DNA of 64,000 nucleotides from Eledone cirrhosa (Eukaryota): assembly GCA_964016885.1 (NCBI GenBank), contig OZ024761.1:7378001-7442000 (forward strand), written 5' to 3'. Position 1 is the first letter of the stretch, and every line of letters starts with the position of its first letter. Position numbers and translations under genes: made by a program. Under the pieces are notes generated by a model, which made no database searches, was not told the origin of the DNA, and saw only the letters and a list, made by a program, of their open reading frames with translations. This document shows, one piece after another, positions 1 through 64,000 of this stretch.

Positions 1-167
1 TTGTTTCTACGTTTGGCACAAGGCAGCAATTACCCAGTGCATTACTGGTACTTAAGCAGGAATAATGGAGTTATAGTGAGTGAAGCTATATATATGTAAA
101 ATAGTAGAACAGTGGGGGGTTATATCCGTGGTAGTAGAGCACTCAGTCCATGGGACGAGTTTGGTAG

Positions 168-266
168 AAGTAGTTCCACAAATGTTTCACCTTATGCGGA
201 TCCTCAGCTCGCATAAAGTGAAACATTTGTTCTCTGTATGGTGAACTAACTGTTGTGGAACTACTT
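168..266. mobile_element. Fold-back PLE-like terminus with degenerate hammerhead core
   Basis: Inverted arms AAGTAGTTCCACA/TGTGGAACTACTT and ACAAATGTTTCAC/GTGAAACATTTGT. The minus strand reads CTGAGGA-tccgcataaggt-GAAA-catttg-TG, a non-cleavable triplet. Next to a TA tract. Confidence 0.5.
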
Positions 267-316
<50 letters not shown>

Positions 317-1560
317 TAAATAAAAGACAGAGTTAATAACTTCTATATATGAGAGAGAGAGAATTTTAAAAAATGGTAGAATAATGGATGGATGTGCAAC
401 AAGGAAACGATCCTAGTGTTATGGAAATATGGCAGAGAGACTGGAAAGAAAATATATAATGTGGCAGAGAGAGAGAGAGAGACAGATATAAAACAGTAGC
501 TTGAGAGAGATAAGAAAGGAAGGAAGAGACGGTGTAAGGAAAGAGTGAAAAAAAAAATCATAATAAAAGGTGTAATAATAAATGTTAGATAAAGATAGCT
601 TCAAATAATAGCAGAATAAATCAAAATAATGACGAGTAAAATAAGATTTTAAAATAAATTAACGATATAAATATGGCTAATTCTGGATCGGTACGCTGTG
701 ATTGCTGACGGGCACCTTGCCAGTTAAAATGGATTTAATTAATTGGGAAAAGGAAAAAGAAGAGAAATTTGCTGTTTGTCCTCGTTTTAAAAATCATAAA
801 ATGGCCCAGCAACAACTCTGTTGTATGTAAGAAGCAGACAGGACACAACAGATGTGTGAAGGAGGACTACTTTCTTCTATATCTATAAAATGTTGTTGTT
901 TTTTTCGGTCTTGTTACAACATCGTCATTTAACAATGGCAAATCACCGCGCTAACGAAGAACTGCTAGGAATATGAAAGTGTTAAATTTTTCCTTCAAAC
1001 CGCAAACACATCGGTCCGACAACACAGAGGACATTTGTCTACAGATAATAGTTGAGAACACTGGGTAAATTATCCTTAGAGACGGGGAGAATGAACAGAG
1101 AGACTTCGCATACATAAAAGAAAAAAAAAAGACATGGCGGTCATATTTGGAACGATTTGATAATTATATCTCTGCTGGGTTCTGACATCGAGTAGCTCCC
1201 ACCTGGTTCCTTGACACGCTAAAAACAACAGCCATATCTCTCTATAGTCTTTAAAAAACAGGTGGTGGGGGAAGGACACAAATTAGATAATTTAGTCATA
1301 AATAAGCCTCCCATTCCATAGGAAGGCCACGGATGGATTGTCTTTCTTTGATCATTAAGGTCCGTGAAATCCAGACCCATGTTTGACAAAAAATAACAGT
1401 TATATATGCCTAAACTGTCCTTAAAAATTGAGGAACGACCACAAATAATCTAATCATACGTGATTGTCAGAAGTGGAAAGCCTCTAATAATTTAAGGTCC
1501 CTCAAAACTGGACCTAGGTCTAACAAAGGATGTCATCATGTTAAAAAAAAGGGGGCAATG

Positions 1561-2282
1561 TAACTAAATTATATAATTTAGGGCACTACCATGCTATCAG
1601 AAGTGAAAGTTTCGTCAACCTTCTCAATCGTAAACATCGTTTATTTCCGTATTACCACGCGTTATTTTAATAAAGCATATCGATGTAAGTGGAGTTACTT
1701 AAATGAAAATATAGGGGGCCCTTAAAAGGGCCAAATTAGAAAACAAGTCATGGTTATCAAATAAATTGGATTTAATCATTTATATTTTCATAGTCATGGT
1801 TATCAATTTCATGTATAGGGTTGGTGAAAAAAATGTGATAACCATATATTTGTTTCCTAATTTGGCCCTTTTAAGGGCCACCTATATTTTCATTTAAGTT
1901 AACTCCACTGTTGGTGAAAATGACTTGTTTTCTACATTGATAACCATGACTATGAAAATATAAATGATTAAATCCAATTTATTTGATAACTATGACTTGT
2001 TTTCTAATTTGGCCCTTAAAAGGGCCACCTATATTTTCATTTAAGTAACTCCACTTACATCGATATGCTTTATTAAAATAACTGTTTCTACTTTAGGCAC
2101 AAGGCCAGCAAATACCCAGTGCATTACTGGTACTTTATTTTATCGACCCGGTAAGGATGAAAGGCAAAGTCAACCTCGGCGGGACGCGTGGTAATACGGA
2201 AATAAACGATGTTTACGATTGAGAAGGTTGACGAAACTTTCACTTTTGACAGCTAACAGCATGGTGGTGCCTAATTTAGTTA
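1561..2282. repeat. Long inverted repeat (fold-back); right arm interrupted by a SINE
   Basis: The left arm (~1561-1807) is the reverse complement of ~1936-2081 plus 2185-2282. Confidence 0.85.
2082..2184 (-). mobile_element. 5'-truncated tRNA-derived SINE
   Basis: Matches the 3' part of the full SINE copies at 5169-5346 and 19529-19707. Confidence 0.85.
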
Positions 2283-2879
2283 TAAATATCATCCCCCGTT
2301 CCACTCGACGCGATGGTTCAGGCTGTATTGGCTTTGATAATTAAGGTCCGTCGAAACTGGACCCAAGTCTGTCCTGTGGCTAAACAAACAAGACTACCAT
2401 CATCTAACAACAATGGTGATAACATGTTCTGAAAGCAAAGCTGCTAACATTGAAAAAGGAAGTATTAAATCGTTAGCTAAAAATGTCACAACAACGCAGA
2501 CACATCATTTTAATATTCTTCCTCTAATTTGAACTAAAATCTCTACTTAACCCCACCAACCTGTCAATGTATACACACACCACCGCTACAATCATCATCA
2601 TCTTAACAGCAGCCAAATCTGTCATAAATTAAACGCACATCCCGCTTTATAAATATATCCATATTATATGGGAGGAAGCCGCCTATTGTGATCACTTTAA
2701 GTAACAATAACTGTTTGATAACGTTAAACAAACACACACTCTTCTTATTTTTTAATAGGATAATGTATGTAGGACAGCCGCTTACTGTGATCACTTTAGT
2801 ACGGAAGCATTCAGACAATAACTAGCTGATTACATTAAACAAAGTACGTTAGAAGAGAGAGGTAGATCCGGATGCAGTA

Positions 2880-3130
2880 AAGGCTCGAACATGTCAGCCG
2901 TGGTTTATAAAAGATTTAAAGATGGCGATTGTGACACATCCGACAAGCCTCGTTCGGGAAGACGACCCACTCTAAATGAGACTGTTATATCAGATCCATG
3001 TCGAAGTACCCTAGATTTAGCGCATCATTTTATCGTGTCATGTTCAACTATCCACGAACATCTCAAACAATTTCGGAAACCATGAAAAGAAGGAATTTGG
3101 GTTCCACATAAGCTTACGCTTCAGAACCGA
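2880..3130 (+). pseudogene. Mariner transposase N-terminal fragment
   Basis: Translates to YKRFKDGD..DKPRSGRRP…STIHEHLKQ…*KEGIWVPHKLT: HTH region plus a WVPHEL-like motif, with an internal stop. Confidence 0.85.
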
Positions 3131-3194
3131 ACAGGTTCCAGCACGTCATTTCCCCTCTTCTTCCGCTTCCACTTACATATCTATTTATAATATA

Positions 3195-4051
3195 CTAGCA
3201 GTAAAGCCCGGCGTTGCTCGGGGTCGCTCAGTAGCTGTATTAAAGTTACAATGTTAAGTTTCTTTCTTGGCTTAAAAACTGTAGTGTCTACTGTGCAGAC
3301 TTGCATGTGGTGTTTTTTATTAATATTCCCTCAACCAACAATATGCCTTATGAAGTTAAGAAAACATAACGATAACCCGAATGTTATAACAAAAGAGGAT
3401 GCTGGGGATAAAGACTGCACTGGTTATTTATTAACAAAGATCGAAAATGTAAACACGGCAACGCAGAGAAAAACATTAGCGTAACCAAATTATCAGTTAT
3501 GTCTGTCTGCACGACTGTCTGTCTGCACGCCTATATCACCTCTCTGCACGACTGTCTGTCTGCACGCCTATATCACCTCTCTGCACGACTATCTGTCTGC
3601 ACGCCTAACGAAATTTACAGATACATATATTTTATATAAACTTATATAATTTTTGCTTTTTTTTACGAAATATTTGCTTGTTTTAAGTAGTTTTTAAATA
3701 GACTTGTTTTCAAGTAAAAATATTGTTTTAAAAGGCTTGTTTTACGTAGTCTTTAAATCGTGTATTGTGTTAATGTCATTTTAAACGCTGAGAAAGCCAG
3801 CGTAATTTTTTTAATTTTTGCACGCAGACGCTCAATGTAAACAGAACAAAGGGAAATAACTGATCACTTACGCTAAAAAATCGATACATTATATTCGATT
3901 TCGTCACATAGGGTGGGTCAATTTGAAATTTTTTTTTTCCCGATGTCTTCGCTAGGGCTCAATGTACAAGTATAGCAACTTCGGTGCAATTCCGTGAGAG
4001 ATTCTAAGAGGAGATGTGTGCCAAAAATAGATAGACAGACAGACAACCACA

Positions 4052-4087
<36 letters not shown>
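3195..4087 (-). mobile_element. Non-autonomous Helitron-like element
   Basis: On the minus strand it starts TC(TA)n…GTCTGTCTGTCT and ends with hairpin CCCGAGCAACGCCGGG followed by CTAG, between host A and T. Internal ~38-bp tandem repeats at 3500-3606. Confidence 0.75.
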
Positions 4088-4308
4088 TAAATAAATTCAT
4101 ATACATATATTACATATATTAAAAGAAAACCCTGTGTCCATCCCTTTATCCACAAATGTTTTGCACCATCACCCACTTCGATCCTTTACAAGACAAAACA
4201 ATAGGTAGAATCACCATTATTAGTGGTTATTCCACATTACTTCCATAACTCCCTTCCATACAAAAAGAAAAAAAATTAATTAATTAAAATTTCGCTTAAA
4301 AAAATGTT

Positions 4309-4410
4309 GAGAGCATCTGGATTCTATAAAAAGAGAAAAGAAGAATAAACAGTTATATTATATATATATAACCGTTTCTTTTTTTCTTTTTATAGAATTC
4401 AGTTGCTCTC
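4309..4410. repeat. Short imperfect fold-back hairpin
   Basis: GAGAGCATCTGGATTCTATAAAAAGA pairs with TCTTTTTATAGAATTCAGTTGCTCTC. Confidence 0.7.
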
Positions 4411-4526
4411 TACGGAAATTGAACTCCGTTCTTATTTCAAACAACCACGACACACACATATATATATATGTATGCATGTACGTTGATATTAAATAAATGG
4501 AAACTATATTTATAAAACCATATTTA

Positions 4527-4586
4527 TTCTATTATATATATTTCAAGGGTACCAACATTTTGGTACGCTATCATCAGATAAAATAC
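4527..4586 (-). ncRNA. Minimal type I hammerhead ribozyme motif (PLE terminus)
   Basis: Minus strand: tattttat-CTGATGA-tagcgtaccaa(aatg)ttggtaccctt-GAAA-t(atat)a-TA/atagaata. Stem I about 8 bp, triplet AUA. Confidence 0.65.
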
Positions 4587-4990
4587 GAAGTGTGTTTTAT
4601 AAATGTTGACATAACCAAGGAGAATATACCTTAACGGTTCAAGTTATCCTTGGATTGTATGTATGTATATGTATGTGTGTGTGTGTATCTGTGTAAACAA
4701 AGATTGGAACAGCAAGGGTTAGTGTGACGTCAGAGAATTCCAACCCCTACCTCACACATTCACAATATATATATGCATAATATATATATATATATGCATG
4801 GATATATATACACAGTTCAAGAGTAACCAATCTTAAAAAGAGAGATGGAGATAGGAGAGGAGATATGAGAGGAGAGATTGGTGAATTAGTTAGAAGCCAA
4901 AGCGCAAAGGCATGTGCTCAATGTGTAATATGCAGTAGAAAGCAGCTAGGTGGCTGGGTTCATGCAGAAGTCAGGCGCGCAGAGCTGGAA

Positions 4991-5502
4991 ATATTCATTA
5001 GTTAAGTAAAACAAGACCACAAATTTCACAAGGAAGACATTATTAAAAGATTGTCAACATATTTTAGTTCAATGTAAGGAATGTTAATAATATGTTAATT
5101 ATTTTCAACTGAACCAGATCAATTATGATATATAGTCATCTGATCCAGAAATATTATATGGAGTAGCGGTGAATTGGCAGTATCGGTAGAGGGTAGGATA
5201 TGCTTTCCAGCATAGTTACGTCCCTTTACGATCTGAGTTCAATTCCCGCCGAGGTTTACTTTGCTTTTCATCCTTACGGGGTCGATAAAATAAAGTACCA
5301 GTAATGTACTGGGATAATTGCTGGCCTTGTGCCAAAAGTAGAAACAATTATATGGAGTAGCGAAACAATTGTAAACGGTCATTATTGTTATTAATATTAT
5401 TATTCTCTACATTCCTTACATCAAACTAAAATATGTTGACAATATTTTAATAATGTCTTCCTTGTGAAATTTGTGGTCTTGTTTTACTTAACTAATGAAT
5501 AT
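4991..5502. mobile_element. Fold-back PLE-like remnant with a SINE inserted in the loop
   Basis: ~90-bp inverted arms (4991-5083, 5408-5502). The loop keeps a hammerhead 3' half, GAAA-c(aatt)g-TA, at 5362-5373. Confidence 0.65.
5169..5346 (+). mobile_element. Near full-length tRNA-derived SINE with 16-bp TSD
   Basis: A-box-like TGGCAGTATCGG and B-box-like GAGTTCAATTCC. TSD ATTATATGGAGTAGCG at 5153-5168 and 5347-5362. Confidence 0.9.
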
Positions 5503-5704
5503 ATATATGATTCGACGGCTTGAGCTGGACTCCTTACCACGACTCCTTCGTTATATATTATATATATATATATATATGCATCTGTATATATATATATGCA
5601 TGGATATATGCATATGCATATATATATATATATTATGCATATATATATATATGCATATATATTATGCATATATATATATATATGCATATACATATATATT
5701 ATGC

Positions 5705-5895
5705 AATGAAATCATATCCGCTCTCTTGCTCTGGAACACTGACTCCAGCCTGACTAGGAGTAGGAAGCTGTCATTCCCTGACGTTATCTCTAGGGATACG
5801 GGAATCAGCAGACAGGACCTGGGGGCAGCGGATTCTGGGGCATGAGAGTGAGATCCATCATCTCGACAGTAGTCGACGAATGATGATGTGATGAT
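5705..5895 (+). mobile_element. 3' tip of an RTE-like LINE
   Basis: LLLWNTD…SFPDVISRDTGI..QDL resembles the C-terminus at 60107-60345 and ends in a (TGA)n tail. Confidence 0.55.
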
Positions 5896-6385
5896 ATATT
5901 ATGCATATGCATATATATATATGCATTTATTATTACGTAATGCACTGGGGGGAATTGCTGGCTTTGTGCCTAAAGTAGAAACAATTGTTATTACTATATA
6001 TATATATGATATATATTTCCACGGTTACTCATTTGCATGTTCCTTTCTCCTGTTTATCTTTTTTTTCTCCTATTTTTTTCTCCCTTTTCCCCTTCTCTCT
6101 TTCTTCCTCTCTCCTCATCATTTCCCCCCCTCTGTTCTTCCTATTTTTCCTTTTTTTTCTCTCCTTTCTCTCACATTTTCCTCCTAGCCTTTTGATTAAT
6201 AAAAGGCCTTGGGCGCTCCCGATCTCTACAGATGTCCTGTAATTCAGCACCAAAACATCTGATCGGGATATTTACAGATGACGAAGGATTCTCCTTTCTT
6301 CTTTTCTCCTCTTGTTCCGTCCTAACCACCTTGTTTTTAGTAACCACACAGCTCCCTTCGTTTTGTATCATTTTATATATATATA

Positions 6386-8580
6386 TCATCATCATTTTAC
6401 GTCCGCTTTTCCCTGCTTTCAAGGGTTGGACGGGTCCTATTCAGCACAGCATCTCTCCACTTGTCACGGTTATTCGTGATCTCCTCGGTGAGTTTCAGCG
6501 ATCTGAGGTCTGCTCTCACCACCTCCGCCCATGTGTTTCGTGGTCTACCTCTACTGCGTCCTCCCTCCACTGGGACTTCCTGGCACTTCTTCACCCAGCG
6601 GTCATCCCCCATGCACATCATGCGTCCATACCATCTCAGCCTTCTCTCCTGCACACCACAACTTATCCTTCTTATACCCAGTCTCTTTCTCAACTCGTCT
6701 ATGCTTGGTCGTTCACGCACATCCAACGGAGCATACTTACTTCATTTCTCTCCAACCGTCGCATATCTTCTGCAATTGCTGCCCATGTCTCGCTACCATG
6801 CAACATCGCGCATCTCACACAGGCATCATATAACCGTCCTTTCGTAAGCAGGGAGAAACCCTTCTTTGTCAACAGAGGAAGCAGCTCCTTAAACTTCTTC
6901 CAACCTGTCCTTATTCTAGATACTATGGCCTCGGAACCCCCCCATGCTAATCTGATCACCTAGGTATCGGAAGCTATCAACCACTTCTATAGAACCCACC
7001 TGCATTGGAAAAATGAGTCTATCACTGCGATTACTACTGCCAACTTTCCCTGTAGATCTACTGCATACATAGTTTTCCCTATCTGTTAGTTTGCCTGCTA
7101 TTCCACTACATCTCTTGTGTACCCAAGATCTGTATTGCGTACATTTTATGGAATTTATGCCAGTTCCTTTCCTACGTATCGAACATGGCCATTTCCCTGA
7201 TGGAATCAGAGTATTGTCCTCTCTTCTACTTATCAACACTTTTATTTTAGCTATGTTCACTCTCAGGCCTCTTGATTCCAACTGCTGTTTCCATAGCCAG
7301 AATTTATTCTCTAGCTCCTCTACTGATTCTGCTATAAGAACCAGATCATCAGCATAGAGAAGTTCCTATGGGCATCCAGTCTTAAACTCCTCTGTTATGG
7401 CTTGGAGGACAATAATGAACAAGAGTGGGCTGAGGACTGAACCTTGATGTACACCTACTTGTATCTGGAATTCCTCACTAAACTCCATTCCTATTCTCAC
7501 TTTACTGACAGCACCCCCTGTACATAGCTTGACTGTCTGCACAAGCCATTCCTCTACACCTAGTTTCCTTAGGGACCACCAGATGACAGATCGGGATACT
7601 CTATCAAAGACCTTTTCTAGGTCAACAAAAGCTAAGTATAGTGGTTTATTCTTCTCTAAGAACCTCTCTTGTAGTTGCCTCATAAGAGGGCATCTGTTGT
7701 ACTTTTCCCAGCACAAAACCAAACTACATCTCATCTAAATTGACCCTTTCTCTAATCAGTTGCGCTAATATTCTCTCTGCCACTTTTATAACCTGATCCA
7801 TCAGCTTTATGCCACTATAATTGCTCCTCTCTAGAGCATCCTCTTTACCTTTGTAGCAATTTATGAGAATACTGCTTCACTTGTCTTTGGGTATTACACC
7901 GCCATATATAGCTTGATTAATGATGCATGCAACTACTTTAGTGCCTACTTCTCCTGATGCCTTCAGCATCTCAGCAACTATCCCCGACGGTCCAGCAGCC
8001 TTACCATTCTTCATTTCCTTAATTGCCTCTTGCACCCTACATTCGTCAATCTCAATAGCTGGTCCCTCTGTCGGGTCTACTGGGGGTAATTCCTCTCTGT
8101 CCCATTTATTCTCTACATTCATCAGTCTCTCATAATGACATTTCCAGGTCTTCTTCTTTTTATCATTTGTGACACTAAGTACACCGGCATCATTCCGGAC
8201 ACACTTATCTCCAACAACATCCTGATTTGCAATGACACACTGCCTTGCAATGTGGAACACCGCACGTCTCTGAACTTCCCGTTGCAGAACATTGGCAAAC
8301 CTCCAACTCTCAGCCTCCGTATGTGCTAAGTACACCTGACGTCTAGCTTCTCTTTTAGTGGCTGTGTATCCGTCTCTACTCCCACCATTTTTCCAAGCTT
8401 TCCATGCCAGTCTTTTGTCTCTAATGGCCCTATCTACCGTGCTGTTCCACCACCAGGTCACTCTCTGTCTGGTTGAAGCTCTGCCCCAACCACAAGTTTC
8501 TTCAGTAGACTGCAGTAAGTTGTCATGCAAGAAATTCCAGTTATCATCTTTGTCATACAACTCTAAATCATCTTCAGAGA
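6386..8580 (-). mobile_element. RTE-clade LINE, 5'-truncated, degraded ORF2
   Basis: RT motifs AFVDLEKVFDRV, GVHQGSVLSPLLF and YADDL, then GSETW and RRLRWYG; (GAT)n tail at 6386; stops and frameshifts. Confidence 0.95.
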
Positions 8581-8612
8581 TATGCATATATATATATACA
8601 TTATATATATAC

Positions 8613-8645
<33 letters not shown>

Positions 8646-8821
8646 CATATATATATACATATATACATATATATATACATATATATATACATATATATAT
8701 ATATACATATATATATACATATATATATACATATATATATACATATATATATATATATGCATATATATATACATATATATATACATACATATATATACAT
8801 ATATATATGTATGTATATATA

Positions 8822-8897
8822 TCTGTTGAGTGCTTTATATCAGTTATAAAAATGTTTAAGCTTGTTGAATCCCAACAAATTAAATATCACCTCTGCA
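8822..8897 (+). mobile_element. Ultra-short 3' terminus of the same element family as 59405-59500
   Basis: GAGTGCTTTATATCAGTTATAAAAAT…TCCCAACAA…TGCATAT closely matches 59430-59500. TA tracts flank both sides. Confidence 0.65.
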
Positions 8898-8911
8898 TAT
8901 ATATATATATA

Positions 8912-9345
8912 CTAGCAGAGGTACCCGGCGTTGCTCGGGTATTAAATAGTAGTTGTGTATACCATTTATGACAATACTACAGTGCTGCTTCGAAAACTAT
9001 ACTTTTAGAAAATCATCAGCTTCTTCCAAAAGGGGTTCCTGCTCCCAGGGGTCCCCTACTCAATATGTGCCAATTCTGAGAGTTCACAGTCATCTGTAGG
9101 ACGAACGTAGCCCATGTGTCAAGTTTTGTGAAAATCGGTTGCGAACTCCAGAAGTTATGACGTTTTGTTGCATTGCACTGCAGTTCTTCAGTCGACTCCA
9201 AGGAAGTGGTTAAAGGTGGTTATCTGCCGGGAGGCCCTATAATCAATATGTGGAAAAATGAAAGTGCCCACGACCATCCAGAGTACATAAGTAACCTATG
9301 TCTTAAGTTTGGTGAAAATACTGTAGAAATGCATAAGGTTTATAC
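8912..9345 (-). mobile_element. Helitron-like non-autonomous element (3' part)
   Basis: Has the same CCCGAGCAACGCCGGG hairpin plus CTAG end as the 3195 element. A matching 5'-type end (GACAACATCACTTTTATAT) lies at ~10620-10780. Confidence 0.6.
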
Positions 9346-9429
9346 ATACACGCGCGTGTGTGTGTTTGTGGGTGTGTATGTATTTGTGTGTGCGTATGTA
9401 TGTGTATGTCCGTCGGGGCATACGTATGT

Positions 9430-9830
9430 ACTGGCCTAAATCTTCACTATTTACTTTTACTACTTTAATAACCTCTGTCATTTTCGTTTTCAATCTTATT
9501 TACATCATTCTTAAACTCCGGGGCTGGAAATCTTTCTGTTATTTTAAATAAAATATTAGTCTAACGACTCCATTTATACCATAAACTTGGTCTTGTCTTC
9601 GCCTGAAATTGTTCTTCTCGGTCCACATAACAACGTATTATCCTCGTTTTTTTTCCATTCATTGCCAGGGAACGTCTTCACGAACCAAAATATCGTCTCC
9701 CTGTTTTCCTTCGGTGGCAACGTTTCTCAAAATATTTACTTCTGCGTTCACAGATTGAATTTATTAGTTTCAGAAGATCCCGTTAATGTTGAAAGCAGCG
9801 ATTCTTTGCTTAAACTTTATTCTGTCCCTA
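9430..9830 (-). mobile_element. Possible heavily degraded mariner fragment
   Basis: Weak resemblance to the mariner GDEKW and 'WVD…P' region on the minus strand; no clean frame. Confidence 0.3.
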
Positions 9831-10134
9831 TAACATATATATATATATATATAAATATATATATATAAAGAGAGAGAGAGATGCTTTGTACGGCTTCTGG
9901 AGGAAGGAGTGACCAGCAGTACGTTGTTCGGTATTATTACAAAAAGGTGTAGCAGAGAATCCTGCGTGAACTAACAGCTCGGGAGGAAACTGCTTACCTT
10001 GAAGATTCATTCGCCATCGTTTAGTAGGTATCTGTTGGTCTACGGTTAGATGAATGGTGCACAAAGGGTTAATGTTTATTGGCAAGAAGTTTTTTGAATA
10101 ATAAAAATTTTTGAATAATAAAAGTGACCTAGAA

Positions 10135-11215
<1,081 letters not shown>

Positions 11216-12328
11216 AGTAGACGAGAAAACAGAACCCAGATTCCCTCAGGGAAATGGCCTTGCTCAGTATGTAGGAAAGGTGTAGGTAGGAACTCCATTC
11301 TCTGCCCCAAATGCAAACAATGGGTACACAAGAGATGTAGTGGGATCTCAGGAAGCTTAATTAAGAATGTAGGCTTCACATGCAGCAGCTGTGCTGGGAC
11401 AGCAAGCAGTAAACAGCCACAGGAAACAAGTACCACCAATCTCTGGGAGGGCCCTGTAGAAACAGTAGACAGCTTCTGCTACCTAGGTGACCGAATTAGC
11501 AACAGAGGTGGGAATTCTGAAGGTACAGTAGCCAGGGTAAAAACGCGATGGAAGAAGTTTAGGGAACTACTGCCACTGCTAGCTGCAAAAGGCTTCTCCC
11601 TCAGAATGAAAGGCAGACTGTATGATGCGTGTATCCGAACAGCAATGTTGCATGGTAGTGAGACCTGGACGCTGAAGGTGGAAGACTTACGTAGATTAGA
11701 GAGAAACGAAGCCTGCATGCTCCGATGGATGTGTAACAGTAATATACATGAACGACAAAGCATAAATAAATTGAGAGAGAGAGACTGAGCATAAGAGGAA
11801 TCAAATGCTGTGTGCAGGAGAGGCGGTTGCGCTGGTATGAACATGTGATGCGTATGAAGGATGACAGCTGCATAAAAAGGTGCAGAGCACTAGAAGTCGA
11901 TGGAAACCGCGGAGTGGGGAGACCCAAGATGACCTGGGATGAGGTGATAAAAGCCGACCTTACCCAATTACACCTCTCAAAGGCAGTAATACAGAGTACC
12001 CGACCTCCAATGGGTACAAGCTGAAGCATATAGACAATATGCCCCCACACCCCCACCGCAAGGTGGTCGTGGAGGTGCCACGGCAAAAAAGCACCCAGCC
12101 CACACTGTAAAGTGGACGTGTAGGCGCCACGAAAAAGCACCCAGCACTCACTGTAAATGAGGTTGGTGTTAGGAAGGGCATCCAGCTGTAGAAATCAAGC
12201 CAAATCAGTTCCTGTATGAGCAAGGCATGGTCAGCCGACCAGACACTGCCCACAACAGGACAACCCGTCTAACCCATGCTAGCGTGGAAGAACGGACGTA
12301 AAACGGTGATGATGATGATGATGATGAT
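11216..12328 (+). mobile_element. RTE-clade LINE 3' fragment
   Basis: [48 protein letters not shown]; 3' UTR and (GAT)n tail. Confidence 0.95.
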
Positions 12329-12332
12329 ATAC

Positions 12333-12379
<47 letters not shown>

Positions 12380-12853
12380 CATATATATACATGTATATAT
12401 ATACATATATATACATATATATATACATATATATACATGTATATATACATATATATACATATATATATATACATATATATACATATATATATATACATAT
12501 ATATATATATACATATATATACATATATATACATATATATATACATATATATATATACATATATATATATACATATATATATATATACACATATATATAT
12601 ATACACATATATATATACACATATATATAAACACATATATATATATACACATATATATATACACATATATATATATACATATATATATATACATATATAT
12701 ATATATACATATATATATATACATATATATATATACATATATATATAGTTTCGTTGACAAATATAATAATGTGCCCAGACATTGCCCTTGGTATGACAGT
12801 GTGGTTTTAGCTCAATGTAGGATAGCTGGTATACTACAGAGCCGTTATAGTTA

Positions 12854-13132
12854 TAGGAATAACCAAAGAGTGCTTAGAAATACATTGTTTTATTAACTAA
12901 CAGTGTTTCATCCATACCTAAGGCAGGAATCATCAGAGCCCATAAACAAGAGTATATCAATAATTGCATGCTCCATCAAGCTGCGTCACCAGAACAAGGT
13001 TAAGGGGCCAGCAGGGGGAGGGGGGGGTCCCGAGGCCAGCGCTAAATAGAAACAGACACCTGCATTAGGGTACGGATGAAAAACTGTTAGCTAATAAAAC
13101 AGTGTATTTCTAAGCACCTTTTGGTTATTCCT
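12854..13132. mobile_element. Fold-back PLE-like terminus between TA tracts
   Basis: ~75-bp inverted arms at 12854-12927 and 13058-13132. Confidence 0.75.
12895..12941 (-). ncRNA. Minimal hammerhead ribozyme motif
   Basis: Minus strand: ggct-CTGATGA-ttcctgcc(tta)ggtatggat-GAAA-c(act)g-TT/agtt. Triplet GUU. Confidence 0.6.
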
Positions 13133-13138
13133 AAACCT

Positions 13139-13179
<41 letters not shown>

Positions 13180-13275
13180 GGTTAAACAAGGTTCAATGAA
13201 TAAATCAAAGAATTAGTTTTACTCAACAGCAAAAAAGGCTTTTCCAGAGTTATTAATATTCATTCAAAATATTAA

Positions 13276-13575
13276 CAAAGTTCTTTCGTCACACATTTTG
13301 TGACCTTTTCAGTGACTGGGGATTCTTTTCTTTGTTTTTGTGCCTCGGCGTAGGACAGAAGAAAGGAGAGGCACAAAAACAAAGAAAAGAATCCCCAGTC
13401 ATTGAAGAGGTCACAGAATGTGTGACGAAATAACTTTGACAATATATGAACAACCGTCCAGTTGTGGAACCAACCAACCGGAAATTTATAATTTATAAAT
13501 TTAATTTATAATAAATTGGAGTGAAAGCAACTGGTGCGTGTGTTTCTTATTGGCAACATGACCCTCCCAAAGCAT
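13276..13575 (+). mobile_element. Fold-back PLE-like terminus with paired degenerate hammerheads
   Basis: ~70-bp hairpin arms within 13276-13438. gtca-TTGAAGA-g-gtcaca(gaatg)tgtgac-GAAA…tgac at 13398-13440. The downstream tail is homologous to 57840-57990. Confidence 0.7.
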
Positions 13576-13579
13576 AAAA

Positions 13580-13583
13580 ATAT

Positions 13584-13617
<34 letters not shown>

Positions 13618-13665
13618 ATATATATATATACATATACATGTATATATATATATATATATATACAT

Positions 13666-13764
<99 letters not shown>

Positions 13765-13780
13765 CATGTATATATATATG

Positions 13781-13864
<84 letters not shown>

Positions 13865-13910
13865 CATATACATGTATATATATATATACATATACATATA
13901 TACATATACA

Positions 13911-13944
<34 letters not shown>

Positions 13945-13996
13945 CATGTATATATACATGTATATATATATATATACATATATATATATACATGTA

Positions 13997-14028
<32 letters not shown>

Positions 14029-14034
14029 CATGTA

Positions 14035-14066
<32 letters not shown>

Positions 14067-14169
14067 CATGTATATATATATATACATGTATATATATACA
14101 TGTATATATACATGTATATATATATATACATATATAGATATACATATATATATATATTCTTATATATAT

Positions 14170-14200
<31 letters not shown>

Positions 14201-14241
14201 CATATATAGATATACATATATATATATATTCTTATATATAT

Positions 14242-14272
<31 letters not shown>

Positions 14273-14865
14273 CATATATATATACACGTATATATACATA
14301 TATATATACACATATATACATATACATATATATATATGCATATACATATACACATATATACATATACATATATATATATATGCATATACATATACATATA
14401 TATGTATATATACATACATATATATGTATATACACATACATATATATGTATATACACATACATATATATACATATATATATATACATATACATATATACA
14501 CATACATATATATACATATATATATATACATATACATATATACATATATACAAATATATACATATATATACATATATATACATATATATACATATATATA
14601 CATATATATACATATACATATATATACATATATATACATATATATACATATACATATATATACATATATATACATATATATATATACATATATATACATA
14701 TATATACATATACATATACATATATATATATACATATATATACATATACATATACATATATATACATATACATATATATACATATATATACATATATATA
14801 TACATATACATATATATACATATATATACATATATATACATATACATATATATACATATATATAC

Positions 14866-14899
<34 letters not shown>

Positions 14900-15017
14900 A
14901 CATATACATATATATACATATATATGTATATATATATGTATATATATATATACATATATATATACATATACATATATATACATATATATGTATATATATA
15001 TGTATATATATATATAC

Positions 15018-15048
<31 letters not shown>

Positions 15049-15191
15049 CATATATATGTATATATATATATACATATATATACATATATATACATATACA
15101 TACATATATATACATATACATACATATACATATATATACATATATATATATATATACATATATACAAATACATATATATATACATATATAC

Positions 15192-15232
<41 letters not shown>

Positions 15233-15249
15233 CATATACATATATATAC

Positions 15250-15280
<31 letters not shown>

Positions 15281-15323
15281 AATATATACATATATATATA
15301 TACATATACATATAAATATATAC

Positions 15324-15356
<33 letters not shown>

Positions 15357-15394
15357 CATATATATACATATATATATATATACATATATATACA

Positions 15395-15432
<38 letters not shown>

Positions 15433-15573
15433 CATATATATACATATATATATGTACATATATATACATATATATATACATATATATACATATATATATA
15501 CATATATATACACATATATATACATATATATATATACATATATATGTATATATATATATACATATATATATAT
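13580..15573. repeat. ~2-kb TA/TACA compound microsatellite
   Basis: Seen directly. Confidence 0.97.
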
Positions 15574-15787
15574 AGTATTTACGTATCGAGAAAGAGAGAA
15601 AAAGGAGGGATAGGTGATACATATAGTTATTTGTCAAGTAGCGTATGCCAAAGGTGCTCGATACTAGTGCCGGCAGTATTAAATATTCGAAGTGTTAATA
15701 TTTAGTGGGCTAGAGAGTTAGCAGAGCGTAAGCACGTGGGAAAGTGAAAAATCGGAGAATAGACCGTTAAAACATGTTTATTTAAAA

Positions 15788-15832
15788 TATCACCTACGTA
15801 CGTTTCGCCCAGTTGGGCTTCTCAAGGGCATA
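15788..15832 (-). ncRNA. Hammerhead ribozyme motif, U3-A8 core variant
   Basis: Minus strand: tatgccc-TTGAGAA-gccc(aact)gggc-GAAA-c(gtac)g-TA/ggtgata. It lies 5 nt after the stop of a short non-repetitive ORF tail (…[21 protein letters not shown]). Confidence 0.65.
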
Positions 15833-15924
15833 AACAGTCACAAGTGTTCCTTATAGAGTTCGGAAAGAGTTTTGGGGGTTAAATCCACATCAAGATTCAT
15901 TGCTCGCAAAAATATCTTGTTTTG

Positions 15925-16998
<1,074 letters not shown>

Positions 16999-17000
16999 CT

Positions 17001-18724
17001 TGAAATGCAGTTTGGGTTTGTGTCAGGTAAAAGTACCACAGAGGCTCTTTTCATTGTATGACAAATACAGGAGAAGTACCTAGCTAAAAGTAAACCCCTA
17101 TACCTAGCTTTTGTTGACTTAGAGAAAGCCTTTGACAGAGTCCCCCGCTCCATTATCTGGTGGACTCTTAGAAAACTAGGTGTAGATGAAAGGTTTGTGA
17201 GAGCTATACAAGCCATTTATAATGAAACAGTCAGCAAGGTTAGAATTAACAACGAATATAGTGCAGAATTTAGCGTAAAAGTTGGTGTTCATCAAGGCTC
17301 TTTCCTTAGCCCCCCTCCTATTTATTATTGCCCTTCAGGCTATAACAGAGGAGTTCAAGCCCAGCTGCCCATGGGAACTTCTATACGCTGATGATCTAAC
17401 TCTCATAGCTGAATCAATGGCGGAACTAGAGAAGAAATTCCAAATATGGAAGCATGGCCTAGAATGAAAAGGCCTTAAAGTTAACTTGTCTAAGACTAAA
17501 GTTCTAGTATGTAGAAAGGAAAATAGGGCACAGGTCCCCTCTGGGAAATGGCCATGCTCAGTGTAGGAAAGGAGTAGGCAGAAATTCCATTTTATGTCCC
17601 AAATGCAAAGTATGGGTACATAAAAGATGTAGTGGGTTCACAGGTAAGCTATCTAAGAACATAGATTTTATACGTGGCCGATGCTCAGGTGCAATAAGTA
17701 GCAAGTGTCCACAGGATACCAGCTCCTTCTATTGCCTAGATGGTTCTATAGAAATAGTGGACGCCTTCTGTTACCTGGGTCACAAGATCAGCAGTGGTGG
17801 AGGGTGCTCTGAAAGTTCAGTAACCAGAATCAGAACGGGATGGAAAAAGTTCAGCGAGCTTATACCACTATTGGCCACTAAAGGTTTCTCTCTAAAAATG
17901 AAAGGCAGGCTGTATGATGCCTGCATACGAACAGCAATGTTACATGGCAGTGAGACCTGGGCATTGTGTGCAGAGGACCTGTGCAGACTGGAGGAGAGGA
18001 ACGAAACATGCATGCTCCATTTCATGTGTAATAGTAATATACGCGAACGGCAAAGCATAAATGAACTAAGTGAGAAATTAGGAATAAGAGGGATCAGATG
18101 CTGTTTACTTGACAGAAGACTATGTTGGTATGGCCACGTGATGCACATGAAAGATGACAGCTGTATAAAAAAGTGCAGGGCGATCAAAACTGACGGAAGT
18201 TACGGAGTAGGTAGACCCAGAAAAACCTGGGACGATTTGATAAATTCTGACCTTACACACTTACACCTCTCTGTGGCAATGTCGCTGGACCGAGATCTTT
18301 GGCGCTAAGCAATAATACAGAAAACCCACTTTGCCTAAGTACAAAGCAAAACCTACATTCAGTAGGCACCTCTTAACCAAAAATACACCCCCATCCCACT
18401 ACCCCTGCCCCACCCCCATCTACACCACCCCTTTCGCTGTAAAGTTATCTTGGTACCACAACATCCAGTCCAAAATAAATGAGGTCGTGTAGGTGTCACG
18501 ACAAAAAAACAGACAGTCCATGCTGTAATGTGGCCGTGTAGGTAACACGGTAAAAAGTTCCCAGTTCCACCCTGTAAACGTGGTTGGTGTTAGGAAGGGC
18601 ATCCAGCCGTAGAAAACTGCCAGACAGTCACATACGAGCGAGACAACCAATCGTGCCTCAAGTGGAACAATTCCCGTCTAAACCCATGCTAGCGTGGAAG
18701 ATAGACGTTAAACGATGATGATGA
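17001..18724 (+). mobile_element. RTE-clade LINE, 5'-truncated (RT through 3' end)
   Basis: [35 protein letters not shown]; (GAT)n tail. Confidence 0.95.
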
Positions 18725-18945
18725 TATATATATACATATATATATATATACATATACATACATATATATATATATATATACATATATATCTATACATATA
18801 TATAAATGTGTGTGTGTGTATATATATATAATATATACACATACAGAAGAGATGTCAACATGAATGGACCTGTTATTTTTATCTGAAGACATTTTTTCCA
18901 ATTCCAACCCGCCCGTCCCCTCAATCATTCTTATTTCTAATTCTT

Positions 18946-18981
18946 TCTTCTGACGAAGGACTAGCGTCCGAAACATTAAGA
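18946..18981 (+). ncRNA. Minimal hammerhead motif with loopless, mutated stem III
   Basis: tctt-CTGACGA-a-ggac(tagc)gtcc-GAAA-CATT/aaga, inside a short non-repetitive island (~18845-19065) between TA tracts. Confidence 0.55.
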
Positions 18982-19077
18982 CCCTCTTCCTGCTATATCA
19001 GGCGTTAACCTAATATATACCTTCCATATACTGTACCGATTGTGTTGTTATTTCTGTTTACCTTATATATATATATA

Positions 19078-19230
19078 TAAATGTAAGTATGTGTGTATGC
19101 GTACATACATATATGTATACAGACGTACAGTAGCATACATATATATATATATATATATATATACATACAGGTACACATACATATATGCATGTATCACTGA
19201 TACGTGCATATATGTATGTGTACCTGTATG

Positions 19231-19278
<48 letters not shown>

Positions 19279-19333
19279 CTACTGTACGTCTGTATACATA
19301 TATGTATGTACGCATACACACATACTTACATTT
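19078..19333. repeat. Near-perfect palindrome of microsatellite-derived sequence
   Basis: Centre at TATCA-C-TGATA (~19197); the arms mirror out to AAATGTAAGTATG/CATACTTACATTT. Confidence 0.9.
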
Positions 19334-19528
19334 AAGTAAGTGCCGTACTAAGAGTGAGAAATGAAATTTCGTTTTCATTTTATTTCAACTTATATATATA
19401 TATTTTTTTTATCCCCTGTTTTATTGATGGCGCACTGTATCTCTCTCTAGTGTGTTACCTTTTCAACATATTGTATTTGAAGTGCCCAGGATTTCCTCTC
19501 CTTTGAGCACATTATTTACAGGGAACGG

Positions 19529-19707
19529 TGGATTGGCAGTATCGGTAGAGGGTCGGACGCCATGCTTTCCAGCATAGTTACGTCCCTTTACGATCTGAGT
19601 TCAAATCCCGCCGAGGTTGACTTTGCCTTTCATCCTTACGGGGTCGATAAAATAAAGTACCAGTAACGCACTGGGTAATTGCTGGCCTTGTGCCTAAAGT
19701 AGAAACA
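19529..19707 (+). mobile_element. Near full-length tRNA-derived SINE with 18-bp TSD
   Basis: B box GAGTTCAAATCC. TSD ATTATTTACAGGGAACGG at 19511-19528 and 19708-19725. Confidence 0.9.
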
Positions 19708-19818
19708 ATTATTTACAGGGAACGGCGAGAGTCTATGGCTCCGTTAATGTATCGTGATATATATATATATGTTATGGAATACTGTTAGCTTCTCGCTAAA
19801 ACAATTTCTATACCTTTC

Positions 19819-19892
<74 letters not shown>

Positions 19893-20279
19893 AATGTAGT
19901 GAGGTTCGAACCCTAGTAACGTCTATTCACATCGATGAACTGTAGTACAATAACATTGACAACACCTCGCTCTAAAATCCCCACAAGAGAAGCCCTGCTG
20001 ATCTTATATCTTTCTTCTCCACTGACCTCTCTTCCATTAAAATATGTTTTTTTTTAGTACTCCCCCATCCCCTCATTTGTATCGAATGGGGGTGGTTTGA
20101 GGAAGAGAGTCGGTGAAAAGAGAGACGGTAAGAAGAGAAAGAGAGAGGGTAGAGAAAGGGTAAAGGGAGAGAGAGAGGGTAAAGGGAGAGAGAGGGTAGA
20201 GAAAGAGACGGTAAGAAGAGAGAGGGTAAAGGGAGAGAGAGAGAGAAAGATGGTATGAGTATAGAGAGGGGTAGTATTG

Positions 20280-20639
20280 CTCGAGAGAGCGAGATGGGGC
20301 GGGTGATGGATAAAACTTATTAAAACTACGCAGTTACTAGATGGCCCCTACCCTGGATTTTATATAAGTTTGTCCAAGCCAAGCTACATGTATTGTAACA
20401 CCCCGCCCATCACTCTGTCTTCTACATGTCAGTCTTTGTGGCCAATAAAGAAATAATAATAATAATTATTATTAGAATATTGACCAACGAGAGAGGGTGA
20501 TGGAAAAGGACAAGACAGATAGATAGTGAAAAAGTGAAAGAGTAAAACAAAGAGGTAGAGAGTGAAAGAGAGAGAGTGATTGTAAAAGAGTAAGATAGAG
20601 AGAGAGAGAGAGAGAGAGAGTGAGTGATTGTAAAAGAGT

Positions 20640-20670
<31 letters not shown>

Positions 20671-21130
20671 TGAGTGTGAGAGAGAGGGTAAGACGAACAA
20701 GCAAGATGTTTTTTTTTGTTATATTATTATTTTTTTTGTTTTTTGTTTAACAAGACACAAACAACAAACCAACCCTTGCGCTGTGAAGAAGAAGACGAAG
20801 AGTTGAAGGATCGGCAGGCAGCGGCTTGCGAGAACCCGTCGGGCGGACCCCTTTTTTTAGGGTGCTGGTTGCTCGATCAAAAGAGAAGAGGACAGCATTA
20901 GCTTTGTGTAGCCGGTTCTGGCGAGTGTCTGCAGCAGTTTTGCGGCGAGGGTAGAGACATTATTATTCCTGGCTTAATAAGAAGAGAAAATATACGATGA
21001 GATATGTGTAGCAGTAGTATGAAGTACAGATGCAGCCGTCACTAAACTGATGCAGGCGAACAGACTGTCAGCCACTAAACATAGAAACAAGAGCGAAGAG
21101 AAGAAACAAGCCTGGCTTGGCTTTAGATAG
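20280..21130. promoter_or_regulatory. Candidate promoter / first-exon region
   Basis: GC boxes (GGGGCGGG ~20295, CCCCGCCC 20401), GGCCAAT ~20440, (GA)n tracts, then a CpG-containing unique segment at 20770-21120. No linked coding exon identified. Confidence 0.35.
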
Positions 21131-21720
21131 TAGAAAAAGTCTTTGACGCTGTCACAAGGGAGATAACTACTAGGTCAACACCAAACATGGTTATCGACCT
21201 TGACACACGTTGAAGGACTCTTTCTATCTCTCTCTGTTTCACAGTCTGTATATATATATATATATATATACATATATATATAAATCCTCCTCTTCCTTCG
21301 TCACATATTTTATTTCTCAACTCTCATAATACAAATTATGTTAAGTGGGATTTTTCTCTCTCTCCACTAAGCAAAGATTACTTATAAAATAATGTTTTAA
21401 ATGTAGTCGGCTGTACCTGAAACGAAATCTAGAACAATTTTATTAGAAAAAAAATCAAAATTATATTCCTCACTCCACTCATTTTTTAAATGTTAATTTC
21501 TCAATGTCCGACATTGTCATGTGACAAATGACGACACCGATATAGACCTCAACTGCCAAATTGGAGGAAAACCAACAATTACAGAATGCGTTAACCCTTT
21601 TCTTACTATATTTCTAATGAAATAGACAACTAGGAATTTCAAATATTTTGGAAACAAGAATTTGAAAGGTTTAGTAATATGAGTAATTTTCTCACTATTA
21701 AGTTGGTGTTAGGCCTCAAG

Positions 21721-22791
21721 CAGTGGAAACTTCTGGTGTCCTTGGCCTACCTCCCTACTTACCACCATAGGCACAGACCTGGCTACCCCTGTTAATGGAA
21801 ACTTCTGGTGTCCTTGGCCTAGGGCTACCTCCCTACTTACCACCATAGGCACAGACCTGGCTACCCCTGTTAATGGAAACTTCTGGTGTCCTTGGCCTAG
21901 GGCTACCTCCCTACTTACCACCATAGGCACAGACCTGGCTACCCCTGTTAATGGAAACTTCTGGTGTCCTTGGCCTACCTCCCTACTTACCACCATAGGC
22001 ACAAACCTGGCTACCCCTGTTAATGGAAACTTCTGGTGTCCTTGGCCTAGGGCTACCTCCCTACTTACCACCATAGGCACAAACCTGGCTACCCCTGTTA
22101 ATGGAAACTTCTGGTGTCCTTGGCCTAGGGCTACCTCCCTACTTACCACCATAGGCACAGACCTGGCTACCCCTGTTAATGGAAACTTCTGGTGTCCTTG
22201 GCCTAGGGCTACCTCCCTACTTACCACCATAGGCACAAATCTGGCTACCCCTGGCAATGGAAACTTCTGGTGTCCTTGGCCTAGGGCTACCTCCCTACTT
22301 ACCACCATAGGCACAAACCTGGCTACCCCTAGCAGTGGAAACTTCTGGTGTCCTTGGCCTAGGGCTACCTCCCTACTTACCACCATAGGCACAGACCTGG
22401 CTACCCCAAGCAGTGGAAACTTCTGGTGTCCTTGGCCTAGGGCTACCTCCCTACTTACCACCATAGGCACAAATCTGGCTACCCCTAGCAGTGGAAACTT
22501 CTGGTGTCCTTGGCCTAGGGCTACCTCCCTACTTACCACCATAGGCACAGACCTGGCTACCCCTAGCAGTGGAAACTTCTGGTGTCCTTGGCCTAGGGCT
22601 ACCTCCCTACTTACCACCATAGGCACAGACCTGGCTACCCTAGCAGTGGAAACTTCTGGTGTCCTTGGCCTAGGGCTACCTCCCTACTTACCACCATAGG
22701 CACAGACCTGGCTACCCCTAGCAGTGGAAACTTCTGGTGTCCTTGGCCTAGGGCTACCTCCCTACTCACCACCATAGGCGCATGTCTGGCT
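21721..22791. repeat. 78-bp minisatellite (~14 units, some 72 bp)
   Basis: Unit AATGGAAACTTCTGGTGTCCTTGGCCTAGGGCTACCTCCCTACTTACCACCATAGGCACAGACCTGGCTACCCCTGTT. Confidence 0.97.
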
Positions 22792-23094
22792 AGCCGCAGG
22801 TGTGAGCTTCACGAGATGGAATGACTCTTCCAGCACATCTCTCACCACCCTCCAGGGAAATGCCTTCTCCATTGTGTCCGCCCAGGCTATGGGGCGGTCA
22901 GCACGTGGAACCCCATATGCTCATAATAGTGAGAGATGGGGAGGGCGAGAGAGACAAATGTAATGAGAGTGAGAGTTCGGCTCTTCCATGTTCGGACACA
23001 TTTATCAATTCTATGTTGCTGTTGATACTTAAATCCTTTAAATCTAGTGAGGTATAAGACCTAAGTGTTAACATAAAATTATGATGGAAGATTT

Positions 23095-23530
23095 CCCTTT
23101 AATTGCCATATTTCTAATGAAAGACATTGTCTATATCATTAACCCTTTCATTACCATATTTCTAATGAAAGACACTACCTATGTCGTTAACCCTTTCATT
23201 ACCATATTTCTAATGAAAGACACTACCTATGTCATTAACCCTTTCATAACCATATTTCTAATGAAAGGCACTGTCTATGTCATTAACCCTTTCATTACCA
23301 TATTTCTAATGAAAGACACGACCTATGCCATTAACCCTTTCATTGCCATATTTCTAATGGAAGATACTGTCTATGTCATTAACCCTTTCATTACCATATT
23401 TCTAATGAAAGACACTGTCTATGCCATTAACCCTTTCATTGCCATATTTCTAATGAAAGACACTACCTATGTCATTAACCCTTTCATTACCATATTTCTA
23501 ATGAAAGACACTGTCTATGTTATTAACCCT
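23095..23530. repeat. 48-bp minisatellite (~9 units) starting TTAACCCTTT
   Basis: Unit TTAACCCTTTCATTACCATATTTCTAATGAAAGACACTGTCTATGTCA; a solo homologue lies at ~21591. Confidence 0.95.
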
Positions 23531-23789
23531 TTGGTTAACATCACATTTATTTTCCATGCTCATATGGGTTAAATGAATATGTATATACATACATGCATAT
23601 ATATATATATATATATATATGTTTGTCCTTCATCAGAAGATAGAATAAAAAATTAAAAAAAGAAATAGGAAGAAAGAGAAGAGAGGGAGATGAAAAGGAA
23701 AAAATATTGGTAGGGACAAAAAAAAAAAAAAAAACATGTTGGAAGATATTTTTCTGACTTAATTTCCCGGCTTATTGTTGTACCCTCTC

Positions 23790-24260
23790 TGGAGCAGAAA
23801 TGTGGCCCTTCACAAATACCCTTGCAAAGAGGATTGACAGCTTTGATAGCAGATCCCTGAGGACCATCAAAAACATCAGATGGGGCCACCACATTTCCAA
23901 CAAAGTGTTGCATAAACGCACGCATCAGCCCACAGCTTCCTGCCTCGTAGCTATCTCTCTCCCTAGCATGCGCTGGTACAGACATGTCCTCTGCTTTCCA
24001 TCAAATCATCCTACCAGAGCTTTACTCTCGTTCATCACAGTGTCTGCAGGCTGGAAGAGGCCCTGCACCAGATGGCAGGATATCATCAGGGAAGATCTAC
24101 GGAGCATCAACAGCAACTTGGAGGATGCAGAGGAGCTGGGACTGCCAGTGATGGAGGGCACTTGTGAACCTGGTCTGCGGCTCTATGCACAATGATGCTT
24201 CTGGGATCGCTGACCTATGATGACCCCCAGCCTCGTCGAGCAAGAGCAAGAACAAGAAGA
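23790..24260 (+). mobile_element. 3' fragment of an RTE-like LINE
   Basis: WPFTNTLAKRIDSFDSRSLRTI..IRW..HISN…MRWYRHV…RPCTRWQD; (CAAGA)n-like tail. Confidence 0.75.
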
Positions 24261-24867
24261 AGGTCACTGTACCACTTATTTTCACACACAAATCCACTTC
24301 TGGCAGGGTCCAATGTATAATCTTAGCTAATTCATTGGATCTCCATTTCTTGTGTTCCTTGTGCAGTCAGCACCAATGTCTGCCACTGTCTCCTCAAACA
24401 TTCCACACACCTTGCACATTCTTCTCCTCCAACTTATTCCTGAGAGGGTCATGGGGGCACAGTCCTCAAATACTCCCTCCAGTGGGTCCTGTAAGAAGAA
24501 ACCATCTCCAACTGATCTGACTGGATCCCTAAGAGTGACTAGTAAAGCCCATGGATGTTATCCAACCATCTTGATTGGGGTCTACCCTTGGGTCTCATGC
24601 CGGTTAGTTTCGCCCATAAAATCTGTCCAGCAATTCTTTCCTGAGACATTCTAATCACATGTCCATAGTATCAGAGCTGTGATCTCTCAATTCGGAGAAG
24701 TAGCAGCTCTATCTGGAGTGACTCTCTTATCTCCGAGCTAAACACTCTTTTGAGTAACGTTACTCCAGACTCTTTGGGGGAACCTCATTTTGGCTGCTTG
24801 TATTGGGGATGTCTTCCGTGTATATGTGGTTCCTAATATGATTGGTTTTGATAGCTTGGTCTTAACC

Positions 24868-25976
24868 TGTTGACTGCTGTGTATATTTTACACAGCTACA
24901 GTTGCTGTGTTGACTGCTGTGTATATTTTACACAGCTACAGTTGCTGTGTTGACTGCTATGTATATTTTACACAGCTACAGTTGCTGTGTTGACTGCTAT
25001 GTATATTTTACACAGCTACAGTTGCTGTGTTGACTGCTATGTATATTTTACACAGCTACAGTTGCTGTGTTGACTGCTGTGTATATTTTACGCAGCTACA
25101 GTTGCTGTGTTGACTGCCGTGTATATTTTACACAGATACAGTTGTTGTGTTGACTGCTGCGCATATTTTACACAGATACAGTTGTTGTGTTGACTGTTGT
25201 GTATATTTTACACAGTTACAGTTGTGTTGACTGCTACGTATATTTTACACAGATACAGTTGCTGTGTATATTTTACACAGATACAGTTGCTGTGTTGACT
25301 GCTACGTATATTTTACACAGATACAGTTGCTGTGTATATTTTACACAGCTACAGTTGCTGTGTTGACTGCTATGTATATTTTACACAGCTACAGTTGCTC
25401 TGTTAACTGTTGTGTATATTTTACAGTTACAGTTGCTGTGTTGACTGCCGTGTATATTTTACACAGCTACAGTTGCTGTGTTGACTGCCGTGTATATTTT
25501 ACACAGCTACAGTTGCTGTGTTGACTGCCGTGTATATTTTACACAGTAACAGTTGCTGTGTTGACTGTTGTGTATATTTTACACAGTAATAGTTGCTGTG
25601 TATATTTTACACAGTAACAGTTGCTGTGTTGACTGTTGTGTATATTTTACACAGTAACAGTTGCTGTGTTGACTACTGTGTATATTTTACACAGTAACAG
25701 TTGCTGTGTTGACTGCTGTGTATATTTTACACAGTAACAGTTGCTGTGTATATTTTACACAGCTACAGTTGCTGTGTTGACTGCTGTGTATATTTTACAC
25801 AGTAACAGTTGCTGTGTTGACTGCTGTGTATATTTTACACAGTAACAGTTGCTGTGTTGACTGCTGTGTATATTTTACACAGTAACAGTTGCTGTGTTGA
25901 CTGCTGTGTATATTTTACACAGTAACAGTTGCTATGTTGACTGCTGTGTATATTTTACACAGTAACAGTTGCTGTG
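24868..25976. repeat. 40-bp minisatellite with internal hairpin (~28 units, some shortened)
   Basis: Unit TGTTGACTGCTGTGTATATTTTACACAGCTACAGTTGCTG; internal stem GCTGTGTA/TACACAGC. Confidence 0.97.
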
Positions 25977-26383
25977 CCAGTTTTCTTTCTTCCAATAAAA
26001 TGACTATTTTTTAAAACAAACACTTATTAACAACACATATCTGAATGGTTGACAAATGTCACATCAATAAACTAGTAACGCCATCTAGCTTTGAAGTTAT
26101 GAACTGTTGGAAAAGAGTTCAAACATGTTAGGGTGAGTTATCTTCTCTACGGCACTGAAGGGGTTAAATCTTTTTGCATGTTTTACACCTCTTCCTTACT
26201 TTTTTCACCCTTTCCTTTCTTTAATACCAGTTCATTTTTTACTGCTTTGATCGGACATATTATTATTCTGGAAGTCTATAAAATAAAGTACCAGTAACAT
26301 ACTGGTGTGGGTTCATATAATCAACTTTCTACTTATTCCAAGTTGTTGGCCTTGTGCCAAAAGTAGAAACTATTATTAATAAT

Positions 26384-26568
26384 TGTTTCTACTTTTGGCA
26401 CAAGGCCAGCAATTACCCAGTGTATTACTGGTACTTTATTTTATCGACCCCATAAGGATGAAAGGCAAAGTTAACCTCGGCAGGATTTGAACTCAGATCA
26501 GAAAGGGGCGTAACTCTGTGCTACAAAGCATGTTGTCCAACCCTCTACCGATACTGCCAAACCACCAC
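26384..26568 (-). mobile_element. tRNA-derived SINE (tail-to-tail with a partial + copy at ~26276-26370)
   Basis: Reverse complement of the 19529 copy. Confidence 0.85.
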
Positions 26569-26857
26569 CCTTTATTAATAATAATAACACCACCATCCTT
26601 TAATAATAATAACACCACCACCCTTTATTAATAATAATAACACCACCACCCTTTATTAATAATAATAATTATGATTTCTTTTATTGGCCACAGTGGCCAC
26701 GACCATTAACGGCATTATGAGGATAAAAATAACACAAAACTGGGTTTACATTGTGTAAAGTAAAAGGGGAGATAACCAAAGATAAAACAGTAGATATAAA
26801 CAATAACAATCACAGTAACAGTCATAAAAAAACAAAACAAAAAAAAACACAGCACAG

Positions 26858-27150
26858 TTCCCATGACTTTCGGAAACATTTTTTCACGCTCAGAGTTGCT
26901 GAAGCATGGAACAAACTACCTGCATCAGTTGTTAGCTGCCGAGATCCTGCATCCTTTAAAACTTCCATGCTTCCCGAGATTCGCCAACACTACACCTAAT
27001 AATCCCCCTCGATACACATACACACATGTATATCATTACTCATACATTATTCACTTCCCTGACATTTGTATATTATTCTATGTACTATACATGCACCTTT
27101 GATGAGTTGTAGTGCACCTGAGCACTTTACACAATAATTTCATTATTATT
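26858..27150 (+). mobile_element. CR1-clade LINE 3' end
   Basis: [22 protein letters not shown]…SFK, the typical CR1 C-terminal FF..RV...WN.LP motif; (ATT)n tail. Confidence 0.85.
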
Positions 27151-29134
27151 ATATTATTATTATAACAACACAACGAATGTCAACTAGGAACAGTTCTCCA
27201 ATGGGGCTACACTTTAGAGTAATTCCAGGAAAATCCCGTCCCACAAAATCCTACACTCCTCTGCTGAAGTACTGGACTGGTACATTTTTTATCGACCTCA
27301 AAAGAATAAAAGGCAAAGTTTACCACGGCTGGATTTGAACTGAGAACGCGTAATGAGGTGGGACGAATACCATAAAGCATTCTATCGTCTTAATGACTCT
27401 ATAAAAAGGAGAAAAACAGCAAAACATTCAACTTGAAAGTAAATTTTATATTCTAATTTTGATTACAAAGAATTACTAGTGTTTTTATTGTTGTTTTTAT
27501 AGAAATCTGTTGTTTCTGAGGGACAGCAGAACCAACAGACATAGAACCATTCCTAAAAGAAAACAAAAATGGTTTGCCAGATTTCTTAAGTCTTTTTTTT
27601 TTTTCTGAAACAAAAACAGAACATTAGAATGAAGGGGTTTCTCTTTGAAACATCAAATGGTCTTTGAAATCCAGATGTTAATAGAAAAGTAGGTTTTTAA
27701 AATTTAGATTTCTGCTTTAAGAACACATTGTAGAGATTGAAATATTTACTCTGTTTTCTTTTTTTGTTCAAAGTCAAGTGGAAAATACATGTTAACTCAC
27801 CAATTACCATACAGAGGAGCCATTAAAAGACTCCGTGTTACATTTAATGAATTTTATGTAAACTGAGAATTAAAATTGGGTACTGCCTCATTGAAAAACA
27901 ATATCATAAATTATTCAAAATAAGAGAAAGTTTGTCTCTCTCTTTCTCTTCTCCAGCTTTCTGAATATCTTTGATCAGACTTTCTCATTCGACTTTTCAA
28001 ACTTCTGGTGAAATTTAGCCACAATACAGCAACGGGAGCAAATATGGTTAACCTGCTCAAGGGAGATAATCCAATTATCCAACTAGCCAACGAACCCCTT
28101 TCTCCACTTCAATGTATCTTGTCTGACTAGCCAACCAGCCAGCCTTACTTAACTGGCTCCCTCACTTCAATGTATCATGTTTGACCAACCAGCCAACCTT
28201 TCTTAACAGGCTCCCTCACTTCAGTGTATCTTGTCTGATCAACCAGCCAACCAACCAGCTAATCTGCCTTTCTCTACACCAGGCCTGGGCAACCGTTTCA
28301 AGTAGTGAGCCACATAGGATGTGGCTCATTATAAGGCAGGCCACACTACTAAAATAATTCAAGGCAATTTTGAAATTAGACATGCCATTCAGAAAGCCAA
28401 ACTGGCTGCATTCTGCCGATGACTGCTCTACAGGCTCATTCACTTCAGTGTTCCAGCTCTACAAGCTTTGTTGGCCATTGCCACCACACCAGAATGTTGT
28501 AATATATTTAAAATTGTAGAATTTATGAAAAAATAACCATGGATAATTATTTTAAAAATCAAGAAAGCCAGTTATTCAACTTCAAATTTCGCATATTTTT
28601 TTCATTATATATATATATAAAACAAATTCTAATATGAGAAAATATTTCACATGAAAGGATTGCTTATATATATACACACAAACATATATATATATATACA
28701 AACACACACATATATATACATGTATGTATATACTCTTTTACTTGTTCCAACCATCCAGTTGAGGCCATGATATTTATATGGGAAAAGTATTATTAGTTCA
28801 ATCATTAGTATTACTAATTATTACATATTAATATTATTATCATTATTGCAAAATACATTTTTTGTTGATATAAAAAAAAATTAAAATGTATACTACATCT
28901 ATGTTCATAAATATATATAGTACATCTATGTTTATATATATATATATATATATAAACGTTTGGAGTTAGAAGGCCAAAACAATGCAGGTATGGATATAGA
29001 ATATAAATACAAATGCAAAAGATATTGTTGACAATTAGTCTTTTACCTTAAATGTATTTAAATGTCCTTAATTTTCGAGATAATATCTCTTCTTCGGAGG
29101 GATGTAAAGGGGTTATTCCAGTGTTCTAATTAGC

Positions 29135-30912
29135 TTGCCAAGTCATGACTTGGCAGGAGTCAATAAAGGCTATAACCCCAGCCAACGGTGTTAAAATAAT
29201 TTCTAAACAGAGGACATCTATCCATGAAAATATGGAAAAGCTTCTGATGGTGTGGTTGATGGAGAAGCAGCTCGCAGGAGATACCGTGATGGAGGCTATA
29301 ATCTGTGAGAAGGCAGGAGCTATTTACACTGATTTTGCTGCAGCAGACCCCAGGTACTTCGACGGACGAGGCATCAGGCAAACTGTTTAAAGCCAGTTGG
29401 GGCTGGTTCGAGAATTTTAAAAAGAGGACCGGCATTCTCTCAGTTGTCAGACAGGGTGAGGCAGCGAGTGCAGATATGAAGGCAGCTGAGGATTACCTCA
29501 AAACTTTTAAGAAGAAGAGGATGCCAGGCCACAAACCATGAAGGATAGGTTAATCCTCGCACTGTGTGCCAATGTGAGCGGCGACTGCAAGATTAAGCCG
29601 CTGCTCGTTTATCATTCGGAAAACCCCAGAGCCTTTAAGTTACATAAGATTTTGAAAGAAAAAACTGCAGGTTATGTGGAGGGCAAACTCGAGGGCATGG
29701 GTCACCAAGCAATCCTTTGTGGAGTGGGTGAATTTGGTCTTTGGTCCTGACGTTAAGAAATATCTCCAGAAAAATAACCTACCCCTGCAAGACCTTCTCG
29801 TCCTGGACAATGGACCTGCTCACCCACCTAACCTCAAAGATGACATCCTCGAAGAGTTCAAGTTTATAAGGATCTCTATCTTCCACTCAACACCACCCAT
29901 ATCCTACAACCCACGAACCTGCAGGTAATTTCTAATTTCAAGAAGCTTTTCACCAAGCACTTGTTCTGCTGCTGCTTTGAGGTGATGGAGAGCACAAACC
30001 TCACCCTTTGAGAGTCCTGGAAGAGCCACTATAACATTGTGTTATGCCTCTGAATTATCGATATGACCTGGTAGGGTGTTACAAAGAGGACCTTGACCTC
30101 TGCATGGAAGAAGCTGTGGCCTGAGGTTGTGTCTGAAACGGACTTTTAAAGACTCGAACCTGAAGTGGCAGTGTTGGAGGAGATTGATTCCCTTGGCAAG
30201 TCCATGGGCCTGGACATAGATGAAGGTGACATGAATGAACTCATCGAGGAGCACTCCGAGGAAGTGACATCGGAGGAACTAAAGGAGCTACAGACAGAGC
30301 AGCACACGGAGGTTTTGCAGGAAATAGGGGACATGGAGGAGGTTATCTCTATAAGTGAGATAAAGGAAATATTGGGAATGTGGGAGAAACTTTCAGACTT
30401 TATTTAAAAGTAACACCCAGAAAAAGTTGCAACTGGGCATGTGATGGAGCTATTTAACAACACTTGCCTAACTCATTTCAGAAACATTCTGAAGGAGAAG
30501 ATGAAGCAAACCTCATTAGACAGGTTTTTATCGAAAACTTTTGCAGATAAAAGTGAGGAAAATGTGGCGAAAAGGGCAAAAATCAGTGAATAAGATTCAG
30601 TTATTCAGTTCAGCCTTTCTCTTCTGTCAACATCCTCAAGTCGTCTGATCTCCAAGGTAGATGCTGTACATTATACTTAATAAAACCTGTTTATAGCAGT
30701 ACATTCTATGGTATTATTTTTTATACAATATCTGTTATTTATAAGTACATTTTTATTATTTAAAAACACATAACAAAAAAAAATTGCAGCGTTTTTGGGG
30801 GCTCAGAACAGATTAATTACATTTCAATGGGGAACATTGATTTGACATACGAGTAATTTGAGTAAAAGGTCCGTCACGGAACGAGTTAAACTCATAAGTC
30901 AAGGTACCACTG
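29135..30912 (+). mobile_element. Tigger/pogo-family DNA transposon relic
   Basis: MEKLLMVWL, FKASWGWFENFKKR, GEAASAD, KDRLILALCANVSGD..KPLLVYHSENPRAFK, LLVLDNGPAHP. Right TIR …CAAGGTACCACTG-TA at 30912. Confidence 0.93.
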
Positions 30913-31741
30913 TATATATATGTACACATGATGGCTGCCCCCTCGTTATCGAGTATGGCCATTGCACGTTATACCATTATTAATAATAATTAATTAATTC
31001 TATCGTGCAATGCCTGTGCGTGAAGATATTTTTTAAAGTGAGGAAAGACTGTGCACTGAGCCAATCCCACTCTCTGAGAGACTAGCTATAACCCGAAAAG
31101 AAGAAAAGATCAACATCATTGGTAACTATTGAGCTGCAGGTTTTATATCGGAGTTATCCCAGTTTCCTGAGTTGCCTTCTCCTAGAAGAATGCCCTGACA
31201 AAGGGTAGGGGTCCTTCACTCCCAATGGTTTAACCGCGCGATTGGGTGTCCAGCCCGACTATTTCTATGTCCCCACACATATACATACATATGTACCCAT
31301 GCATATACACATATACATGTGTATATACATATTTACACACATTTGGATGGCCATTGACCCTTATCAGTTCTTCCGCCATTTGTCAGGTTTTGTTTTTTGT
31401 CCTGCAGAGTGTCCAAAATCACCCTCCTCACCAAGTAAACTTGGTGGGGTTGCCGGTTTAGTCGCCGACGACCCGACCACGCGACAAGTTGTACTGGGTT
31501 ACATGTTACCAGTTGCACTCAAGAGTGACCCGACATATATATATATATGTACACACGTATACATATATATGTACATGTACATATATATATGTACACACAC
31601 ATATGTACGTACATGTACATATATATATATGTACACATACATATGTACGTACACATATATATATATATATGTACACACACATATATATATATATATATGT
31701 ACACACACATATATATGTACGTACACATATATATATATGTG

Positions 31742-32510
31742 TATGGCAGTGAGACCTGGGCATTGTGTGAAGAGGATATACGCAGACTGGAGAGGAACGA
31801 AGCTTGCATGCTCCGCTGGATGTGTAATAGTAATATACGTGAACGGCAAAGCATAAATGAACTAAGTGAGAAATTAGGAATAAGAGGGATCAGATGCTGT
31901 TTACTCGAGAGAAGACTACGTTGGTATGGTCACGCGATGCGCTTGAAAGACGATAGCTGTATAAAAAAGTGCAGGGCGATAAAAATAGACGGTAGCCACG
32001 GAGTAGGCAGACCCAGAAAAACCTGGGACGACTTGATAAATTCTGACCTCACACACTTACACCTCTCCAAGACAATCTCACTGGACCGAGATCTTTGGCG
32101 CTACACAGTAATACAGAAGACTCGCCTTGCCTAAGTACAAAGCGAAACCTACAGTCAGTAGGCACCTCTAACAAAAATACACCCCCGTCCCACTACCCCC
32201 ACCGCCATCTACACCACCCCTTTCGATGTAAAGCTATGTTGGTACCACAACATCCAGTCTTAAATAAATGAGGTCGTGTAGGTGTCACGACAAAAAAACA
32301 GTCCACGCTGTAATGTGGCCGTGTAGGTAACACGGTAAAAACCTCCCAGTCCACACTGTAAACGTAGTTGGTGTTAGGAAGGGCATCCAGCCGTAGAAAA
32401 CCCGCCAGACAGTCCTCTACGAGCAGGACAACCAATCTTGCCTCAAGTGGGAAAATTCCCGTCCAAACCCATGCTAGTGTGGAAGATGGACGTTAAACGA
32501 TGATGATGAT
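31742..32510 (+). mobile_element. RTE-clade LINE 3' fragment
   Basis: GSETWALC…RRLRWYGH…GRPRKTW; same subfamily as 17001-18724. Confidence 0.95.
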
Positions 32511-32574
32511 ATATATATATGTACATGTACACATATATATATATGTACATATATACACATATGTACATATATAT

Positions 32575-32790
32575 AATAATAATGAAATTATTGTGTAAAG
32601 TGCTCAGGTGCACTACAACTCGTCAATATAGTACATAGAATAATACACAAATGCCAGGGAAGTACATGTTTGTATGTGTGAGCTGTAGTGTTGGCGGATC
32701 TCGGGAAGCATGGAGGCCTTAAAGGATGCAGTGTCTCGACAGCTAACAACTGATGCAGGTAGTTTGTTCCATGCTTCAGCAACTCTGAGC
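32575..32790 (-). mobile_element. CR1-clade LINE 3' end
   Basis: [19 protein letters not shown]; homologous to the 26858 copy. Confidence 0.85.
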
Positions 32791-33145
32791 ATATATATAT
32801 ATGTATGATACATATATATGTATGCACACACACATATATGTACATATATATATATATATATTATGCACACACACATATATGTACATATATATATGCACAC
32901 ACACACATATATATATATGTGTGTGTACATATATATATATATATATGTGTGTACATATATATATATATATATGTGTGTACATATATATATATGTACATAT
33001 GTACATGTAGATATACATGTGCATATATATATATGTAGATATTTATGTATATGTGCATATATATATATATATATATATGCACATGTACATATATATATAT
33101 ATGTACATATATATGTATATATATGTACATGTGTATATATATATA

Positions 33146-33192
<47 letters not shown>

Positions 33193-33250
33193 GCACATAT
33201 ATATATATACACACACACATATAAATATATATATATATACATGTATATAT

Positions 33251-33299
<49 letters not shown>

Positions 33300-33319
33300 A
33301 ATATATATATATACATATG

Positions 33320-33350
<31 letters not shown>

Positions 33351-33422
33351 AAATATACATATATACATATGTATAAATATATAAATATACATATGTACAT
33401 GTATGTATATATATAAATATAC

Positions 33423-33461
<39 letters not shown>

Positions 33462-33641
33462 TGTACACATATATATATATGTACATGTACACATATATAT
33501 ATGTACATGTACACATATATATATATGTACATGTAGACATATATATATATGTACATGTAGACATATATATATATGTACATGTAGACATATATATATATGT
33601 ACATGTAGACATATATATATATGTACATGTAGACATATATA

Positions 33642-33685
<44 letters not shown>

Positions 33686-33768
33686 TATATATATATATAT
33701 ACACACACATATATATATATATACACACACATATATATATATATATACACACACATATATATATATAT

Positions 33769-33816
<48 letters not shown>
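32791..33816. repeat. TA/TGTACA compound microsatellite
   Basis: Seen directly. Confidence 0.95.
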
Positions 33817-33820
<4 letters not shown>

Positions 33821-33825
33821 ATGCT

Positions 33826-35576
33826 ATAAACTTTTCTGGGTGGGAAATGACAACGGACTGGGTGGAGTAGGAATTATGTTAGCTGAAAAATGGGTAGAAA
33901 AGGTAATTGACGTAAATATAGTGAATGATAGAATAATTAAAATAAGACTAATCCTAAATAGAACTACTGTGACAATAATATCTGCTTATTCACCCCAATC
34001 TGGTCTACCTGACGTTCTAAAGGACAGGTTCTATGAGTCGCTAATGCACACTACCTCCCAAATAACCAACATCGACTACTTAATTATTGCTGGCGACATA
34101 AACGGACACATTGGACAACATTGTGATGGATATGATGGAATCCATGGAGGCTATGGGGTTGGAAATAGAAATGAGGAATGCTTCAGAATCCTGGAATTCT
34201 GTGACACTAATAAACTAACTATCTGTAACACAAACTTCAAAAAACGAGAAAACCACTTGATCAGGGGAACACGCCAGCCAGATAGATTATATCCTTACTA
34301 GAAGACGTGACAGAGTGTCTGTTGTAAACACTAAGTCCCTTCCTCGTGAAGAATGCACCTCCTAACATAGCCTAGTAGTTAGTGACCTCATAGTCAGGAC
34401 TAGATGTACTCGACGACAGAGGAGGATTACCTTGAGGAGAATAATATGGAAGTTAAAGGACCCCATAGCCAGTGACAAATTTAAAAGCTTATTACTTTAA
34501 TTAAAATATATCAAATGATGAATATAGATGTTTAATTTAAAGCAAAAAAAAAAAGAAGCCTTTGACAACAAGGAAGAGCAATTAGAGACGTGCAATATAG
34601 AGGAACTGTGGGAATTCTTGAAAGTGAACCTCCTGAAAGTGACGGATGAAATCTGTGGCAAGAGGAGAGTAATTTGGTGGTGGAACAGTAAGGTGGAGGA
34701 GACAATCAAGGCCAAAAAGCAGGCTTGGAAAGTATGGTGGGATGGGGGAAGTAGAAAACACTATCAAGTGACCAGGAGAGAAGCTAGGAGACAAGTGAAC
34801 CTTGCAAGAAGGGAGGCAGAGGATAGAAAGTTCAAGCATCTTCTACAACGTGAGGACCAAAAATGTGAGGTGTTCAGGATTGCTAGACAATGTGTCAAGG
34901 AAAACTGTGATATTGTCGGGGAGAAGTGTGTCCGTAATGATAATAGTGTACTTGCCATCACTGATGCTGACAAGAAGATAGCCTGGAAGTGTCACTACGA
35001 GAGCCTACTAAATGAGGAGAACAAATGGGAAAAAGATAGCCTGCCCCAAATTGATCCAATAGAAGGACCAGTGGTGCAAATTAAAGGTAGTATAATAAGT
35101 AAAGCAATCAAAGATATGAAGACAGGCAAGGTAGCTGGACCTTCGGAGATAGTTGCTGAGATGTTGAAGGCATCTGGAATGGTGGGACATACTATGGTGA
35201 CCTGGATAGTAAACCATGTAATACAGAATGGGGTCATACCAAAAGACTGGCGTAGCAGCATCATCATTAACTGCTACAAGGGTAAAGAGGATGCTCTAGA
35301 TAAGGGAAACTATAGGGGCATTAAGTTAGTTGACCAGGTCATGAAGGTCACAGAAAGAGTTATAGCGCAACTAATCAGAGAGTGAATTGATCTAGATGAA
35401 ATGCAGTTTGGGCTTGTGTCAGGTAAAAGTACCACAGACACTCTTTTCCTTGTACGACAACTACAGAAGTACCTAGCTAAAATTAAACCCCTCTACTTAG
35501 CTTTTAACTTGGAGAAAGCCTTTGACAGAGTCCCCTACTCCATTATCTAGTGGGCTCTTAGAAAACTAGGTGTCGA
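33826..35576 (+). mobile_element. RTE-clade LINE fragment: AP endonuclease plus RT N-terminus
   Basis: GVGIML, ISAYSPQ, IAGDINGH, QIDYIL (EN); [20 protein letters not shown] (RT). Confidence 0.93.
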
Positions 35577-35730
35577 TATATTGGCCAAAATTTTCACTAT
35601 AGAGGGTTTAACCCCCATTAGGGTGTCTTAATATTATTGAAATTTGCTGAAATTTTGTGAATAGGCATCATATCTTGTCATTTACCCATGGTTTAAATTT
35701 CATATAAATCGAAGGGAAAAAATTAAGCGG

Positions 35731-36806
35731 AGCAGCCAGTCTTAAACTCCTGTTATGGCTTGGACCGAACCCTGATGTACTCCTACTTGTATCTCACTAA
35801 ACTCCATTCCTACCCTTACTTTACTGACAGCACCCCTGTACATAGCTTACACTGTCCTCACAGGCCATTTCTCAACACCTAGTTTCCTTAGGGACCACAA
35901 GATGACAGATCAGGGTACCCTATCAAAGGCTTTCTCTAGGTCAACAAAAGCTAAGTATAATGGCTTATTCTTCTCTAAGAACCTCTCTTGTAATTGTCTC
36001 ACCAAGAAGAGGGCATCTGTTGTACTTTTCCTAGGCACAAAACCAAACTGCATCTCATCTAATTTGACCCTTTCTTTAATTAGTTGCGTTATATCCTTTC
36101 TGCCACTTTCATAACCTGATTCATCAGTTTTATACCCCTATAGTTGCTCCTCTCCAGAGCAACCCCTTTACCTTTGTAGCAATTTATGAGAATACTGCTG
36201 CACGAGTCTTTGGGTACGACACCACCATATATAGCGTGATTGATGATGCGTGCAACCAGTTTAGTGCCTATGTGTCCTGATGCCTTCAGCATCTCAGCAA
36301 CTATCCCTGATGGTCCAGCAACCTCACCATTCTTCATTTCCTTAATCGCCTCTTGGACCCTACATTCGTCAATCTCAATAGCTGGTCCCTCTGTCAGATC
36401 TACTGGGGGTAGTTTCTCTCTCTCCCATTCATTCTCCACATTCATCAGTCTCTCATAATGATATTTCCAGGCCTCCTTTTTCTGATCATTCGTGACACTA
36501 AGTACACCGGCATCATCCCGGACACACTGCCTTGCAATGTGGAACACCGCACGCCTCTGATCTTCTCATCGCAGAACATTGACAAATCTCATACTCTCAG
36601 TCTCCCTGCATGCTAAGTACACCTGATGTCTAGGTTCTCTCATAGCGGCTGTGTATCGGTCTCTATCCCCACCATTTTTCCAAGCCTTCCATGTTAGTCT
36701 TTTGTCTCTAATGGCCCTATCTACCGTGCTGTTCCACCACCAGGTCACCCTCTCTCTGGTTGGAGCTCTGCTCCAGCCACAAGTTCCTTCAGTAGCCTGC
36801 AGTAAA
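35731..36806 (-). mobile_element. RTE-clade LINE internal fragment
   Basis: [30 protein letters not shown]; same subfamily as 6386-8580. Confidence 0.93.
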
Positions 36807-37515
36807 TTACCCTCCCTCCACTTCACCACCCACGACCACTTCTTGGACATCTCTGTCGCCATCGACCCCTCCCACTGCTCCCTCATCACCTCCTCCGGAT
36901 CCACTGCCTCTGCAGCTGAGACCCAGGCTCTTTCTCTCGTCAGCCATTTCACCCGGAGAGGTTACTCTCCTCCCTCGTCAACGCCACCCTCACTCGCGCC
37001 TGCTCGGTCCACCACTCCACCACCTTCACCCCAAGCCCCCACAACCGTCTCCCCTCCCCCCCCCCTCACCTACCACCCCAACATTTCTTCAAACACACGA
37101 GCAACCTCTGAAACCACCACGTCTGCAGCTCCCTACCCACCAACCCACGTTCTTCTTCCCTGCTCCAGACCTTGCTGCCACACCTGCCCCCACATCACCA
37201 CCTTCCAGGGTCCCAATGGCCACTCTCTCTCTCTGTCCGGCACGCCTTCTGCTGCACCTCCTCCAGCCTCATTTATGGACTCTGTTGCATGGAGTGCAGT
37301 GCGACCTACGTCGGACAGACCGGACGTCACCTGGCGGATTGGTTCACGGAGTACCTCCGAGGCATTCGTCTCAGCGGGAGTTTCCCCCCATCAGCCGCCA
37401 CTTTGGTTCCACTGGACACTCCGCCCACCACCTCACCGTCTGCGGCCTGTTCGTATGCCATCGGACCCCCCCCGCAACCCGCCTTAGGGTCGAACAACAC
37501 ACAATCTTCACCCTA
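36807..37515 (+). mobile_element. Penelope-like (Neptune-type) retroelement remnant: RT thumb, Cys linker, GIY-YIG endonuclease
   Basis: LPSLHFT..FLDISV, HFTRRGY, PCSRPCCHTCPHI, then after a frameshift FCCTSSSLIYGLCCMECSATYVGQTGRHLADWFTEY and ISRHF..GH. Confidence 0.85.
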
Positions 37516-37652
37516 CAATTTTATAGCCAATGTCAGTAGAATGAACCCTTCATTCTTGCTCTTGTGTTGGCATTAGTGTCTGCAGTTCTGTTCACATGCC
37601 AACACAAGAGCAAGAATGAAGGGTTCATTCTACTGACATGGCTATAAAATTG
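37516..37652. repeat. Near-perfect fold-back hairpin abutting the PLE remnant
   Basis: ~57-bp arms at 37516-37573 and 37596-37652. Confidence 0.9.
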
Positions 37653-38401
37653 AGGCTTGTTTGCATAATTGCAAACGAATCGAATGTTATTAATATTCGA
37701 AAAACTCAGATTACATTTATTGAATTCAGCCATGTAGAGCGAAATTTTTATATATATATATATATATATATACACCCACATACACATATGTACATAGCAG
37801 GTATGTAAACTTCTTGAAACCTGCCTCTCATAAACATGAAATTTTTATATATTAAAATCCCAATTTTCTTGAATTTGTGCAAAAAAAAACGCCACCAATG
37901 TATATTATTATTATTATTATCATTCCCGCCGAGGTTAACTTTGCCTTTCATCCTTACGAGGGGTCGATAAAATAAAGTACCAGTAATACACTGGATAATT
38001 GCTGGCATTGTGCCAAAAGTAGAAACAATTATTATTATTATCATTATTATTTGTCAATAGAAAGAAGAGGCAAAAAAATAGAGTAAGTTACCTCAAAATC
38101 CTTTATCCCTTAACATCCTGTACCTCAGAAGAGCACATTAACAAGACATTCTTTCAAAAGTATAAAACAGCATTATGATCTTTTGCACTGCATTAAAGAC
38201 TTTATTCTATCACTAAAACTTTTCACAAAGATTAGTCCACCAGTCAAGATTCTATAAATATTTCAATAAACAAACCTGTTTTCAGATATTTTCTGCTAAA
38301 CCATTACAATATGTTAAGAGTTAAAATGTTGAATTTAAAAATTAAAATCTCACCGGAAGTGTTTCAGTATAGACAACTTATTAAATTTGAGTTTTATATA
38401 T

Positions 38402-38622
38402 TTAACCCTTTAGCAATCAGCTGAATCTGGCCAGAATACTCTCACCTCTTTCTCTTTAAACCAGCCATAACTGGCTGCTTATACTGATGTTAAGGTATTT
38501 TTCTCAAAATAAATAATATCGAAATTTCGTAGTCGATTTTATGTGAGATATTATGGGAGTTAAAGACTTTACCACGAAAATACAATAGTATATATAGAGT
38601 AATGTAAATGTTAAAGGGTTAA
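38402..38622. mobile_element. TTAA-flanked (piggyBac-like) MITE, ~220 bp; relatives at ~40231, 41203, 45122, 47967/48067-48220, 52992-53220, 58263-58670, 63646-63820
   Basis: TTAA-CCCTTTAGCA…TGTTAAAGGG-TTAA termini; shared interior across copies. Confidence 0.8.
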
Positions 38623-39058
38623 TGTTTAATTCAATGAATTAAAATATATTAAATGATGAATATAGATGTTTACTTGAAAGCAAAAAAAAAAAAAAAAAGA
38701 AGTAATTAATAAATATAGCAATAAATAAATAAAATCCAGAAAAAAAATATTGATTATTATATAATTTTGTCATTAGATTATTAATTTCAATGACATTATT
38801 TACATATCATTACATATAAACATAATCAGTTATTCCATGCTGACATGGGCTGGATGAGAACTTTTAAGTCCGAATTCTACAGCCGGTTGCCAAATCTTTT
38901 TAAAGGAAGAGCATTAAAGATTTTCGTACATCTAACAGCCACACTACATGCTCTCTGATTATGTGGAACATACACAAATACCACTGCCTCTCATGAAAAG
39001 AGAGGAGACAAATACACACACACACAAGCATATATATATATATATATATATAAATGCT

Positions 39059-39640
39059 CAGTCCTCCAAGCCATAACGGAGGAGTTTAAGACTGGCTGTC
39101 CATGGGAACTTCTCTATGCTGACGATCTGGTTCTTATAGCAGAATCAGTAGAGGAGCTAGAGAATAAATTCTGGCTATGGAAACAGCAGTTGGAATCAAG
39201 AGGACTGAGAGTGAACCTAGCTAAGACAAAAGAGTTGATAAGTAGAAAAGAGGACAAAACTCTGCTTCTATCAGGGAAATGGCCATGTTCGATATGTAGG
39301 AAAGGAGTTGGCATAAATTCTATAAAATGTACACAATGCAGATCTTGGGTACACAAGAGATGTAGTGGGATAGCAGGCAAACTAACAGGTAGGGGGAAAT
39401 ATGTATGCAGTAGAAGTTGCAGTGACACATTTTTCCAATGCGGGTAGGATGTATAGAGGTGGTTGATAGCTAGGTCATGAGATTAGTAAGGGAGGAGAGT
39501 GCTCCGAGGCCATAGTATCTAGAATAAGGACAGGTTGGAAGAAGTTTAGGAAGCTTCCACTGTTGACAAAGAAAGGTTTCTCCCTATGAATGAAAGGCTG
39601 GTTATATGATGCCTGTGTGAGATGCGTGATGCTGCATGGA
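39059..39640 (+). mobile_element. RTE-clade LINE internal fragment
   Basis: QAITEEFKTGCPWELLYADDL, WPCSICRKGVGINSIKCTQC. Confidence 0.9.
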
Positions 39641-40442
39641 GGATAAGACATTCAGCTTCGCCAAGTGCCATTTATCATAGTCTACAGTCGAATAATGATG
39701 TGTGTGTGTCATGTAGCAACCCCGCCGGCTTCTACACCAGTGCACGCCCCGTGGTTAAAAAAATAAGAGGGGGGGGGTAACGATTTGAAGGGACGTAACT
39801 CATGGCAGCTTAGCCATTCACTAAAACAACAACCACAAAAAAAAAAAAAAATCTACTAGACAACATTCAGGAAATCAGATGAGATAAAGTCAAAACAAAC
39901 AAAAATATTACTCCAGCATGGCCACAATCCAAAGTTTAAAACAGCCACTACAACATACCACCATTTTAAAAACAACTTCTGAGACGAAGTAATGAGTGCT
40001 TTTAATGTTACAGAAAGTGACAACACAATGTTATGGTTCGCTGACGAAGACTGAAACACATCCAGAGTTGTCACTTGCACTCAAATGGAGTAAGAAAAGG
40101 GAATAATGGTTTCTAATATTGATACAAGACCAGCAAAGTTGATTAAACCAACTCCAGTATTTTACTGGTACCTTATTTTATTGAATCCCACACCTCAGAA
40201 AGATGAAAAGTAGAGTTGAAGTCAGTGGGATTTAACCCTTTGGAATTTAAACCAGTTGTAACTCGCTACCCATACTAATGTTAAGGTATTGTTCTCAACA
40301 TAAATAATATCAAAATCTCATAGATTTGATATTACGTGAGATAATTATGTGAAGTAAAGCCTTTACTGTAAAAATACATTAGTAAATATAGAGTAATGTA
40401 AATGTTATGAGGTAAAGCCTTTGCCATGAAAATATAATAGTA

Positions 40443-40730
40443 TCATCATCATCATCATCATCATCTTCGTTTAACGTCCATTTTCCACGCTAGCATGGGT
40501 TAGATGGGAGTTGTCCCACTTGAGGCAAGGTTGGTCGGGTGACCATGTCTTGCTCATATAGGACTATCTGGCAGGTTTTCTACGGTTGGATGCCCTTCCT
40601 AACACCAACCACATTTACAGTGTGGTACTGGGAACTTTTTACCGTGTTACCTACATGGCCACATTACAGCGTAGACTGTGTGTTTTTTTTCTCGTGACAC
40701 CTACATGATCTCGATCTCATTTATTTGGAT
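40443..40730 (-). mobile_element. RTE LINE 3' UTR fragment inserted in a MITE
   Basis: (CAT)n tail plus the reverse complement of the 18470-18724 UTR. Confidence 0.85.
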
Positions 40731-42997
40731 ATAATAAATAAAAGTATATATATATAGAGTAATGTAAATGCTAAAGGTTTTAATTCAGAGTGTAAAAAAA
40801 AACACCCAGATCAAATAATGGTTTCTGATTTAGATACAAAGCCAACAATTTTAGGGGAGAGGAAGTTGATTAAATTGACCCCAGTCTATTACCAGTGCTT
40901 TATTTTATTGACCCTGTTAGGATGAAAGACAAATCTAACCTCTGCCAATTCACTCTTCTTAAATATATCAATACTAACTTACCTGTTTTTCTATCTCAAA
41001 CTATTTTTTTGTTCAAATTTTCAATGCTCTCCAAATTCTTTTGCCTTTTTATTGATTTTTTTTACTGTTTTGTGAGAAATGGAAGAGCAGTGCCCATGAC
41101 CCCTTTTTCATGGGTGGGGGAGAAGGTATCTTTATACCTAACCCAAACGCTTGCAACAAAAGGGACTCCACTAAAGACAAACCAACGACCAGACATTGGT
41201 GTTGACCTTTTAGCATTCAAACCAGCCAGAATTCTCTCACTACTTTTTGTTTAAACTGGCTGCTCATACTGACGTTAAGGTATTGTTCTCAAAATCTCGT
41301 AGAGTCGATATTAAGTGAGATAAAGCCTTTACCATGAAAATATAATAGTAAATATAGAGTAATGTAAATGGTAAAGGGTTAAACTAGACATCATTTATCA
41401 TGTCACTGATAGCAAGGGTTGAACATGGTGTCACAGACCAGTTGGAACTCAATCAGAGCTATTGACCTCTCAGGTGAGCTAGAGATTTGTGTCTTACACA
41501 TGATCCTAGACTTCACCAAAAGGATTTTATCGTGTCACCAACACTAAGGAGGTTGTGACACAACTGAGGAATCCACTTGTTAGGCAGGTTTTCTGTGGCT
41601 CAATGCCAACTTCGATAGTGTGTTCTGGGTAACAAATTAAACATCTTTACACTAATGTACCTAACTATCTTTCTTAGCCATATATACTTCAACATTTTTT
41701 TTCATTTAGTTAGTACAACTTGGTAGTTAGTTATATTACTAAATCCCTTCAAATTTTTTAATATAAAAAAAAAATCATTTGAAAAGTTGGTAAAAAAAAA
41801 AGGGGTTCAAATATATATATTTACCTAAAAACCTTCAATCATAGTTTTATATAAGAACCTTTGTTAAGTTATGCTCCAAACACCACAATGAGAAAGTTAG
41901 TTGTATTACTAAATCACTCCAAATTCTTTTAAAACATAATACAATAAGTTAAAGGTTAATATTAACTTACCTCTTATCTATAGTTGTGACAAAAATCTAA
42001 CAGAGGTTCTCAAACTTTTGTCTCCCCCCACCCACGACCAGGTAATACTCTCAGCGGCCCCACCCCTATTTCCAGAGAGACCTATCTACACGCAAATTGT
42101 AAATAAATAAAATCGTTAATTTATATATAATAAATAATATAATATATACTATATAAAAATAAATATAATATCATCTCTATTGCCCCCAGTTTTCTGAAAC
42201 ATAACCATTTTGAAGGGTTCCTATTTAAATTAAAATTTAACAAATTAATTATTTTCGTAGATCCCTCAAAATTCTTCATTAACTCTTTTGATAGCAACCT
42301 GTGCAAAACTTTTAACGGGTTTGAAAACCTTCCAACAATTTTATATAGGACCCATATGTGAAGATACAATGTTGTAATTCATTTTAGTGAATCCCTTAAA
42401 ATTCATTAATTAATTGAAATAGACTGTATTTCACTAGAAGTATTAACAAACAGGGTAACTCTTTTGATGTAAACCTGACCAAAACTACTCATTTTAAAGG
42501 GTCCCTATTTATATTAAAATCTTCCAACAATTTTATATCAGAAACATATGTTAAGTTTTTATCTTAATATTGATGAAATATTTAATAATTTTAGTAAATT
42601 TCTCAAAAGTTTTTATTAATTGAAACAGAGTATATTATTAGAAATGGGGCCACGAAAGAGTTAATAAGGGTCCCTAATTCATATATATATACATCTTCAT
42701 ATGCATACTACACACATACATCTCTATATAGATATACACATACACCTTCATTTAAATACATACATATTCCATATACACACATTCAAATTACATAAATACA
42801 CACACATACAAATTGCATATATACACACACACACAAATTGCATATATACACACACACACATACATATTCCATACAAAAAGACGAGATGCTGGTAACCAGG
42901 ACCTGTTATCAAACTGTATCTCACACTTTAAAGAAACTTAAGTGTAGTTATTTTTTTAAAACATGTAAACTATTTCATACATACATACATACATATA

Positions 42998-43252
42998 CAG
43001 TATACCCCCGCCATGGAATTTTCATCAGAACCTAACTAATAATTGTTTGTGAAAACCGCCGCATATTCACAGAATCGTAAACATCTTCTGCGATTTTTTT
43101 AATGGTATTTTTTGTGGCAATGTTTTTTAATGATAAGGCCTATAATTTTTAATTATATTTTGCTGTTTATAGACCATATTCAATATTCGCAGTTTTTCAC
43201 TCTTCACAAGTGCTCTAAGAACATAACCCCTCTCAATACTGGGGAACAACTG
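42998..43252. mobile_element. TA-flanked Tc1/pogo-type MITE (second copy at 60668-60903)
   Basis: TA-CAGTATACCCCC…GGGGAACAACTG-TA termini; interior shared with the 60668 copy. Confidence 0.7.
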
Positions 43253-43509
43253 TATATATTTTTCAGACAATTCACTGATTTATTTTTCAATCACAATCAT
43301 TAAATTAAAATAATAATAATAATAACCGCCAAGGATAGCTTTGTTTTGTGTCTTTTATTTGAATATTTTCTTCTTTATTTTGACTAAATAAATCAACTGC
43401 AATTTGCAATAGTTTTGTTTTTATTTGTTACTAGGATATGTTTAAATTACTTAAAATGTTTATGTTTTAATATTGAGAGGAGACTGACTGTACATAACAT
43501 GATATATAA

Positions 43510-43688
43510 TTGTTTCTACTTTTGGCACAAGGCCAGCAGTACATTACTGGTACTTTATTTTATCGACCCCGTAAGGATGAAAGGCAAAGTTAACCTCGGC
43601 AGGATTTGAACTCAGACCGTAAAGGGCCGTAACCTTATGCTGCAAAGCATGGCATCCGACCCTCTACCGATACTGCTAATCCACCGCC
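43510..43688 (-). mobile_element. tRNA-derived SINE
   Basis: Reverse complement of the 19529 copy. Confidence 0.85.
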
Positions 43689-44535
43689 ATTATAATATAA
43701 TATACATATGATATGATATATAATTTAAGTTACACAAAATAGAGATATTGGACTTAACATTCTATAACAATGATAAACAGCCTAGGATTAATAATGAAAA
43801 CATTTTTTTTCCTTTCACTCAACAATTCTAATATTTCTCACCACGTGACTTACCATGGACTAGTCTCCAGCCTCCCACAGTTGAAGGCAATACTCTTCTA
43901 CTAGACACCAGCCTGTCACAGAAGCTGCTTGTTAGCTTTCAGGCTGAGTCAACTGGAAGCATCATAAACTTAAGTGTTTTGCTGAAGGACACAACATACC
44001 ATCCGACACAGGAATTGAACTCACAACTTATTGACCATCAGCCAAGCACTCTAACCACTAAGACATGCACTAAACAGCCCAGTCCAAGAATTAAATCTAC
44101 AACTTTATAATTGTTAGCCAAAAGCCCCGACCACTAAACCACACACATAGATAATATAAACTAATTTAATTAATTAAGAAAAATTTCATTCACTAATTAA
44201 CATGGCAACTATTTAGAAAAAAATAAGGATTTTTTTTTTAAAGTAAGAACAGTAATGGAGCTGGTAGTTAGATCAGACTGAGGAAAGAATGTTTCCATTG
44301 GTGATATTATATCAGTCACAACTCCTGACAGAAGAAAGGAGCTGATCATCAGATCAGACCAAGGAAACAATGTTTCCATTGGTGATACTATGTCTGTCAC
44401 AACTTTTCCTATAAGCAGAGGTGGGATTTGAACTCAAAGGTATAAAGCCAGAATAGATACTGCAAATCATCACATCCTACACGGTCCGACTCTTTAATCC
44501 CTACCCCACAGTATGTAGCTGGTACTATACATTAT

Positions 44536-44638
44536 TGTTTCTACTTTAGGCACAAGGCTAGCAATTACCCAGTGCATTACTGGTACTTTATTTTATCGGC
44601 CCCGTAAGGATGAAAGGCAAAGTCAACCTCGGCGGGAT
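44536..44638 (-). mobile_element. Truncated SINE flanked by a 64-bp direct duplication
   Basis: 44474-44537 is identical to 44639-44702. Confidence 0.85.
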
Positions 44639-46604
44639 ATCCTACACGGTCCGACTCTTTAATCCCTACCCCACAGTATGTAGCTGGTACTATACATTAT
44701 TGATCTCTGAACATACGAAAAGACAAGGTGACCGTAGCAGGAACTCAGACTGCAGAGAGCTAGAACAAATAAATAAGACATGGTAAAGTATAGTATCCAA
44801 CTTCTAATAATTCTGACAGAACATCTCTCAGTATGTGACTGGTACCTTAGTTCAATGACCCACCACAATTCTGAAAAGCTATGCTGACCTCAGCAATATT
44901 TGAAAAACTTAGTACTTCAAGAACTAGAATAAATAAATGAGACACTTCCCAGGTATATGACTGGTATGTCATTTTATGAAAGCTATGTTGAAGTGAGAGC
45001 TGGGATGTGAGAAATCCAACGCCATAACAACACAGCCAATTAACTGTTAATTAAGAAAGAAGGATTACAGACAGGAATATTTTCAAAATAAATGAAGAAT
45101 TTTAAACCAAGATTTCACATCTTAACCCTTTAACATTTACATTACTCTATATATACAGTTGTATTTACACGGTAAAGGCCTTACCTCACATAATATCAAA
45201 TCTATGAAATTTTGGTATTATTCCCTTTGAGAACAATACCGTAACATAAGTATGAGCGGCTGGTTACAGCCGGTTTGAACAGAAAGAGGTGAGAGAATTC
45301 TGGCTGGAAACGGCTGGTTTAAATAGATTTATTTACTACCAGTGAGAAAACTAAAATCATTTTAGGGTCCCGTAGTTTCAAAAGCTTTTTATACACTGTA
45401 CGCGTGTGTATTTAAAAAGAGATATTCAAGTAATATTTATGGACAGTCAAACGTTTAGAGTGGAACCCTAATGACTGGCTTAAACAGTGGCACCCTAACA
45501 CCTCTCCACAAAGAGAACCAGTGAAGGCCTCCATCAAATAGAAGTCAGAAGGGAGGAAGGATGCAAGGCATTTACATTACTCTATATGTACTATTATATT
45601 TTCACAGTAAAGGCTTTACCTCACATAAGATTTACATTACTCTATATATACTATTGTATTTTCATGGTAAAGGCTTTACCTCATAACATTTACATTACTC
45701 TATATATACTATTGTATTTTCATGGTAAAGGCTTTACCTCACATAATATCTCATAGCATTTACATTACTCTATATGTACTATTGTATAATATCAAATCTA
45801 TCAGATTTTGATATTATTTATTTTGAGAACAATACCTTAACATAAGTATGAGCAGCCGGTTATGGCCAGTTTGAACAGAAAGAGGTGAGAGAAGTCTAGC
45901 TGGATACAGCCGGGTTAAAGTCTGTCTCAAGTGGGAAAATGTTTATAAGAGAAATGTGTCGATATCAATATTTCAACTAATTTATTTACAGTTTATTTGT
46001 GCTTCTTCATACAGTATTTTGGGAGTGGAGCGCGAATGTGAGACCCCTCAAAATTAGTACCCATGGAATAGTCAACAGCAGAAACGTCACCTCAGAACAA
46101 AATGTTAAACAATTTCTCTTTTACAAGTGTATGTATGGTAATTAGAGTTTTTGAAGGGAGAGGGGAGGGGAATATCATCATCATCATTTTACGTCCGCTT
46201 TTTCCTGCTTGCAAGGGTGGGACGGGAACTGATTCTGGCTTGATTTCTACAGCTGGATGCCCTTCCTAACACCAACCTCATTTACAGTGAGTGCTGGGTG
46301 CTTTTTTGCCATGGAACCTCCACGACCACTTTGCAGTGGGATGATAGGGACCCCAGCCCCTATCATCTCATTTCTACAGCTGAAGGAAACAACACATCAC
46401 CCGGTCTGAGAATTGAACTCACAACCTTTCGATTGCAAGGCTAATGCTCTAACCACTAAGCCATGTGCCATACATGGTTTTGAATTCCTCATAACAGGAC
46501 AACTTGTCTATCCCATGATAGCGGGGGAACATGGATGTTAAACGGTGATGATATATACATGTATCTATATATAATATATATAGAGAGATTTAAAAGAGAC
46601 AAAG

Positions 46605-46828
46605 TCAGTGTTGCAGCATATGTACAACCTATATTTGTATATTACAATTGTTTCAATATCGCTCAGGGTATAATCAAGGGACGGGGCCTGTTTCTTTTTA
46701 TAAGCTCGCATATCTGACGAAATATCAAAACAGAGTTGGGCCCCATTATCTTGATTGTACCCTGAGCTGATCGATATTGAAACGATTGTAATATACAAAT
46801 ATAGTTTGTACATATGCTGCAACACTGA
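46605..46828. mobile_element. Fold-back PLE-like terminus
   Basis: ~75-bp inverted arms TCAGTGTTGCAGCATATGTAC…/…GTACATATGCTGCAACACTGA. Confidence 0.8.
46708..46796 (+). ncRNA. Type I hammerhead ribozyme motif with extended stem II
   Basis: gcatat-CTGACGA-aatatc…gatatt-GAAA-c(gatt)g-TA/atatac; predicted cleavage after 46790. Confidence 0.7.
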
Positions 46829-47118
46829 ACTCGACTTAAATCTATTTACACTCTGCACACAACAACCATAACACTGCAACACAATCCAAATGAAACAGAC
46901 CACATGACAGCTGTCACAACACATATATAGGCACCTCAGCACTGTACACATTTCATTATTTATCTATTAATATATATATATATATATTGCAGAGTGCACA
47001 TAACTGAATATATTTAATTATGTAATAACACAACCCTGTCTGAACATTCATTTGTGAGTAGATATATATCTGTATACACACACATCTCTATATACATACA
47101 TGCTTATAAAAGTGTGTA

Positions 47119-47150
<32 letters not shown>

Positions 47151-47228
47151 AAGAGAGAGAGAGAGAGAGAGAGAGAGATACACACATACACATAAGGGTA
47201 TATATACAAACATGCCTATATATGTGTG

Positions 47229-47276
<48 letters not shown>

Positions 47277-47356
47277 CACACACATATATACACACTCACT
47301 GAACACTTTGGTAAATTAATTGCTTGGAAACAATAAAATGACAATATATATAAGCT

Positions 47357-47440
47357 CTATATCTGAAGTAGTGTTAAGAGTCGGGATCCGATCGGACGAT
47401 CAAACCCGAGCTAATTGATACAGAAACAATTGTTATATGA
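47357..47440 (+). ncRNA. Degenerate hammerhead motif with extended stem II
   Basis: atat-CTGAAGT-a-gtgttaa…tcggg…cccga…ttgatac-a-GAAA-c(aatt)g-TT/atat. The core A9 is altered. Confidence 0.45.
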
Positions 47441-48429
47441 AGTTTATAAAAAGCTGCAATTCTTATTGTCACTTTATATACACTCTGCAAACAACAGCCA
47501 CTGGTCAAGTGCTTCGACCAGCGGCACCACTAGTAACCACAAGTTACTCACATAATAACCTATATTTATATATACATACACACACACACATGCACTAATC
47601 TCTCTCTCTCTATATATATATATGAAAAAGACAATATATATCCGTATATGTATGTTATGGATTTCAAGAAAAAAATAAAAATAAATAAATAAAAAAATAA
47701 TACAATAAAAATGTTTAAGTCTTGAATACTTAAGAATTTCTTTTTCTTTCTTTCATAATTTTATATTTCAATTTCTTTATTTCATTCCTGTTCTTGAAAT
47801 TTTTTCTTCATCCACTAAACTACTGTGTTGTTTCTTTCTTGACAAAGCGGAAGCCATTTTGTTTTTGTTTTTCTTACAAAGTAAATTGAGAGAAAATAAA
47901 ATGCCAGAAGACATGTTTAGTTATGAAAAAGACGGAGATGTTGCTAGAACATAAAATGGTTCTTTCATTAACCCTTTAGCATTTAAATTGGCCATATCAG
48001 GCCAGAATTCTTTCACTTCAAACCGGCTGTTCATACTGACGTTAAGGTAATATTCTTAAAATAATATTAACCCTTTAGCATTTAAACCAGCTGTAACCGG
48101 TCGATCATACTGATGTTAAGGTATTCTCAAAATCTCATAGATTCAATATTATATGAGATAAAGCCTTTACCATGAAAATATAATAGTATATATAGAGTAA
48201 TGTAAATGTTAAAGGGTTAAATGAAGGATGGTTTGGGGCTTTGTCTTTTTCCTTCCAAATACACACACACGTTCACACAAAGGTGTGCGTGTGCGTGTGT
48301 GAAATATCAGCCAACTCTAAAATTATAAAAAAGAAAATACCAGCAAGCTAAAGAAAATTAGATTAAGGAGTGGAAGAATATATATATATATATATGTACA
48401 CACATCATATATATAAATACGTGTATTGC

Positions 48430-48596
48430 AGGTTCAATCGGGAGTAACCACAGTAAGGTACTCAATACATAGTAGAGTATATAGAATATTTAATATAGAA
48501 ATAGCTTCTACAGGACTAGAACTGTTTCATGATGATTTCCTTCAAATGACAGTTCTAGTCCTGTAGAAGCTATTTCTATATTAAATATTCTATATA
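48430..48596 (-). mobile_element. Fold-back PLE-like terminus (relative at 52061-52180)
   Basis: Perfect 48-bp arms at 48478-48525 and 48549-48596. The loop holds an ATGATGA remnant; terminal GAGTACCTT…GGTTACTC motif on the minus strand. Confidence 0.65.
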
Positions 48597-48917
48597 TATA
48601 TATATAGAGAGAGAAAAGTGTGTGTGTATATATGTATAAACATGATTATGTATATACACACACACACACTGTATAAACTCTTGTATTGACAAAACTTCCA
48701 TTTTATAATTTGATTTGAATTAAGGTTTTGTAGCTTCAAAGGCAGTTTTTAACTGATTCCATAGCACACAAAATTTAAAAAAAAAAAAGTGCAAACCACA
48801 CCAACACACCTTTACGTATATATTCCGACTTTTTTGAAAATTTTTTTTAAAGAAAATAGCAATTATTTAAATATTGATGCAAAATAAGATAGAAATAAGA
48901 ATAATAATAGTAATAAT

Positions 48918-50585
48918 TGTTTCTACTTTTGGCACAAGGCCAGCAATTACTCCAGTACATTACTGGTACTTTATTTTATCAACCCCGTAAGGATGAAAGG
49001 CAGGATTTGAACTCAGATCATAAAAAAGTGCCTTAACTAAAAATACAGCAAAACACTTTGTCCAATGCTCTAATGCCCCCCCCCCCCCCCAATAATAGTG
49101 GTTACTCATTTAGGCACAGGGCCAACAATTTTGGGGGAGGGGAAAGTGGATTAAATTGAACCAGTGTATTACTGGTACTTTATTTTATCGTCCCCATAAG
49201 GATGAAAGGTAAAGCATAACAGAATGCACCACCCTGATGATGATAATAATAATAATTGTTTCTACTTTTGACACAAGGCCAGCAATTTTTGAGGAAGGAA
49301 AAGTCGATTAAATTGACCCCACTGAATTACTGGTACTTTATTTTGTTGACCCCGAAAGGATGAAAGGTAAAGCTAACCGTGCCATGATTTAGACTCAGTA
49401 TGTAAAGGGCCGTAACTGTGTGCCACAAATACTACCAATCCACCACCCTCACAAGATAAAGGGCCGTAACTGTGTGCCACATAGCTTGTCTGACACTACT
49501 GATTACTACCACCCTCACAAGACAATGTAAAGGGCCGTAACTGTGTGCCACTACTGATTACTACCAATCCACCACCCTCACAACACAATGTAAAGGGCCG
49601 TAACTGTGCCACTACTGATTACATTGTCTTGTGAGGGTGGTGGATTGATAGTAAAGGGCTGTAACTGTGTGCCACATAGCATGCCTGACACGACTGATTA
49701 CTACCAATCGACCACCCTCACAAGACAATGTAAAGGGCCGCAACTCTACGGCACAAAGCATGTTGTCTGACACTTCTGTTTACTGCCAATCCACAATAAC
49801 AATAGTTTCCCATTTAAACAAAAGGCCAGCACAATTTTTTCCTCCAGGTGAAATCAACCCCAGAAAGATGAAAGATAAAATGAACTTGAGGTGAGATTTA
49901 GAACACAACATATGGAGTCATGATGAAATACAGCAGTGTTGGTGTTCAACGCTGCCAATCAACTATATAATAATTGCTTCTACTTTTGGCACAAGGCCAA
50001 CAATTACCACCAGTGTATTACTGGTACTTCCGTAAGGATCAAACTTAACTTCGGTGAGATTTGAACTCAGACCGTAACTTTATGCTACAAAGCATAGCAC
50101 CAGACCCTCTACCGATAGTGCCCCTATATAATAATTGTTTCTACTTTAGGCACAAGGCCGGCAATTACCCAGTGCATTACTGGTACTTTATTTTATCGAC
50201 CCTGTAAGGATGAAAGGTAAAGTCAACCTCGGCGGGATTTGAACTCAGATCGTAAAGGGACAATAATATTGACTTTTCTAATTTACATACAAGGTCAACA
50301 TTTTATGGGGAGGTGAAAATTGATTATGTTAACCTCAGTATTTTACTGGTATTTTATTTTTATCAAACCTAGAAAAATGAAATAATAGTTGTTTCAGATT
50401 TAGCCACAAGGCCATCAATTTGGGGTGGGGGTGGGGTGGAATTCGATTAAATCGACTCCAGTGCATTACTGGTACTTTATTTTATTGACCCCGTAAGGAT
50501 GAAAGGCAAAACTAACCTCGGCGGGATTTGAACTCAGAACGTAAAAGGCCACAACTCTATGCTGCAAAGCATGGTGTCTGACGCA
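48918..50585 (-). mobile_element. Cluster of tandem and partial SINE copies
   Basis: Repeated GTTTCTAC…CACAAGGCC…TACTGGTACTTTATTTTAT…GGATGAAAGG blocks, with scrambled sub-repeats at 49395-49760. Confidence 0.85.
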
Positions 50586-51468
50586 CTATACTAAAAAAAA
50601 TCTATGCATTTTACATTTTTTTTAAATCTCCCATAAGACATGAATTATTTTATGGAAACTTAAATAGAAGCCAAGCCCCACCCAGCCTCTCATGACAATT
50701 CAATGTGGGGACAAGGAAATGTGTACAATAATAGAAATTTGTAAATTGCTAGCAAAATAAAGGGATTTAGGCTTGAGGGGCATTTCAAGAGGAAAAAAAA
50801 AAAAGGTAAATTTTCAGCAGATAAATATTTTATCATCATATATATATTTTTGGATTTTGTTTTGTTTATATTTGTTGAAACATTTAAAAAACTTTATTTT
50901 ATATAGACGACGGTGCCCCAGCATGGCCACAACCTGGAACGAGTAAGAGAGTTTTTTTTTTTTAACCATTAAATTGCATTTTATTTTATTTTTTAAATTC
51001 ATTTATTTATGTTGGTTTTTGTTTTAAATACAAACCAGACACCTTGTGCCCCTTCCCCCTCAAAACAAATTCAAATTTTTCATTTAACTTTCTGGGCACT
51101 CTGGGTGCCTTATGTTGTCGATAGAGTTAGCTCCCCTTAATACATAATACTGTGTCAAGGGAAGTAATTCGTAAAAATTCAGCGTGCTAAAGATTAAATT
51201 AAATTTCTTCTCATTTATTTATTTATTACATTATAATTTGATAAGTACAATATATTTAATTAATTATGTTTTTCATTTTTGTCAATTACTTGTTTTTGGT
51301 CTTTGTTATATTTTGAAAAAAATAATTTGCATCAATATATAAAATTGTATGAACATTTATGTGACTTCCGCTTTGTTTAACACCAACACACCATCCTTCC
51401 TGTCTATGGCTGGACTCTGATTAATAATGCAGTATGATATTTATTATGTAAATATATAATATATATAT

Positions 51469-51645
51469 AACACAATATAATTATTTCATTACCGAAGGTT
51501 TCAAGAAATAGATGACTCTCGCAAGGAATATCCAGTTCATTCGTCAGACAAGATAATTATTTTGTCTGACGAATGAACTAGATGTTCTTTGCAAGAATCA
51601 TCTGGTTTCTTAAAATCTTCAGTAATGAAGTAATTATATTGTGTT
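51469..51645. repeat. Diverged palindrome with a CTGACGA core on both strands
   Basis: ~88-bp arms meeting at GATAA/TTATT. The GAAA half is degenerate (GCAA on +, GCGA on -). Confidence 0.75.
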
Positions 51646-52191
51646 GTTTATTATATAATTAGATACCTCTGTACAATACATAGAGCACACTTTCTTTTAC
51701 CTTTTCTACGGAAATACTTACACACACATATATATATGTGCGTGTGTGTATATGAGAGGGAGAGAGAGTGAGTGTGTGAGTGTGTGTATATATATACATA
51801 CACACACACTCACACACTCACTCTCTCTCCCTCTCATATATACACACGCACATACACACACACACATATATATATGTGTGTGTGTGTATATGAGAGGGAG
51901 AGAGTGTGAGTGTGTGTATATATATACACACACACACACACATATGTATATATATATCCAACCCTTGCTAGCAGGGAAAGTGGATATTAAATGATGACAA
52001 TATACATACATCTGTATATGTGAATGTGTGTGTGTATGTATACATATATATATATATTTGTATCCCAGGTTCAATTGGGGGTAACCACAGAAAGTAAAGT
52101 ACTCAATACATTAGAAGAATGTATACAAGATTTAATATAGAAATGGTTCATTCGTAGGAAATCTATATTAAATCCTATATATATAAATAAT

Positions 52192-52376
52192 TGTTTCTAC
52201 TTTTGGCACAAGGCCAGCAATTATTCAGTACATTACTGGTACTTTATTTTATCGACCCCGTAAGGATGAAAGGCAAAGGTAACCTCAGTGGGATTTGAAC
52301 TCAGAATGGAAAGCGCCGTAACTATGCGTCAAAGCATGGCATCCGACCCTCTACCGATACTGCCAATCCACCGCCC
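52192..52376 (-). mobile_element. tRNA-derived SINE
   Basis: Reverse complement of the 19529 copy; further degraded copies at 53310-53700 and 58459-58620. Confidence 0.85.
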
Positions 52377-52417
52377 CTATATATATATAATAATAATATA
52401 TACACATATATAAATAT

Positions 52418-52450
<33 letters not shown>

Positions 52451-53885
52451 CTCACACAAATATAGAAGAGATAGATAAGTGCACAAAGAACCTTCTGTGA
52501 ATTCTAAATTATGAAAAAGAAAGATTGAAAACTGCAGGACTACATAACAGTGATATACGGGGGTTGAAATACTATGTGTTGGACATTTGTTGGTTCCAAC
52601 AATGGTCGTTCTAGTTGTTTCACCATAGAACAGCCTACATATGAAATTTACGTGCAAGTTACTGAGCATTCCATAGATACGTGTATCTTTAACATAGTTC
52701 TCAGGGAGATTCAGCATGACACAGTATGTAGTAAGGGTGGCCCTTTGAATTTCAGGTAGAATCTTGTATTAGTGTAAGTGTCTGAATATTCCACAGACAC
52801 ACACACCTTTAATATAGTTCTCAGGGAGATTTAGTGTATGACAAGGCTCGAGAGTTGAATTACTGGTACAACTCATTTTCACCAGCCAAGTGGACTGGAG
52901 CAACATGAAATAAACTGTCTTGCTCAAGGACACAAGGGGCTACTAGGAACTCAACTCAAGACCTTACCGACATGAGTCAAACACCTTAACCCTAACCCTT
53001 TAACATTTAAACTAGCCATAACCAGCCAGAAATTTCTCACCTCTTTCAGTTAAAAATGGCTGTAACTGGCCACTCATACTGATGTTAAGGTATTGTTCTC
53101 AAAATAAATAATATCAAAATCTGATAGATTCGATATTATGTGAGATAATTATGTAAGATAAAGCCGTTACTGTGAAAATACAATAGTAAATATAGAGTAA
53201 TCTAAATGGTAAAGGGTTAAGGCAAGCACCTTCACACTAATTGCTAGTTCGGGGTTCTTCACATTCTTTAGGGAGTAGCTATAAAAGGCCAATACCAATA
53301 ATTTTTTATTGGTTTAGGCACAAACACAGAGAGGGGAAAGTCGATTAAATCGACCTTAATATATAACTGGTACTTTATTTTATCGACCTTGTAAAGATGA
53401 AAGGAAAAGCTAATCTTGGTAGGATTTGAACTCAGAACATAAAGGGACACAATGCTGCAAAATATGTTGGCCGACGCTCTACCGATCCTACTGCCAATCC
53501 ACTGCCCTAAAATATTGGTTTCTATATTTGGCAGAAGGCCAGAAATTTGATGGGAAGGGAAAGTCAAATCAACCTCAGTATGTGACTGGTACTTTATTTT
53601 AGCAACCCAGAAAGGATGAAAGGCAAAGCTAACTTCAGCTGGATTTGATCGCAGAAAAGCATGTTTGATGCTCTACCGATCCTAGCAATTCACTGCCCTT
53701 AATAACGTTACAGTATGCTAACGGGAGTCTAAATTCACCCACCACTACTCCAACCCTCATTAAAAAGAACACACGAACACCTAAGAATGCAGAGGTGCAC
53801 CAATAAAATATCGCATAAAACTGATGAATAAATAATAACAATAATAATATTGCTCATACAGAAAGAATTTTAATTTCTCTCGTGT

Positions 53886-53924
<39 letters not shown>

Positions 53925-54057
53925 GAAGAAAGAAAAAGAAGAAAACAAATATTTGAAGGGTTTATCAGCATTGATCTGAAGATATGATTAAAATAAAATC
54001 AATTTACTACTTAGTATTGAATTTGTCATTTCATTTCTAGACCCAGAATCCAGCTGG

Positions 54058-54097
<40 letters not shown>

Positions 54098-54445
54098 TTG
54101 TTCCTTTCAAATAATCTGTGTTGGTTGATCCAAACAATCAACCAACTTGGTGTATCAGGAATAAGCACTCCAGGCAAGATAATAAACTGAAGTTAAAGAT
54201 ACAAAACTGCCTCTTCTTTCCTAATATAAGAGTGTGTGTGTGTAAGTGCACATATGTATGTATGTATGTATGTATGTATGTGTATATATACACACACACA
54301 TATATATATATATATCGACACATACACATATAAGTGTATACCTGCATATAACCCTCAGATATTTCTTCAATGGGAATAACAGAAGCGGGAAGGGAGGGGT
54401 CCTTTGGAGTTACAGATAAGCTCCTCTTATATATATATGTGTGTG

Positions 54446-54581
54446 TGTGAATTTCATATATCTAAAGAAATACGGTATGTTTATAAATAAACATGAAAAG
54501 CCACAACTATAAATAGAACACTGGCAGTCAAAATATTTATTTATAAACATATCGTATTTCTTTAGATATATGAAATTCACA
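54446..54581. repeat. Fold-back hairpin next to a TG/TA tract
   Basis: ~46-bp arms TGTGAATTTCATATATCTAAAGAAATACG/CGTATTTCTTTAGATATATGAAATTCACA. Confidence 0.85.
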
Positions 54582-54640
54582 TATTTGTATACGGCCATCA
54601 AAGCTAAATTCTAATTATGTATATATAACATGCACACATA

Positions 54641-54681
<41 letters not shown>

Positions 54682-55169
54682 CACACACAAATCTATAATT
54701 GTTTATTCCTTATTTACTATGACTTGTTTTGTCTTCTATATCGGCAGCGTTCCATAAGAAGAGAGTGCTGGATACAGCAGAGTGGGAAGAGATTTGTGTA
54801 CATCACACCATATCAAAAACTATTTGGCTGAGAGTGAGAGAGGAATGAAAAATATAAAACACAACACTACCACAGTAAATAAATAGAAACTACCCCATAA
54901 ATATATATATATACACAGGTATATGTGTGTGCATATATATATATATATGTACATTTACATACATACATAGATTGTACAAATACACACATAAGTATATACA
55001 TATACTTCATTATTTAATGTTTCATTGGCTTGACAGATATACCAAAATATTTGTGTGTGTGTTGTATTACATCAACACCTTCTGGATTGGCTGCTGCACC
55101 TACTTTGATATTCATCATCAAATATACACACACACACACATGTACATATATATATAAATTGATAGAGGT

Positions 55170-55705
55170 TACGGAGTACGAAGATCCAGAAAAACCTGGG
55201 ACGATATGACAAAATCCGACCTTGCACACTTGCACCTCTCTAAGACAATGTCATTGGATCGAGATCTTTGGCGCCACGCAGTAACACAGAAGACCCGCCT
55301 TCCTTATGTGCAAAGTTAACCTCCAGCCAGCAGACACCTCTTAACCAAACATACACCCCAACCCACGACCGCTACTCCATCCTCCCACTCACACCAACAC
55401 CACCCTTTCTCTGTAAAGTTGGTACCACAGCATCCAGTCCAAACTAATGAGATCGAGATCGTGTAAGTGTCACAACAAAACACACAGTCCACGCTGTAAT
55501 GTGGTCGTGTAGGTAACACGGTAAAAACCTCCCAGTTCACACTGTAAATGTGGTTGGTGTTAGGAAGGGCATCCAGCCATAGAAAACCTGCCAGACAGTC
55601 CTATATGAGTGAGACACAATCACCAGACCAACCTTGCCTCAAGTGGGACAACTCCCGTCTAACCCATGCTAGCGTGGAAGATGGACGTTAAACGATGATG
55701 ATGAT
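55170..55705 (+). mobile_element. RTE LINE 3' end
   Basis: Homologous to 18200-18724; (GAT)n tail. Confidence 0.9.
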
Positions 55706-56619
55706 ATACACACAAACACACACGTGTGTGTGTATATATATATATATGTGTGTGATTACATATATATGTATATATATACACACACATACACAAATATATA
55801 CAAACATATACACATATACACATAAATACATACATGTATATATATACACACACACACATATAAATACACACACAGACACACATTACAATACTTGACTGTT
55901 ATTGAACTCCGAAAGAAAGGATGAAAAGAAAAGTTGACATCTTTGACAAGACTAAAATAATAATAATATAATAATGGTTTCTGAATTAATAATAATAATA
56001 TACTAAAGAAAAAATGTAAGAGAAAGTGCAGTGTAATGCAATATTTGACGGTTTATAAGTTAGAGAAGAGAGAGAGACTAATGGGTTTGAGGGTGTGTGG
56101 AAAAGATTTTAAAGAAATTAAATAGTAAGACAATATATATATATATATGTGTGTGTGTGCATTTACATACGTATATAAATATATATACATACACAGACAT
56201 GTATACCTGATTTTATATATACACACACACACACACATACATACATATATATATATATCTGTATATACACACACATAATAAAAAAAAAAAAAAAAAAAAA
56301 AAAAGGTCATCCCATGGAAGTCATTATTTACGAACACAATAAATTTGACAATTGATAAATTTGTTTTAAGTTGATTACTGAGAGAGACAGATTACGATGA
56401 CAAAAGTAGTAGTGTGGTGTATCTAGATGATAGGACCAAAAGAACAAAAAATATTAAAAATAAATTAAAAAAAAAAAATCCACTGATTTGACATTTTTAC
56501 TACAGAATTGCGCGTCACACATTCCAGGTTTAATTATATAATAAAAATAATAATAATAATATTATTATTCAAAAGACCAAAGCTGATGCTATGACCACTG
56601 AAATTGATATTATTATTAT

Positions 56620-57370
56620 ACACACACATATATATATATAAGTATATATACACACTCACACACACACATATATATATATACATTATATATAATATATATA
56701 TATATATACACATACACACATATATAAATATATATGTATATATATATATATACATACATATATATACATATATATATATACACATACATACATATATATA
56801 CATATATATATGTATATATACATACATACATATATATAAATATATATACACATACATATATATAAATATATATGTATATATACACATACATATATATAAA
56901 TATATATGTATACATACATACATACATATATATACATATATATAAATATATATGTATATATACATACATACATATATATACATATATGTATATATACACA
57001 TACATACATATATATACATATATGTATATATACACATACATACATACATATATATATAAATATATATGTATATACATATATATATAAATATATATGTATA
57101 TATATATACATATATATATAAATACACATACATACATATATATATATATATAAATAAATATATATATATATACATACATACATATATAAATATATATATA
57201 CACATACATACATATATATAAATATATATATATATATACACATACATACATATATATAAATATATATATACATACATATATATAAATATATATATACACA
57301 TACACATACATAAATATATATGTATATATACACATACATACATATATAAATATATATATATGTATATATA
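56620..57370. repeat. TA/TACA compound microsatellite just 3' of the unk stop codon
   Basis: Seen directly. Confidence 0.95.
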
Positions 57371-57476
57371 TTTGAAAAAAGCCTATAATTGGAATACAAG
57401 TCCTGTTATTATTTTTTTTTCTTTTTGTTTGCTTCATTTTTAAACAATTTGCAAAAAATTAATTCCATACAATTAA

Positions 57477-57653
57477 TTACATAAGTTGCATACTAGCTGT
57501 AGTCCGTTGAATTTGAGTGTGACAATATGCACATTCGGTACACTTTGGTGCACATATCTCACATGTAACAAAGTGTTTGCATGGCAATGAAGTGACAGTT
57601 CGATTCCGCTCCTTGCATACAATACATTTTCTAGAGCTAAATTGGTACAACAC
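57477..57653 (-). CDS. unk: Unkempt-family RING finger protein, terminal coding exon (C3HC4 RING)
   Basis: Acceptor (TTTTA)n-TTTGCAG at 57654-57656. The exon reads VLYQFSSRKCIVCKERNRTVTSLPCKHFVTCEICAPKCTECAYCHTQIQRTTASMQLM* (C-x2-C-x11-C-x-H-x3-C-x2-C-x6-C-x2-C). It joins the upstream exon in phase 0 (…HVDE|VLYQ…), matching the Unkempt/UNKL C-terminus as I recall it. Confidence 0.9.
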   Translation of the reverse strand: MLYQFSSRKCIVCKERNRTVTSLPCKHFVTCEICAPKCTECAYCHTQIQRTTASMQLM

Positions 57654-57786
57654 CTGCAAAATAAAATAAAATAAAATAAAATAAAATAAAATAAAATAAA
57701 ATAAAATAAAAAATAAAATAAAATAAAATAAAAATACTTCGTTTCTGAAATTTGTTTTGCAAGATTTCAACGTGTGTTGAAACATA

Positions 57787-57992
57787 TATTGTTATACTTT
57801 GAGAGAGTCATGCTGCCAATAAAATAAAAAAATCAGTCGGAGAATGTGTGACAAAAGAGCGGTGTCAATATATAAACAACCATCTGGTTATTGAACCAAC
57901 CAACCGAAAATTTATAATAAATTGAAGTGAAATCCAACAGGTGTGTGTGTGTGTTTTTATTGGCAGCATGACCCTCCCAAAGTATAACAATA
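57787..57992. mobile_element. Fold-back terminus (same family as 13276-13575) in the last unk intron
   Basis: ~38-bp inverted arms; interior homologous to 13415-13575. Confidence 0.75.
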
Positions 57993-58940
57993 AAAATAAA
58001 TAGATGAATGAAAAAAGAACAAAGAAATATACTTGATAGTGACCCCAATATTTTACGTTGAGAAATAGAGAAAAATCCAAACCATAATTACTTAGAATGT
58101 GAAGTTGGTGAAAATCGTCAAAATATTGCCTCCGAGTTATAAACCCCTTCACCATTTTTACCATCGATTTTTTAGTCTCATATTCAAGTATATTTGATTA
58201 ATTAACCCTTTCGATAGTCACCCAGCCTGGTTCTAAGAACCACACATTTTAACAGCTTCCTATTTAACCTTTACCATTCTAACATGCCATATCCAGCCAG
58301 AATTCTTTCACCTCTTTCTTTCCAAACTGGCCATAACTAGCCAGATATTTATGTTAAGGTATTGTTATCTCAAAATAATTAACATAAAAATCTTGTAGAT
58401 TCGATATTGTGAGATAATTATGTAAGATTACCACAAAAATAGTATATGTAGAGTAATAGTTTCTACTTTTGGCACAAGGCCAGCAATTACCCCAGTGCAT
58501 TACTGGTGCTTTATTTTATCGACCCCGTAAGGATAAAATCAAAGTTAACATGGGTAGGATTTGAACCCAGAACACAAAGGGTCATAACTATGCCACACTA
58601 CCGATACTGCCAACCCATTACCCTTATATATAATATATAGAGAGTAATGTAAATGCTAAAGGGTTGAATTAATATCTTCCAACATAACTTGATATAAAAA
58701 ACACCATTGTCACTGTTGTTTTAATATCCACTTTCCCTGCTAGCAATGGTTGGATATTAGTTTATGTTATAATTACTTATCATACTAATGAAATAATTAA
58801 TTTTAGCAAATGCCTTAAAATTTTTCATTAATTAATTAAAATACAGTTTATTTTATAAGATTATGGGAAATGTTAAGTGATGGATTGACATTAAGAAGCA
58901 TTGGTAAAATTTGTGCTATATATATATATATATATATATA

Positions 58941-59100
58941 CAGATAAAATTCTGATATAACAAATTTTTCAGTATAACAAAATTTGTTCAATCCCCGGCC
59001 ACACGCTCGATGTATTAAGTTGATCTCGTTATAAAGAATTTTTCATTACAATGAATATTTTTTTATACCCCGTGAATTTCGCTATAATGGAATTTCACTG
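58941..59100. mobile_element. TA-flanked MITE
   Basis: TA-CAGATAAAATTC…GAATTTCACTG-TA imperfect TIRs. Confidence 0.6.
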
Positions 59101-59158
59101 TATATATATATATATATACGATATTAATAAATGGAAACTATATTTATAAAACCATATT

Positions 59159-59223
59159 TATTTCATTATACATATTTCAGGGATACCACATTAAATTATG
59201 GTATGCCTTCATCAGACAAAATA
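59159..59223 (-). ncRNA. Hammerhead ribozyme motif (left arm of palindrome, sense to unk pre-mRNA)
   Basis: Minus strand: tattttgt-CTGATGA-aggcataccata(atttaa)tgtggtatccct-GAAA-t(atgt)a-TA/atgaaata. Confidence 0.72.
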
Positions 59224-59300
59224 CAATATATAACAGTTTTACAAAAATGGTTGTATTTTAAAGGGTACGTCAAACCTATTTGTAAAACTGTTATATATTG

Positions 59301-59365
59301 TATTTTGTCTGATGAAGGTATGCCATAATTTAATGTGGTATCCCTGAAATATGTATAATGAAATA
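59301..59365 (+). ncRNA. Hammerhead ribozyme motif (right arm of palindrome)
   Basis: tattttgt-CTGATGA(59309-59315)-aggtatgccata(atttaa)tgtggtatccct-GAAA(59346-59349)-t(atgt)a-TA/atgaaata; predicted cleavage after 59357. Confidence 0.72.
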
Positions 59366-59517
59366 AATATGGTTTTATAAATATAGTTTCCATTTATTAA
59401 TATCATATATCTACTCCAAAAATTTGTCGAGTACTTTATATCAGTTATAAAAATATTTACTTGTTGTATCCCAACAACTTTAAATAGAACTTTTGCATAT
59501 ATATATATATATATAAA

Positions 59518-60345
59518 CTCCTCTGCCTCCTTCAGTGTGTTTGTCACCAAAACTATGTCGTCGGCAAATTCAGCATCCAATATCTTTTTCGCCTTAACTC
59601 TCCTGCTGTGAGCCAGTGTTACAGTAAAGCCAGATTCCTGGTGTTTCTCCAACACAGTGAAGGAGGCAGAGTAGTTGATGCAGGAGGTGGAGACTGTGCA
59701 GCTGAGAATGAATGAGATTAAGAGGAAGTATCTGGTAGAGAATATTAAGAAGCCAGAGAAGATTACTAATGTAGGTGGAAAGCCGCTAGAATTGGTTGAG
59801 GACTTCCTGTATCTGGGAGCAAAGATTGGGAATATGGAAGATGATGTGGTCGAGAGGAAGAGCAAAGCTTGGGTGGCGTGCCAGAGCTTGAGATCGGTGT
59901 GGAAGTCGGACCTTCGTGAAGACCTGAAGATCCATCTCTTCGTTGTGGAGTCTATGCTGCTGTATGGGTCTGAAACTTGGACACTGACCAAGACACTCTC
60001 TTAGATGGTGGATGGGTGCTACACGAGAATGCTGAGGATGGCTCTGAACATTAATCAGTATACACTGAGGATGAAGAACTCATCGCTGTACGGGAGCCAC
60101 CCATAAGTGACACAGAGGAGACTGAGGTTAGCTGGACATGCTCACCGACATCCAGAGTTGACATTGCACTCAGTGCTCCTGTGGGAGCCCTTACATGGAC
60201 ACACTGGAAGAGGAAGACCAAGGTTAACGTATGTTGATGCCCTAAGGACAGACACTGGTCTGTTGGAGACGCAAGACATGGCAGCGATAATGAGGGACAG
60301 AGACTGCTGGAGAGAACTCGTCCATGGATGTCGGGAATTTTATCC
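59518..60345 (+). mobile_element. RTE-like LINE 3' fragment with an inverted 5' segment
   Basis: + strand: DFLYLGA, VESMLLYGSETW, RRLRLAGH..RH, GRPRLTYVD. The - strand at 59518-59642 reads DAEFADDIVLVTNTLKEAE. Confidence 0.88.
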
Positions 60346-60401
60346 GCACTCTATATATATATATATAGGGAGAGAGAGAGAGAGAGAGAGAGGGGCAGTT
60401 T

Positions 60402-60437
<36 letters not shown>

Positions 60438-60455
60438 GCTGTTGTAACAACTTAC

Positions 60456-60629
60456 CTCATCGACGTGTTTACTATCGATTCTTAATTGCTGTTGAATTTG
60501 TTTAAGTTGTTGAAAAGCAAGGTAATCTAATTCGTTGCTTTGTTGAGAACAGAGTAAAAAAGAATTGAGAGAGGATCCAGCTTTCAGCTTCTCCAGTTCA
60601 TGTTGTAGAGTCTTCACACGATTTAATGC
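60456..60629 (-). CDS. unk: Unkempt-family protein, penultimate coding exon (coiled coil)
   Basis: CAG acceptor at 60630-60632, GTAAG donor at 60455-60451. 174 nt encoding ALNRVKTLQHELEKLKAGSSLNSFLLCSQQSNELDYLAFQQLKQIQQQLRIDSKHVDE, phase 0 at both ends. Confidence 0.88.
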
Positions 60630-61490
60630 CTGCATGATAGTGAAAGAAATAAAGCAGATTATACCATTAGTACACCCCCAGCATTTGTAAACCTTTCCTT
60701 AGAACCTAACTAACAATTGTTTGTGGAAACCACTGCATATTCACAGAATCGTAAATACCTTCCGCATTTTTTTTAATGGCTTTTTTTAACACTAAAATAT
60801 TAATAACAATATACTGTATTTGCCAGCCTATATTTTATGGACCACGTCCAATATTCATGAGTGCCCTAGGAATGTAACCGCCATGAATACTGGGGGACAA
60901 CTGTACTAGTACACAACCTGTTGTCTGAGTGAAAGCATTATGGGAAGAGCTGGGCTGAGAACTCTAGGACATACCATCGTCATAGATGATAGACTAGGCA
61001 CAGGCAATCTTTTTCTAGCAGTGGGTCGCTGAGGATGTGGCTCATCATATGGCGGGCCAACTACTAAAAAATTCAAGGCAATTTTGAAATTAAATGTGCC
61101 ATTGAGAAAGCTAAAGGAGCTGCGTGCAGCCCATTGGTCACAGTTTGCAGATGACTGTGCTTGACCATATGGACCAAGAAATCTATGGCATACCATTGCT
61201 CCTTCTTTTGCAGGCAATGTGGGCTAGTTGGGTAATCTACAACATACCATCACTGTCAGATGGCAGAAGATATGTTATGTGCTGTGCATGCCTGCAGAAA
61301 GACCAACGAGGGCTATGCTTAAGAGGAAGTCACATGATGGGGTAGGTATTATGAGAAATTAAACCTTTCAAAACGTGCGGAGGAATAGCTGGCGGACATG
61401 GGCCCTCTCTGGCAACAAAGAAACAGGCAGGCAGACAGACCCCTAACCTTAACGCCTTGACAACAAAATAATAAACAGAACCCTACTAAC

Positions 61491-61565
61491 CTCGTCCCTT
61501 TGTTTGGCAACAAGTTTCATCTTCCTCAGTGACTCCTCCTCCTCCTTCTTCCATGCCTCACAAGC
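61491..61565 (-). CDS. unk: Unkempt-family protein, internal coding exon (not in ORF track)
   Basis: TTTGTTTCCAG acceptor, GTTAG donor. 75 nt encoding ACEAWKKEEEESLRKMKLVAKQRDE, resembling the Unkempt 'ACDAWKKEAEE…EQRD' segment. Upstream CCCH exons were not found in this window. Confidence 0.85.
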
Positions 61566-61696
61566 CTGGAAACAAACCAGCATTTCGAAACAAAAAAAAC
61601 AAAATAAATATCATTTGTTTTTCTCAAATGGAAATTGGGAAAGAGTAAATGAAGGGGACAAAAAAAAATATATATATATATATATTTTTACTTCCA

Positions 61697-63234
61697 CTAC
61701 CAAAGAGTTCTCATTACCTAATATACTCTCCATAGCTTAACAGCACTAAAGAGTTCTTACTAACTAATATACTTTCCATAGCTTAACCGCACTAAAGAGT
61801 TCTCACTACCTAATATACTCTCCATAGCTTAACCGCACTAAAGAGTTCTCACTACCTAATATACTCTCCATAGCTTAACCGCACTAAAGAGTTCTCATTA
61901 CCTAATATACTCTCCATAGCTTAACCGCACTAAAGAGTTCTTACTAACTAATATACTTTCCATAGCTTAACCGCACTAAAGAGTTCTCACTACCTAATAT
62001 ACTCTCCATAGCTTAACCGCACTAAAGAGTTCTCACTACCTAATATACTCTCCATAGCTTAACCGCACTAAAGAGTTCTCATTACCTAATATACTCTCCA
62101 TAGCTTAACCGCACTAAAGAGTTCTTACTAACTAATATACTTTCCATAGCTTAACCGCACTAAAGAGTTCTCACTACCTAATATACTCTCCATAGCTTAA
62201 CCGCACTAAAGAGTTCTCACTACCTAATATACTCTCCATAGCTTAACCGCACTAAAGAGTTCTCATTACCTAATATACTCTCCATAGCTTAACCGCACTA
62301 AAGAGTTCTTACTAACTAATATACTTTCCATAGCTTAACCGCACTAAAGAGTTCTCACTACCTAATATACTCTCCATAGCTTAACCGCACTAAAGAGTTC
62401 TCACTACCTAATATACTCTCCATAGCTTAACCGCACTAAAGAGTTCTCACTACCTAATATACTCTCCATAGCTTAACCGCACTAAAGAGTTCTCATTACC
62501 TAATATACTCTCCATAGCTTAACCGCACTAAAGAGTTCTTACTAACTAATATACTTTCCATAGCTTAACCGCACTAAAGAGTTCTCACTACCTAATATAC
62601 TCTCCATAGCTTAACCGCACTAAAGAGTTCTCACTACCTAATATACTCTCCATAGCTTAACAGCACTAAAGAGTTCTCACTACCTAATATACTCTCCATA
62701 GCTTAACAGCACTAAAGAGTTCTCACTACCTAATATACTCTCCATAGCTTAACAGCACTAAAGAGTTCTCACTACCTAATATACTCTCCATAGCTTAACA
62801 GCACTAAAGAGTTCTCACTACCTAATATACTTTCCATAGCTTAACAGCACTAAAGAGTTCTCATTACCTAATATACTCTCCATAGCTTAACCGCACTAAA
62901 GAGTTCTCACTACCTAATATACTTTCCATAGCTTAACAGCACTAAAGAGTTCTCATTACCTAATATACTCTCCATAGCTTAACCGCACTAAAGAGTTCTC
63001 ACTACCTAATATACTCTCCATAGCTTAACAGCACTAAAGAGTTCTCACTACCTAATATACTCTCCATAGCTTAACAGCACTAAAGAGTTCTCACTACCTA
63101 ATATACTCTCCATAGCTTAACAGCACTAAAGAGTTCTCACTACCTAATATACTCTCCATAGCTTAACAGCACTAAAGAGTTCTCACTACCTAATATACTC
63201 GCCATAGCTTAACAGCACCAAAGAGTTCTCACTA
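61697..63234. repeat. 46-bp minisatellite (~33 units) with a 4-unit higher-order repeat, in an unk intron
   Basis: Unit TTAACCGCACTAAAGAGTTCTCACTACCTAATATACTCTCCATAGC. Confidence 0.97.
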
Positions 63235-64000
63235 ATCTGTAGTGCAAAAGAATGAAAGAACCTGGTAAATTCCAATCCAGGTCTGAGCACTGCTAATTTC
63301 TTCTAGAGAAAGGAGAAAGAGTGATAGGGAGACATATAGAGAAGTAGTGAGAGAGTGAGAAAGAGATATAGAGAGTTAGTGAGAAAGAATCGACACCAGT
63401 ATTTGACTGGTACTTTTTTTTATCTATCTTGAAAGGATAAAAGGCAAAGACAACTTCAGCTGCATTTAAGTATAGAGGGTTGCAATATATACCGTAAAAT
63501 CAGTTCTGTATGAGCAAGACACGGTCACCTAATCTGATTTTCACAACGGGACAACTCTTCTAACCCATGCTAGCATGGAAAAACAGTCATGGTGATGATG
63601 AAAACATTCTATTGGATGTTTTAATGACTCCAGCAATTTTCTGCTTTAACCCGTTAGCATTTAAACTGGCCGTTCATACTGATGTTAAAGTATTGTTCTC
63701 AAAATAAATAATAACAAAATCTCATAGATTCGATATTATGTGAGATAATTATGTAAGATAAAGTATTTACTGTGAAAATATAATAGTAAATATAGAGTAA
63801 TGTAAACCATAAAGAGTTAATGGGAGTATAAACAATTTTAAAATAAGCAGTTTCCTATCATATTTCCATGACGGTTTCAGACAGGTTTGGTATCAAAAGT
63901 TTCTAGTCTAAGTTCTGCCTTAAGCCAGAAGGTTCGTCAAACTGGTGCTTATCCTGGTTTCATGGCGTGAAGTGAGAGAATGTACAAGACCCCTGCCTCC

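Follow-up and report, generated by a model that had tools for sequence, protein, structure and literature searches.

A two-strand hammerhead palindrome in the last coding intron of Unkempt of Eledone cirrhosa very probably derives from a Penelope-like element

The palindrome and its host intron

The window analysed here is a stretch of 64,000 nucleotides of the Eledone cirrhosa assembly GCA_964016885.1 (contig OZ024761.1, positions 7,378,001 to 7,442,000 of the forward strand). It contains the last coding intron of Unkempt (unk), which hosts the insertion described below (Table 1). The splice sites of this intron are canonical (GAG/GTAAGT at 60456/60455 and TTGCAG/GTG at 57654/57653). At 85% identity, the upstream exon corresponds to an Octopus sinensis protein named RING finger protein unkempt, and the last exon matches zf-C3HC4_3 (C3HC4 RING). 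The O. sinensis protein carries PF18384, a domain which we take to be Unkempt zinc finger 1, and the sole PF18384 match lies ~101 kb past the window on the same minus strand. The first-pass annotation had placed the palindrome between unk exons at 60456 and 57653, with which both the splice sites and the exon identities agree.

The inverted arms (59111-59253 and 59271-59413) are 143 nt each and 95% complementary, and the near-identical two-strand palindrome read initially from the sequence is thus real. In the ~125-nt core of the arms, mismatches are found solely at 59205/59319 and 59202/59322, so that the mirror is inexact, and the 17-nt centre between the arms is asymmetric and matches the parent element described below. 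Each arm carries CUGAUGA, a 12-bp stem II with one mismatch, GAAA and AUA, which bears out the earlier statement that a complete hammerhead motif lies on each strand. Both motifs point outwards, their cores being located at 59215 on the minus strand and at 59309 on the plus strand. Neither of the two was called in an Rfam search at gathering thresholds. The minus-strand RNA of the palindrome is predicted to fold into a hairpin of -188.5 kcal/mol (z = -32 against 100 shuffles).

The extent given at first, 59120-59404, was right for the core arms, but the unit is larger: the full insertion spans 59119-59496 (378 bp), enters (TA)n on both sides and reaches its right end through a tail of ~90 nt on the right arm alone. 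The left arm is identical at 129 of 129 positions to a long copy elsewhere in the genome (L059), by which the insertion appears to be recent; the right arm plus tail matches the same copy at 250 of 257 positions.

Table 1. Features of the palindromic insertion and its host intron (positions in the window)
Feature	Position	Strand	Basis or remark
Last coding intron of Unkempt (2802 nt), hosting the insertion	57654..60455	-	Splice sites and exon identity
Left (TA)n target microsatellite	59101..59118	.	Sequence; nearly all copies flanked likewise
Left arm: PLE 3' end (pseudo-LTR), stopping at start site 1, no tail	59119..59245	-	Matches the 3' end of L062
Type I hammerhead motif, sense in unk pre-mRNA; 2-bp stem III and palindromic loop; predicted cut after A59167	59159..59223	-	
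Head-to-head inversion junction, blunt by parser (overlap 0)	59245..59246	.	Position varies among copies
Right arm: PLE 3' end including the 17-nt asymmetric centre	59246..59405	+	
Type I hammerhead motif, antisense to unk; predicted cut (mirror site) at 59357/59358	59301..59365	+	
PLE tail, ending at start site 2	59406..59496	+	Equals the ~90 nt between 5' pseudo-LTR and ORF in long copies
Right (TA)n target microsatellite	59497..59515	.	Sequence

Other repeats were also noticed in the neighbourhood. A LINE fragment (RT motif ADD plus downstream region) with its 5' part inverted occupies 59517-60345 of the window, directly next to the right (TA)n of the insertion; LINE sequence of this family also flanks L029, another locus of the palindrome family. 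Tandem arrays of ~46-bp and ~51-bp units occur within Unkempt introns (window 61700-63230; L065 4900-10000).

The repeat family and its parent element

The palindrome belongs to an abundant family. A 303-nt palindrome query returned 1031 candidates, of which the 40 that were scored gave 82 matches with 84-100% identity, and for a 30-mer of the hammerhead the genome has 933 exact matches (472 + 461), against 0 for a reversed control. In the 27 loci that were fetched, both ends enter (TA)n, one arm running ~90 nt further before it does so. Among the first 100 of these matches listed, neighbours at a distance of up to 6 kb were head-to-head in 25 cases, tail-to-tail in 1 and on the same strand in 4; a head-to-head pair was present in 25 of the 69 clusters, from which we extrapolate roughly 230 such pairs genome-wide. 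The closest pair is spaced by 56 nt and the widest by 4549 nt, the window copy by 175 nt, and the spacing lies below 500 nt in 14 of the 25 pairs. Fifteen of the 44 other clusters, chosen in list order (two previously fetched and one same-strand pair being skipped), were inspected further: an inverted piece was present in nine and absent from four, one was ambiguous (L099) and one unmapped.

Walking upstream from the arms led to long copies with a unit of ~4.06 kb. L062 comprises a pseudo-LTR (pLTR), the tail, a frame of 738 codons, a 3' region of ~1.7 kb and a second pLTR, while L059 comprises an inverted pLTR, a direct pLTR, the ORF and a further pLTR. Tandem or inverted pLTRs around a single ORF, with the hammerhead inside the pLTR, are the arrangement expected of Penelope-like elements (PLEs). 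No intact copy was found among those fetched, as L062 has no start codon and a gap of 7 codons relative to homologues, and L059 is frameshifted.

The parent protein, which has 309 full-length homologues at E <= 0.001, carries RWR, DKT and YRDD motifs, a CxCX5C linker, a GIY-YIG-like VVY..YVG core, and CxxC and CxH motifs. The Hydra clade of C-terminal EN+ PLEs was defined by RWK, a change of DKG to DKT, the CxCX5C linker, the lack of CCHH, and CxxC/CxH (Craig et al. 2021, PMC8557442). In the parent protein sequence P0001 we found the corresponding RIRWRAF (R replacing K) and SDKTNNLY, the linker CNCRNKSNC, VVYNCSV..YVG with one C and no CCHH, CDLCIEE and RNNLFSCCRH; RWR/RWK-like, DKT, linker, CxxC and CxH motifs are thus shared with the clade described in that paper, which includes Hydra-1_Obim and Penelope-13_HM. 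A Pfam search assigned no family to P0001 and gave a weak GIY-YIG match in just 2 of 60 aligned homologues, and a PDB profile search with the parent protein was empty; the RT and GIY-YIG domains are therefore assigned from motifs and from by-eye likeness to Hydra-1_Obim. Judged by its sequence, the parent is a young PLE with Hydra-clade motifs.

The likeness to the Hydra clade extends beyond the protein, since a canonical-core hammerhead near the 3' end and (TA)n targets, the latter seen across our fetched copies, are described there likewise, and a 5'-truncated inverted copy of the Hydra element Penelope-13_HM carries a hammerhead on both strands, as here (PMC8557442 and its supplement). Hydra-1_Obim is nonetheless a separate family: its hammerhead sequence differs, and the proteins are alike by eye only. 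The present unit (~4.06 kb, with the ~1.7-kb 3' region) also exceeds the 'generally <3 kb' reported for Hydra elements, and its tail (~90 nt, or 92 by site spacing) the published 30-40 nt. Its stem II has 12 bp with a C.C mismatch and its stem III 2 bp, whereas the Hydra table of PMC8557442 gives mostly 3-7 bp and 3-4 bp. In being of type I with a long stem II and a short palindromic stem III, the motif resembles the minimal dimer-type PLE hammerheads of Cervera and de la Pena (2014, PMC4209133), from which it differs in that A10.1-U11.1 rather than G-C closes stem II, in having no bulged base after A9, and in a stem I of 8 bp. Pairs of minimal hammerheads, placed on opposite strands at a distance of ~100-700 bp, were reported from Schistosoma in the same paper.

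Older PLE families with a similar CxC linker were observed at L060 (304-3033), upstream of a copy of the parent family, and further RT fragments at L045 and L053.

Two fixed start sites and the formation of the mirror

The two arms of a pair end at different sites, 92 nt apart, of the element: the tail-less arm stops at site 1, and the tail of the other arm at site 2. In an unbiased set of 25 head-to-head pairs, the tail was found on exactly one arm in all 25 (in two of them it continues into a tandem unit), for which an independent choice of end by each arm would give a chance of at most 0.5^25. An earlier set of 34 loci, 27 of them from a query favouring the one-tail form and one in common with the unbiased set, had a one-sided tail in 33, the exception carrying a secondary insertion. 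L099, where an inverted tail (326-422) lies 4.1 kb upstream of a tail-bearing arm (4574-5168) with no family sequence between, may be either a two-tail exception or two insertions.

At seven loci, including the far end of L062, and additionally at L104, an inverted arm consisting of the tail only stands opposite a long, tail-less arm that ends at site 1. Fold-back on an arm that has no tail could not produce one, and such copies are most simply explained by independent priming at each of two fixed sites. The breakpoints differ almost without exception (32 distinct pairs among 33 measured), by which the mirror appears to be made anew at each insertion. The junctions overlap by 0-4 nt in 14 of the 33 and have short fillers in others, and several large values are parser failures at mismatches, so that no rate of microhomology follows from them. 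At the centre, the tail-bearing arm was the shorter one in 13 of the 25 pairs and the longer one in 8, the two being equal in 1 and unclear in 3. Divergence between arms was 1.06% within an insertion (37/3493) against 1.43% between insertions, and six variants, in five insertions, are common to both arms; given both observations, the two arms likely stem from one source element.

We consider it very probable that the palindrome arose when the young Hydra-motif PLE inserted into a (TA)n of the Unkempt intron as a 378-bp, 5'-truncated, head-to-head copy, likely made by two RT events primed from opposite strands; in the twin-priming step taken by itself, our confidence is fair rather than high. 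By this mechanism, the protein of the element would nick both strands of the (TA)n, and each nick would prime cDNA synthesis at one of two fixed positions within the element RNA, where the TA-like ends of the start sites (5-6 bases) could pair with the target. Both cDNAs would end early and would then be joined 5' to 5'. The hammerheads would be passengers of the pLTR, and the pre-mRNA hairpin, together with any editing there, a by-product. Arms that overlap and both carry the hammerhead speak against twin priming in its plain form, since a single RNA can yield them only with strand displacement or from a tandem transcript, unless a second RNA takes part.

For L1, twin priming is said to have been proposed by Ostertag and Kazazian in 2001, primers on opposite strands reportedly yielding a 5'-to-5' inversion. 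The tail-only copies share that geometry. L1 differs in having a variable second site and pieces with hardly any overlap, whereas the present family uses two fixed sites and its arms mostly overlap by >100 nt. Another parallel is PAc, a Poseidon element of Anolis, in which two internal RT starts bound the tail, targets are AT-rich, and both strands are cut and extended (Frangieh et al. 2024, PMC11167929). PAc belongs to another clade, and its starts lie inside the ORF and are described as not homologous to the target, whereas the present element has its starts upstream of the ORF, with 5 and 6 TA-like nt at their ends. Runs of these lengths occur at 2.1% and 1.0% of element positions, figures obtained post hoc, and the match suggests that the start sites may pair with the (TA)n target; the non-homologous start reported for the anole PLE (PMC11167929) argues against such pairing. 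In vitro insertion of the anole PLE did not need hammerhead cleavage according to the same report.

The best-surviving alternative, which we regard as unlikely without dismissing it, is that a single cDNA or antisense template folds back and primes itself, and that the endonuclease later moves or trims the tail. Self-priming was proposed in the Discussion of Arkhipova et al. (2013, PMC3846280) for Penelope of Adineta vaga, and fold-back was suggested for the tail in PMC8557442. The Adineta elements are similar to ours in having head-to-head inverted pLTRs, one of which bears a tail at its 3' end, and their layout of inverted pLTR, direct pLTR, ORF and direct pLTR is that of L059; there, target-site duplications are visible, whereas here the (TA)n hides any duplication, and the tail-only arms favour twin priming. 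Microhomology of 1-4 nt at several junctions would suit fold-back, as would the lower divergence within insertions and the shared variants, but the latter fit any model with one source element. Tail-only inverted arms without sequence in common with the opposite arm are difficult to reconcile with fold-back, as is the fact that either arm may be the longer one.

A further possibility, that a non-autonomous, MITE-like or retrozyme-like palindrome moves as a fixed unit of ~380 bp, we find very improbable. Many copies are indeed near ~380 bp, and spacings below 500 nt prevail among the 25 pairs, but the near-absence of repeated breakpoint pairs, sizes that grade continuously up to 4.5 kb, with ORF sequence taken in, and unequal termini are at odds with a unit of constant interior and equal ends. 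Nor is the tandem layout of non-LTR retrozymes seen, close neighbours being head-to-head 25 times against 4 same-strand cases; no tandem array is present, unlike in retrozymes as described in a recent preprint (bioRxiv 10.64898/2026.07.22.740005).

As a locus, the Unkempt copy is an ordinary repeat copy, and the family itself is of modest value. PMC8557442 counts the origin of inverted structures and tails of PLEs among the questions still to be answered, and notes that the inverted, 5'-truncated PLE copy bears a tail often at one end only. The family described here gives a clean genomic rule, namely that in 25 of 25 pairs one arm terminates at site 1 and its partner at site 2, along with tail-only arms and TA-like starts. 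This rule links the two in vitro start sites reported in PMC11167929 to twin priming and argues against a simple fold-back. A literature search on Penelope, twin priming and inversion retrieved nothing on this topic by title or abstract, a weak basis for claiming novelty.

The hammerheads in host transcripts

The first-pass annotation had proposed that transcription of the minus-strand unk pre-mRNA yields the antisense arm before the sense ribozyme, which would then be captured in a long duplex; the duplex would protect the pre-mRNA and be of a size suited to ADAR, and editing or helicase opening could in principle switch cleavage on. The geometry behind this idea is correct. Transcription does reach the antisense arm before the sense arm, and for the sense hammerhead, which retains all its core bases, folding predicts 96% pairing with the other arm within ~135 bp of dsRNA, an equilibrium prediction and not one of co-transcriptional folding. 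The order of the arms is not special to the Unkempt copy, because any head-to-head pair gives it on either strand. As for protection and a switch, we found no support, the shape being a routine insertion product of the family.

The minus-strand sequence has the features of a hammerhead (core, three stems and NUH triplet), with a stem III of just 2 bp and a palindromic loop, AUAUGUAU. In the monomer, the active fold was computed at -8.9 kcal/mol against a minimum of -13.4, i.e., 4.5 above it. PLE motifs of this kind were reported to show no cleavage as monomers and low cleavage as dimers in vitro (PMC4209133; review PMC6765202). By fold prediction and analogy, the present dimer-type hammerhead is likely weak as a monomer, and with an unfavourable monomer fold in a motif type that did not cleave as a monomer, little would need shielding. 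Mutagenesis of the core and the NUH rule indicate that base changes there tend to disable hammerhead ribozymes. Adenosines occupy 6 of the 12 core positions, so that editing would be more likely to disable the ribozyme than to switch it on. The hammerhead core is damaged in 8 of 68 arms of the family, and in L003 both arms share a broken core, which fits a dispensable ribozyme. The DNA copies bear no editing footprint in the form of an A>G excess: among 37 private variants, A>G accounts for 7, which equals the 7 of C>T, with 37 A against 10 C columns.

A switch selected by the host, in which the unk pre-mRNA is shielded from cutting itself for as long as the duplex holds and is cleaved once ADAR editing or a helicase has opened that duplex, consequently earns hardly any credence from us. 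Besides the arm order, the predicted pairing and the intact core, the octopod host could be cited in its favour, as ubiquitous editing in squid falls mainly on repeats in introns and 3' UTRs (PMC9068888). Against it stand the routine and recent nature of the insertion, the unfavourable monomer fold of a dimer-type motif whose PLE relatives stayed uncleaved as monomers in vitro (PMC4209133), and the editable adenosines of the core. Further, the hammerhead of the anole PLE cleaved only in the presence of the element protein, and no RNA-seq reads ended at its site, as far as PMC11167929 reports. The window also contains 24 other long inverted alignments within 6 kb, a list that includes one self-match of the insertion. 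No such switch was found, by title or abstract, in a literature search combining hammerhead, ADAR, intron, antisense and retrotransposon.

Editing of the hairpin as a by-product is plausible by analogy. It is attractive to speculate that a family inserting head-to-head mutes its own hammerhead in host transcripts of either strand and could settle in introns from which an exposed ribozyme would be removed by selection, leaving a few hundred ADAR hairpins in the genome, the Unkempt copy being edited with effects on splicing or turnover of the last intron, although we hold this combined scenario to be improbable. If intronic copies proved to be enriched for the self-muting form, they would represent a new route by which ribozyme-bearing elements are tolerated in genes.

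Least credible of all is an assembly fold-back artefact, raised at the outset as a potential objection: no contig or read from the 8 runs compared with 58300-60500 spans the locus, the arms being swamped by family reads and the unique flanks barely covered, so that the case against it comes from internal evidence only, namely two internal differences between the arms, an asymmetric 17-nt centre matching the parent, ends at different biological sites, unique collinear intron flanks on both sides, and a one-tail rule that holds at 25 of 25 other loci.

Several minor motifs were noticed in the window and the family. Pair 4 of stem II is a C.C mismatch in 15 of 16 stem II sequences from divergent hammerhead families as well as in the main family, while the neighbouring pairs vary (G-C, A-U, U-A); the divergent sequences came from the window (4519-4585, minus strand) and from L004, L006, L008, L010, L011, L016, L018, L020, L025, L031, L047, L050 and L053. 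From this pattern, the mismatch is a candidate for a tertiary-contact or protein-binding element, and among the papers listed by a literature search none mentions a 'C-C mismatch'. In the Unkempt intron, the minus-strand hammerhead retains it, and the plus-strand arm, with two private stem II changes (59319 and 59322), has lost it (59319). Another large palindromic element lies at 1569-2285 of the window, with 147-bp arms that match at 97% and an interruption by a short repeat; it contains hairpins resembling the histone 3' stem-loop at ~1715-1735, 1864-1882 and 2011-2028, and Rfam Histone3 matches 1859-1904. At 18950, on the plus strand, a compact sequence resembling a hammerhead core (CUGACGA ... 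GAAA) with a short stem II was also observed.
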